Source: Fistulifera solaris (lineage: Eukaryota). Taken from it: a stretch of 64,000 bases of DNA. The position numbers were made by a program, and so were the translations under genes. Shown in pieces: positions 1-64,000 of this stretch (its first letter is position 1; each line of letters begins with the position of its first letter). The stretch spans positions 310,001-374,000 of the forward strand of contig AP026139.1 in assembly GCA_030295235.1 (NCBI GenBank), in the 5' to 3' direction. The notes under the pieces were generated by a model that worked only from the letters and a program-made list of their open reading frames with translations, ran no database searches and was not told the origin of the DNA.

Positions 1-256
1 GCTCCTTTTCTTCATTATTGTTGTTTCGACAGTACATAACCAACTATACAACAAAAATAGATAGACGAGATATAGCTACCTGGTTTAGCGTCGCACAGGG
101 ACTGGTTTATTCTTTCATCCGGGTTCTAAAGGTTGTGAAAGTTGCGCGCAACACAACAACAACAACAACAACAAACAACATCTAAATACATTCGACATTA
201 TTTCGATAAACGCATCGACGGAGTATTACTTATTGATAATAAACATACTCAAAACC

Positions 257-1265
257 ATGGATTTGCTCAAAAGGAAATGGAACGCAAAAGAAAGTCTTGG
301 AGAGTGCCAAGGCCAAATCGGGCCGTTTCATTCGAGTCAAAGACCTCCGGAAGGAAGAAGAAGAAACGCAAGGTACGAAACGACCCGCCGAGCCAAATAA
401 TACCGAGACTTCCAAGCGTTCGAAAACGGATGATGTTGCACACAACGAATTACCCACCCAGAGTCAGCCGCCCATCCCCAAACAGCAATCGACGCGACAT
501 GGTGTTACGGACGACATGAGCTCCATCGACGTTACCACGGAACTGCGTTCGTACGGCCTACCCATTCGACTTTTTTGGTGAAAGCGATATCGAACGAAGA
601 GAACGATTGCAGGAAGCACGAAAGGCACAGAAAGAAACGCTGGCGACCTTGTCGGAAAAGGAAGAGTTTCGACTGGGCAAGGGACACAGTATTCGGAATC
701 CCTTCCTGGAGAAGAACAACAATGAGGATGCGATTGCCGCACCAGCGAAACCGCCGGAAGAAAACAAGTGGACCATAGATGACGAAACGGATCCCCCTAA
801 AAAAATTTATCGCTATTTGAAAGGTCTGCTTCGCGAATGGGAAGACGATTTGATGCAGCGTCCCGAAGAAGTCAAACGATCCGTCGCCGGACGAAACGAA
901 ACCAAAACGCTAAAACAATGCAAAGATTACATTCGACCGCTCTTTAAATTGTGTAAGAATCGTACTTTAGCCGAAGACATGATGGGGCATATTCTCAAGA
1001 TTGTCGAGTACTGTCAGCAAGGAGAATTTGTCAAGGCCAACGACACCTATATTGATGTAGCCATTGGACGGGCCGCGTGGCCAATCGGTGTGACCATGGT
1101 GGGTATTCATGAGCGTACCGGACGATCGAAAATTAACAGTCAGAATGTGGCTCATGTGATGAATAGTGAATTGCAACGCAAATATTTGACGAGCGTGAAG
1201 CGTCTCATTACCTTGCACAACGCAAGCGACCCGATGTGGATCCGTCGAAAAAAGTAATTAATTGA
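257..1265 (+). CDS. PRP18: Pre-mRNA splicing factor Prp18 (several probable assembly indels)
   Basis: PRP4-like motif (ELRSYGLPIRLF) and Prp18 C-terminal signature AIGRAAWPIGVTMVGIHERTGRSKI..VAHVMNSELQRKYLTSVKRLIT; ATG 257, joined across ORFs 297-581 and 607-1257. Confidence 0.9.
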
Positions 1266-1887
1266 TTTTCGTCCGGAGATTAGTCTACACTGCTTTTTAT
1301 TTTGATGCATTTTCACTAGACCCTATGATGAATGCGACTTTTCGGTTGTTGGATGAAACAATAGATCAAAGCCAGTACCTGGTGCGACAACGGGAGAAGA
1401 CAGTGACAAGCTGCGAGAAGCGATCATGTTTTTTTTTTTCTTTTTCGATGTTCCCAGATCGCAGGAACATGAAAGCCATAACCACTTGTATGATTTTCAT
1501 AAAAAGCGATCACCGTTTCGTTCATACGATAACGCAATTTATACAATTAATTATCGCCGGCTAACATTTAGTCTAAATGGTCCCCCAAGCACTTATTGCA
1601 ACGCTAATTTTACAATATAGCGCAAAATTTATTCTCTTTTCCCGAGCAGGAGTTTTTTTGAAAGTGCAGGTTCGCTTTATCGGATGATAACAAAGCATCG
1701 CTGACTTGTCATTCATCATCTTGCGTCCCCAAAACAATTCCGACTGTGGCAAAGATTATGCCTGAATCGACAGCACTTTTACCGTAAATCAAACAGCTCT
1801 GCGAATCGCTGTACAATCGCTACTGCCCGTCTATTAGCGAATAACATTGTCTTTGCCTTCTTCATAAGCAAGCTAAGAAAAAACGTA

Positions 1888-2090
1888 GCTCTCATGGAAC
1901 GTCGTTATGATAACCACGTTCGAAATGCAATGAGCGTTAGATGTTTCTCCTCTCCTCCACGCACAGCTCATCTGCCTCAGTTTTCAGTACACCCGCTCTC
2001 ATCCTGTCACACGTTTTCTTCTAGAAGTCAAAGATGCATTCACTGTCTGCAGCGCCCCTTATGAATTCAAAAGCGTCTTGCCCAGGGCAA
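1888..2090. repeat. ~200 bp dispersed non-coding repeat, copy 1
   Basis: Direct match to 14782-14986; 1941-2010 is identical to 14836-14905 over 70 nt. Confidence 0.9.
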
Positions 2091-2126
2091 ATGTCTCTTG
2101 TTTGCGCATCAAAAGTGCGAAAATCA

Positions 2127-2561
2127 TCAATTTGTGCCCGAATCTTGTAGACTCGTAATATCATAAATCAAAGAACATCCAGGGCAATCCACCGGTTCAC
2201 TTTCCCCGACTTCAATATCCATTTCTTGGCCACAACGACACGTAAAATACCACACCCTGACTTCTTGCCCCTCTTCTTCATCGAGCACGTATTCCGGTCC
2301 AGTACAATCTTCTTTTTGTATGCGTAAAGCATTTTTCACTCGACTGAACGATTGAATTTTCCACAAACGCAACTGTTCATCGTACGCCTTTCGATTTTCG
2401 CGCAAACATTCCCACGCCAGTTGAATGCGCCGAAATTCCGCTGTGGCTCCCGGTCGTTTGTCGGGATGATACTGCAAGGCCGCCCGATGATAGGCCGCTT
2501 TGATGGTCTCCATGTCGGCTTGGGGTGAGACTTGTAATGTGTCATAGTGAGTTGTTGTCAT
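2127..2561 (-). CDS. DPH4: DnaJ + CSL zinc finger protein (diphthamide biosynthesis protein 4 / DNAJC24)
   Basis: J-domain with HPD (YHPDK) followed by CRCG...CPGCSL zinc ribbon; likely start MTTTHYDTL at 2561. Confidence 0.85.
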   Translation of the reverse strand: MTTTHYDTLQVSPQADMETIKAAYHRAALQYHPDKRPGATAEFRRIQLAWECLRENRKAYDEQLRLWKIQSFSRVKNALRIQKEDCTGPEYVLDEEEGQEVRVWYFTCRCGQEMDIEVGESEPVDCPGCSLIYDITSLQDSGTN

Positions 2562-2856
2562 GGTAGAATTGATATTGTCTTGTTTTATTTTGTTTATACG
2601 GAGTATTATTTTAAGATGAGATGATAGCGAAAAAAAAAAAACACACGCGACCAAAGTCAGTCCCGAAAAAACGGATACAGGACAGGTTGACTGAGTCACG
2701 CACGTGTCGTCGCCATGCAAACGCTTCCACGCCGTCCGTTCGTCGCGTGAAAATCTTTTTCCCACCATGCGACAGACGCAGCGATGAAAGAGAGCAGACT
2801 CTTCTCTTCTCTTGTTCCTTCCCAACTCATTTTCTCTTTTCTAATATTATACGAAC

Positions 2857-3798
2857 ATGTCCAATCAATTTCGACAAGCCTTTCAGCGCATGGCCAGTCA
2901 GGTCAATGCCAGCGGCGGAGGAGGCGGAGGAGGACCGAATCGGGCCGCCCAAGCCGCCGCACGATCGATCGGGGCGCTCGCAAGTGCCGCCGTTCTCAGT
3001 TACGGAGCGTACAATTCCGTTTACACGGTTCAAGGAGGTCACCGTGCCGTCGTATTCAATCGCTTTGTCGGTATGAAAGACACAGTCTACGGGGAAGGTT
3101 TGAATTTTAACATTCCGTGGTTTGAACACCCCGTCATCTTTGATATCCGCACGCGTCCGGTCAATTTACAGACGTTGACGGGATCGATGGATTTGCAAAT
3201 GGTGACGATTGCCATTCGTGTGTTGCACAAACCCGATCCCAACAAATTGGTTTGGATTTACCGCTTTTTGGGAGAAAACTACGACGAGCGGGTCTTGCCG
3301 AGTGTCATGAACGAGTGCGCCAAGGCCGTTGTAGCGCGTTACAATGCGAACGAACTCTTGACCAAGCGAGATGAAGTCAGTCGTGAAATTTCGTTGGATT
3401 TACAGAAACGTGCGAGTAATTTCAACATCATTTTGGAAGATGTGGCGATTACGCATTTGGCCTTCTCGCCCGAGTACGCCAAGGCCGTCGAGGCGAAGCA
3501 GGTTGCGCAACAAGACGCGGAGCGTGGTAAATATATTGTCATGGGGGCGCAACAGGAAAAGAAGACGATCATTACCAAGGCGAGAGGAGAGGCCGAATCA
3601 GCTGAACTCATTGGTCAGGCGGTGCGCAAGAATCCTGGTTTCATGAAATTGCGACGCATCGACGCGGCTCGAGATATCGCGGATATTGTGGCGAGTTCGG
3701 GCAATAAGATTTATTTGAACGCTGATACACTCTTATTGAACTTGTTGAAAGACAAAGACGAGAAATTAGAGAAGGGTGGATCCGGTGGATGGCGTTAG
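2857..3798 (+). CDS. PHB2: Prohibitin-2 (SPFH/Band 7)
   Basis: YTVQGGHRAVVFNRFVG, DLQMV, YDERVLPS, AVEAKQVAQQDAER, IYLNADTLLLNL. Confidence 0.93.
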   Translation: MSNQFRQAFQRMASQVNASGGGGGGGPNRAAQAAARSIGALASAAVLSYGAYNSVYTVQGGHRAVVFNRFVGMKDTVYGEGLNFNIPWFEHPVIFDIRTRPVNLQTLTGSMDLQMVTIAIRVLHKPDPNKLVWIYRFLGENYDERVLPSVMNECAKAVVARYNANELLTKRDEVSREISLDLQKRASNFNIILEDVAITHLAFSPEYAKAVEAKQVAQQDAERGKYIVMGAQQEKKTIITKARGEAESAELIGQAVRKNPGFMKLRRIDAARDIADIVASSGNKIYLNADTLLLNLLKDKDEKLEKGGSGGWR

Positions 3799-3995
3799 AC
3801 GTGGCAAGGAAGTCTGAAAACGCGTTGAAAAACTGTTCTTAAAAAATAATGATTGATTATCTGATTTTTCGAAGTCGATCGACATGATTTTCTCGTTTCG
3901 TAAAGAACGTTATCGTTGAACGAGCTTGGCCCAACTAGGATAACGTTGCACCATAAGGTCCAAAGCGCATTATTTTGGAGATGTTATTTGCTTTG

Positions 3996-5856
3996 CTAGC
4001 CCTCAAAACCAAAACAAAAGCTGCTCTTTTGTTCCTTTGTTTTCTGAAACTCGGATTGTAGATCTCCGGCCTGCCTCTTGTTGCAAATATTTTTGTCACT
4101 ATTCGTATAATTTTTGTGATCATCATCATGGTAGAGGAAAGCGGCAATGATATACCTTATTCCTTGAGTCAGCACTTCACCACCGTGGTAAAGAGAGTCG
4201 CCTTTGAAGCTCAACAAGTCTCCCGTCTTCAAATACACTGTGGTGTCCTCGTCATAAAAGTACGTCCCACCACCTTCATAATCGTCACTGAGTGCCAAAA
4301 CAAAGGAATGCGTCGACTCGTCTACGTGAATAGGCAAGTGATTTGAGAGTGACCCGCCTTTATATTTCACACAAAAGGCATCGTGGATATAGAAACAGGA
4401 GGATAGGCCGAACTGGCTCACCAAAATGGGTTGTATTGAAGTCGTGAAGAGGCGCTTGAACCAATTGAGGAGCTTAGGGACGGTATGAACTGGTACATCA
4501 TGTGTCGGGACCGCGTAGTGGCGTTGCGTGGTCCATTCTCCACTTTCCGCCCAAAGAATAACTTGTTGACACGTTTCGCGGCTAAGGACATCCTTCGTTA
4601 CAAACGCCTGGTTTACAATTGCACTCCACAAAAATGTTGTTTCTGTCGCAAGGACTTCAGACCGAGAAAAATACTCATAGCTCGCAATCTTTTCTAGCTG
4701 AAGTCGAATCTCCTTGTGATTACCACAGTCCCTAGGGTAGTTTTCCGCTGCTTTCTGCCAAATTCGTTGCGCTTGCACAAACCTTTGCTCCGCCAGATAC
4801 ACAGCACCTAAGGCATGCCATAGATCCGGGTCGTCCGGAACATATTCTAGCGTCATTTCATACATCTTCTTGGCGAGTTCCAAGTTTCCCACAGAAAAGT
4901 AAAAGTGACCCAACTGTTGGGCCTCGCGCATGTTGATATCGGGAGGATGGCTGGTCCAGCTGGTGGCTTCGTAGCGACAGCGTAAGCAGCCACACGAATG
5001 ACCGGTTCGCCGTTGCAGAGCGTTCTCTCGTATTTCGACTGAATCATGCTCCTCGATCAGGCGGATCGAAACCTCATTTTGTCACGGACATCGTAGAGAG
5101 CTACGAGCGAAAGCTCGAGTTTCCCTGGATTGGTCACGGACAATTCAAACAGACAATTAGGTGCGCAAGAGTGCTGATAAGAATGGATGCACAAGTCGGG
5201 ATCAATAACGGCATACATTTGCTGCTGCAAATGATCCTGCAAGTACTTCATCACCGCCAAGGCAGAATTTTGCTTCGAATATCCTGGTAGTTGACGGGTC
5301 AATACAAGCAACTCTGGTTCGTTCAATTTCGGAACAACGTCCGTCGCGTACTGCATCATGGGATGATCCACAGAAACAACAATCATCCTTTGTCGTACTT
5401 GGGAGATTACAGTTTCCCAGCGATGGTACTCGATTTTCTCCTGTACGAATCTCCACGATAGCTTGGTCAGTGGGTGCGGTTCTGTCTGTTCATTGAGAGC
5501 CTCCAATGCATCATGCTTTCCGTTGTCGACTAACGAAAAGGCAACTTTTATTTCATAGACTTCGAAGCGGCTGTAGTGATGCGATTTGTCGATCTTCTCC
5601 AAGAACGTCTGAATGGATTCCGCATACGAAGGCGCCGACAGGTAAGGGTCGTCACGTTCTGACGAGTACCTTGGAAAGCCCTTCCCCTTCTTCACATAAA
5701 TATCCTCCTCAGTAAGAGCAACTACATGCCATGGACACTTCTTGGTAATGACAAAGTCTCCTTTTCGAAACCTCATAGATGATAATGAAGCGGATAGTTC
5801 CAAGAAAATAAAGAGCCCCTTCATTTTTTGCGTTTTTTTTGCCCTCAATCTTCCAT
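3996..5856 (-). CDS. SMYD-like SET/post-SET + TPR + 2OG-Fe(II) oxygenase multidomain protein (frameshift near 5075; start approximate)
   Basis: QHSCAPNC SET-like motif; after one indel the frame reads HSCGCLRCRYE and continues into ORF 3996-4931 with TPRs and oxygenase motifs HVD...YEGGGT...HGG...RY. Confidence 0.7.
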
Positions 5857-6063
5857 CCGTGGGCCGCGTATGACGGACGAACGTTTCTACTGCTGTCTGT
5901 CTGTCATCCGCTGAAATGCGCGCAGCGCCGCGCTCTCCCCGTTCCTCGATCGCGAGCCACTCATTTCGTTCCTTTCAAACGGTTTGATTGCTACCTGGTA
6001 ATCGATCTTTCGTTCGTCTCAGTTTCTCTTGAGCCGATTGCCATGGTTGCATATCAGCTATTT

Positions 6064-6316
6064 GAGGTAGGCGCTGCGGTGTTCGAGGAGCGCCCCGACT
6101 TCCGAGTCCGAGGGCACGCCAACTTATTGGCAGGCTTCTTGGGGAAATTCCCCGGACGTAACGACAGAGAGTGTCACCTCCGCAAGGAGTGCCCAACGCG
6201 AGGCTGCGGAATGCAACGATGTCATTCTTCGGGATGAAGGAGCGTTATCTGACGGCCTTGCGTTTACCGTCCAAGCAAAGTTATGCCATAACTCAACGGG
6301 GATTACGACTACCTTC
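6064..6316 (+). ncRNA. RNase MRP RNA
   Basis: CR-I GGGGAAATTCCCCGGAC followed by the P8 GARAR loop (GACAGAGAGTGTC); CR-IV AGTTA; CR-V AACTCAACGGGGATTAC; terminal P1 GAGGTAG/CTACCTTC; T7 run at 6332-6338; ~253 nt; ends approximate. Confidence 0.85.
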
Positions 6317-6331
6317 GAGAGAAACTCCCTC

Positions 6332-6338
6332 TTTTTTT
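6332..6338 (+). terminator. Putative RNA Pol III terminator (T7)
   Basis: TTTTTTT 15 nt after the MRP P1 helix and directly before tRNA-Sec G1. Confidence 0.55.
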
Positions 6339-6425
6339 GCGAGCATGATCCTGACTGGTGTTGGGCGCGGACTTCAAATCCGTGGACGCCGAGAGGCGTA
6401 GTGGTCCGATTCCACCTTGCTCGCG
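6339..6425 (+). tRNA. tRNA-Sec (anticodon UCA), eukaryotic 9/4 fold
   Basis: 87 nt; 9-bp acceptor stem with U6:U67 mismatch; 6-bp D-stem with TGGT loop; 6-bp anticodon stem, loop CTTCAAA (TCA 6374-6376); long variable arm ACGCC-GAGA-GGCGT; 4-bp T-stem; G73 discriminator. Confidence 0.95.
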
Positions 6426-6548
6426 TTTATCTTGTGCTCTGCTACATTGCGTGTGTGTCTGAGGGTATCATTAGAGGCTCAGATGATGCAGCAACGCATT
6501 CTAGACGCTAAAGCATCTTTTGCTTTTGAAAAATCTCTCCCCTTTTTA

Positions 6549-6635
6549 GCGAGTATGATCCTGACTGGTGGTGGGCGTGGACTTCAAATCCGTGGACGCC
6601 GAGAGGCGTAGTGGTCCGATTCCACATTGCTCGCC
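6549..6635 (+). pseudogene. Degenerate tandem copy of tRNA-Sec
   Basis: Offset 210 bp from copy 1; five substitutions including G73->C, G7:C66->G:A and a D-stem A:G mismatch. Confidence 0.7.
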
Positions 6636-7573
6636 TTTATCTTGTGCTCTGCTGCATTATACTGCCTCTATGAGGTTCACTTGAACCGAGCGCAGCCGTT
6701 GCACAGTCTCTGGGAAACTGACTTGTGCTAATAACGCTAAACGAATACGAGAAGAGTCTATCTTCATTGACAGTCATATCGGAACACAACGCAGCAAAAG
6801 GGTGGCTGTTGTTCTATGCTTTAGTTTTGTCAAATTTGTACGGTTGCTTCTACCCTTGCTTTGACACAGTTTCAATGTGAGTTTTAAATCCATGGCTTGT
6901 TCGTATTTTATAGTTATAAATTCGATGCATGCTTAAATCCATCATTTATCAACTGCGAAGAATAGGCATTATGGATCGGCAAGCACGTCGTCAAGGGAGA
7001 CCGGGAAAGCCGTGCAGATCTGTTACAAAGTAGGCGTACGCGGCGACAACGCTTGTCAACTATAGAGGCAGTGGAGCTGGGGCAGTTAGGTAACTGGTCA
7101 GATATGAACCAGCGAAACAGTCGGGGTTAGACTTATATTCACACTTGTAGAGAATCACTAACTCTGAGGCGTTGCAATAATCATCTACTACAGTATAATA
7201 TTGCGGCGTAAGTTTTAATAAGAAAACGATGCAAACTCAATCATTAATATTAATAATAAAAACACTTGAAAGAACGAGTCTCTCTGCGATGGAATGGGGT
7301 AACTTCAACGAAAGAACAAACAGCAACAATATCAATGGAAGAACACAAGTACCTAAAACGAGTACAAAGGAAGGAAATCGAAAGGACATCAAGTCAAAAC
7401 GGCAGAAGGTCGAACGTCGGTTCATCAAGATAAATTGCTCCCGTGAACAGCCAAAGAAACTGTCTATTCATCGAGATGACCGGATATGAGTGGATGGACT
7501 GTGAAGATCCCCATGAACACCAGACAAGGACAAGGAAAACCTCTCTGATCAGCGCGTATGCGTCGGTGGTCAA

Positions 7574-9022
7574 TCATCCAAGCATCAAATTCGATGAGTT
7601 CCGGGCAATGCGGCGCGTTGTTTTCTTCGTTCGTTCCTGGACGCATTCAAACGAATTCGAAGATCCACACTCGCATTCATCATCAAAATTGAAGCCCAGC
7701 TCCAAAACTAGCAGCTCCAATGACTCGAGTGATTCCAAACAGGACAACTCCAACAACGCAGCTTCATCCTCGAACGAATCAGGTCCATTATGGACATTAT
7801 TGCGAACTTCGGAAGCACCTTGTAGCACCTTGCACGGCTTTGCGACAGAGGATACTGCCTTTTCGTCATCAACATCATCTAACTCATCTGCGTCCATGAC
7901 ATCGAAAAACTCTGCAATGAGCGAATCCCAGGTTGCTTCATCATCATCACTTGCCACTTCAACATCCTTTGCGGCGTCTGGTAGACTGACTCCTGCATGA
8001 TTTGCGTAGAAGTCATCAATCTTTTTGTCAGCGGTGAGGTCTAGTAGGCTGCTGATATCATCATCCTTGTCGTTCTCTTCAGCAAGCTCTGGGACGCTAT
8101 CGTCTTCGTCGTCGCCGTCATCGATTGTGATGATTTCAGGCTGTTGCTCCATTGCAACTTCAACTTCAACTCCAAGTCCCACTCCAACGGATTCTTCAAC
8201 AGCAGCACCACCACCACTGCGGAGCTTAACAACACTTGCTCCCAGCTCTGCGATCCAAGCGACTATCTCGCGATGGCTTCATGCCGGTACTCTCGACAAG
8301 GTCGTCAATTGCAGCCCAGTCGGGAGAAGAATTGTAATCATTCTCCTTCATCCAGTCCATCAACTTGTCGATCTGCCATTTCTTTAACCCCTTACTGCTT
8401 GCTGAAACAGGACGCTGGCTGCTCGGTAGGAGTAGGAAAGGGACAGCGATTGCTGGCCGGGAAACAGGATGCGACGGGATGATGAACTACGTTTGTTGCG
8501 ACGCGTTCTCCCTTCAGTCCTTTCCGGCTTTTCTTCAAACATCATCATTCTTTTTCTGACCGCAAATACGGACGTTTGCGAGAAGCAGAAGCACCCGTTT
8601 TCACCTCCCATCACTGCAGCAACAGCAGCAGCAACAGGATCAAGTGACGCTGCTGCGGCCGTACCCGTAACGACACTCGCCGACGCAGTACTCTGCGTCT
8701 GAAAGGCAGCCATATCACTCAATTCCTTTCTCAAGATCTTGAAACTGTCGTCAAGGATTGCGTCAAGCGTGGTTAATTCACCGCGACGAACGACGCTATG
8801 CTCTGTATGCTGCAAAGCCTTGAATTGGTCTCCAAATAGAATCGCAAGACTAACGGTCTCTTCGACAGAGAAACCGCTAGCAGGAACCCACTGCTTCGAT
8901 TTCCACTGAGACCCACTGCTCTTGCGGATATCCTCCTTCTTCTCGAGTACTTTGTTAGCTAACGACACGAAGAGAGGCAACTCTTCGTGCCAAACGACAG
9001 GACTGACTGTGTTATTTTTCAT
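7574..9022 (-). CDS. TALE-homeodomain-like protein with acidic C-terminus, paralog A (frameshifted in assembly)
   Basis: MKNNTVSPVVWHEELPLFVSLANKV start; homeodomain-like segment at ~8240-8390 (same sequence as paralog B); D/E-rich tail; probable 5' UTR intron. Confidence 0.6.
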
Positions 9023-9803
9023 TTTGTTTGCTTTGCGATGCTGCGGACACTTGACTTTGTCAATTGTGCTATATGTAAGCGATTTCAAACCTTCAAGACA
9101 TCAAAAGCAAGCACAGGGGTGAGTAAAGACTTCATCTCTTATGAGAACGAGACAAAAGGGTGCGAAAGTAGACGTTAATAAAGATCTTCATGGTAACTTA
9201 CCTTTCAACACGGCGATTCCTTTGAAAAGTGCGAACAAAGCAGCGAAAATATACAGCAGCGGTACGGCTTATAGATAGAATAGACCTCTGTCCATTCCCA
9301 GTTCACTCCAACAGGGAGGGAGTGAACAGGGATTTTGTTCGAACAAGGAGTGAACTGGGAGCATTTCCTGTACGAATTAATGCGTCCCGTTTACGAAATA
9401 TGGTAGTCAGTCCCTAATCCTTAACGCTTTAGGCTTGTTCTTATCAGTGCACATGTGCAGCATATTTGCACATATTTTTCGAACTAACCCGGAAATGCGC
9501 GCCCGTCGGCCATTTTTTCGTGTGCACCGGCTCGATTAAAATTGCAAAACTCATCAATTATTTATAATTATGCACATCCTTGCACATCGTTGGGAGTCTT
9601 GCACACGGATAATTTACGATCGTTCACGAATGCTTCTTAACAAAAAAACAACGCAAAATTTTTCGTCCCTATTTCCATTTCGGCTTGCTCTCTTGTTTGC
9701 CATCCCCCGCGCGTTCTTCCGACCAACGTTTGCTCTCAGAACAACAGTAAATCGTTTGTGGTACTGCATTTACCCTCATAATATAGCCCCATCGGTCAAG
9801 AAA

Positions 9804-11696
9804 ATGTCGGCAAGACTCAAGAAACATCCTGTGACAGGCCATCCCACGAAAGGGAATGCTAATAAGCCAGTGAAAAACAAGACAAAGACGGCCGCAACGG
9901 TGAAAACCAAAGCTCCGGCCGCAAAGGGAAAGCCGAAGAAGGCTGCCCCCTCAATGGAAGTGATGTTCACAGCACCCACTGAAGACCGGTCTGGCAAGGT
10001 CAAAAAGGTTATTGTGATCTCGGACATCCGAGATGCCAAAACCGCCACTTTGAACTTCGCAATCATTACAGGTGCGTAAAGTGTGGCTTTCAATTGCACA
10101 ACAGTGAATTTGGCTGTGGGCATCCATACGACGACGCGGGCCATGTAATTTGCCCTGATGGATTTGGTTGCGATTTGGGAAGGAAGATTCCTGCAAGAGG
10201 AAATCTTTCTTCGGATGACTCCAACGATGGCGATTCGTTTACTCCACAGGTAACCCATGTCAAACGTTCTGTGGCTCGACTTGATGACTCTTCTGATGAA
10301 TCTGAATCTGAAATGGAGGACTGGGATTTGGGACGCTTGCATAGGAAGCGTCCACCGCAAACTCCAATGCTTCAGCGAACTTGTGCCCTTAAATGATGGG
10401 GAGTTTCCCATTCCGGATCCTTCTGATGATGATCAGACCACTGATGGCAAGCCAGCAGCTAAGGAGACCGGGTCGAAGAAAACATCATCCGCCAGCAAGA
10501 CGAAGAAATCATCGCCCACAGACTCTGACGTTCCCGACAGTGACGGAAAACCTGTCAACTCTTTTTTCCGACTTTATTTTGACACCGACGGAAAGGTTGT
10601 GGGTTACGACAATAAGACCTGGAAAGAAATCTCTGCCCAAGCAATGCGCACTATTGTTTCACAATGCACTGGAATGGGTAATGCCGCAGTATGCCTAAAC
10701 ACGAAATGATCCAAGCCATGGAGAAGGAATATGACGAATGGGATCAAATGGGCCGCCCGCCACCCGGCAATAATCTTGGAAGACACGGAAAACAGAAAGT
10801 TGCGCCCGATAAAGCAACTGCTAACTGCAAGATGCGTTTGTTCAATGTTGTCTTCTCAGCCCGATCATGTGAGCGACTTAGAGAACTTGATGAAGAAGGG
10901 TGATGGAAGGGACAACCAAGACATTGCAATGGCAAAGCATCAACAGTGGTTCTGGAGACCCGTGCGTGAGTCTTATGTTGATTCGATAGAAGAATATGGA
11001 ATAAACAAGTACGAAGACAACGAGTACTTCAAGGATCGCCCGGTCTTGATCTTAATCACTTCTGTGAGCATCCTTGGAAGAAGTTGCGGAGATGTGGAAA
11101 GCGTGTTGTGCGGAATACAATAGACACAAGAAGAACTACACTGCATCCGGGCAGCACTCGAATGACTTCTATCAGTTCACAAACGGTAATCTTGTCATGT
11201 ATTACTTTCATTTGTGCTTGAGAGATAAACCTAACGTTATTGACGTCGTTGAGGCCGATCTTCCAGACCAAGAAGGACGAAACGGTAATGCGACATAACA
11301 GTGGCAGCTGGAAACAAGCGGAAAAAGGAAACTGCTTTCACGGATATCTTGAAGGAGTTGGTCGATCGAGAACCGGAATCATCGGAAATCAAGGAACTGG
11401 TTGAGTTTCACAAGCAGTCGCATGAATTGGAGATCAAAAAGTTGCAATTTGCTCAATCAACTTACGATCTTGAAGAAGAGCGACGTCAAGAAGAGAAGAG
11501 AGCCGCATTATGGGAAGAACTCAAAGACGTAGACAATCGTCTTGAACGATTGTTTGTCATACTTGACAACGATCCTCCGCAACACCGTGTGGAGTATTAC
11601 AGAAGCGATTTGACGACGTATATGAATAGGAAAGAGGAGCTTAAAGCTATTCTGTTTCCAAAAGCCGATAACGATCCTACACATAAAGCGGTTTAA
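9804..11696 (+). CDS. Harbinger accessory ORF (putative Myb/SANT-like DNA-binding protein; several frameshifts)
   Basis: Overlapping ORF pieces inside the TIRs: K-rich N-terminus, RLFNVVF, WFWRPVRE, MWKACCAEY..NYTASGQHSNDFYQF, coiled-coil end; tail-to-tail with the transposase. Confidence 0.6.
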
Positions 11697-11738
11697 AGAA
11701 TACCATAACCTATGTAATGACAGTTAAACTTACTCAAA

Positions 11739-12930
11739 TTAGTATCCACCATTTCTAGTCAGGTTACGGGCGGTTCGGGCTACCCCCTTTTCAATGATCT
11801 TGTCGACGATTGCTTGCCGAACAAGGTTGGAATTTCTTTGCGGGCGACCTGCGCTTGGGCGTTCCAAGTTTGCAGGCTCGCTTGCTGCTGGTCGGCTTCT
11901 ACCTTGTGGGCTATCAAAGTAGGTGTGGGCCATGTCCTTTTGGTCAATACAAAAGTTATGTAGCCGAGCAATACACTGAATAAAAGTATAAATTCGGGTT
12001 TGTTTGATCAAGACCAAGGACCGAAGTACACGCCAGCGTTGCGTCATCATACCAAACGCACATTCGATCTTCATCCGAAGCTGACTGAGAAAGTAATTGA
12101 AGTCGCTCTTTGATCGATCAGATCTCTGTGAGCCAGTAAAAGGAGTCAAAACCTTTGTTGAACACGTGTACGCACTATCCGCCACTATATATTTCCAATA
12201 CGGTAGGTTAGCAACCAACTTTGGCAACTGGGTGCTGTTGAAGGCTCGACTATCACTGCAACTCCCAACCCCCCAGTATCTATAAAGAGAAAACGAGATC
12301 TTTCATCGCACACAGCTTGTATGTTGACTCCGTGCACGAACTGTAATGACCAGAAAAATGAGCCATGGCCGTTTTAGTTTCCGAACTATAAGGAGCTCTT
12401 GTCTCTAAATGGTATCCATCGAGGCACCCAACACATCCACTCATTATTCCATGCGAGGAAATGTTCTTGAACTTCTTAGCTGCTTCGTCTATTTCGGTCG
12501 GAGTCGGGAAAATGTAGTTTCAGGGCGTCACATCTGACTATCGCCTGCATCACTTTATGGAGCAATCGGTAAAATGACTGCATGCTGAGACCCATTTGAT
12601 CGCTCACGTCGATGTATGACCCGCCAGCAAGCCAGCGTGAGGAGCATGTGAACCTGTACCTCAACTGGGATTGGCTTAGTTCCTGCTATCCCAGAAGAAT
12701 AATGAAGCGGGAAGGTGAGGCGAAATCAAGTCGACCAACAACAAAAATGACTGGATCTGCATCCTGTTCTTTCGGGAAAACTGTTTCTCGGATTGTCTCA
12801 TTAGCCGTTGAACATAGAGATCCCAGTCCATACGTTCATAGACTACCTTGGGTTCTCTTGCTTTTAAAACAATACTGGCGGCTAGCATCAATTTCCTTAG
12901 AAGCTTCTTTCGAGCAACGTATTTCAACAT
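11739..12930 (-). CDS. Harbinger DDE transposase (DDE_Tnp_4/HARBI1-like; frameshifted)
   Basis: RWLAGGSYID HTH region, GCVGCLDG (~12420), NIQAVCD, IVADSAY, FNYFLSQLRMKIECAFG..RWRVL, LHNFCI. Confidence 0.92.
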
Positions 12931-14781
12931 TATGCACTCCTCCAGAGTTTTCGAGGAAACGACTGGTTTTGGTCGTTTCCAATACCTTCATAGGCTTCGC
13001 AGTAGAGAGCTTCATGGTGTACAAATGAGAGAACATGAAGTTAAATAAATGGTCAAGCGCAATGCTAAAAACATTAGGCAAAAATAAAAACAAGAGCAGC
13101 AACTTGCGATGAAATGCACAACGGGGGAGAAATGAAAGCGGTATTATTATTTAAGAAATTTTATGTCTGCTATGACATAAAGAATGGTGTGCAGTTGCAC
13201 AAGAAATGTGCACTGATAAGAAGGTGAGTTTTTGGGGCTTTTGCAATCCGATGGCAGGCCGGCGCGCGGTGTGCAGATGTGCTGCACATGTGCAGTGATA
13301 AGAACGTACCTTAGATTAGAGATTTTCTGTTGATTTACCGCGCAAACAAAGGAATAAAGGTCTCTGAGTGCCGGTCAGACGTCCACCCACTCATTCCCTG
13401 TCAAACAGGGAATTGGGAAAATGAACGAGGAAGGGAATTGAACTGGGATCCCAGTTGGGAATTCCCTGTTAAACGGAGAACGGACAGAGGTCTAAGATAG
13501 AATTCGTTGTACTCTCACATTTGTATCGTATATTGTATAATAGTAACGTAGCCTTGGTAGTCCTCGCTACATGCGAATACGTGGTACTCAAATCACGTAG
13601 AAAAAATACACCGCAGCTCGCTTTCAACCCAAAAATCACACCATGATGTCATCTTTGCTCTGAAAACAACGTATTGTCCTCTGATATGCCTTTGAATCAT
13701 CACTCATCGACTCGTTATCGTCCTGCGTATCATGTTACGGTGCGGACTGTCGCGCCTCGCACTCCTGAGATGTGAAAAACTCGCCATTACATCGCTTGCG
13801 CTCGGGTGGTGTTCATCGTCCATCACTGTTCAACGCTCGTACTGCCTTTCTGGCTCGTTTCATTCCTTCTCATGGTCACACGGATATGATCTGTGTCTTA
13901 GGAAGCTGAATCTTGCGTCGCAAACGCATGCATCATGTCCAGTGTCGCGAAGCAATCGTGACGGTCATCTCAAGCTTCTCACGTTATTTCGAGGATGCTA
14001 CCATGTTCAATCCACCATTAAAATACCATTAATAACCATCTCCGGGAAAGCAAATCTGGCGGATCAAAGCTATTGTCCTACATAAATCTGGACTTCAAGA
14101 ACTTCAGTTCGCCAGACATTGCTTTCTGGGCTATTTTCTTTGCGATCTGCTACTGCCTGTATCATCTTGTCCGAGACTGCTGCCCCAACTGCCCCTCGCT
14201 CGTGGTGCCCGTGTCCAGCCTGATAACCATGGAAGTCAAGACAAAACTCAAAAGGCTGAGGTGGAAATTCAAGCCGAAATCGAAGTGAACTTGACAGCCG
14301 TCGACCAAAGTCGATGATCTCGTGTAGCACCTCTTGTCGCACAAAATGCACTTACATCAAATAGAGCAAAGGAATAAAAGACTTGAAAGAAATTAGAAAC
14401 ATTTTTTGAGTACTAGACTTCTAGCTAGATAGTTTTGCTATGGTAACAACGCCCAAAGCTGTTGCTGCTCTGCAACGGCTGCTCCTAAGTATTCTTCAAT
14501 CGGAATGAACGAATAGTGGCCATCAGTAAACAAGTTAATAATCAGTTCTTTTTATGACCTCAATATTTCGGGGGACAACAACGCTTCTAACAAGATTTCG
14601 GCTGTTTCCCAGTATCGCTATTAACATTCAACCAACAACGAGGACAACGCATTTATTGTGTTTTCTTTCTGTCGACATCTGCTTCACTATTGGGTCAGCA
14701 TATAGGCTCATGTACGATGGCTTTTTCCTTTAAAAGAATGATTCAACATGAACGCTGCTCATCAAAAGATTATTGTGCCTT

Positions 14782-14986
14782 GCTCTCATGGAAAGTCGTT
14801 CACGATAACCACGTTCGAAATGCAATGAGCCTTTAATGTTTCTCCTCTCCTCCACGCACAGCTCATCTGCCTCAGTTTTCAGTACACCCGCTCTCATCCT
14901 GTCACGCAATTTCTTCTAGCAGTCAAAGATGCATTCACTTTCTGCAGCGCCTGTTATAAATTCGAAAAGTGTTTTGCCAAGGCGAA
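14782..14986. repeat. ~200 bp dispersed non-coding repeat, copy 2
   Basis: Direct match to 1888-2090; lies in the spacer of the inverted repeat. Confidence 0.9.
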
Positions 14987-15340
14987 GATTTCGCAGCAAC
15001 GATAGGACGATGATTTACCATTTTCCATGGCAGTAAACGTGACCATATCGGTAGATCGACCGTAATTGCAAATAATCATTAACAAGACTCGTCCGAACGC
15101 TGCATTTTGTGCTAACAGTTGCTTCTAAAGGCTTGTTTCGGAAGACCCGGGCGTTCAAGGCAGAGCCAAAACGCTTCGTCACTGGACAATGATTCACGAG
15201 TTTGAGACGGAGATTCAGTACCACGAGAAGGAATGAAACAACCCACGTCTTCACGAAGAGATAGTAAGATGAGGCGCTGAAAGGCTCAAGCGCATGCGAC
15301 GCAGTGGAAATTTCATCGTCTTAGGAGAGTGAGGCGCTGG

Positions 15341-17838
15341 CAGTCCGCACCGTAACATGATACGCAGGACGATAACGAGTCGATGAGTGATGATTCAAAG
15401 GCATATCAGAGGACAATACGTTGTTTTCAGAGCAAAGATGACATCATGGTGTGATTTTGGGTTGAAAGCGAGCTGCGGTGTATTTTTTCTACGTGATTTG
15501 AGTACCACGTATTCGCATGTAGCGAGGACTACCAAGGCTACGTTACTATTATACAATATACGATACAAATGTGAGAGTACAACGAATTCTATCTATAAGC
15601 CGTACCGCTGCTGTATATTTTCGCTGCTTTGTTCGCACTTTTCAAAGGAATCGCCCGTGTTGAAAGGTAAGTTACCATGAAGATCTTTATTAACGTCTAC
15701 TTTCGCACCCTTTTGTCTCGTTCTCATAAGAGATGAAGTCTTTACTCACCCCTGTGCTTGCTTTTGATGTCTTGAAGGTTTGAAATCGCTTACAAATAGC
15801 ACAATTGACAAAGTCAAGTGTCCGCAGCATCGCAAAGCAAACAAAATGAAAAATAACACAGTCAGTCCTGTCGTTTGGCACGAAGAGTTGCCTCTCTTCG
15901 TGTCGTTAGCTAACAAAGTACTCGAGAAGAAGGAGGATATCCGCAAGAGCAGTGGGTCTCAGTGGAAATCGAAGCAGTGGGTTCCTGCTAGCGGTTTCTC
16001 TGTCGAAGAGACCGTTAGTCTTGCGATTCTATTTGGAGACCAATTCAAGGCTTTGCAGCATACAGAGCATAGCGCCGTTCGTCAGCGGTGAATTAACCAC
16101 GCTTGACGCAATCCTTGACGACAGTTTCAAGATCTTGAGAAAGGAATTGAGTGATATGGCTGCCTTTCAGACGCAGAGTACTGCGTCGGCGAGTGTCGTT
16201 ACGGGTACGGCCGCAGCAGCGTCACTTGATCCTGTTGCTGCTGCTGTTGCTGCAGTGATGGGAGGTGAAACGGGTGCTTCTGCTTCTAGCAGTCCGTATT
16301 TGCGGTCGAAAAAGAATGATGATGTTTGAAGAAAAGCCGGAAAGGACCGAAGGGAGAACGCTCGCAACAAACGTAGTTCATCATCCCGTCGCATCCTGTT
16401 TCCCGGCCAGCAATCGCTGTCCCTTTCCTACTCCTACCGAGCAGCCGCGTCCTGTTTCAGCAAGCAGTAAGGGGTTAAAGAAATGGCAGATCGACAAGTT
16501 GATGGACTGGATGAAGGAGAATGATTACAATTCTTCTCCCGACTGGGCTGCAATTGACGACCTTGTCGAGAGTACCGGCATGAAGCCATCGCGAGATAGT
16601 CGCTTGGATCGCAGAGCTGGGAGCAAGTGTTGTTAAGCTCCGCAGTGGTGGTGGTGCTGCTGTTGAAGAATCCGTTGGAGTGGGACTTGGAGTTGAAGTT
16701 GAAGTTGCAATGGAGCAACAGCCTGAAATCATCACAATCGATGACGGCGACGAAGACGATAGCGTCCCAGAGCTTGCTGAAGAGAACGACAAGGATGATG
16801 ATATCAGCAGCCTACTAGACCTCACCGCTGACGAAAAGATTGATGACTTCTACGCAAATCATGCAGGAGTCAGTCTACCAGACGCCGCAAAGGATGTTGA
16901 AGTGGCAAGTGATGATGATGAAGCAACCTGGGATTCGCTCATTGCAGAGTTTTTCGATGTCATGGACGCAGATGAGTTAGATGATGTTGATGACGAAAAG
17001 GCAGTATCCTCTGTCGCAAAGCCGTGCAAGGTGCTACAAGGTGCTTCCGAAGTTCGCAATAATGTCCATAATGGACCTGATTCGTTCGAGGATGAAGCTG
17101 CGTTGTTGGAGTTGTCCTGTTTGGAATCACTCGAGTCATTGGAGCTGCTAGTTTTGGAGCTGGGCTTCAATTTTGATGATGAATGCGAGTGTGGATCTTC
17201 GAATTCGTTTGAATGCGTCCAGGAACGAACGAAGAAAACAACGCGCGCATTGCCCGGAACTCATCGAATTTGATGCTTGGATGATTGACCACCGACGCAT
17301 ACGCGCTGATCAGAGAGGTTTTCCTTGTCCTTGTCTGGTGTTCATGGGGATCTTCACAGTCCATCCACTCATATCCGGTCATCTCGATGAATAGACAGTT
17401 TCTTTGGCTGTTCACGGGAGCAATTTATCTTGATGAACCGACGTTCGACCTTCTGCCGTTTTGACTTGATGTCCTTTCGATTTCCTTCCTTTGTACTCGT
17501 TTAGGTACTTGTGTTCTTCCATTGATATTGTTGCTGTTTGTTCTTTCGTTGAAGTTACCCCATTCCATCGCAGAGAGACTCGTTCTTTCAAGTGTTTTTA
17601 TTATTAATATTAATGATTGAGTTTGCATCGTTTTCTTATTAAAACTTACGCCGCAATATTATACTGTAGTAGATGATTATTGCAACGCCTCAGAGTTAGT
17701 GATTCTCTACAAGTGTGAATATAAGTCTAACCCCAACTGTTTCGCTGGTTCATATCTGACCAGTTACCTAACTGCCCCAGCTCCACTGCCTCTATAGTTG
17801 ACAAGCGTTGTCGCCGCGTACGCCCTACTTTGTAACAG
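15341..17838 (+). repeat. Right arm of the long inverted repeat (uninterrupted)
   Basis: Reverse complement of the left arm; ends CTACTTTGTAACAG matching CTGTTACAAAGTAG at 7020. Confidence 0.95.
15846..17284 (+). CDS. TALE-homeodomain-like protein, paralog B (frameshifted in assembly; end approximate)
   Basis: KKWQIDKLMDWMKENDYNSSPDWAAIDDLVESTGMKPS then IVAWIAELG at ~16475-16620; GTAAGT..AATAG intron upstream of the ATG. Confidence 0.6.
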
Positions 17839-17912
17839 TTCGACCGAACGCCTACTGGAAATACTGAATCAGAAACAGAATGAAGCCAGTAACCCACCAC
17901 CCACGACCTAAT

Positions 17913-18488
17913 TCAGCCGGCAAGTCCGATCAAAATCCACGCCAGTATCCATCCGAGGGCCAAAAGAATCGCCAGCTCAGTTCCGTCACAACACCAAGTT
18001 ACAAATGCTGCTTGAATCTGGTGTCTCCCGCGAATGCGATGGCATATTGAGCAATCGAGCCGCTCTCCGATGCCGCGCATTGGCATGTAAAGTAGTGAAA
18101 GCATGCCACAATAGCTCGAAGATGTTATCTTTTCTAAATTCCGCAGGTAAAGGAACATCTTTTCGAGCCTGGAAATTCATGTGATATCGTGCGATTTCCG
18201 CTTCATCTTCGTCGTCGTCCCAGTCGCTGTCTAAAAACTATCAATACTGGCACTGCCCGAAGATTTTGAATGAATTTGATGCAGCCCCACATGCGCCCCT
18301 TCCGCGGTCTCTCCTTCTTCTTTCCAGGGTCTATCACGAAATATTCCTTCTTTATCGTCTTTGTAGCTCTCGTTTTCGTGTTCCTCATTCTGGGCATCGG
18401 CGGTGCCGGTCTTGTTGTTGGCGTTATCCTCGGGCGAAGGAGACTCTTCGTCGAGAACGAGCGGCTGATAAGCTTCGGTTCCGGGCAT
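17913..18488 (-). CDS. Hypothetical protein with C-terminal hydrophobic segment (frameshifted)
   Basis: Chain of overlapping minus-strand ORFs from MPGTEAYQPL to LAILLALGWILAWILIGLAG. Confidence 0.4.
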
Positions 18489-18925
18489 TTTCGATCCTAT
18501 GCAACTTTGTCGACGAGATAGGCTATTCACACAAGATTACGAAGAAAATTATAATACGATAGCAAATGGCTGCATTCGATCGATCGATCGGCCTCGTTTA
18601 TTATCATCTATCTGCTCCGCCGCTCGGTCTCGCGTTGTCGTTTTGTTATTGTCGTCCGCGCAATGCAATGATGATGCGACATTTCACCACGAAATTAATT
18701 CAGCATCATAGTCACTAACTTTATCCTTACTTCTGGAGTAGGTATCGCACGCGATCAAGCGTTTTTTTTCTTTTTGCTTCCGAATGATATGATTATGATG
18801 ATTGATGATTGATGATGCGTTTCCTCATTTGACAACAAAACGCGTATCGACTTTCATGCACACCCCGCAAACATTCGAGTCTTTCACTGCTAAAAGGAGC
18901 CAGGCATCCTATTATACTTCAACAA

Positions 18926-19914
18926 ATGAAAACACGAAGTTGGTCGCAATTATTTCGGGCGCCATTTCAAGGTGCTAGTGTCCCGAGCAAGCCTCCGGCG
19001 CTCGATGACATTCCCGATCTGATCGATCAGATGCTGCATTCGAATAGTGAAACGCGAGCAGCCGCTGTAAAGAATATATACGAACTATGCGATGTATCTC
19101 ACAAAGAGAATCGTGTTCCTATGGTTTGTAGCGGAAAGTACGATGTCTTATCGCCCCTAGCGAAATGTTTGACACAGGAAAGTGAAGATGGACGTCACTT
19201 AGCCTGCTTGGCTTTGAATAACCTTTCGATACCAGCAGAGAACAAACATATCATGGCTTTGGGACCTGCTTCGGAAGAGGTGATTGGGGCGCTTTGTAAA
19301 GTGATCGCCGAAGACAGACAGGAATCGTATATGTGCTGCATTGCCTCATGAATCTTTCTTTCCTTGAGGCAAGCATCACGTCTATCTTACAGTATTCTCC
19401 TTCTCTTGATGGCAAAGTTTTGAGTCCTTTGGATAATCCGGATTCTCTTCTGCGCGTCCTAGAGAAGCGTCTTGCAAACTCGCCTTTTGTCCGCAAGTCC
19501 GAATCGGGCAACTCTGAAACGGACAAATTAATTGCAGCTGTGGTCCCCAAGGCAAGCACAAGCAAATCGGAAGCTGTGCGCTGGACTTGTGGCTTGCTGA
19601 AAAATTTAGCCAAAAATGAGGAGAATGCAGCTTCGATCGGAAAGACGAACATTCCGAAGTGTATCGTGGATAACCTCCGTGCCGCTACAGATCCTCCATC
19701 ACAATGGAAGTCCAATAGCTTAGAGGACCATGCTCTTTTCGTTATTCTCAACCTTGCCCAATGGCCAGTCTGTCATGAAACTCTCATTCGAGTTGGCGCT
19801 GAAGATGCTATCAAGCCTGTGGCGTCAATGGATGACCCTAGGGGTCTTGAAGCCCAAACGGTTTGCGCTCTACTGGAGGCGAAGAAAGATGCGCTTGCAC
19901 TGATCTTTTGTTGA
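18926..19914 (+). CDS. Armadillo-repeat-like protein, short paralog
   Basis: HLACLALNNLSIP, RWTCGLLKNLAKNEEN; paralogous to 23926-25772 but lacks its C-terminal part; indel near 19340. Confidence 0.7.
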
Positions 19915-20364
19915 CGCAACAACAAGCGAAAAAAGATATCTGGATTTTTATAGGGTCTATATTGCAATCCGACTTATTATGTGACGTCGACCGCCTTACG
20001 CTATGTTCACCATAGGTAACCACAACCAGTAAAATGTTATGGCAGGATCGACCCAAGTTTAGAGAAGAAGTCTTTTCACAAATCAACAATGTAGCGCAAA
20101 ATTAGTTTATTTTTCAGAGCATAAGCAATGCCTAAAAGAATAGATTATCTTGCACCGGGACTTTGATTTTCTTCTCACATGATTTACAAGCGTGTAATCG
20201 ATCCGCAAGTCTTTGGTTTTGCCTCTTTAAGGACTTTATTTTCTTTCGACACTCTTGACCGAAGAAGATCAGTTCAGGCTGCGTCAAGGCATCCAACCGG
20301 GAATAATTCGACGGGCCGGCCTCTTCTCTGGACTTTCGGTGACTTTGTTGCCTCGACTCGTGAT

Positions 20365-21309
20365 TTATTGCTTTCTGACAAGCTTCAATAAGCGCCCTGT
20401 CGTTTGTAGATTTTCAAGATTCGGTACGTTACAGAGGCCGTGGAAGTACGGTCGTGGGCTTTGCTGCTGTTCGCACATTCGGCGGCACTCCCGGTCCCTT
20501 GGACTTCCCGGTATCCTGAACACATTCGGCGGCAATCCCGGCACTTCGGGCTGCATCGCAAGTTGCTGCGCCGAAATCGGTTGCATTTTAGCCTGCTCGC
20601 CCGGCCTCGACTGCTGGTTCGCAAGCAACACTGTAGGCTTCGCTACTTGTTTCGGTGTTAAAGGCTGCTTCGATGCTTCTTGTGGAACTGTAGCTACCTT
20701 TGCTACTCCTTTCATCGCGTTCGCTTGCTTCGCTGCTTCTGCGGTACTTGCTTCCTAGTATTCGACGGCACTGGCGGCATTCAGTAAGGTCGAAATGGTC
20801 TCAGCATTGAGTGCAGCCCGAATCTCATTCATGACATCCGTAACTTCAGTTTGCGTTGTCACGGGGGCGCAAATGAAATGATTTTCGATAGCTTCCAGGC
20901 ATTTCAACTCTTGAATCATGTAATCGTCCAGTAGTTGATTCTGCGGAATAATTTGCTTGTTCAAAGCACCCATTCGTCGTACGCGATTACAGTCGTTCAT
21001 CAGTCTGTCACTAATTTCATTCTTCTTACACGATTCCATTTCGGCATCGTTGAGCAGCGAAGTGATTCTCTTGCTTCCCAGAAATTGGTAGACGGCCGTC
21101 GGAAAATGATGCCGCGCGAAAACGATTTCTTTCTTGTGATCGGTTTTCCCGTTGCCGCAAAATTTTTCTTCAATGCCGGGCGCATACTTGCACATGGCTG
21201 CGAGAAAGATCATATTCTTGAAGAAGGTTTGCGGTGAACTGGATGTCATTATTTTTCTCATCGACCATCGACGGCATTGCCCTTTCCAGACGTCACCAGC
21301 GGGGGCCAA
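20365..21309 (-). CDS. Hypothetical protein; two same-frame ORFs split by one TAG at 20755-20757
   Basis: ORFs 20755-21309 and 20365-20715 share a frame and the sequence between is open. Confidence 0.4.
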
Positions 21310-21829
21310 AGCTTCGATTGGATCGGAAATCTAACGGCATTCTTTTCCCCACGAACAGTGGCATTGCATTCCTTCCTGTTTTGGTTTTTGTCATCTTGAT
21401 ATTTAAAAAAAATAATAAGGCGTAGATCTCCAGTGTTTTCTTTTGTGCCTTTTTATTTCGCATTACAAAAAGCGCCGCTCGCTCGCTTTTCGGCAAAAAT
21501 ACTTGCGCACGCACATAAAATGCTCAGTACATCTTCTACGGGATTCGCGGACTGTAAAAATGATAGATGAAAATACACAATCAGACATAATGTACTCTCC
21601 ATTTCGGAATTTGTCGCAGTGGTGCAGCGCATACTTTGGAACCCAATAAACGACCGCCGCAAATACTTGTACGAAACACGTTGCGAGATGATGCGATGGG
21701 GCTTCTCCAACTCAATTTTTCAAACCAGCTTCTTTTTTTGGGGCAAAGGCCATCTGATCGGTCTGACATTGGCTCTCCAGGTGTGCTTGACCCAAAGACG
21801 ACATCAAGTGTGTTGCAAAGCTGAGAACA

Positions 21830-22875
21830 ATGAAAGGCATCCGCGTCACGCGCATCGTTTGGATGCCGATTCCGATTCTTATTCTATTTTATTCTGCAAA
21901 ACAAACGGCTAACGCACTAGTCACTGCCGATGGGAGGCATCTTTTCATCAAATACATAAATCAAGTCGCTTGGGTCTTGTAACAAGGTTATCACAAACGT
22001 CCGAGAAAACGGAGAGTGGCGCCGGAATTGACAACCAGAAACAACCTGCGTTGCAATTGCCTCGGTCAGCGACCATTAATGATATAATGACTGCCATGGG
22101 AACATCTCCTCGTCGAATCTTTCTATCGTTTACGTCATCGGCCGGAATTGCGTTGGTGGGAAATTTGTTCGGAGTCACCAGTTCCGTTCTTAGTCAAATA
22201 GACGAGGATTTGGTCGAATCGACTGGGTTGGATTTGTACTATCCAAGGGGTGATTATAAGAGGTATCGAACTGTGGATTACGCCTTTGTGATTCCGAAAG
22301 AATGGGTGGCCGATACAGCGGTCGAACTCGCAAAAGCCCAGCGACGGACACAGCCTCTCGATTATAGAATGCGACAAACAAGTGGAGGTACCCTCCCCGA
22401 CTCTGGTGCGTTTCATTGAATTTCGATATCAAATTACGGAATTGTTTTTAATCTTACGTCGCGCCCTTGACAAGCGTTTGGACCTCCGGGAAGGCTCGAT
22501 AACCGTGGCGTTTCGCAGGGAGACACGAATGTGTCCGTGATACAATCTCCATTTTCCCCGGGCTTTTCACTCCGCGATACGATGAAAACGCCTTCCGAGG
22601 GGGCTCTATTTCTGCTCAACAATTCGATAGCCCGTCCGGAAAGTGGTCGCAAAGCTACACTTCTTGATGCGTCCGAACGAAACGGAGTCTATCAATTTGA
22701 ATACAGAGTCGACCCCGGTGGCGGAAGACCACCATTGCGATCCATTTCCGTCCTAGCACAGGCCAAACAATTCTTATATACGATGACAGTAGTTGCGCCC
22801 GAGAAAGACTGGACTTCCAGCACAGTTTACGAGTCAAAACTACGAAAGATTGCAGAAAGTTTTCATCTTCGATAG
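21830..22875 (+). CDS. PsbP-domain thylakoid lumen protein (PPD-like), one intron ~22407-22473
   Basis: RRIFL twin-Arg-like motif, YAFVIPKEWVAD, TNVSVIQSP, YQFEYRVD, LYTMTVVAPEKDW..LRKIAESFHL; N-terminus frameshifted. Confidence 0.75.
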
Positions 22876-23000
22876 CGATTTGCTAAATGGCACTTGCTTA
22901 TTTATAGTCAAGTAGACGAGTTATCAATTTGAACGTAGTTGAATAAATTTAGGAGAATTGTGGAATAGCACGCGGCCTTATAAGACGACAGAGAACTTCA

Positions 23001-23249
23001 TTATTTCTTTTCGGAGGCTCTGTTGAGTTCCTCCCGCAAGTTCTTCGTAAAGTCGTCATCCATATCGTCATCCCAGTTATCCATCCATTGTTGCGTTTCT
23101 TCCTCTATTTCATTCTTGCCCCAATGCTCAGGTTCGAATTCCTCAAATTTGTCATCCTCCTCCATTGCCTCCATCAACGTCTTCGGTTCGGTCTTTTTGG
23201 AGGCATCCGCACTGGGTTGGCTCTTTTTCGCCTCCGTTGTGTCTCCCAT
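23001..23249 (-). CDS. SEM1: 26S proteasome subunit SEM1/DSS1
   Basis: EEDDKFEEFEPEHW..WMDNWDDDMDDDFTKNLREEL. Confidence 0.92.
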   Translation of the reverse strand: MGDTTEAKKSQPSADASKKTEPKTLMEAMEEDDKFEEFEPEHWGKNEIEEETQQWMDNWDDDMDDDFTKNLREELNRASEKK

Positions 23250-23925
23250 TCTGCCCTTGCTGCTTTTTTATGATTTACAGTATAAAGAAGAGTAGGATGA
23301 GGTTTTTTAATTATTCTTTATCACCCAACGAGCAATACCTGGTAAGCAATAAACACTCTTTGTTTTGTCTTCCGTCAACAAGATCCTCTTCCTTCGTTGC
23401 CCTTCATCACTTCGTCCCTTGTTGTTGAGGGTGCAAAAACGGACGACACAAGCGTGCTAAATAATGCTAACCACTACGACAGGGATGCGCCTCGTTTCGC
23501 GTGGCGCGCATCAGCCGCGTACGCCGTTCGTATTCTCCCCCATAATGCGAAGTCTCAACGGTCATGAAACGTCCCCACTGCTAATTGATGCTGGCCAACA
23601 GCTTCCTTGCAGAAATTTTACAAATAAGTCCAGAATGTGCTCAAACGCGCTTCGTCTTATTAGGATCATTGGATCTTCCGTCGGTCCAGGCGCGCAAGTA
23701 TTACTACAAGCTATTCGATACTAAGTCGTCGCCAAATGACAGCCCATTTAGCGACCACGGGAGTGAACGGTTATCTCAACGAGCTTCGGCTTTCCCGCGC
23801 AAACGATTGACCCCAAAAAGAACCATCATCGCTCCTTTGATCTGCTTTGCACAGCAACAAGAACTCGCAGTCCTATCAATCTGATCATTTACTAATAACA
23901 ATCTCATCAACATCAACAAGTCAAC

Positions 23926-25772
23926 ATGTAAGTAGTAACACAGTTTTACGCTGCTTCTTGGAACAAATATATACGGTCAATTGAAAACGGCGTCGTTATT
24001 TCTCGTCTTTTATTTGTTTCTTCTCGGCTGTGCTGACGAGTCTTGTTTACAAAATTTCTTCTTCAAAGGGTCTCATTCCGTCGCAAGAAAAAGGAAGAAT
24101 CCACTGACAAGAAGGCTGACACCAAGATGACTTCCAAGAAAGAAGACAAGGTAGGCTTACGGATTATTTAGTGACAGATAAGTAGAACATTTCTCACTTT
24201 CAAATCATCAGCCCGCCACCAAAGCTACTGCCCCTAGCAAGCCTCCGACGCTTGATGACATTCCTGATTTAATCGATCAGATGCTCAATTCGAATGGCGA
24301 AAAAAGCGCAGCCGCTACCAAACGTATCTATGAACTATGCGACGTCGGTCACAAACAGAACCGCGTTCCCATGGTTTGCAGCGGAAAGTACGATGTCTTG
24401 ACGCCCTTGGCAAAGTGTTTGACACAGGAAAGTGGAGATGGACGTCACTTGGCCTGCTTGGCTTTAAACAACCTTTCGATTCCTACGGAAAACAAACGTG
24501 TGATGGCTCTTGGACCTGCTTCCAAGGATGTAATCGGAGGACTCTGCAAAGTGATCGCCGAAGACAAGCAGGAATCTTATTTGTGCTGCATTTGCCTCAT
24601 GAATCTTTTCTTTCCTTGAGGCAAGCATCACGTCTATCTTACAGTATTCTCCTTCTCTTGATGGCAAAGTTTTGAGTCCTTTGGATAATCCGGATTCTCT
24701 TCTGCGCGTCTTGGAGAAGCTGCTCGCAAACTCACCGGCTGTCCCCAAGTCAGGATCGGGCAAGTCGGAAGGTGTGCGCTGGGCTTGCGGTTTGATCAAG
24801 AACCTTGCGAAAAGCGAGGAAAATGCTGCTTTGATTGGAAAGACTGACATTCCGAAGTGCGTCGTGGAGAACATCCGAGCAACTACGGCTCCTCCCTCTC
24901 GCTGGACGTCCAACAGCTTGGAGGACTTTTCTCTGTTTGTTATTCTGAACCTCGCTCAGTGGCCTGTCTCGCGAGATACCCTTATTCGATCGGGAGCCGT
25001 AGATGTTATCAAACCTATCATGTCTGAGGGTGATCTCCAGGGACTCAAGGCGACCATGGCCTGCGCATTCCTTGGCGCCAAATGGGATGCTTTCCCAGAT
25101 GGCGGCAATCCAGCCGCCAAGGCTGTGTCGGAACTCATGACTAACATTGTCGAAAAGAAGGGAAAAGATGGGCAGTACGCTTACGGAGTTTTCAAGCTAT
25201 ACACTGCCACGAAAGCCTACCGCGATCTTGCCGTCTCTGCGGCCCGCGACGACTCGGAAGGAACTGAATCCAACACGAAGGTGCTCGCTTTCCCCTCAGC
25301 AGTTGCCCTTTGCTTGCAGATTGTTTCCGATCTTGTGATCTCTGCCATGGAGGATTCCGAGGGTGGATCCAAGTATGTCCCCGATGCCATGTCTGCTGAA
25401 TACGCTGTAGGTGCCTTCGAGGCTATGCTCCCAGCTATTCTTCAACCGGCGGATCCAGCACGTCAGTCGGTACAAAGCGAGAAAGCCGCGAGTGAAATCA
25501 GTCAAATGTTCCTTACGTATGTTGACGTGTCAGGAACGACCGATGAAGCCAAGAAAAGTGCCAGAAGCGTCGCGTCTAAGCTCAAAGAGGCGACGGGCGC
25601 TGCGCGACCCATTCTCGAAATCTCGCATGACTTGTGGAATCAATACCGAAAGCGAGAGGGACAACCGTTGGATCAATTTATTTCCAGCGAGAAGGGCATT
25701 GAAGCGGATATGAATGGTCCGCTTGATTTTCTTCCGTGCGCCAACTCGGAGGGCGGTTGCATCATCCTTTAA
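23926..25772 (+). CDS. Armadillo-repeat-like protein, full-length paralog; introns 23928-24068 and 24151-24211
   Basis: Spliced frame MVSFRRKKKEES..PSKPPTLDDIPDL joins ORF 24281; one indel near 24608 joins ORF 24672-25772. Confidence 0.75.
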
Positions 25773-26488
25773 ACGCAGTTCAAATAATGGTTAATACTTG
25801 TAGACGTGTGCTCCACAAAAGAAAGATTTGTGCAATTACATAGAGAAACCAGGTGAACCCCTGGTTAATGAATGATGCTTAAAAGTGCATGCTAACTATA
25901 GCTTTTATGGCTAGTTACTTTTGAACAGAACTCAATTCCTAAAATCTATCATCTAGCATGGGCAAAACATAGACTACTCGACTTTGTGGGCTTGTTTTAC
26001 CTACAGTATTTACAAAGTGAGGAGCACAGATATTCGTAAAGGTATCTCAGGAATTTAGTAGTTTGATTTATGAGACATGAAATGAGGCTGTCAATTGTCA
26101 ATCCTTATTTTTCCCAGACAGCCGGTTTCATTCTTTAGCTAAACTTAGCTGAGATAAGAAGGGTTAAGTGAGCATAGTAGGGCTTATGTATCCAAACTCA
26201 ATAAGACTGTAGGATAACCTGTATGAAATGCAGACGTGCATCGCGATCGTGCATCCCTAATTAGGACAAATCGGGACAAACGGCTTTCACGTTTATTCAG
26301 CTAAGTAAGAAACGAAATGTTCAAAGAAATCGACGGCATTGTGAGTGCATTTTTGTGTACACGTCCTTATTTGAATCCAATTGTTGGTCGATCCTTGGTC
26401 TTTTACGCCTCGTTTCGTTGGCCTTCACATCCTTCAACAAGTAATTGATGAAGCATTGAATATCTTTGAAGAAAACGTCAATGCAAGT

Positions 26489-27547
26489 ATGACTTATATC
26501 TCTTTCTCCGGTCTTCTTCTCATTCTGTGCGGCACGGTCATAGGGCAGTGCCCTCTCTGTTATGACGGATCCGACCCACCGGATCCGGATTTCGTCCCCG
26601 GTGGTAGACTGGACGACCTCACTTGCGATTCGTTGGCTTTCGGTGCGAGCGTCCCCGATCCGGAAGGCGATGGTCCTACCTGCGAAGACTGGCTTCTGAT
26701 CGGACTGCAATGCGGATGTCCCATTCCTCCTGGCGGTTGTCCTCTGTGCTACGACGGAAGCCGTCCTCCTTCCTTTCAAAAAGAAGTACTCAATTCAACC
26801 TGCGCTATTTTCATAAGTGCGGCAGGTACCCCGAATTCGGATCCACAAACCCCTACGTGCGATCAGTGGCTTCAAATCGGTGTACTTTGTGAATGCCCCG
26901 TTCCAGACGATGCGTGTGGACTCTGCGAAGACGGTTCGCCCATTCCAGACCCTGAATTGATGATTGGCGTCGATAAATGTTCGGATTTGATAGCACGTGC
27001 CGCATTTTCGGAAGGAGAAGAGTGCTCGTCGTTGCAAGCTACGGCCGGTGTGTACTGTGGCTGCTCGAATCCGATTGCGTCCGAGGGTTATTGCCGCATT
27101 TGCGGAAACGGAACGTTACTTCCCAATCCGAGCTTTGTTCCAGAAACGGACGACAACACCGAGAGAAGCTGCGGCCAATTAGAAATCAACCGCGAAGGAC
27201 TAGCATGCGATGAGCTGCAGAACCTGTACGCGGAAGCTTGTTGTAGCGCAGCTCCGGTGGCTGCTCCATCTGGCAATGTAGCTCCAACGGGCGACGAAGC
27301 TCCCGCTCCTGTGGAAACCCTCGCCCCGACGGCCGATGGAGCACCTGCTCCGGTAAGCGGTGGAGTACCTACGGTATCTCCAGAGGCTCCCGTGCCGGCG
27401 ACTCCCGTGAATCCGAGCCCTGTGGATTCTGGAAATTTTACAATTGCCCCAGCGCCAACGGGAACTTCTACTGGATCATCCTCCGCGGTAGGAAGGGGCT
27501 ACGAATTCCTGACGGCGATCTTTACCGCGGTCGTAATGGTTTGGTGA
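26489..27547 (+). CDS. Secreted Cys-rich repeat protein, probably GPI-anchored
   Basis: Signal peptide MTYISFSGLLLILCGTVIG; four CxxCxDG..P.P..C..CxC-type repeats; Pro/Ala/Thr stalk; SSSA plus hydrophobic C-terminus. Confidence 0.8.
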   Translation: MTYISFSGLLLILCGTVIGQCPLCYDGSDPPDPDFVPGGRLDDLTCDSLAFGASVPDPEGDGPTCEDWLLIGLQCGCPIPPGGCPLCYDGSRPPSFQKEVLNSTCAIFISAAGTPNSDPQTPTCDQWLQIGVLCECPVPDDACGLCEDGSPIPDPELMIGVDKCSDLIARAAFSEGEECSSLQATAGVYCGCSNPIASEGYCRICGNGTLLPNPSFVPETDDNTERSCGQLEINREGLACDELQNLYAEACCSAAPVAAPSGNVAPTGDEAPAPVETLAPTADGAPAPVSGGVPTVSPEAPVPATPVNPSPVDSGNFTIAPAPTGTSTGSSSAVGRGYEFLTAIFTAVVMVW

Positions 27548-27899
27548 GGACTATAAACAATGTTATATTTTACTTTAGAAGAACACATTTTTTGCAAACG
27601 TTCATCACCTAAAGGTCAAGTCCTTAGTAGCTTTTGATACTCTTCGAGTCAGCTATGGGTGAGAAACAAAGCTTCTTCGAAAGACTGAGTCTTTTGGATC
27701 TACACCTCGTCATCGCCTCTGCGTCTCGTCTGAGACAGGCTCTTTCGGTTGCAAGGACAAACTTCATCAGTGTGTATTCAAGACGTCGTTTGATTTGTAT
27801 CAAATCGCAAGTCTGATTCTTTGAGACATCTGGCAAAGAGACGGGGACCTCTAGTCATCCAAACGAAAGCGCCGCCGCGACGTTAGGACAAAGTCCGCT

Positions 27900-28973
27900 C
27901 TAGAGTACATGTATCCAGAACCAAGCTAGCCAGATACCCAAGTATGCAGTCACTCTTGCATCATACCGCTTCGTACCAGAAGTCGGAACGACTGATTCGC
28001 CTGCTGGTTCAGTCGCTGGAGCTATCGGCTGTGTAACTGGACTTGCTGGTCCTGTCGGCTGCGCAACGGTGCCTGTGAGCGGTGCCACTGGAGCAGAAAC
28101 TGGTATTTGTACCGGCGAACCGGTCGCCGTGCTCGCACTTGGAGGGGGGAGGCGCGACAGATACTGCAAGTCGATGAGGTGCGCCCTGTTTCAAATGAAT
28201 GACTAATAAACAACTCTAGACTTACCTTCGATACAGCCAAAGAATTGCTCCGGTGTCCCTGGCAGGGAAGGGTCGCCGTTTTGTGGGTAGGGTAAATTGC
28301 AATCCGATACCGTCGGACTGTACCATTCGGAGGGGAGAATTTTGACTTGGGAATTCCCTCCAGTAAAGTAGGCATCGTAATTGGGCGGCTTGCAGCTATT
28401 GGAAGTGATATATTTCCATTGTAAGAGTACTTCCTCTCCATGTATCCCCTGCGGCAGTTGATAATCATGGACGTATTCTGTATAACCTTCACTCCATCCT
28501 GCTAAATAGCCGCGATCCGGGTGAACAGGGTCGGCTGGGATATCGTACAACACGTCTTTGACGAACAGCAGCGAACGCGACGAGTCTGTAAAACAGTCCC
28601 AGTTGGAGGCGTGACCATTCGGACACGCTCGTATTTCAATGTGACCTCCGTGATGAACAGGAATGGTAAAATTCATACGAATCACGTCGCCGCTGTTGTA
28701 GGCACCCTGCGACTCCCAAGGAATGGGAATCCCCAACGAGTCGACCCATTCATCGTAATCATTCGTATCCGTGTATCCACAAACACCGTTGTTTCGATTC
28801 AAACAATGCGGACAGTATTCTTTCTTGGCTTTTCCTGCTTCTTGGCCGTCGGTTCCATTTTCGTGTGCTGCCCAGTTTCGGGAACGAGGGCTGCTGACAT
28901 AGCCGTGGCTGTGCACCAGCGACAAGAGGCTCGACAAACTGCCGAGGGAGGCAATCATTTGTTTGTGTTGCAT
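27900..28973 (-). CDS. Lytic polysaccharide monooxygenase (AA15/LPMO_10-like) with P/T linker and hydrophobic tail; intron 28225-28164
   Basis: Signal peptide then HGYVSSPRSRN (His1); HHGGHIEIRAC; LQWKYITSNSC; PEQFFGC; one homopolymer indel near 28145. Confidence 0.8.
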
Positions 28974-29479
28974 CGTTCGAATAGAGTATCCATCCAGACC
29001 TTTTACTTCAATATGTTGTTTGCTCTGATTCGAAACAGCGCTACTTTGATTAATAATTTACTTTCAAGACCGCAGTCGAAAAATGAAAAAAGGGTGCGAG
29101 ATGCAAGAAATTGTGGATATAGCAGTAGTCTAAAAGTGATACTCAAGTTCACAAGATTCAAATAGTGTACGATCCGGGACTTTTCGTATCAACTTTTCAT
29201 TCCCTCTTAAGGTGCCAAGTATGGGACATTAAAGCCCATAGACCATACAAAATTATCTAAGGAGCAGGAAGCCCTAGCTCGCGCTAGCTAGAGCTTCCAA
29301 CATGCACGATACATCTGATCCATACTCCATGACAGGATCCAATGATGTCAAAGTCAAGGAAAGATCCATTCGAGGAATACAAGCGCTTTAGATATTTCCG
29401 CCTTTTTCGCCGCGTGCCCTCTTGACTCTTACACGGCGAATATGAAAAGAGAAGACGTCAGGAAGGAGAAACGAAGCGA

Positions 29480-30628
29480 TTATAAAATGGACGATGCATC
29501 AACTTCCAAAATGAGGTGCCGATCTTCCTTTCCTAGCACCATAGGTTGATCTAGTGCGCGAATCATGGCCTTTCGCGCCATTTCCAGTGCCACTGGACCT
29601 TTTTCAAGTGCCCAAGGACCTGGTTGGGGCAGATTCCCAAGTAAAACAGAAATTACTTGAACTTCACCAATATCTTGCTTGTTAAGTGCTCTCCGGAAGT
29701 CGCTAGGACCCGGAGGGTTGTACAATGCGGTGCTCATTTGAATATGAATGATACGAGATTTGCGTTTCACAAATGGACCCAAGCCCTTCCAACCGTGCAT
29801 GTCGCCAATGCCACCATCGATCAGAACGTAGTCTTCCTGACTGTCGTCACATTTCCAACCGACTGGTTGAAATAGAATAGGAAACGTCGCCGAAGCACGA
29901 GCGGCACGCGCCATGCTACCACGTTGGAGAATCTTACCCTGGAGTGTTTGCAAATCGAAAGCCGAAATGGCCACGGGTAGTACCGCATCTTCCATTAGCA
30001 AGGACTGGTGCGGACGAGCTTCTCGTAGAAATTGATGGATGGTGGCTTGGAACGCATTGCCTCGGAAGACGGCAAGCAAGGCGGGAAAATCGGCAAATTT
30101 TGATACTGTTACATTGTTCGAACAAAACTCGGCAGCTTCGTTGGGTGATACTCCGGCGGATAACAGTATCGCTGCCATAGCTCCCGCCGATGCCCCGGCC
30201 ACCGATTTCACGCGTGAATTTTCAAAAATAGCCGGGTCGACTTGATCTTCCCAAGCCGCCAAGGCTCCAAAATAGCCATAAAATCCAAAGAATGCGGGCG
30301 CCAACGCCAAATGGAAGCCATCTGGATGCAGTAAGATGTCTCGTAATGTCATTTTTGGTTCCACGGGGCGATACGTTGGCGGCAGGTACTCCACATGAAA
30401 ACAATTTCCAACCTTGGAAAGAAGAACCGCCAAAATGACGATGCCGACGATATGGGCGTGTGCTTGCCAACCATTTCCGGTGGAAACTTTTCCTGCACTC
30501 TCTCTTATTCTATTGGGACGGCACATTGCTTGCTTACAAGTTAGTGGCGACGATAAGGCCAAGATAAAGGCGTATAAACAAAAACAACATGAGAAAAAGA
30601 GGCAAAGAACGACGTACACAGCACGCAC
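29480..30628 (-). CDS. Patatin-like phospholipase (start uncertain)
   Basis: GASAG nucleophile elbow, ASATFPILF, IDGG catalytic Asp. Confidence 0.85.
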   Translation of the reverse strand: MRAVYVVLCLFFSCCFCLYAFILALSSPLTCKQAMCRPNRIRESAGKVSTGNGWQAHAHIVGIVILAVLLSKVGNCFHVEYLPPTYRPVEPKMTLRDILLHPDGFHLALAPAFFGFYGYFGALAAWEDQVDPAIFENSRVKSVAGASAGAMAAILLSAGVSPNEAAEFCSNNVTVSKFADFPALLAVFRGNAFQATIHQFLREARPHQSLLMEDAVLPVAISAFDLQTLQGKILQRGSMARAARASATFPILFQPVGWKCDDSQEDYVLIDGGIGDMHGWKGLGPFVKRKSRIIHIQMSTALYNPPGPSDFRRALNKQDIGEVQVISVLLGNLPQPGPWALEKGPVALEMARKAMIRALDQPMVLGKEDRHLILEVDASSIL

Positions 30629-31148
30629 CGTGTCTTATTGGTCTTAATCCCAAAACGAATGGCAGGGAGCTAGGAGGGAAGATAAAAAGAAACACTTTGT
30701 TAACTGGTTCTAGTTAAACAAAACCAAGAAAAGGCCAACTATCACTATAATTCATTATATGTTACGAAAAGAGCTCATGATGACACAACCACATGGAATT
30801 CCTATTCGGGATATATCTATTGAGTCAATGACGGCCCTCTAGAGCTCGTTTCTCACTCCTGTGCATCGGAACTAAGTCTTTAGGTAAAATTAATCCTTAC
30901 ATACAAAGTAGCCACACGGGACGTTTCCTAGGAAAGGCCAGTGATCGCATCAATCAGTGTAGTACTTTTTCAAAGGGGTTGAATGGCTTGTTATTATAGA
31001 TCGAGTTCGTCGGTGGTACATTATCTACAACGTCCGGAATAAATTACGAAAAGAAAGGCCAATGGATCTATGATTTTTACGTCTTCTTTATCTCTATAAA
31101 TCAAAATCTGTACTTGGTGATTTGTTAACGGAGCTTCGTGGTTTGAGT

Positions 31149-31898
31149 CTATTTGAATCGTTGAAAAATATTCAAAACTATTGTTTTGCGGCTTGAGCAA
31201 ACCGCATCAATGATACAAAGGAATGTCATGATCACCGGTGAAGCAATCAGGTCTGTCATACGAAGCACTGAGTAATAATAAATCAGGACGGAGAAAGAAG
31301 CCACTAAATCGAGCGCTTTGCTTATCTTTCCTGCAGTAGATTCCCCTGGTTGTAGCCGCCGTTTGACTGTGTTCCTCATTGCAATGGGAATTCGATTCTT
31401 GACGTGATGCAAAACGAGCCCCCAATTTTGCTGCCAGAATAACTTTCCTAAAGGCGACCGCGAAGAAATACCATCTTTTTTTCGTAATTTCTGGCTGGCG
31501 AGATTAGCAACCCCCAACACGTACAATGCGCTAGTGCGTTCTCCTTCCATGTGATTCGTATGTTTCGTCTCCAAAAACCAGTTCCACGCAAACGACTCAG
31601 TTCCAGCACCTTCGAGACGCTGGTATCGTCGCTCGAGGAATGCCAGATAGTCATCGACATTGGCTTGTTGGATAAAAGACTGTTGATTCGCCAAAAGATC
31701 GTTTTTGACATGTCGGTGACTTCCCTGACCGAGAGCATGACGAGAATTCAAACCATGTTTAGGAAGTCGAAGGCTCAGACGGAAACGATTGAAAGAGTGC
31801 AAATATTGATAGGCGGACGCTTCGGATGACACTAAGGCGAGAGCTGTCATCCAGAGCAGTATTCTTTTCGTTGGTGCTGTCATTCGCACTTCTTCCAT
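31149..31898 (-). CDS. Hypothetical protein with signal-peptide-like N-terminus
   Basis: ~250 aa ORF; ILLWMTALALVSSEASAY; no family recognised. Confidence 0.5.
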   Translation of the reverse strand: MEEVRMTAPTKRILLWMTALALVSSEASAYQYLHSFNRFRLSLRLPKHGLNSRHALGQGSHRHVKNDLLANQQSFIQQANVDDYLAFLERRYQRLEGAGTESFAWNWFLETKHTNHMEGERTSALYVLGVANLASQKLRKKDGISSRSPLGKLFWQQNWGLVLHHVKNRIPIAMRNTVKRRLQPGESTAGKISKALDLVASFSVLIYYYSVLRMTDLIASPVIMTFLCIIDAVCSSRKTIVLNIFQRFK

Positions 31899-32623
31899 GT
31901 TAACTGAATAATTCTTTTTCAGCAACTGCGATCAGCTTTGACTTGGAATGAAGCTGCTAAGAAATGTTCGCCCCTTTGTCGTCCTATCATGATTACGTTC
32001 GGAGTCGTCGTCGATGCGATGGATCGGAACACACAAAAAAGAAGCCGTTGCGCGGCAAAAGTGGTGATCCAAGTTTGGATCGGCGCTCGCCAAACAGAAA
32101 GATACCGAAGACTATAGACCAAAACGTACGAATCGACACGGGACACGACTGCCATCTGTCATTACGGTATTGAAGTTCGAGAAGCTGCAATCCAATCAAA
32201 CTGCAAGCTACCAGCGACTGTTGTTTACAATGTACAAGGGAGTGTTACACAGTACTTCCAGTACCGTACCGGTACCGCTACGTTGGCATCGAATGATTGA
32301 TTGGTGCGTGAATTTTCGACCACGTGTCACCGAACCAATCACAGCCGCCGAGAATCGGGGGGATGACTATAATAATAAGCTGCTTTCGCCTTTCGCTTTA
32401 GGTCGATGATTATTACTGGTATAGCTCGAAGGTTCCGTCTAGAGCCAAAAGGTCCCCGAACTTCATTTAACTTACTAATTTTGAAAGAAGTAACTACCCA
32501 AAGCTCTATCGTCATCAGTCGTCTAGTTGACTACGAAACACGAGCTATCATTACATTGTTCCTATGAATAAAATAAGAATCTCCGCGGATGAAACCTCCC
32601 AAGGTATCTTTCGCGACGCATGA

Positions 32624-33211
32624 CTAAGAGCTTCCCTCCTTACTTGTAGAAGACTCCTCGTCTGGAGTCTCATTGTTGTTATCCGTAGGCCCGTCCTCTT
32701 CATTTCGCAGACCCTCCAGTTCTTCCTTGGTCAAAAAGCGTCCCCCCGGTCCTCGGGGACGTTTCATGGCATGATTGTGTCGACTTTCGTGCATATACGG
32801 CTTGCTTCGTTTACTCTGTTGTTCTCTCCGTTTCCGCGCAAAGTATTCTTCCATGATCCGTCGCGCATCGCGTCGTTTGAGAATGCGGGCGTATTGTTTG
32901 GGATTGACGTACGTCGGGAGTGTCGATTCTTCATTCATATTTTGATAGAGTGTGGCGGCGGTACCCGGTGCTACCGATGACAGTAAGGCCATGTGTTGAA
33001 ATAAGACACTGCCGGGGTCGAGTGGTTGCGTCTGTTGAAAGGCCGCTAAACTATTCGCAAATATCGCCCCCATGGCATTCGGATTCATCCATTGCTGTTG
33101 ATTATTATTTAATACTTGTTGTAGAAGTTGTGCAGTAATGGGCTGTTGTGGAGTTGCGCCGTTTGTAGTGTTATTCGAAGGAAACGAATCTTTCGATTGC
33201 GGTGCACTCAT
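32624..33211 (-). CDS. NFYA: Nuclear transcription factor Y subunit A (HAP2/CBF-B)
   Basis: YVNPKQYARILKRR..KPYMHESRHNHAMKRPRGPGGRFLT. Confidence 0.93.
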   Translation of the reverse strand: MSAPQSKDSFPSNNTTNGATPQQPITAQLLQQVLNNNQQQWMNPNAMGAIFANSLAAFQQTQPLDPGSVLFQHMALLSSVAPGTAATLYQNMNEESTLPTYVNPKQYARILKRRDARRIMEEYFARKRREQQSKRSKPYMHESRHNHAMKRPRGPGGRFLTKEELEGLRNEEDGPTDNNNETPDEESSTSKEGSS

Positions 33212-33660
33212 TGTGTGTATAAAGCGAGAAGAAGAAGCGCACAAAAGCTTTTTCGCGGTTCTCTTTCAAATAATCTAGTGCCGTTAACAAGCACCTTTTG
33301 TTTGGTAAAGCAAAACAATGGCGAAGCGAAGGTTATCGATTGCGTTTCAGAAATGATGATGATTCTTTCCTATTGCCTCATGTTGTTGTTGCGGTTTGCT
33401 CCCGAACCCCGAACTTCCTCTCATTTTGCGTGAAGGATTTGTCAGCAACGGTCGAGAGTCAAAAGTTAAGTACATGGTGCGGCTACACAATACCGCAAGC
33501 TCTAGTCCCGTAGCGACAATGAGTCAGTCGGGACGATTTTTCTCCATTCGTTTTCGCCTTTCTTTATACTCCGGAGTATTTTATTTCCGCCATTATCATT
33601 GAAACCATTACAACTTCCACTATTCCGCCATCTCTATCTTGTACATAGTTTCAAACAACC

Positions 33661-35444
33661 ATGTCATCCTGGTTGCGTGTCCTTACGGGGGCAAGGAAAG
33701 TCGCGCAAGCGGCATGTCAGCAAACAGATTGGAATGCCAAAGCCATTCGTACGGCTCAACATGGTCGACAAATCATGGATTCTCTGCATAAACAATACGA
33801 GACCATGTCGATAACTTCGGCTACGACGGGAGTATCGAACGATAGGTTACAAACAGAAACAATACAGTCAATGAATACGAATATACCCTCCTCGACACCA
33901 GCACCTTTTTCAACATCGACCAAGGAAACAACGGAAGTACAGCAGCCAGAAAAAGCCAGTACTTTCAAAACTGCTTACAATGAACTCACACAGCCCCCGC
34001 TTGAATTATCGAATCGGAGTTTCGCCTCACCCGGTACAGCAGCCTCGACACAAGTACCCGACAAACCACCCAAAGACTTTTCCCAAGGATCCGCGGTGCC
34101 ATCGTCACGGTTTGGTCGGGCCTTTGGTTTTGCTCGTCTCGGTGCGGGTCTCGTGTGGGGGACCGCCGCGGAAGGACTGAATCGTTTGGTGACCGGCCAG
34201 TCCAAAATATCTTCGATTGTGGTCAATGACGCGAATGCCCATCGATTGGCGGCCGCACTCTGTCGAATGCGGGGTGCGGCCCTCAAATTGGGACAAATGC
34301 TCAGCATCCAAGATCAATCCTTATTGCCGGAAGCACTGAGTCGAGCCTTAGAGCAAGTAAGACAAGGTGCGGAAGCGATGCCGCAGTATCAGTTGGAACA
34401 ACAAATGCAACAACAGTTGGGTGCCGATTGGCGACAGCGATTTGAAACCTTTGACGGCCATCCCATGGCCGCGGCGAGTATCGGACAAGTTCATAAAGCC
34501 ACATTGCCAGATGGGCGAACTGTAGTCGTTAAAGTCCAATATCCAGGAGTTGCGGAATCGATTGAATCGGACTTACGGAACTTGACCATGTTGATCAATC
34601 TGTCCGGATTGGCACCCAAGGGATTGTTTATTGACAAAGTCTTGAGTGTCGGACAAGCCGAACTAAGCCTGGAATGCGATTACGTTCGTGAAGCGGAACA
34701 TCAAATACGCGTTCGACAATTAGTGAATGAGGATCCCGTCTTGTCCACCGTACATCGATTCCAAGTTCCCGCTGTAATACCGGAATTATCGACGGAACGG
34801 GTTTTGACAACAGAATTTTGTCCCGGTAGTACCATTGATGTCGTGGCCCACTTGAGTCAAGAAGAGCGCAACCGGATTGCCAAAACCATTCTTTATTTGA
34901 CTTTTAAGGAAATCTTTGTCTGGCGTCTGATGCAAACCGATCCCAATTGGGGGAACTTTCTGTACGATGTGGGTACACAAACAACATCGTTGATTGATTT
35001 TGGCGCTACACGGGAGTACTCGAAGGAATTTATGGACGGTTATTTGCGCATGGTGTGGGCATCTGCAAACCGGGATGCTCCGACCTTGTTGGAGCAATCA
35101 CGACGCATGAAATTTTGACGGGAGACGAAAATGAGACAATGATCGATGCACATATTATGAGTGGTTACACGGTAGGAGAACCGTTTTGGTCCGACGAACC
35201 CTTCGATTTCCGTGGCTCCAACATTAGCTCTCGTTTGAGTGGTCACATGGCCGTCTTTATGAAACACCGATTGACCGCCCCGCCGGAAGAAGTGTATACC
35301 TTGCATCGTAAAATTGCGGGAGCCTTTATGCTGTGTATCAAATTGAATGCTAAAATCCGGTGCCGCGATATCTTATACAATATTGTCAAAGACTATGCGT
35401 TTGAAGATGGACTCGACCGGCCTGTGTTAGAGCTGATCGCATGA
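33661..35444 (+). CDS. COQ8: Atypical ABC1 kinase COQ8/ADCK3-4 (indel near 35115)
   Basis: RGAALKLGQMLSIQD, AAASIGQVH, VKVQYPGV, MQTDPNWGNF, DFGA, PPEEVYTLHRKIAGAF. Confidence 0.92.
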
Positions 35445-35494
35445 TGAAAAGCTAATACGGATATAAGCTGTCATAATAATTTTATAAATGAGTC

Positions 35495-36112
35495 TTAACT
35501 CACGGCTACGTTTCGTAGTCTATTTCGCCATTCTTTCAAATACGAGTCGGAGGCGTCGCTCTCTTTAGAAGGATTGCTGGAATCCTTTTCGACTTTCTTG
35601 AGAGAAGAGAGCTTCCCTTGTAAGCTGTCCTCACTAATACCAAGCGCTGTCGTAGCTTTGGACTTGGCTTGCACTTTGAGTGTCTTGAGCTTTTGTTTCC
35701 GAGCTTCTTCAGGATTCTCAACCTGGCGTAACTTCTTTTTCGTTTCCGACATGGCTGACATGACAGCTTGTAAGCTCGGGTCTTTGTAATTCGATTGCTT
35801 CTTTTGAGCGTGTATTTTTGCTTCCCATTCTAGTTCTTTGGCCGTCAATTGTCTGCGTGTGTCTTTGCGTGGATTGTTGCTGTCGTTGTTATTGTCATTA
35901 CTGCGGAGGAATCTTCGGAATGCACAGTATAGAATGGCGGTTCCCGCAAACAAGTACATTTCGAAAGATATATTTTCCAGTGCCTTCCTTAAAAACTTCT
36001 CTAGTTGTTCTATTCGTTGATCCGATTTCTTATCGGTAAAAAAGATTCGACCCAATGTTTGGTCCGCCAAACTGCGCACCGATGCGAAGGATGAATCCAG
36101 CCACAGGGACAT
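35495..36112 (-). CDS. Single-TM protein with possible tandem WH2-like motifs
   Basis: TM MYLFAGTAILYCAF; helix + LRQV, LKKV and LRNV motifs. Confidence 0.55.
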   Translation of the reverse strand: MSLWLDSSFASVRSLADQTLGRIFFTDKKSDQRIEQLEKFLRKALENISFEMYLFAGTAILYCAFRRFLRSNDNNNDSNNPRKDTRRQLTAKELEWEAKIHAQKKQSNYKDPSLQAVMSAMSETKKKLRQVENPEEARKQKLKTLKVQAKSKATTALGISEDSLQGKLSSLKKVEKDSSNPSKESDASDSYLKEWRNRLRNVAVS

Positions 36113-36318
36113 GCTTTCTTCGACGCTCCGTGAATCACTACGCCCTGTTGTCTCAATCTACAATTGCACTACTCAAAATGTGACTTGCAGCAGAATTGAG
36201 AGGAACGTGCTGCTTTTGTTTTTGTCTAAGATTAGGAACAAGTGCAGTCAATAGGGCGCAATTTTCCAGTTTATGTGTAAAAACGAAAATGACTCCAGCT
36301 CCATCAATGTCTAACACG

Positions 36319-36342
36319 TTAGGGGTTTAGGGGTTAGGGTTT
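36319..36342. repeat. Telomere-like / telo-box tract
   Basis: TTAGGGGTTTAGGGGTTAGGGTTT between divergent genes. Confidence 0.6.
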
Positions 36343-36718
36343 CGTGTGCATTCGTTCCTCGGATGTTGCGTGACGTCAGTCGTCGAGCCGATCAAAAGTA
36401 CTCCGGAGTAGTTGAAAGGTGTGACGGTCGCATAACTTGCGGTACTTAATACATAGAGCATCCAGTCCCGTTTCTACATATTCGTTTCGCTACGGTTATA
36501 ACTTTGATCTATGATGTAGCCGGTCGGCTCGCCAGTTATTGACGAGAAAGACATCATCGAGAGGAGCAACAACAGCCATGCTGTGAGAAAGAATTATTAT
36601 TCCCCCCTCTTCTACTTATTATCATAATAGTGAGTTTCGTCATTATTGATTGACGCCGTGTTCATTTCTTTTCTACTTTTCCAACAAAATACAGTTCGCA
36701 ACTGTTTCCGAAGACGAT

Positions 36719-37979
36719 ATGCCTCCCCGGGAAGCCGTCGATGAACGACTCGAGGTTGTAGTTTCCGAATCCCCCATTGCTGTACGAAGACGGCGACTGA
36801 CACCAACACCCTACACAGAATACAATCCACCCTTTTCCGATTCGAAACGGCTCCGACGATCCCTGACGGGTGATATGGTGACGACAGCGGAATGGGTCCA
36901 GCGCTCTTGGCAACTGCATTTTGGTGTTTCCCTTTCCGTTTTGACGTTTGGTTACTTCGCCAACCAACCTGCCAGGTACGTAAACGGAGATTTTTTTCTG
37001 ATAGGCGGTGTATAGCCGTCGTCTCTGACTTTCAGTTTTTATCTCGCATTTTGTTAGTAAATACATTCCCATCGATCCGACTTTACTCGTAGGACAGGAA
37101 TGTGAACGGGCCTTTCTGAATGTTCTATCCTCGTCTCTCGAGGATCCTTTTTCTACTGTGTGCTGTAGTGCAGTCAATATACACGGTATTTGCAATAAGG
37201 TGCGCTGCTTCATGTGTTGCACTTCTCTTGTAGCCCTGAAACTCATACTGTCACTCGATTCGATGTTGCAGACAACGCTACCACTCGGAAGCCGACTCTC
37301 GCGATTCCCGGAGGCGTGGCTGATTCCTCTATTTCCGTTAATACTAAGCTGGTGTGTGAATCGTTGGAATAATACTATACAGAACAATCAAACCATGATA
37401 CGCCGACTGGTCCTTTACATAACAATCATGCTAATTCGTGGTGTCATACTTTATCGAGGAATGAATCAAATGGAAACCTATTTTCATAGCACCGATGCTT
37501 CGTGTTGGTACCAAGAGTATTTGCGGGAGGATCAATCAACTTGTTATGGACGATCCTTTGATTTTTCGGATCATGTGGTCCTGTACATGGCGCAAATACT
37601 CCCCATATGCTTGGCTGAGACACTCGAATGCATACAACAACCTCCTACGCTGCCACCACGCCGTATTATGTCGACACAAACCATGACATTGTTAACGAGC
37701 ATGAATGGGGGAATCAATCCAGACGAGGAGACACCTTCGTCTCCAAAAAAGAAATGCCCGACCGTGCGACCTCTCTCGGTCGTGATTGTGTTCGGGACTC
37801 TCTACTTGTATTTGATCACGTTGTGGGGTTCGTACCGTACCACAGCATACTTTCATACGGGTCCGGAAGTCTTTATTGGATTTGCCGTGAGTCTTTTGCT
37901 GCAGTGGCCCCTGTATCGTTTGCAATGTTCGGAGCAACCATTTATACGCCACGTACAAGAATGGTTCTTTGGGAAGTAG
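36719..37979 (+). CDS. FIT (Scs3/FITM)-like multipass membrane protein, intron-containing
   Basis: SFDFSDHVVL and TAYFHTGPE resemble the two FIT His motifs; several TM segments; donor AG|GTACGT near 36976. Confidence 0.6.
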
Positions 37980-38036
37980 CAATAGTGCTAGTACAGAAAT
38001 GTTAATCATGCTTTGTGAACAAATTAGAATTTTAAT

Positions 38037-38882
38037 TTACATTACCATCGCCGGAAACAATTCGCGACGACTCGCTTGTCCGAAATACAGACCCGCGACG
38101 ACCAAGAGTAGATTTATGGCGGCTTTGTTATCACTACACACTGCACGGTGTTGTGCGACCTTTACAACAAGTTTACGTAAGGTGGCAGCATCTTGTCGAT
38201 GTAAGGGCGTTTCCAGTCGTGCCAAGAGTGCATAGCACCACTCATAATACTGTGAACTAGTAAGTTGTGTGGAAGAAGCCAAATGTTGTAAGACGCGACG
38301 TATCATGACTTGATCCAGTTGACACACCAGTTGCACCGTCGGCATATGATATCCTTCCGGTGGCAGTGCGTCTTTCCAGGCGGCGCTGGTGGTAGCGTCA
38401 TCGTCATCAGTAGTTTCTTCGACGTGCCCGCTACAAAACTGGATCCATCCGGCTCGATCTTTCATGGACGGAACGGTCGGGAGGAATCGATGTTCTTTTC
38501 CACCAACTCCTTGTTGATGACACACGCTTAAATACTCTCGTAATTGTTCAAATATCTCTAAAGTTTGCGCAATCCACGCGGCTTCGTGGGGAATTCTTTC
38601 TTTCGGCAGTGGAATTTGCGTGGACAATAAATACTGCAGGGAAGCCGCCGACCCATCCAAAATTTCATAGCCAGCCTTGTGAGAGGAAATGTGTGTTTGT
38701 GAAGAAGCTACGAGGGATGTATCGGGAATGCCGCGAGCTTGCTGGGCAACGCGTTGCAAATACTCGGAAGCTTCCATCGTATCGACATCGTCAAAAGAGA
38801 TTGTGTTGTTGTTGTTGTTGTTGTCGTCGTCGTCGTAGTCAAAACGTTTCCGTTTTGTCGGTAGACAGGGCTGTTGAGACAT
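38037..38882 (-). CDS. GEMIN2: Gemin2/SIP1 (SMN complex)
   Basis: ASEYLQRVAQQARGIP; WCYALLARLETPL..AATLRKL; NLLLVVAGLYFGQ. Confidence 0.85.
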   Translation of the reverse strand: MSQQPCLPTKRKRFDYDDDDNNNNNNTISFDDVDTMEASEYLQRVAQQARGIPDTSLVASSQTHISSHKAGYEILDGSAASLQYLLSTQIPLPKERIPHEAAWIAQTLEIFEQLREYLSVCHQQGVGGKEHRFLPTVPSMKDRAGWIQFCSGHVEETTDDDDATTSAAWKDALPPEGYHMPTVQLVCQLDQVMIRRVLQHLASSTQLTSSQYYEWCYALLARLETPLHRQDAATLRKLVVKVAQHRAVCSDNKAAINLLLVVAGLYFGQASRRELFPAMVM

Positions 38883-39145
38883 GATTGTCGAACAGTGGAA
38901 GGAAAGATGTGCAAACCGTAGCACTTCTAAAGTATAAATGGATGAACTATAAACGAAAAAAGAAAATTGTGAGGCGCTGTCGTCGCGATGAGGAGGTGTC
39001 GAGATAATTAAGGTTACGCGTTATGAGCTAAAAAGATTGTGATCAGAAAAGAAAAAGATGCAAAATAAGTCGTAAACAAAACATCAAAGAATATAATTCG
39101 GATTATCGTGGTTTGAAGAATGCTTTCTCTGTTAGAACAATACAA

Positions 39146-39835
39146 ATGAGATTGATACTTGGTCGACAAAGCGCTTGGCTTGCAATGGCTCTACCGACGG
39201 CATCTTCGCTTCGTGGAGCATCACCACTGCTTGTTCGACGCTCCCACAGAATGAATGACACAGCAGGTAGTCAGGACAATTCCGAAGCTACTGCCAAAAA
39301 GTATACATTCAACGGCTGTTCGGACGACGAAAATAAGAGTTCTGTGGCCGTAACGTTTAATACGGGTCACACAATGACAACGGATTTGCCCCTTCGTATG
39401 GGAGGTAAGGATCAGGCCCCGCAACCGGTCGAATGCTTGTTAGCGGCTTGGGCGGGATGTACGCAAGCAACGGCCTTATTTGTGAGTCGGCAACTGATGC
39501 GAGATAATAAGCGTAGTCCGCTACTAGAACGAATGGAATTTGTCAACATTACGGCAACACGAGATGAACGAGGAGCCTTGGCGTTGGCGATCCACGAAGA
39601 TCCGCCCGCACAGAGTCGAATCCAGACCCTTGCCGGAACCATTGTGGTGTGGCCTTCGTTCGACGAAGAATTGTTGCAATTGTTGCAAGAACAAACCGAA
39701 TTGCGATGTCCGGTAGCCAGTATGCTTAGCGCGAGTGGTTGTCGTATGAACGTGGAGTGGATCAATGGAGATGAAAAAGAGAATAGGAGAAGCGTTTTCT
39801 CTAGAAACAGGAACAAGAGCAATATTCCATTGTAG
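39146..39835 (+). CDS. OsmC/Ohr-like protein with organelle-targeting-like N-terminus
   Basis: TDLPLRMGGKDQAPQPVECLLAAWAGC...RCPVASML. Confidence 0.85.
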   Translation: MRLILGRQSAWLAMALPTASSLRGASPLLVRRSHRMNDTAGSQDNSEATAKKYTFNGCSDDENKSSVAVTFNTGHTMTTDLPLRMGGKDQAPQPVECLLAAWAGCTQATALFVSRQLMRDNKRSPLLERMEFVNITATRDERGALALAIHEDPPAQSRIQTLAGTIVVWPSFDEELLQLLQEQTELRCPVASMLSASGCRMNVEWINGDEKENRRSVFSRNRNKSNIPL

Positions 39836-40252
39836 AGACGTAAACGAGTCGTTTACTTCGTAGTGATGCTACTAGATGCTTTCTAGGCGGAAAGAGCACA
39901 AGCAAGATCAAGGCTAAGGGTCACTTCAATCCCGCTATCCTTATTCGTTTCCACGTGGAAACATTGTTCCCGTGACTGAACTCTCCTTAAAAAAGTACAG
40001 CGGCAATGCACAGAGACATTTTCTCGCCGCGAAGGAAATAATTCGTTGTAATTGATTCATATTATTTCATTCAAGCACACTACTATTCGTATAACTGTCA
40101 TTTCTTTTCTTTTTTTCATCCAAACAACTTATCCTTCCGATTTCCCGCAAGTGAAAAGAGAGACGGAATTGCAATACGGAGGGAACTTGTGGCAATTGAC
40201 AGAAAAAAGCCGTACTTGGGCAAACGCGGCGTCTTCATCACAGCAAAACATC

Positions 40253-43200
40253 ATGACTCTATCCAATTCGTTCACATACCGTCGATTTCTTCGTCTTTTT
40301 CTACTGGGTGCCTTTTCTGCGGCAGCGCCCGACTTTTTGGGTGTTCCCACGACTGCCGGACCACTCGATGACGCCAAATGCAATGTCGAAGATTTAGAAC
40401 AAGCCAATGATCTGCAACTGTTTGTCATTTTACAAGAATTGCGCAATACGACCTTCTTTCGCAACTTCTTAGTCGATCTCGATCGTCCTTGTCCTTTGCA
40501 GTCTTGGAGAAAAAGAGACAGCGAGCAAGAAGAAGAAGAGGAATTTGAATGCGGCGGTAATGAGGAAGCGGATGAAGATGCTGAACCGGCTTGTCATGTT
40601 GATCTTAGTTCGAATAGCAACCCCTTTTCGTCGAATGCCTTATTTTCCATGGCTACCACAGGATTCGAATCGAAGGCACAAAAGGACACATTTAAGTGGC
40701 AGAAACAAACCGATATTGTGGTCAAAGACGAAGAGCCCTGCGAAGAGCCGCTTTTGCCCGATTCCTTTTGGATTGATATTTGTAGTCCTCCGGGGAAAAC
40801 GGCGGAAGAAAAGCTTGTTAATTTGGCTATGAATCCTGAAAAGAATACCGGATACAACGGGACGCACATTTGGAAAGCCATTTATGAGGAAAATTGTTTA
40901 ATGGTCGATGATATGAACAGTAAAGAACTGATGTGTTTCGAAGAACGTGTCTTGTACCGGCTGTTGTCGGGATTGCACACGTCCACGACATTGTCGATTG
41001 CTATGAACTACTATCCGCCATCCAAGCGAAAGGGACGGACCGAATACGAAGCAAATCCGGATTATTTTATGAAGAAGTTCCATGATAATCCGGAACACAT
41101 TCGGAATTTGCATTTCTCGTACGTCGTTTTGTTACGTGCCTTGCAAAAGGCAGCACCGGTGCTACACGAATTTGATATTCGAACGGGGGATATTGTGGAA
41201 GACGAAACGGCCAAAGTGCTGTTGCGTCGATTGTTGGATTCAGCCATTTTGCAATCCTGTTCGAACGTCTTTTCGGCGTTTGATGAATCGCTGATGTTTC
41301 AGCAGGATACTCGTTTTAATGTTGTTACTCTGCAGAAAAATTTCAAAGGCGTCTTTCACAATGTATCGTCGATTCTGGATTGCGTGCAATGTCAGCAGTG
41401 TAAATTGCACGGAAAGATGGCCATGTTGGGGTATGGGACGGCACTCAAAGTACTTTTCATGAGAGAAGAGCCACCTGTTATGACTCGAAACGAAATTGTG
41501 GCGTTCATCAACACTATTGCGAAGTTCTCTGAAAGCATTCGTCAGGTCCGTGAACTTACGCATCTTTATTTAGAGAAACAAGAGCAAAAGGTGGCCAAAA
41601 TGAAACAGACAGCCGCCCTGCCTCAACATATTACAATTGTGGATGGAATTACAATAGACGCTTTGGATGGTGCCGTAGGTCTCATTGCCAAGTTAGGTCA
41701 GGAAAATCTTATCGATTGGGAAAGAGAGGCTGAACTTGTGCAGTTGGCTTTAGAGCGAAATCCAGAGTTGTTGATTTTGGTAAAACATTACGGTAACGAC
41801 GTGTCGAAATTCCTCGAGCTGGCAAGTTCGATCGGATTCGTCGATACAAAAGCGCCGCTTCCAGATGCCATAATCGTAGGAAGTGGCCTGGCAGGCCTAT
41901 CGGTCGCTCTCAATATTCTTGATCGAGGTGGAAGTGTTGTGATTATTGAAAAGGAACACCTACTTGGTGGAAACTCGAACAAGGCTAGCTCTGGTATCAA
42001 TGCGTACGTCTCACCTGACGAAGCAGGCGCTGACTCCTTGGATTTATTTCGCAATGACACTACCCGTTCAGCAGGATCGTCCGCCCGTCAAGACTTGATT
42101 GATGTGTTGGTTACTAATAGTGGATCGGCTGTCACTTGGCTACGCGAGCGAGTTGGTGTAGACCTTTCGCTGAAGGCACAGCTGGGTGGCCATTCCTCGA
42201 AACGTACACATCGGCCAAGCAACGGTATGGCGGGTGCAGAAATTATTTACGGTATGCAGAAGGCTGTCAGAGAGTATGAGCAGACAGGCCGTGTGAAAAT
42301 ATTAGTTGATACTCGAGTTAGCTCATTAGTAGCGGATGATAACGGTGCTGTTATTGGAGTTGAATGCATCAGTGCTGGAATAGACGAGGCCTACAAGCTA
42401 CATGCACCCAACGTAATTTTAGCTACAGGTGGATTCGCTGCTGACCGTTCCTCTGGATCTTATCTGGAACAGTATCGACCTGAATTGTTGAAGTTCCCCA
42501 CGACAGCGGGCCCATTCTCCACCGGTGATGGAATATCCCTTGCGACAACTTTAGGTGCGGGAACTGTTGACATGAGTAAAGTACAAGTGCACCCAACTGG
42601 TTGGGTCGATCCTAAAGATCCCGACAATACAAGCAAAGTCTTGGCGGCTGAGCTTATGCGGGGCGTTGGGGGCATTCTTATCAACAAAGAAGGGGATAGA
42701 TTTGTCAACGAACTCGGAACAAGAGCACACATTACGGAACGAATGCTCTCTCATGACCCCATTTACGAAAAAAACGGTGCATGGGATAAGAGTCGGCCGG
42801 TACCAACTTTCTCGCTCGTCCTCTCGTCGTCTGCTGCGGAAGAGGCTAAGAAACATGTGGATTTGTACAGTCACAAAGGCTTACTTACTCGAATAGAGGG
42901 TGTGTCTCTTCTTGCACGGTGGATGAATGTACCGAAAGCGAAATTAGTTAAGACTTTTCAAGATTACCAGGATGCATCTAAGGCTGGAAGTGATGCATTT
43001 GGAAGAGTTACTTTCCGTAATTTACCAGCCGAGTCATTGGAAAATGAAGTTTTTTATGCAGGGACTGTGACACCTGTATTGCATTATTGTATGGGAGGGA
43101 TTACAATCGACACCGAAGGGTATGTGTTGAATGTGAACGGTGAACGAATACCTGGTCTGCATGCAGCGGGGGAAGTGACCGGGGGTGTTCACGGCGTAAA

Positions 43201-43564
43201 TCGACTGGCTGGGAATTCGCTACTAGAATGCACTGTCTTCGGATCTCTAATTGGACGCAGAATTCCGATCGCAAACCCAATTAATCGCGGGCCCAAACAA
43301 GGTCAAGGAATGAAATCCAACAAAGACACCTCGCTACGCAACGTCTCATCAGCTGAACTTCATCAGCACAACACCGAAGATGATTGCTGGGTTGCAATTC
43401 ATGGTGTCGTGTACGACCTTACAGAATTTGCAAGTGAGCACCCAGCAGGTCCTGAGTCTATTTGGAGTCTGGCTGGGGGCGACGGAACCGAAGCTTTTGA
43501 TGCTGTGCACAATAAAGGACTACTTGAAGACTTTGCCGAAGATCGAATTGGTCTTCTCGTATGA
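40253..43564 (+). CDS. ERO1 - flavocytochrome-c/Osm1-type fumarate reductase - cytochrome b5 fusion (1103 aa from ATG 40253)
   Basis: Signal peptide; ERO1 motifs NPEKNTGY, IWKAIYEENC, LYRLLSGLH, DCVQCQQCKLHGK; FRD motifs GSGLAG, GGNSNKASSGIN, QVHPTG, ELGTR, HYCMGG, HGVNRLAGNSL; b5 WVAIHGVVYDLTEF..HPAG..FDAVH; one uninterrupted ORF. Confidence 0.93.
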   Translation: MTLSNSFTYRRFLRLFLLGAFSAAAPDFLGVPTTAGPLDDAKCNVEDLEQANDLQLFVILQELRNTTFFRNFLVDLDRPCPLQSWRKRDSEQEEEEEFECGGNEEADEDAEPACHVDLSSNSNPFSSNALFSMATTGFESKAQKDTFKWQKQTDIVVKDEEPCEEPLLPDSFWIDICSPPGKTAEEKLVNLAMNPEKNTGYNGTHIWKAIYEENCLMVDDMNSKELMCFEERVLYRLLSGLHTSTTLSIAMNYYPPSKRKGRTEYEANPDYFMKKFHDNPEHIRNLHFSYVVLLRALQKAAPVLHEFDIRTGDIVEDETAKVLLRRLLDSAILQSCSNVFSAFDESLMFQQDTRFNVVTLQKNFKGVFHNVSSILDCVQCQQCKLHGKMAMLGYGTALKVLFMREEPPVMTRNEIVAFINTIAKFSESIRQVRELTHLYLEKQEQKVAKMKQTAALPQHITIVDGITIDALDGAVGLIAKLGQENLIDWEREAELVQLALERNPELLILVKHYGNDVSKFLELASSIGFVDTKAPLPDAIIVGSGLAGLSVALNILDRGGSVVIIEKEHLLGGNSNKASSGINAYVSPDEAGADSLDLFRNDTTRSAGSSARQDLIDVLVTNSGSAVTWLRERVGVDLSLKAQLGGHSSKRTHRPSNGMAGAEIIYGMQKAVREYEQTGRVKILVDTRVSSLVADDNGAVIGVECISAGIDEAYKLHAPNVILATGGFAADRSSGSYLEQYRPELLKFPTTAGPFSTGDGISLATTLGAGTVDMSKVQVHPTGWVDPKDPDNTSKVLAAELMRGVGGILINKEGDRFVNELGTRAHITERMLSHDPIYEKNGAWDKSRPVPTFSLVLSSSAAEEAKKHVDLYSHKGLLTRIEGVSLLARWMNVPKAKLVKTFQDYQDASKAGSDAFGRVTFRNLPAESLENEVFYAGTVTPVLHYCMGGITIDTEGYVLNVNGERIPGLHAAGEVTGGVHGVNRLAGNSLLECTVFGSLIGRRIPIANPINRGPKQGQGMKSNKDTSLRNVSSAELHQHNTEDDCWVAIHGVVYDLTEFASEHPAGPESIWSLAGGDGTEAFDAVHNKGLLEDFAEDRIGLLV

Positions 43565-44864
43565 TGATCTCTCTGCTATCGTTGGCAAACCTCGACGATT
43601 ATGATGAAACATTTGGGTTTCCGGTTTGTCGCTGCAACGTATACTTGGCCGTTCAAAGTAGGCCTGCTCACCGACTATTAAGACTGAGAAACTTTGAAGA
43701 TGAGCTTTTATCAATTACTTTAGCTAGTGTAGGAACAAATAATGGTTTAGCTAATTTTCAAACATATGAAGAACTCCATAATTGTCAACTCAACCTAGCG
43801 TACCACACTCATCGGAGCATAAAGTAGACAAGAGAACAACAGCAACAAACGGCGAATTAAACACTGAAGACAAAAGCGAGACTCTGGTTTGGAACAAAGA
43901 CTCAAGGAATGGAGGAACTTAATGCGTACATCGTACTCAGCCGGATGGTGAAACGAGACCCAAACGAAAGGGAAGTTAAAAGGTCTAGCTTGCTACCGGT
44001 ACCAGAATTGTCCATTTGTACTAATGATTCAATCACCGCCTCAATGTGAAATCCAAAACAAGGCGGGGACACGACCTGCTGCATGGCCGCTCCGCAGCAT
44101 CGAGGCGTCCCAATGTTGAATCACATCGTCATTGAGACCGCTCCCTAGACACTTGCCTTCACTGTTTCACGCGAGGATACAAACAGACGACTCTTTAGAT
44201 CCGGGCAAAGTCATCCCCGCGGCGGAGTATTGCGCACGTCAAGACCGCAATCTTCCCGTTTGTATACCGCAGTCAATCAGTTCCGCCAATCGTTTCAACG
44301 TAGTGCGCGGACTGGAACCCCTATGAAAGCTAGCGAGGTGCGAATTATTTGTTTTTGCCGGTCGCGTCATACAGCCGAAATACCTTCGCATGTCCTACAG
44401 CTAAAAACTGCGTCAATCCCTCGATTGAGCGCCACTCTATTGTACTAACGCGGCTTCTGTTGCGAAATTTGCCACCACCGCCCGACGTACTGCATTTGTG
44501 GTTTCGTTCACCATGAACGTGGACGACCCGTCAGTAACAGCAAGACATCAATCATGCTCCAACGAAGCGGATTGCTGTAAAAGTCTTTACAATGCCCGGT
44601 ACATCAGCTATCGGAACGGGGACGCTGTTTGTCGAACGCTTATAGCTTGTGGATTGATTTACCATTAAAGGAACGACGGAGCTGGGTACCCGAAGTAGCC
44701 CGTCATGGATTATCGACTATAATAGCAACTCTTCAAAAAAATAACTCGTCGGAACGCTACATCTTGCACTCAAAAGTTGCTTTTCGTAGGCGAAATTTTG
44801 GAAAACAAGCGATCGAAGCCGGGTCAAACCGCGTGATAATGGGCACTGATTAAGGAGTTAAAGC

Positions 44865-46990
44865 AGCAGATTCTAGCTTCCAACGATACAAATCATATCA
44901 ATGCGACCACGAGAAGGAGAGAAACGATCCAGGTCTTCACGAAAGGCAGTAAGATGAGGCGTTGAAAGGCCAACACCACTCGAGCGCACGCGAGGTAATG
45001 GGGAGTTTTTTCACATCTTAGGAGTGCGAGGCGCGACAGTCCGCACCGTACACAATACCCAGGACGGTAAGGAGTCGATGAGTGACGATGCAACGTATAT
45101 CAGACGATATTACGTTGCTTTCAGAGCAAAGATGACATCATAGTGTGATTTTTGGTTGAAAGCGACCTGCGGTGTATTTTTTCTACGTGATTTGAGTACC
45201 ACGTATTTGCATGTAGCGAGGACTACCAAGGCTACGTTACTATTGTACACGATACAAATACGACAGTATTGTATCTAAGCCGTACCGCTGCTTATTGTCG
45301 CTGCTTCGTTCGCACTTTTCAAAGGAATCGCTGTGTTGAAAGGTAAGTTACCATGAAGATCTTTATTAACGTCTACTTTCGCACCCTTTTGTCTCTTTCT
45401 TATAAAAGATGAAGTCTTTACTCACCCCTGTGCTTGCTTTTGATGTCTTGAAAGTTTGAAATCACTTACAAATAGCACAATTGACAAAGTCAAGTGTCAG
45501 CAGCATCGCAAAGCAAACAAAATGAAAAATAACACAATCAGTCCTATCGTGGTGGCACAAGGAGCTTCCTCTCCTCGCGGTCGCTCGCTAACAAAGTACT
45601 TGAAAAAAAGAAAGATATCCTTGTGAGCAGCGGGTCTAAATGGAAATCGAAGCAGTGGGTTCCTGCTAGCGGTTTCTCTGTCGAAGAGACGGTGGATATT
45701 GCAATACGATTTGGTGACAAGTTCAAGGCTTTGCGGCATACAGAGCATAGCGTCGTTCGTCGTGGTGAATTTACCACGCTTGACGCGATCCTTGACGACA
45801 GTTTTAAGATCTTGAGAAAGGAGTTGAGTGATATGGCTGCCTTTCAGACGAAGACTACTGCGTCCGCGAGTGAAGTTATGGGTACGGCCGCAACAGCGTC
45901 ACTTGATCCTGTTGCTGCCGCTGTTGCTGCAGTGATGGAGGTGAATTGGCTGTTTCTTCTTCTCGAAAGCGTCCGTATTCGCGGTCGAAAAAGAATGAAA
46001 ATGTTTCGAAGAAAAGCCAGAAAGGACCGAAGAAAGCACGCGTCGCAACAAATGTAGTGCATCATCCCATTGTATCCCGTTTGCCGGCCAGCAATCGTGG
46101 TCCCTCTCCTACTCCTACCGAGCAGCCAGCGTCCTGTTTCAGCAAGTAGTAAGGGGATAGAGAAATGGCAGATCGACATGTTGATGGACTGGATGAAGGA
46201 GAATGATTACAATTCTTCTCCCGACTGGACTGCAATTGACGACCTTGTCAAGCTGCATCGGCATGAAGCCATCGCAGATAGTCGCTTGGATCGCAGAGCT
46301 CGGAGCTAGTGTTGTTAAGCTCCGCAGTGGTGGGGGTGCTGTTGATGATTCAGTGGGAGTGGGACTTGGAGTTGAGGTTGCAACGGAGCAACAGCCAGAA
46401 ATCATCTTAATCGATGATGACAACAACGACGAAGCTGTTAGTGTCCCGGAGCTCGCTGAAGAGAACGACAAGGATGATGATATCAGTAGCCTACTTGACC
46501 TCGCCACGGACGAAATGATTGACGAATTCTACGCAAAGTATGCAGGAGTCAATCTACCAGACGCCACAAATGAAGTTGCAGGTGTTGATGACGAAGGTAC
46601 AGAGCCCACTGTCGCAAAGCCGTGCAAGGTGCTTCAAGATGCTTCCGACGTTCACAATGAGTCCCAAAATGAATCTGAGTCGTCTGGGGGCGGCGAAGCT
46701 GCATTGGAGTCGTCGTGTTTGGAATCACTCGAGTCGTTGGAGCCACTCATTTTTGAGCTTGGCTTCGACTTTGACGATGAATGCGAATGTGAAACTTCAT
46801 TTTCATCTGAGTGCGTGAAGAATCGAGCGAACGACCCGCTCATTAAGGGAAACTCATCGGGTTAGCTGCTTGGATCGTTGACTGCTGATGAAGGTGCGTT
46901 GATCAAAGAGATTGACTTTTCCTTATCTGGCGTTTATGGGGATCTTCACAGTCCATCCACGCATATCCGGTCAGAATTGATTGATAGTAT
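44865..46990 (+). repeat. Third, more diverged copy of the homeobox-like gene unit including upstream region
   Basis: Colinear with ~15220-17400 with many substitutions. Confidence 0.9.
45522..46865 (+). CDS. TALE-homeodomain-like protein, paralog C (frameshifted in assembly)
   Basis: EKWQIDMLMDWMKENDYNSSPDWTAIDDLV..GMKPSQIVAWIAELG; acidic tail. Confidence 0.6.
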
Positions 46991-47561
46991 CTTCGGCTGT
47001 TTGCTCCCTGATCGTTTGATCGGATGTTGATGAATGGTTTCGTCTTATCGTCGTTTTCCCTATGAGTGCTGTCGCTGTCACTTTTCCCGCCAATACCCTT
47101 TCCAAGAGTCCATCTCCGACTGCTTAGCCATGAATACCTTCTTAATCGTTTTCGCTTCGTATGAATGAATCAAAATAAAGAGTTGTTCTTCCTTTGTTGT
47201 GCTGTCACCGTCTTCCAAACTAGTACTATAAAAAACATGTCAATTCTGCTGTTCTTTAAAGTTAAATTTGAAAATTTTCGTAAATAACTCTGGCTTGCTT
47301 CGTAGTTGCAAATATCTGCTATCCTTGTTTGATTGGATCCATTTTTTCGTTGAACCGTAGCTAGAAAAAAATTGCGCGATCGCGCGGTCTTTCATGTCAA
47401 CGCTCGTGGCCATTATACCGTACAAAGTATACACGAACCTGCGGTAATTTTTTTGTCGTGCATGATCGCGCTTCAATGTTTTTTTCCCCTTCATTCTTTT
47501 CAACAACCAACAACAAACGAGTGAGTAATTGACTAGCTATTGCTGTAAAACGTAAAACACC

Positions 47562-48721
47562 ATGTTTGGTCTGGGCAAGAAGAACGTGGGACCTCCGGAG
47601 AAACCAGGATATGACACAGCCCGAGGATGCACAGCTTTGGTGACAGGCTCCTCGGGTTTATGCGGTGCTCGCCTCGTCGAAATGTTGCTCGAACGAGGCG
47701 CCAAGCACGTCATTTGCTTTGATCTTATGCCACCGGATGCTACTCTTAAGCAGCGTTTTGCGGAAGCGGAGAAAAAAACAAGGGAAAGTTAACGATTCTC
47801 ACTGGCTCCGAGGGGGATCTTACCAATGGCAAAGCCGTTATGGCTGCTTTTGAAAAGGATTCGAAAATCGATGTGTGTTTTCACATCGCCGCCCTGGTCG
47901 GTCCGTTTCACGACAAAGAAAAATATCGTGCGGTTAATTACGAAGGTACTTTGAATGTGATCAAGGCTTGTCGTGAGAAGAAAGTTCCCAAACTCGTATA
48001 CAGTAGCAGTCCGTCGACTCGATTTACCGGTGGAGATATCACCGGCCAAACCGAAGATGAGCTTGCGATTCCTAATACTTTTCTAGCTCTCTACGCGGAA
48101 ACGAAAGCAATGGGTGAAAAGGCCGTAACAGAAGCGTGTTGTGATGCGTTGTTGACTGTTTCTGTGGCCCCTCACCAAGTATACGGTCACTATGATTCCT
48201 TGTTTCTTCCGAATTTGCTCGAGACTGCTGGCAATGGGCGTCTTCGTATTTTCGGTAAAGGCGGAAACAAGATCAGTATGTGTCATGCCGACAACTATGC
48301 GCATGGGCTCATGTGCGGAGCGGATGCTTTGTATCCAGGAAGTCCGGCACTGGCCAAATTCTACATTGTCACGGATGGTGCACCGGTGGATTTCTGGAAG
48401 ACGCTGAATCAAGCGGTAGTCGCCATGGGTTTTACGGATCTGTATTCCAAGTTTCATCTTCCGGCCTGGTTTTTGTATACGATAGCCTACGCGGCGAATG
48501 TTGTTGGCTTCCTGCTGAATCGAAAATTCAAGTTGAATCCCTTCAATGTGAAAATGCTAACGATTCACCGCTACTTCTCTATTCAAAATGCACAGCGTGA
48601 CCTTCAGTACGAACCAGTGCGTACATTTGAGGAGGCTTGGCCCGATACAATTGCTTGGTTCAAGGAAAACTGGCTGCCTGGCTTCTTGGAACGACAACGT
48701 AACTCGAAGAAGACTGATTAA
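47562..48721 (+). CDS. NSDHL: Sterol-4-alpha-carboxylate 3-dehydrogenase (3-beta-HSD family; indel near 47775)
   Basis: LVTGSSGLCG Rossmann motif, FHIAA, VNYEGT, VYSSSPS, YAETK, PHQVYG. Confidence 0.8.
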
Positions 48722-49040
48722 AAAAAGTGAAAACGCTCGTGTGCTAAAAAACGGTTTGTGTAAATCTACAATTTGTCAAATGATCATTTCTTTTTGTTTT
48801 ATTAGAGATGATCTAAGTAGATTCATCAGTCGGACGGCTACGATTTGTGCTAGGTTTTCGACTTCGGTGTAAGACTGGCTATAGGTAGTTGAGTCCAGAA
48901 CGAAATTGAGTCATTCACGTAGAAAAGGCACGACATGCGGTAGAAAACAGACGGTGCCAGCGTCGTTTCGCGTTTTTGTCGTTTTGCTTCAACTTGTTGA
49001 TGGAAAGGCATAAACATCAAGAAATATACCATATCAAACC

Positions 49041-50389
49041 ATGAGAATAATAGTTCTTCTGCAACTTCTTTTCAATTCAGAAATCCTGCTGTAGCGTGGG
49101 TATCATCACCCCGAATCCTCCAGTCTCGTTCGGTGCTTTCTGTGCAGAAACGTTCCTCGGTGGTCGACGAGACGAAATTGGACGATGAAGATAGCATCAT
49201 TCCGATTGAGGGCGCTCAGTTCTTTGGTGGCAACAAACAAAAGGAAGAGTTCTTCGATCCAGTTGCCGAAGCTCAGGCCGGTTTAGAAACAAGGCAGTAT
49301 TACGATCGGTTTGCCGATACGCTGGCATTCCAAGATGCTGCTGCCACATCTGTTGCCCGATCGGTACAACAACAAATCAATCGTGTTCTGTACGAAGAAG
49401 AACAGAGTCAGGTAACAGAATATTCTTATAAGCCTTCGATGGAGTGGAAAACTTCGTTTCCTGTCAAAGAAGCTAATCCGTTGATGGAACTGAAGAATGC
49501 TCTTGCTTTTTACGAGCACATGGATGTCGCTATTACTTCCGCAAAATCGATCAGCTCGAACACCATTGAAGTTCGATGGGAAATCGCTGTGACGTGGCCT
49601 ATTTTTTGGGAGCCGCGTTTGCTGTTTACAGGACAGTCGATTCTGTCGATTGATGGAAGCTCTATTACTCGACAAGTGGATACACTGGATGAAAAGGACT
49701 TGTTGGTTAGTGTTGCGAAGCAAATCTTCCCTCGTTTTTGGGATATTTATCACATTGGAATGACTCCATCTGCAGAATTGTCTCCTCGCTTTCCCCAATC
49801 CAGTCTTTTGAAGTCGTACAATGTGTACGAATTGCCAGCGCGGCTGTATTTACAGCCCACGCAGTTGGACACGGGTAAACGAAGCGACAATACTGCAGCT
49901 ATGATCCCCAACCATGCTTTTACATGTATTATCAAAACAATGGGCCCCCAAAAGCAAAGATATGTACCAACATCGCCAGTTGAAGTCAAATTGATCTCCC
50001 AAGGAGACGGCTTGCAAATTCAATGGCACATTCCCTTGGCTGTAGAGTTCGCATCACAAGCAACGCTAGCTCTTCCCGATGCCGATGAAGAAGCCGAAGC
50101 AAGTTTGAACCCAGCATGCGGGTATAAGTGGAAAGAATCGCGAAAGGTTGCAACTGTGCCGTATGGTGGCAGTCCGCAGGATGAAGAGATAGCGAATATT
50201 CGAAAGCAGCTATACAACCAAGTAATCAAAGATGGCTTGAAGCCTCGTATGGAGAACGGAAGACCCGTTTTCTTTTTCTGGATGAACTCTGTGAAAGCAT
50301 GTTATACTAGCAGCGGTCTGGGGATGGGAGTATACGATTGGCGACCTACATTTGTGAAAGCCAATGAAGTTGGTATTGAATTAGAATAA
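49041..50389 (+). CDS. Putative plastid protein: SnoaL/DUF2358-like + SOUL-like domain
   Basis: VRWEIAVTWPIFWEPR..TGQS..ITRQVD; KVATVPYGG..LIKDGL-like helix..NEV; N-terminus frameshifted. Confidence 0.55.
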
Positions 50390-50476
50390 TCGTCAAATAT
50401 GTCGCTATTCAGCTCTGTTTACATTCTGGTCGATCGTCACCATTTCGTCGCTCGTTATTCACTTGCGTGTAATCCA

Positions 50477-53400
50477 TTAGTGACATAGGGGGTTGCTCGT
50501 TACTTGTGCTTCCGATTCTCCTGTATCCTTACACGCTATGCGTTTTCTCAAAGGTTGATAATCGGCGCCAATTCCGAAGCTTGTTGATGGCTCATTATTT
50601 TGAGACATCGATGCACTGTCTCGATTTACAGAATCAGTGGCAAACGATTCTATGACGTCTTCATCGGGTCGATTCGATTGTTGTTCGTGTTTTTGAGTCG
50701 GTGCAAGAACATTTTTCAACGGTAGTGGTTCCTTGAAGGTCACTCGTGAGGGGTCTTTCGAAGTATTGGTAAGAGATTGTAGACGTTGTCTAAATTCAAG
50801 TTCGTATTCTTGCTTCTCCTTCATTGCTTTCATCAAACTAGGACTACGTTCTCTCAAGTCGGAGTCAAAGAAGTTGCCATGAGAAGCAGGATAACTTTTC
50901 GGCTCAACAAAAATGACGTATCCGGCTTTGATGGCTTAATAGTTGGGATACCTGTCTTTCGCAGGCGTGGTGAGTTTTCTTCGCATAACCTTAGTGCACT
51001 TTTTTGGAGGAGTACGAGGAGGAAGGCCATCAAGCATCTCCTGACCTCGATATTGGTTATCAAAAATGTCTAGCTCGTTTTCTTCGCGTAAATCGTGTTG
51101 CAAAGCGTCTCTTAGTACCGTGTCATCATTCGTCAACTCTTGACGCTGTATTTGGAGCTTCAAAGAAGTTATCTCTTCGTTTAATTGGGCAATCAGTTCA
51201 TCCTTTTCAGCTGCTCGCCGCTCAGCCTTTTCGATGTCAATTGACGCGGAATAGTTCTTCATCAGAAGTTCTCGTTTTTCGTCAACCAAATTCGATATGT
51301 GTGCGTCATACTCGAACTTAATCTCTTTTAGTTTCTCGTTCGTCATTCCTCCCGATCTGCCGTATTTATGTTGCTCGTTTTCGTCGTATTCGCTCATAGC
51401 CGACTCTGGTATTACTCCGATAGAATGACTATAGCGAGAAGCTTTCTTCAGTTCTCTGTTTTCTTCTAAGAGTAGAGAGTACTCCTTTTGCAGCTTTTCA
51501 AGCTGTGACTGGAATTGTCCACCCCTCCTGTTCCTCGAAGCTGCCTTCTGCAACGGTCGTTATCCTCCTGAAGATCGAAGTTTTCCCGCTCGAGTGACCT
51601 CATCTTTTCTTGACAAGTGTCCACCTCAATAGTGAGCTCATTGACTTGAGCAGTAGAAAATTCAAGGTGGTTTTTCAGAGAGGCAATTTTTCCTTCAAAC
51701 ATCTCATGTTCACTTTCTTTTCCATTTTGAGCTTCTTCAAATACGCATCAAGTTGTTGATTCTTCTCAAACAACGCGTCGAGCTCTTCCTTTGCTTGGTT
51801 CTTCGCTTCAGCAATCATAGCTTTTCCTTTCCGTACAAGGTTTTCCTTATCTTCTTTGGCGCCTTCTTTGATTCGCTCGATTTGGTCTTCGTATTCCCTT
51901 TGCAAAGTTTCAATGCGCTCTTGTGACTTCTCTTTGTACTTATTCAAACCTGAGGTTGACCTTTCTTGAAGACCATCATACTCGTTTTTCCATTTCGATT
52001 CGATGGAAAGTAATTTCGCTTCGGAGTCTTCTTTTGTTTTGCAGTGAGCTTTTCTTTCTTCCTCAAGAAGCCTATTCATTGTCTTTTGGAGGTCATCAAT
52101 GTCTTTCTTTGCTTTCGCTTCCAAAACTTCACGAGTTGCTTCCAAAGCTCTGTGCGCTTCATCCGTCACCTCTTGCCGCGCTTTTCGAAGCTCATCGATA
52201 CTCTTTTTCTGATTTGCGTTTTCTTCCAACAAATTTTCGATTTCGCTTCGCAAAGACGATGCCTGCGTCATAGCAACTTGATGATCCTTTTCCGATTGCT
52301 TTAGCTTCTGGCCAACATCTTCTAGCTGCGACTCCAAGTCGACGTTGGCTCTATGTAGTCCAGAAAGCTTCTCTTCCGAAATTGCTAACAGCTCTTGTAA
52401 TTCGGATACTGTCTTTGACGACCGCGCCAATTCTGACATAACTTGTGCCATCTCTGTGGCCAGCTCATTAATTCTCGTCGAGCGTTCGGAAGCCGCGGCT
52501 TCCATTGTGTTGTACTTTTCCTTCCAATGGTCAACGTCTCGACGAAGATCGGCATTTCGTTTTTCTGAGTCGTTGAGAGATTGTGCCGTCGCGCTCAGCT
52601 TTTGCTCTACTGTTTGACAGTGTTCATCGACCTCTGATTTCGCGTGTTGTAAATCAGCCAACTCCATCGAAACATTATTTAATTCAGCAGCCAATTTTCT
52701 TTCGCGTTCCTCCGACTGGAAAAGAGTCTGGAGAGCTTTTTCCAGCTTATCCTTCGTTGAAAGATACTCCTTCTTGTATTTGTCACCCAATCGCTTTGTA
52801 TCATCCAAGGTGTCAGCCATTTTCTGTACCGAGTCGTTTGACCGTTTTTCTGCGAATTCTCGCAGCTTTTTGTTTTCGTTTCTTAGACGGTACAATTCTT
52901 CCATCACTTCTGGATTGAGCTCATTGATCCCCTCACCAACGCCTGTGGTGGGCTCGCTTGGCGCTTTCGCATCTTCTTGAAGGCGCCTACGGAGTTCATC
53001 CATCTGTTCTTTTTGAAGCATTGCCCCCTTCCACAGACTTTCGTTGACATGAGACTGATCATTGGCTTTTTTCTCTAGCTTCTCTAATGCATCTTGGGTC
53101 TCAACAAGCTTCACCTCTGCTTCGATTGCTCGAACCTTGTAGTCTTCAAGCTGGCGCCTCAAAGGTGCTAACGTTTGAAGCTCACTTTCGAGTCTGACGA
53201 TCTCGTCCACTGCATTCCCGTGCGCCTCCTGCTCTCGACGCAAAGCGTCCTTCGTGTCCTGAAGCTCGTTTATCCGCTCTTTGTACTTCCGTAGCTTTTC
53301 CGACAACTCCGGCAGAGCGCCTTGGTTTTGATTCAGAACCTCGATTTCTTCCTTGGCTTTCTGCAGCTCTTTGATTGCTTGTTCACCTCTGCTAGCCTTG

Positions 53401-54558
53401 TCCCGAATATCATGAAGCTGATTATTCAATGCTTCCACATGTTCCTTGTATTTCGCAATCAATTCTTCCTCACGGTCGAACGATTGTTTTTCGAGTTTCA
53501 TCATTTCATTGCGGTGGCGACCTTCAATTATCTCGAGTTTACCTTGAAGTTTCTGCTCTCGCTGCTTGTAAGTATCCATGTAGCTTTCGTATTTCACAAT
53601 TCTCGAGTGCAGCTCGCGGAAAACTATCTGCATTCTACCCGGAGACTCAAATGTTCCCGGACTTGGCATTGTAATTTCTGGGTGAGGGGACGCCATGCGA
53701 CGTGAAGCATCTGGAGTGTAGCCGGAACTACGAATTGAGTCAACTGTTTTCCGAGAATGACTTCGCTCTGGACTAAGGTTGCTTTGAATTGGTGTCGCCA
53801 TGGATGTGTTGGAGTCACTTTGTTCAATCGGATAAGAGCGCCCCGAGCTTGCAGATTGAGGTGGCTGTGGACTTCGTTCTGCTTCCGATATAGGTGTCTC
53901 CAACAAGGATCGTCGCTGACGCAACGCAGATTTTGGTGGGGTCATTGAGCTCGAGCCGACCCCACGTGACGGTGACCTCTTTTTCGGTGTGCTTTTCCCA
54001 CGACGCTCGATCAAAGACATCAACGTTTTCTGCACGGATTTATTCAGTCCCATAATTTTCTCAATGTATTGACGACGCCGTTGCATATTAGGGGATTGAA
54101 CTGCACAGTCAAGTAGATTGCTCAAAACGTAAAGTTTTAGACGCGCAGGGGTCATTCGAGAGTCTGAGTCCTCTCGGTTCACGTCCTTCGGAGAGTGGGC
54201 GTGCCTTTGTTGCAGTCAGCATCAAAAGCGAAGTCCAAATTCGGTCTGTACCCGGCGATTTCCTAGCCATGTCTTGAAAATCAACCTTTGAGTCACATAT
54301 TTCTTCTGCAATTCTCGAAATTGCGCTGAAGAACACAGGAAGGGAAGACTTTGAGAGAACACGAAATAAGTACATAAGGAAAAAACTAGTTGCTGAGCAA
54401 ATATCGTACCGTGTAACTTCAGGAGAGGCTAAGCGCTCAACAACCATGTCAGGATTCTTCAAAATTTCGGTTGAGTTGACATTCTCAAAGTTGAACAAAT
54501 TAAACGTATTCAGCCAATCAAGTAGAGAAGCAAGTTCTTTGACCTGCTCTGCGTTCAT
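50477..54558 (-). CDS. HOOK-family coiled-coil dynein adaptor-like protein (intron near 54330-54409; several indels)
   Basis: LLDWLNTF; CAVQSP..QYIEKIMGLNKSVQKTLMSLIE; ELNPEVMEELYRLRNENKKL; long coiled coil. Confidence 0.75.
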
Positions 54559-55127
54559 GATAGCGTATATTATTGTTGGTGGATCACGCCGCTCAAATTT
54601 TTAATATTTAGAGGAAAAGTAAGTAGTTGCTAAATGTCTTGCTTCAACCACAAGCCTTTTCTCTACACAAGGCTTGCTTTTGAAGAGCAACAAGCAGCAG
54701 CCAAGCAGTGGTCTTGATTGCACCTTGCAACAATGAAATTATTTGACAAAAATGGCTCGGCGCGCTTGTGTGACAAGTTCTAGATTATACGAAACTGTAT
54801 TTAAGTCAATTTGTTACTTAGATAGTTTGTCCTGCAACAATAATTTTTCACGGTTTTTTCTACACATTAGGAGTGGTCGGCGCACCACGGTTCGCCTATT
54901 TAGTACTATCTACCTTTTCATTCTGACCAGCATCGCACACTTGCTACCACAGTGCAAAACGAACTGGGAAAGGGCGCGAGCGCAAAAAAGGACAACGTCG
55001 GGGAGACAAAGAAATTGCCTCTCTCTGGTAGACTGCTGACCTCTCGTACGTCGTATTGATAGCCTCATTTCTGCGACGATCATTGCAATGCAATCATTGA
55101 AGCTCAGGTCACGAGACGGCTAAAGAC

Positions 55128-57124
55128 ATGAAAGAACCAGGCGAAGACGAGCTTACTTTAGAGTCGAACCGCAACACAATGCCCCAATCATCGGCGGTGA
55201 CAGGAGAACCTGGTAACGGCGACGCGACTGGCCGTGACAGTTCCCGCTATTTCTCTTTGAAAACGCACGGATCATTCGACGAAGATCATTCTGTCGGTAA
55301 CAAAAGTCCAGATAGCTCTGACGAAGATATTAGTATCTTTCGAACTCGTTCTCTGCTCGACGACGATGATGGGGAAGAAGCGGAAGGAGAGACGGGACCG
55401 GATGCAACTTTGCAAGCAGCCACTAATCTAGCTGGCAACAAAGAGAGTTCAATCCGTGGTATCAGCAACAAACCGCAGCAACTTGTTCACGCGCCGCAGG
55501 GTTCCATGTCGGCGGAAAGTCGTCAACTTACTTGTCGACCTAGCGTCCTCTCGGTACATCTCGCAAATCAACACTCGTGGGACGGCTTCGTGCGTCGAGG
55601 AACGCGTCTAAAGACTTTTGTGGATGGCGCTATGCACAAACTTCGCGATTCATTTGGAGCCGAAAGTGGGGAGAAGCGTCAACAGCCGTCTGGGCAAGAA
55701 AATTCAGTCAGCGAGCCGCCACAGCAACGCCGTCGTCTTGACCAGACCGACTTTGCGTCGTCCTTAGCACAAGAAAGAACGGCCGAAGTCATTCATCTTC
55801 AACGAGTAAGTTTGAAGTGTGCGGCTTCATAACGTCGTTGTATTACTCATACCTTTCTTGTCCAGCAACTAAAGGATTACGAGGTCCAGGCTTCCGCTAT
55901 GAAGGCAGCGAATGATGCTTTGCGCGAAGAATCTGCTAGTATTCAGCAACGACTCGATCGTACCACTCAAGCTCTTCGAGCTGCAGGTTCCAATGCACAG
56001 AAAGCACGCGCTGATGCCGATGCAGCACAAGCTACAGCAGCTAGCTTGGCGCAGACGCTTGATTCCCTAGATACTGTTGTCACCGAGACGAAACGCGCAT
56101 CTCAGGTTCTGCATCAAGAACACCAGAAGATATCTTCCACAGTGTCTTTAATGGAAGGCAAGCTCATTCAAAAAGAAAGTGAGTTGATTCGAGTGAACAA
56201 AGAACTGAAGAGCCTGCGAGCTGAGAACACGGAGTTGGAGGAACTGAAAACAAAGTGGAGCGACGAACAGAAGCGTCTAAAGAAGTCGCTGGATCTGCAG
56301 GACGAGGAGCTACGAGATCTGAAGCAGCTACAAGGGGAGCGTGATGCACTCGAGAAAGCACGGAAGATTCGCGCCGAGCAGGTGGAGAAAGAACTTCGTG
56401 AGACTCAAGAAATGTTGATTTCAGCGACCTCGGGACAGGCACAAGCGGAGAAGATACAGAAAGAGCTCCAAGAGACGATTTTGGAGCTTCGAAAGTCTAA
56501 CGAAGATATTCATGCAAAGATGTCGCTCCAGCAATCTACGAACGCTGATGAAGTAAGCCGTCTTTCCGAGGCACTGACGAAGGCTGAGAAAGAAACACAG
56601 AAGCTGCGTATCGAAGCGGAGGCGGCAGCGGAGACAATTCAACGCTTGAAGATGGAAAGAGAGTCCGCGAAGAAGCAAATATCCGATCTAAAAAGTCGTG
56701 CTCTAGCGGCGGAACATCGAGTGAAAGATCTCTCTAGTATGAGTTCCTTGTTTACTACGCCGGAAGCCCACACGAATCAGAAAGATGCTCGGACCGTTTC
56801 AACGACGTCGACAACTCCAGCTGCAAGCAAGTCTTTCATTTTGCCGCCACTCAATGGGTCGGGACCACACCCGATTCCTACTTCTACGGACAAAGAGAAC
56901 ACTATTGGCCTTTCCAACGTTCCGCAGAGCAGCATCTGCTCTATTTGTTCTAAGGCTTCTTACGGACTTATGAAGCCATGTCAGTGTGGAAACAAAGCAT
57001 GCACGAAAAAGCTCACCTTTCCTGCGTCAACCGTATCCAACCCGGCCCCAGTGTATCACACCCTGGAACTCCAGCTCCTCAGCTTCCTGTTGTTCTGTGC
57101 TCGGTGATCAGCTCTGGCAATTGA
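55128..57124 (+). CDS. Coiled-coil protein with C-terminal Cys/His zinc-finger-like motif; intron 55806-55865
   Basis: Heptad-rich ORF; CSIC..CQCG..C..(H..C after an indel). Confidence 0.65.
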
Positions 57125-57237
57125 GGAACCATTTTTATTGTGAATTCTGATAAGCGCTGTGCATAACAAAACTACTTTGCATTGTGGCCGGGTACCAGAA
57201 TTTCTGAGTATCAAAACGGATTGTTTCATAACGTAAT

Positions 57238-57783
57238 TTAGAATTTAGGAGGAAAAAATTTATCCATAACCGGTTTCACCGTCACGATGACAAGGGGCAA
57301 CCGAAGCGGTTCAGCTAATTCGTTCATCACCAGTGCCATTCCTATCTTTCCCATCTCTGGATCAACTTTAGAAGCCATATCCCATCCTAATCTTGTATCA
57401 ATTTGAGCGATAAGAGCCATAGTATCCAAGTTACCCACCTCAATGGATGCATAACACAAAGCGAATGTTGACGTCCACGCGGCCCAATACCAAACGAGCA
57501 AGGGCATTCCGTAGTCACGTGCTAGCGCTTTGTAGCGACCCCGCCACGAATAAAGTTCTCCCGTATTAATCCCTTTCAATGTTTCCAGCTTGGCAATTTC
57601 ACGATTCAATTTCCGAAGCTCTTGGTCTTTCTGAAAGTCACTCAGGCCGGCAACGCGATTCTTTTCGATTTCTTCCTCCACGGGTGTTAAGGGCGTGTAG
57701 AACCGGCGGACGATATCAATCGAGAGCGAGGGCCTTTGACAAACATAGCGCCGAAGACCGTGCATCTGGAGAGTTAATGCCAT
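57238..57783 (-). CDS. FAM210/DUF1279-like mitochondrial membrane protein
   Basis: Presequence-like N-terminus; KALARDYG..TM..ALVMNELAEPLR. Confidence 0.7.
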   Translation of the reverse strand: MALTLQMHGLRRYVCQRPSLSIDIVRRFYTPLTPVEEEIEKNRVAGLSDFQKDQELRKLNREIAKLETLKGINTGELYSWRGRYKALARDYGMPLLVWYWAAWTSTFALCYASIEVGNLDTMALIAQIDTRLGWDMASKVDPEMGKIGMALVMNELAEPLRLPLVIVTVKPVMDKFFPPKF

Positions 57784-58038
57784 AGTCAACAACTCTTTAT
57801 TGCCTAATGAAATTGTAATGGAGAGAGAGTTACGTACAAAGTATGAATGCCTTCGTCTTCGAAAGCTGCAGTGAGGCGTGACTTACTGTAGGATCAGTTT
57901 GCACCGAATTATTTAGGTCGAGGCGGGCCGTAAGTCGAAGCGTATGTACGTCAACCGAATAGCCAGACATGCACCTAAAAAGCTAAGGTCCAAGTCTGCT
58001 CCGATAGAAGAGATCGGAGGTACCAAAGTAATACGTCT

Positions 58039-61000
58039 CTAGATTGTTAAATTACTCCGTCTTTCTTCGACTAGACTTCTGGCCCTTGTTATGCACTTCT
58101 TCGCAAAATAAACCACATCTTGATCACCGCCGCTCTCCATTTCCCTTTCGGACTCGAGCTGCTGGATTAATGCAGTTTCAATGAACCTTATTTCTTCTTC
58201 CTCAAAGTTATGCAGCACAGCTTCGAGACAGCGGCCGACATTCAGCCGTACATTGGCAATCCGATCCGTTGATAGAGACAAGGCTATCGCCGCTAACTCC
58301 TGCACAGGCGAATTCGTCATTCTTTCCTCGACTTGGCAGTTTCCTTGCCACTTCGAAGCACAGGCCCCATTAAGTAAAAGCGTTTCCATCATTTTCAGGC
58401 TAAGGAGACGTTGTTTGCAGTCAGAATGGATCGCAGCCTTCCTCACGTTTGGAATAACAATGGAGGATATCCATTCCGCGGCGGCATCCTCACCATGGCT
58501 TCCTAAACTGCTGCCACCCATGCAAAGACACTCTGCGGCAGTCTTTCGTACTGCATCAACTTTGTCCCCCATCAATTGGACACAAAGTTTAGCAATTTCT
58601 GATCGCGTTCCGTGTTGTTGAGTGCAGCCTAATAATGCTGGAACGATCTCTACGGCGCTTTGTCTCACTCGCCATTGCTTACTATTGCCAAGCTCCGCTA
58701 ATGTCGGAAGTAGCCTTAGTACCTGTTTCTCTGAAAGCACAGGTACAACTACAGGTTTTTCAGATGCATAGGAGGATATTGAAACAGAATCGTCATCTAA
58801 AGACGCGATGGAAGCATGGCGGGCACGAGCTTGATGAGATGACGTCCGAGTTGCGTTAGTAACAGCTCGTAGAGCAGCGCTAGTCACCTCGGGATCGCTA
58901 TCGTTCAACAAAGTTTGGACCGTGGGAATTAGACGATCATCAACGTGCTTCTTGTAGTGTACAACGGTATCAAAATCCGCGGACAAAGATTTCTCGAGCG
59001 AAGAAGGATCAACAGCCACGTCGAACCCGCGGTTCTGTAACGAAACCAGCAAAGCCAGGAGGTCACCAACAGCTGAAGCCAGAGAAACGCGCACGGATAC
59101 GCTCGCATCTTTCTGTAGCTTGATAGAAGCCGGAATCAGAGCCTCAAGGATGCTGACCTCGCTTGGAGCAGCTTCTCCAGGATTCGTTGACATCATTACT
59201 ATTTGCGAAAGACGAGGGACGCACGCAACAGCTTCACACCGTACGCGTTCATCGGAATCCGACAGCAGGGCGAGCAGGGTATCTATCACCACACTAGACC
59301 AATGTGCCCCCAAAGCATCGCATAAGCGGTCGCACTGAGCAGCTACAGAAAGTCTGACTGAAGGTGAACGGTCTTCTGCTAACCGAGTTGCAACTGGGAG
59401 CAACTTGCATTGAAGTAAATATACCTCAGCAAAGGTGGGGTCGTCACGACTAGGAAGACGGCGCAGGTATCGACTTCCTTGGCTGGCGTCTCCCAAAAAC
59501 GCATTAGGCAAGTGCTCAGCGAGATGCCAGGTCAATGTCATCGCTGCTGAGCGCAAATGAGGTTCCGGATCTGTCATGGACCGCTCGCACATGAGCACTA
59601 GCCATGGGACTGAACGAGGATCAAATACTAGCTCAGCGATTTCGTGTAATACTTTGGCCGTTGCTTTTCGAACCATCACATCGACGTCGTGCAGTGCTCG
59701 AGTAATCACCCCTCGGAGCTGGAGCTGATGCGGAAAGTCGAGGTGACCCCACAAGACAGGACCTAGTGAGCACGCTGTTATTCGAGCACTTGTACTTCGA
59801 CTCGCAGCCAGCCTGTGAACGACCGCAAGAAACCTGTTCCCCGCATGCAGTCTATGGATGTCCGACGATGACAATTCCCCCTTCGAACCGAATCGTCGCC
59901 TCAGTTCTGCTTCCAATTCGGGATCCAGGGGCCGTCCGCTTTCCGAGTCACATCCCGGGCTCTTCATGATTGGACAACTCATCACAATTAACTTTAAAAG
60001 ACTGCCTGCGGTTCCGAGGTCATTAATAGCACCCGCTTCCTGTGATGTACGTCCAGCCGTTGCCGACAAAGCCTCTTCTTCAGATAGTTCCATTTCTGTA
60101 TCTATGTCTAAGATATCACAAAGCAGCGAAATGAGTTCTCCACGTAGTAACGCTGCTGGCGGCGACGTTGTGTCGGCAAGGAAAGTGCGTGTGCGTTGTA
60201 ATACATCACCAATTTGCAACAAGGGCTTTTCGTGTGACAAGCTCGAATCCAAATCAGAGGAAATGGTTGGGCGAATCGCCCCTTTCCCGTCTCTTGTCGG
60301 GGTAAAGGGCGGCGGGAGACCCTTTCTTCGTTTAATAAGACCTGCATCTGGCAATCCACTTTTTACTTTCCCTGGTGGATTCGCTTTTGGGACAAGCTTC
60401 ATCCTAGTATAGTCAAGTACAACCTTTGCGACGCTCTTGGCGGCGTCGCCGTAGTCTCTTGAAGAGTGATGGTAAACACTATGAGGATTCCTTCTTGGAC
60501 TTGCGGCACTATCTGCGTTACTCGTATTTCCGGAAAGAGAAAGTAAATGTCTTTCTTCATCTTGCAATCCTATGACAAAGAGAAGAAGGACCCAAAGGAC
60601 CTTTTCTCCAACTTTGAATAACGCTTCTTCTTTCTTGTTCTTCACCGGATCACGAATTTCGGCGAAACGGCGGCGTACGAGATTAGTATAGGCGTCAATT
60701 CTGAGATCCGCACCAATGAGTGGCCGTGGTGTTTCACCGTGATCATCGCTCGGCTCAACTGAATCGCGGACTCTATTGCCATCCATCATATTTCCAAACC
60801 CAGAACCCTTAATTAACCTTCCCATCTCTTCTCTTGCTAACCGTAGCGCATCGTCAGCGACAGGCCGGAGAATAAGAGTCAGCGGTCGATTACTTTGTCT
60901 TAGTTCATCAATTGTCTCAAAATGGGTCAAATTTTTTGTGTCGACATTGCCTACTTTCACAATGAGGGAACCAACTTTGGCACCAGCTTTCTTTGCAGGT

Positions 61001-62414
61001 CCACCTGGGGCAACAGTTCGGACAACAGTTCTCTCCAAAACATTTTCAACAGTAAGACCGAGCATTTCGCGCTCAATTTTAACTTCATAGTAGTCTGAAT
61101 TAGAGTTGCGACTCTGTGCCTGAGGAAGGGCGCGCGTGTCTTCGTCATTAGGTTCGAGGCCCTCCTGAGTTGATTTCCCAAAAATGATTGTTTGGGACCC
61201 ACCCGCCGAAACATGGAAGCAAAAACAGAGTTTGTAGTTTTTGATATTGTTTCTGATTTCTCCTTGTGGTCTACTGGTTGTTCGAGGCCAGCATCTAAAG
61301 TAAAACTCTCGGTGCTTCCTGTCGCTTTTCGATCCTGGTTGGCAACTGATACATCTCCCATACACGCACGAAAAAAGGCAGCGGTCATATCACCTTGCGG
61401 AGGAGAACAAGAGGGGAGTAGATCCGACACTACCACTGGTCGATCAACTTCGTCAATCTCATTGATGTCATTAGAAAGGGTGGATTTCCCTTTCGGTAAA
61501 AGATCGACTAAACTTTGATACGCTCCATCTACTTTTTTCAACGTCATCTCCAAGCAATCGCAAGCGTCTCTAATATCTTGTTCTTGGTATTGTTTGATCG
61601 GTTCAGAGTCGATAGTTGTTTGTTTAGGATGCCGTGGTGATTTGTCCGCGTCAACTTTCATTGAGTCCTCAACACCACCGTCAACGGCGCTAAAGTACTC
61701 CAATAGAAGTAACACCTGCAGCAATGCATCGTTACCTCCCTCACTTAACTTTTTCAAAAGAGGAGATTGCGGGTTGCGACTCTGGAGCTCATTTCGAACA
61801 GCTGTCAACGATACACTTCGTAATTCAAATTTGTTGCTGCTTGCACCTTTTCTATCATGTCTATCATCTTTCTCATCTGCAGCCGATGAGATAAAAGAGT
61901 GTGCAACCGCACGCGCTTCTCGCGCTGCTTCAGCTGGAGATTTATTTTTCGCACTAGCTGCAGCAGCCACAGCCGCCAATGCCAAGGCAGCTTTTCGCTT
62001 TACATCGTCTGCTTCATTGTTGTCATCATGCGAAGACTCCTCAGCGATTGAAGTTCGTACTTTTGTAGATCCACCATCCTGTAGCTCTGGTAACTCTACA
62101 ATTGTAGGCTTCAGCTCGTACTCGCTCCCCGCATTCGTCGTCTCTTTGTTGGCATTGTCGACTTCCGACATATAATCAGATCTTTCCTCGGAGCCACTCT
62201 CGACGTCGGCCTCCTTCGGCTCATCCATGCTTTGAGCTTCAACAATGTCGCGAGAGAGTTCTTCAGTCATTTTCACATACTCTTTTTCCTCTCCGTTGGC
62301 TTTTTGCTCGAGCGATGTTTCGGTGGACGACAGCGGTGTAATTGTTGTCCCTGGTTTCGTCAAATTGTCTTTCGCATTCTCGCCAACCTTCTCGCCATGC
62401 TCTCCTTCCTGCAT
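58039..62414 (-). CDS. PDZ + HEAT-repeat protein (PP2A-A/PP4R1-like scaffold; indel near 61200)
   Basis: LGLTVE..VAPGGPAKKAG..IVKVG..RPLTLIL PDZ; HEAT motifs DVDVMVRKA, QWRVRQSA, DKVDAVR, DRIANVRLNVG, DQDVVYFA. Confidence 0.8.
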
Positions 62415-63151
62415 TTTTAAATCAAAGGATCAGATCTGCCGAGAATTGTAGCTGCACTCTATACGTAATGAAATGAGTTTCTATTTCTCTATATCTTTTC
62501 CAGGAAGTGCATTTGCTTGTAAGTATAAGCGGAACAAGCAGTGTGAAGTGCACAAGTCACTAAATAATTTAGGCCGGCATCGTGGCGATACACACTGGTC
62601 AAATATATAGATTTCTGGGTACCAGTACGACTTTATCCTAAGGCACCACACACCACAATCTTCACTAAATTTACGCAACTGGTCTTGAGGGCCATTTCGT
62701 TCGAAATGTTCGCTCGTGAAGGGTTGCCAGTGATAATCATATACTCATTCAAAGAAGGAACCGAAAGGCAAAACACTCTAGCTACTCGATTTTGCATTCT
62801 TGTGCGAACGCGACTGTCAATTGTTTAGCCACTAAGTTGCTACTGTCGTGATGATTCGTGATTGACCTTGTTCGACCTCACGCATCGTGCGCCCGACAGA
62901 CGCTCCCATCAAGCGAAAAAATATACGGAGTACCTGGTACTGCCGGTACCTGGTTTTGGTACCGGTACGCTACCGGTATCGTACCTGGTAAGGCGAAACT
63001 GCGAAAACAACACGCTAAATCGCAAAATCGTCCGGCGTTCACAATTGGCTGTCAAACGTCAAACCACAGTGCTTCCATCGCTAAAGACGTTGTTTTCGCT
63101 CGTCAACCTTCTACAATTAAATTTATTTCTTGAAGTATTCTACAACATACA

Positions 63152-64000
63152 ATGGTGAGTAGAAAATATTTTACTGCGCCTTATCGTGTGGATGGGATGA
63201 GCTTATAATAAACAGTGCGTTTCTAATGGTTGGTGGACGGGTCGCAAGTCGGTTTTGTAACATTCTCTTTACTACTTGATATCTCATAGTAAAAGGGAAT
63301 TTTAGTGTCATTGTTGACTTGGTTTCTTGTCAATTCCCATGGATATTGGGGCGATTTCATTTTGAGTTTTCATTTCCTTTCAACTCACTTCATTCTAACG
63401 ATTATGTTTATCCAGGCAACTGAAATCCCAGAGTTCAAACTAATCCTAGTCGGCGATGGAGGCGTGGGAAAGACAACATTCGTCAAGCGCCATTTGACGG
63501 GTGAGTTCGAAAAGAAATACGTCGCTACTTTGGGAGTGGAGGTCCACCCATTGCTTTTTCACACGAATCGTGGGCCTATCAAATTCAACGTATGGGATAC
63601 CGCTGGTCAGGAAAAGTTTGGTGGTTTGCGTGATGGATATTACATTCAAGGGCAATGTGCCATTATCATGTTCGATGTGACCAGTCGCATCACTTACAAA
63701 AACGTTCCTAACTGGCACCGCGACTTGACGCGCGTCTGCGAAAACATTCCAATCGTTTTGACTGGAAACAAGGTTGAGATTAAAGACCGAAAGGTCAAGG
63801 CGAAGCAAATTACGTTTCACCGAAAGAAGAATCTTCAGTACTACGATATCTCCGCTAAATCGAACTACAATTTCGAGAAGCCGTTCTTGTGGCTAGCTCG
63901 AAAGCTTTCCGGAGACAATCAGCTTCACTTTGTTGAAGCTCCTGCCTTGCAGCCACCGGAAGCAACTATTGATGATGCTACTAAGATTCTTTACGAGCAG
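63152..64000 (+). CDS. RAN: GTP-binding nuclear protein Ran (3' partial); intron 63155-63415
   Basis: [66 protein letters not shown]. Confidence 0.97.

What the first reader, a model, noticed from the sequence alone, without database searches (positions are those of the whole stretch)
40253..43564. ERO1-fumarate reductase-cytochrome b5 fusion: candidate single-chain, oxygen-independent disulfide relay
Seen: one stop-free ORF with a signal peptide, an ERO1 domain (~40370-41560, CxxCxxC at 41381), a soluble fumarate-reductase flavoprotein (~41864-43260) and a C-terminal b5 with both heme His. The FRD keeps the catalytic set (HPT, ExxR, ELxxR, HY, NRL). Known: Ero1 normally passes electrons from PDI to O2 and makes H2O2; in yeast the separate enzyme Osm1 lets fumarate act as acceptor for oxidative folding in anoxia. 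Inference: the partners are covalently joined here (thiol -> ERO1 FAD -> b5 heme? -> FRD FAD -> fumarate), which could allow secretory folding in dark or anoxic conditions without peroxide. I do not know of a characterised protein with this architecture, though unstudied homologs may exist.
Basis: partly seen in the sequence, partly recalled or inferred. Interest (0 to 1): 0.88.

Follow-up and report, generated by a model that had tools for sequence, protein, structure and literature searches.

The report
Ero1 fused to fumarate reductase and b5
This diatom gene joins the enzyme that makes protein disulfide bonds (Ero1) to a fumarate reductase and a small haem domain in one secreted-pathway protein, a design shared by many protists that probably lets disulfide bonds form with fumarate instead of oxygen.

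Summary
Window 40253-43564 (+) is one stop-free ORF of 1103 aa. It has an N-terminal signal-like segment, an ERO1 domain, a conserved small helical linker domain, an Osm1-type soluble fumarate reductase (FRD) and a C-terminal cytochrome b5.

All tested catalytic residues are invariant: the Ero1 CxxC, two loop cysteines, six FRD residues and both haem histidines.

The architecture is not a diatom oddity. It is present in all 120 listed homologues. It also occurs in Ostreococcus-type green algae, Diplonema, Batrachochytrium, Aplanochytrium and Copromyxa, often as complete transcriptome ORFs. In the FRD tree all fused proteins sit in one clade. The linker domain is found in 27 of 27 fused proteins.

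Ten full-text searches found no paper describing the fusion. Yeast work (Kim 2018) shows that separate Ero1 and Osm1 pass thiol electrons to fumarate anaerobically, but leaves a gap of more than 20 Å between the two flavins.

My reading is a single-chain thiol:fumarate oxidoreductase of the ER, with the b5 haem as the relay. This function is inferred, not shown. Localisation, electron path and oxygen-independence are untested.

I rate it a new variant of a known kind, interest about 0.7.

The parts
40253..43564 (+). Whole gene: single stop-free ORF, 1103 aa, no intron needed
   Evidence: It is colinear with a 92%-identical 1105-aa homologue P0002 and with 119 further listed homologues. No joint inside the ORF in any of 4 laid runs.
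40253..40327 (+). Signal-peptide-like N-terminus (aa 1-25: RR, then the hydrophobic stretch FLRLFLLGAFSAAA)
   Evidence: Read from the sequence. 77 of 94 M-starting homologues with at least 15 residues before the conserved core have a 10-aa hydrophobic window of 2.0 or more, against 5 of 94 random internal segments. The conserved ERO1 core starts about 10 residues later, which leaves no room for a plastid transit peptide (inference). No other TM-like segment was found except the Rossmann strand.
40418..41548 (+). ERO1 domain (aa 56-432)
   Evidence: Pfam PF04137, E 4.3e-83. Human Ero1-alpha 3ahq E 4.5e-39 and yeast Ero1p 3m31 E 4.1e-35.
40550..40594 (+). Acidic flexible loop with two invariant cysteines (C100, C114): candidate shuttle disulfide
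   Evidence: C100 and C114 are present in 121 of 121 and 27 of 27 fused proteins. pLDDT is below 50 over aa 86-125. The spacing is 10-28 residues, not the CX4C I recall for yeast and human Ero1.
41381..41401 (+). Ero1 active-site motif CVQCQQC (C377, C380, C383)
   Evidence: Aligned to human DCVGCFKC and yeast DCVQCDRC. 121 of 121. C380 and C383 in 27 of 27 across lineages, C377 in 26 of 27.
41648..41830 (+). Fusion-specific helical linker domain (aa about 466-526, four helices), no Pfam family
   Evidence: AF2 helices 468-483, 489-500, 504-513 and 517-524, with 10-residue block-mean pLDDT of about 84-90 over aa 471-520. The pattern is conserved in 27 of 27 fused proteins of all lineages and absent in 6 of 6 unfused diatom FRD-b5 paralogues. 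No Pfam hit at E 0.01 or better.
41864..43222 (+). Soluble fumarate reductase flavoprotein, Osm1/Fcc3 type (aa 538-990), with H780, E800, R803, R824, H944, R984
   Evidence: Pfam PF00890, E 2e-79. Yeast Osm1 5glg E 1.9e-80. Foldseek TM 0.83 normalised to 5glg. The six catalytic residues are present in 121 of 121 and 27 of 27.
43262..43336 (+). Poorly conserved, low-confidence tether between FRD and b5 (aa 1004-1028)
   Evidence: Mean conservation 0.19 over aa 1001-1025. pLDDT below 50 over aa 1011-1026.
43349..43522 (+). Cytochrome b5 domain (aa 1033-1090) with axial His H1063 and H1086
   Evidence: Pfam PF00173, E 1.7e-19. Aligned to solved b5 domains 4b8n and 3lf5. Both His present in 121 of 121 and 27 of 27.

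Best explanation
The gene encodes a soluble protein of the secretory pathway, most likely the ER lumen, that works as a single-chain thiol:fumarate oxidoreductase.

Proposed path: reduced PDI-type substrates are oxidised by the two loop cysteines (C100/C114). These pass electrons to the active-site pair C380-C383 and on to the Ero1 FAD. The C-terminal b5 domain sits on a roughly 25-residue flexible tether. Its haem collects electrons one at a time from the Ero1 flavin and delivers them to the FRD flavin, which reduces fumarate to succinate at a fully conserved Osm1-type active site. Disulfide formation would then be independent of O2 and make no H2O2. O2 may still serve as an alternative acceptor.

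Shown here: the anatomy, the conserved residues, the conservation of the whole architecture over several eukaryotic supergroups, and single-ORF transcripts in other species.

Inferred: localisation, every electron-transfer step, the role of b5, and the physiological setting.

My odds: about 0.6 that thiol oxidation is coupled to fumarate reduction, and about 0.4 that b5 is the obligatory relay.
For: 1. All three domains are intact. Every tested catalytic residue is invariant in 121 of 121 diatom-type proteins and 27 of 27 fused proteins from all lineages.

2. The three domains have stayed together. All 120 listed homologues carry ERO1 + FAD_binding_2 + Cyt-b5, and so do 8 of 8 divergent full-length relatives at 37-48% identity. 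Named relatives are Diplonema ambulator, Batrachochytrium salamandrivorans, an Ostreococcus-type cluster, Aplanochytrium and Copromyxa protea. The Atlas lists tri-domain clusters in Chlorophyta and Bacillariophyta.

3. The origin appears to be single. All 27 fused FRD parts lie in one clade of 34 rows (SH-aLRT 99) that excludes S. pombe Osm1 and the Saccharomycotina FRDs. A fusion-specific linker domain is present in 27 of 27.

4. Transcripts are single. MMETSP and Trinity ORFs marked complete encode all three domains (P0035, P0083, P0086 and P0118; P0133; P0327). Contigs of runs X2 and X4 lie on all 8 bins from 40411 to 43618. Listed contigs bridge the ERO1 end (41339-41583), the FRD start (41801-42018) and the FRD-b5 tether (43250-43450). 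No joint lies inside the ORF (the kind of these runs is only guessed).

5. There is biochemical precedent. Passages of Kim et al. [quoted passage not shown] A haem between them would close that gap (inference).

6. The aromatic residues of Osm1's second free-flavin pocket are not kept: W295 becomes S/T/G/N, F297 becomes I/V/T, and P162 falls in a gap. This fits a different electron entry than free flavin (inference).

7. FRD + b5 without ERO1 is a common eukaryotic module (Atlas clusters in Basidiomycota and Ascomycota; diatom paralogues). By analogy with the Fcc3 haem domain, b5 would then be the normal electron inlet of this FRD type.
Against: No activity, cofactor content or localisation was measured.

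The full-length AF2 model gives no confident domain packing (pTM 0.50), so cofactor distances are unknown.

There is no C-terminal KDEL/DDEL-type retention signal, so secretion or another compartment is possible.

The source of fumarate in the ER lumen is unknown.

The loop cysteines are 10-28 residues apart rather than the CX4C I recall for canonical Ero1.

Nothing shows that the Ero1 flavin can reduce a b5 haem. Kim 2018 favoured free FAD as the shuttle, which would need no b5.

Nothing ties the gene to dark or anoxic conditions. Its near-universal presence in oxygen-producing diatoms may mean it is simply the housekeeping Ero1.
Confidence: 0.55

Rival explanations
1. The domains are tethered but coupled indirectly. 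The Ero1 domain reduces free FAD or another small carrier, and the FRD domain re-oxidises it with fumarate, as proposed for yeast. The fusion only raises local concentration. The b5 domain has another job, for example taking electrons from a different donor or passing them to another acceptor.
For: Kim 2018 passages: free FAD alone suffices to carry electrons from Ero1 to Osm1. Unfused FRD-b5 modules exist, so b5 can serve FRD without Ero1. AF2 gives no fixed packing of the domains.
Against: The aromatic residues of Osm1's free-flavin pocket are not conserved here. b5, with both His, is retained in every fused protein examined (121 of 121 and 27 of 27). A fusion-specific linker domain is conserved in 27 of 27, which argues for a built-in geometry.
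Confidence: 0.2
2. The Ero1 domain remains an ordinary O2-dependent sulfhydryl oxidase. The FRD-b5 part does unrelated lumenal chemistry, such as succinate or fumarate balance or haem-linked electron entry from a membrane cytochrome. The fusion serves only co-expression or co-targeting.
For: The hosts are mostly aerobic phototrophs or aerobes. Diatoms also keep unfused FRD-b5 paralogues. One of these, P. tricornutum B7FVF5, is listed as N-glycosylated in PMC8678454, so FRD-b5 may act in the secretory pathway without Ero1.
Against: The domain order and the linker domain have been conserved since the divergence of several supergroups. The yeast proteins interact functionally and physically. Fusions of functionally unrelated enzymes are rarely this stable (general knowledge).
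Confidence: 0.15
3. The protein is not ER-resident. It is secreted or sent to another endomembrane compartment (cell surface, vacuole, periplastidial space) and acts there as an extracellular or compartmental thiol oxidase or reductase system.
For: No KDEL-like C-terminus in P0001 or in the 44 homologues whose C-termini were printed or the 10 further sequences. The signal-like N-terminus only shows entry into the secretory pathway.
Against: From recall, human Ero1 also lacks KDEL and is retained through partners. The conserved ERO1 core begins about 10 residues after the hydrophobic segment, which leaves no room for a diatom plastid transit peptide. Ero1 family members are ER enzymes wherever they have been studied (general knowledge).
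Confidence: 0.08
4. Artefact: the architecture results from misassembly, or from read-through of two or three neighbouring genes.
For: None found.
Against: There is one frame without a stop. The same colinear architecture occurs in 120 of 120 listed homologues from many independent assemblies and transcriptomes and in 8 of 8 distant relatives.
Confidence: 0.01

Closest known systems
Yeast Ero1p plus Osm1 (ER-localised soluble fumarate reductase; Kim et al. 2018, PMC6242907; solved structures 5glg, 1rp4)
   Same: The two enzymatic activities are the same in kind. The FRD part is most similar to Osm1 among solved structures (E 1.9e-80), with all six catalytic residues kept. The Ero1 CxxC is conserved. 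In yeast the pair passes thiol electrons to fumarate without O2.
   Different: Here the two are one polypeptide with an added conserved linker domain and a b5 haem domain. Osm1 has no haem domain, and its free-flavin pocket residues are not conserved here. In the FRD tree S. pombe Osm1 and the Saccharomycotina FRDs lie outside the fused clade.
Unfused FRD + cytochrome b5 proteins of eukaryotes (fungal 'fumarate reductase (NADH)' and 'osmotic growth protein' clusters; diatom paralogues such as P0316 and P0342; P. tricornutum B7FVF5)
   Same: They share the FAD_binding_2 + C-terminal Cyt-b5 module. The diatom paralogues nest inside the fused clade (SH-aLRT 96-97).
   Different: They have no ERO1 domain and no linker domain (6 of 6). 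The electron donor to their b5 must be something else.
Shewanella flavocytochrome c3 (Fcc3) fumarate reductase
   Same: Same flavin and clamp fold and catalytic residues (E about 1e-59 to 1e-62; Foldseek). A haem domain feeds the FAD.
   Different: Fcc3 has an N-terminal tetra-haem c domain and is bacterial and periplasmic. This protein has no CxxCH motif (cysteine list). It carries a single b-type haem domain at the C-terminus and an Ero1 domain at the N-terminus. The source name 'flavocytochrome c' is therefore misleading.
Tethered-b5 flavo-haem enzymes (flavocytochrome b2, nitrate reductase, sulfite oxidase). The comparison is from recall.
   Same: A b5-type domain on a flexible tether shuttles single electrons between a two-electron centre and another redox centre. 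The b5 part matches the flavocytochrome b2 haem domain (3ks0, 1fcb).
   Different: The catalytic partners differ. None of these links a sulfhydryl oxidase to a fumarate reductase.

Membership tests
ERO1 (Ero1 sulfhydryl oxidases, PF04137) | Sequence match to the family model over its full length | tested here: met
   279.8 bits against a cut-off of 27, profile positions 2-354 of 354. Matches to human and yeast Ero1 structures.
ERO1 (Ero1 sulfhydryl oxidases, PF04137) | Active-site CxxC next to the flavin, within CxxCxxC | tested here: met
   C377/C380/C383 align with the yeast and human motif. 121 of 121. C380 and C383 in 27 of 27.
ERO1 (Ero1 sulfhydryl oxidases, PF04137) | Shuttle cysteine pair on a flexible loop (CX4C in yeast and human, from recall) | tested here: inconclusive
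   Two invariant Cys (C100, C114) lie in a low-confidence acidic loop. They are 10-28 residues apart, not 4. Some centric-diatom homologues carry the loop motif twice.
ERO1 (Ero1 sulfhydryl oxidases, PF04137) | FAD-dependent thiol oxidase activity and ER residence | not testable with these tools
   There is only a signal-like N-terminus and no KDEL-type end.
Soluble fumarate reductase, Osm1/Frd1/Fcc3 flavoprotein type (PF00890) | Flavin + clamp fold with the dinucleotide-binding GxGxxG | tested here: met
   PF00890 profile positions 1-414 of 414. G543, G545 and G548 are invariant. Foldseek TM 0.83 to 5glg.
Soluble fumarate reductase, Osm1/Frd1/Fcc3 flavoprotein type (PF00890) | Six catalytic/substrate residues (Osm1 H281, E301, R304, R326, H435, R477; list from Kim 2018) | tested here: met
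   H780, E800, R803, R824, H944 and R984 by alignment to 5glg. 121 of 121 and 27 of 27.
Soluble fumarate reductase, Osm1/Frd1/Fcc3 flavoprotein type (PF00890) | Osm1-specific second (free) flavin pocket (S78, P162, W295, F297, L298, F362, Y363; Kim 2018) | tested here: not met
   S, L and Y are kept. W295 becomes S/T/G/N, F297 becomes I/V/T, F362 becomes L/H, and P162 falls in a gap. This is a feature of Osm1, not of the wider family.
Cytochrome b5 (PF00173) | b5 fold match and two axial haem histidines | tested here: met
   70 bits against a cut-off of 23.7. H1063 and H1086 align with the His of 4b8n and 3lf5. 121 of 121 and 27 of 27. Haem binding itself is not testable here.
Flavocytochrome c3 (the name several sources give the homologues) | N-terminal multi-haem c domain with CxxCH motifs | tested here: not met
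   None of the 16 cysteines of P0001 lies in a CxxCH motif. The region N-terminal of the FRD is ERO1 plus the linker.

The most novel reading that the evidence does not exclude
ERO1-linker-FRD-b5 is an ancient, pan-eukaryotic, self-contained disulfide-generating machine that uses fumarate rather than O2 as terminal acceptor, with a b5 haem bridging two flavins. In diatoms and picoplanktonic green algae it may be the main or only Ero1. In that case much of marine eukaryotic secretory protein folding would be peroxide-free and oxygen-independent, and the separate yeast Ero1 + Osm1 pair would be a reduced version of an older design.
Probability: 0.3. Interest if true: 0.88.

Novelty: new variant of a known kind. 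Interest (0 to 1): 0.72.

Why it matters
How eukaryotes make disulfide bonds without oxygen, and how they avoid the H2O2 that Ero1 produces, are open questions. The only worked example is the weak, debated Ero1-Osm1 interplay in yeast.

A natural fusion of exactly these two enzymes, conserved across several eukaryotic supergroups, is independent 'Rosetta-stone' support that the link is real and widespread.

The extra haem domain offers a concrete, testable answer to the flavin-to-flavin distance problem of more than 20 Å.

The fusion also gives a single polypeptide that can be purified and assayed. It may help explain survival of diatoms in dark, anoxic sediments. And it flags hundreds of database entries named 'flavocytochrome c' or 'fumarate reductase (NADH)' whose Ero1 half has gone unremarked.

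Tried and rejected
- Complex prediction: ERO1 45-440, FRD 536-1003, haem, with b5 1028-1103 as partner. Verdict 'no answer' (score 0.00 against a mark of 0.34). It is not used for or against binding. The alignments were not used by the tool.

- RNA evidence: no RNA holder is listed, and the kind of runs X1-X4 is a guess. In one search, X2-X4 have no cover over bins 38005-39207 and 44020-47628, while X1 covers all 30 bins. X3 shows one 72-nt GT..AG joint at 37197/37270. This pattern looks like RNA, but blanks are not evidence.

- Own genome: not held. I could not ask whether the organism has a second, canonical ERO1.

- Stand-alone ERO1 in diatoms: only 26 hits at 1e-30. P0295 (Nitzschia inconspicua, 565 aa) ends inside the linker domain and is probably a truncated model. 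P0306, P0301, P0294 and P0268 nest closely among fused proteins and may be fragments. Corethron P0290 (496 aa) looks like a real ERO1-only form but lies inside the diatom fused clade. No separate canonical diatom Ero1 lineage was seen, but the search was too shallow to conclude.

- Stand-alone FRD-b5 candidates P0181 and P0173 start inside the FRD domain and are fragments. Baffinella P0288 starts inside the linker homology, so it is likely a truncated fused gene.

- Full-length AF2: pTM 0.50 and no coordinates returned, so no cofactor distances.

The count of three domains rests's precomputed column, read by eye, and on the invariant residues.

- P. tricornutum N-glycoproteome (PMC8678454): B7FVF5 is the unfused FRD-b5 paralogue, not the fusion. 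The data set also lists plastid-encoded proteins, so it is weak evidence.

- Earlier notes of this scan: nothing on this protein. One note covers an FRD-b5 gene of an Ostreococcus-type alga.

- Papers PMC7615655, PMC10407231 and PMC7052976 (passages only) held nothing relevant.


Full report
**The observation**

The window holds one ORF from 40253 to 43564 on the + strand. It is 1103 aa with no stop, and the nearest upstream in-frame stop is at 40049.

Pfam finds three domains well above their cut-offs:
- ERO1, aa 56-432, E 4.3e-83
- FAD_binding_2, aa 538-990, E 2e-79
- Cyt-b5, aa 1033-1090, E 1.7e-19

The closest solved chains are as follows:
- FRD part: yeast Osm1 (5glg, E 1.9e-80), then Shewanella flavocytochrome c3
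- ERO1 part: human Ero1-alpha and yeast Ero1p
- b5 part: b5 domains such as 4b8n

The CVQCQQC motif (C377/C380/C383, starting at nt 41381) aligns with the active-site motif of yeast and human Ero1. Chain numbering of 5glg is offset by 30 from the residue numbers in Kim et al. 2018 (passages). With that offset, the six catalytic residues of Osm1 map to H780, E800, R803, R824, H944 and R984. H1063 and H1086 align with the two haem ligands of b5.

**Is it one gene?**

The search of 5.8 billion proteins returned 651 hits among 7996 scored candidates. The best 120 were listed, at 55-92% identity and 88-100% coverage. All 120 carry ERO1, FAD_binding_2 and Cyt-b5 in the precomputed Pfam column (I read the column by eye).

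The named hits are diatoms: Skeletonema, Thalassiosira, Cyclotella, Mediolabrus, Nitzschia, Cylindrotheca, Mayamaea, Asterionellopsis, Leptocylindrus and Detonula. Several are transcriptome ORFs marked complete (P0035, P0083, P0086, P0118).

In my alignment of the query with these 120, the following are present in 121 of 121 sequences:
- the three active-site cysteines
- two loop cysteines (C100, C114)
- the six FRD residues
- both haem histidines

Contigs of two public runs of unrecorded kind lie on all 8 bins between 40411 and 43618. Listed contigs bridge the ERO1 end, the FRD start and the FRD-b5 tether. No joint lies inside the ORF. Misassembly and separate genes are excluded.

**Anatomy beyond the three domains**

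The N-terminus (RR, then FLRLFLLGAFSAAA) looks like a signal peptide. Of 94 homologues that start with M and have at least 15 residues before the conserved core, 77 have a strongly hydrophobic 10-residue window. Only 5 of 94 random internal segments of equal length do. The conserved ERO1 core begins about ten residues later, and no other membrane-like segment exists. There is no KDEL-type end.

Between ERO1 and FRD the AF2 model shows a long helix (412-454) and a small four-helix unit (468-524) whose 10-residue block-mean pLDDT is about 84-90 over aa 471-520. This linker domain has no Pfam family. Its sequence pattern is conserved in 27 of 27 fused proteins from all lineages and absent from 6 of 6 unfused diatom FRD-b5 paralogues.

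The b5 domain hangs on a poorly conserved, low-confidence tether (aa about 1004-1028). The full-length model has pLDDT 72 and pTM 0.50, so the packing of the domains is not predicted with confidence. No coordinates were available to measure distances.

**Distribution**

The exhaustive HMMER search of 1.84 billion cluster representatives gave 24,984 hits at E 0.001 or better. Among them were many full-length relatives at 37-48% identity. Eight of eight that I scanned have all three domains.

Names recovered by cluster look-ups and a further search:

| Protein | Organism | Group |
|---|---|---|
| P0133 | Diplonema ambulator | Euglenozoa |
| P0164 | Batrachochytrium salamandrivorans | chytrid fungus |
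| P0134 cluster | holds an Ostreococcus lucimarinus partial protein and 1153-aa members | green algae |
| P0136 | Aplanochytrium | labyrinthulomycete |
| P0327 | Copromyxa protea | Amoebozoa |

The ESM Atlas lists tri-domain clusters in Chlorophyta (58 members in the cluster that lists ERO1) and Bacillariophyta (98). It also lists FRD + b5 clusters without ERO1 in Basidiomycota and Ascomycota (automatic names, leads only).

In a quick ML tree of the FRD part (44 rows, LG+G4, SH-aLRT only), all 27 fused proteins fall in one 34-row clade with support 99. That clade also holds six unfused diatom FRD-b5 paralogues and the Baffinella protein. S. pombe Osm1, three Saccharomycotina FRDs and a Ceratiomyxa FRD lie outside it (labels). 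The unfused diatom paralogues are sister to the diatom fused genes (96-97), so they probably lost the ERO1 part after duplication.

In the ERO1-domain tree (37 rows), every diatom ERO1-only sequence I found lies inside the fused clade. Rust-fungal Ero1 sits across a long branch. That tool warned of long-branch effects, and the underlying search was shallow (26 hits).

One origin of the fusion fits the data best. It was either very old or later spread between lineages. The trees are unrooted in effect and cannot decide between these.

**How it most likely works**

The only experimental anchor is yeast. Passages of Kim et al. 2018 (PMC6242907) report the following:
- ER-resident Osm1 re-oxidises Ero1 with fumarate under anaerobiosis, either through free FAD or by direct binding.
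- The binding is weak (about 150-200 uM) and maps to where the Fcc3 haem domain would sit.
- No natural fusion is mentioned ('diatom' occurs 0 times; 'fusion' and 'fused' occur only in methods).

The protein here joins the same two enzymes and adds a haem domain on a flexible tether. I therefore propose this path: substrate dithiol -> loop cysteines -> C380/C383 -> Ero1 FAD -> b5 haem -> FRD FAD -> fumarate. Several observations are consistent with b5 being the electron inlet of this FRD type:
- b5 is retained in every fused protein examined.
- The aromatic residues of Osm1's free-flavin pocket are lost.
- FRD-b5 modules exist without ERO1.

From recall, not from any call: the midpoint potentials of the PDI/Ero1 thiols and flavins (about -150 to -200 mV), of b5 (around 0 mV) and of fumarate/succinate (+30 mV) make the path thermodynamically feasible. 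Also from recall, Gross et al. 2006 reported that Ero1p can reduce acceptors other than O2. I did not see that paper.

None of the transfer steps is shown here. The main rivals are an indirect free-flavin shuttle with b5 doing something else, functional independence of the halves, and non-ER localisation.

**Comparison with what is known**

This is a bona fide member of the ERO1, soluble-FRD and b5 families by sequence and by catalytic residues. It is not a flavocytochrome c3, despite that name in several sources, because it has no CxxCH motif. It differs from Osm1 in lacking the free-flavin pocket and in carrying b5. It differs from canonical Ero1 in having a long shuttle loop, with 10-28 residues between the two invariant cysteines, instead of the CX4C that I recall.

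Ten full-text searches found no paper that describes an ERO1-FRD or ERO1-b5 fusion. The library lacks most subscription journals, so this is absence in that library only. Domain databases presumably display the architecture automatically, but I could not check that.

My data agree that FRD-b5 is a common module. They add that the Ostreococcus-type cluster includes 1153-aa tri-domain members.

**Verdict**

I class it as a new variant of a known kind: a natural, widely conserved fusion of a functionally linked enzyme pair plus a haem relay. Interest is 0.72.

Noticed in passing
window 39146-39835 (+): The gene directly upstream, on the same strand and 418 nt away, encodes a 229-aa OsmC-like protein (PF02566, E 4.2e-08). 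By recall this is a family of thiol-dependent hydroperoxide reductases. A redox-related neighbour may be coincidence.
   Followed up: no
window 37197-37270: One contig of run X3 skips 72 nt with GT..AG ends. This is a likely short intron where the ORFs 36662-37246 (-) and 37212-37979 (+) meet. It is also the only direct hint that runs X2-X4 contain spliced RNA.
   Followed up: no
window 42256-42910 and elsewhere in the ORF: Contigs of runs X2-X4 differ from the window at 23-30 positions within about 480-660 nt, mostly transitions. X1 shows fewer differences. This suggests a second allele or a closely related strain.
   Followed up: no
homologues P0009, P0015, P0028, P0034, P0053, P0059 (ERO1 loop region): These centric and araphid diatom homologues carry the cysteine-loop motif twice: first 'C..(L)PD.D..AEPAC', then 'FEC.GG..ELDDDAEPLC'. 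The candidate shuttle loop appears to be duplicated, with long low-complexity inserts between the copies.
   Followed up: partly
proteins P0316, P0319, P0324, P0342, P0161, P0356; P. tricornutum B7FVF5: Diatoms also have an unfused FRD-b5 paralogue of 700-830 aa with extra N- and C-terminal parts. It nests inside the fused clade. The P. tricornutum one is listed with four N-glycosites in PMC8678454. Two of these lie in proper sequons, including the conserved FRNDT motif that the fused protein shares. That data set also lists plastid-encoded proteins, so the evidence is weak.
   Followed up: partly
proteins P0295 (Nitzschia inconspicua) and P0288/P0194 (Baffinella frigidus): These public gene models look truncated. 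P0295, named 'endoplasmic reticulum oxidoreductin', ends inside the linker domain. The Baffinella 'FAD binding domain-containing protein' begins inside it. A cryptophyte may therefore also have the fusion.
   Followed up: partly
window 50001-54000: AT skew is strongly negative here (-0.20 to -0.30) over the 826-aa coiled-coil ORF 51675-54155 (-), which has a weak HOOK-like match.
   Followed up: no
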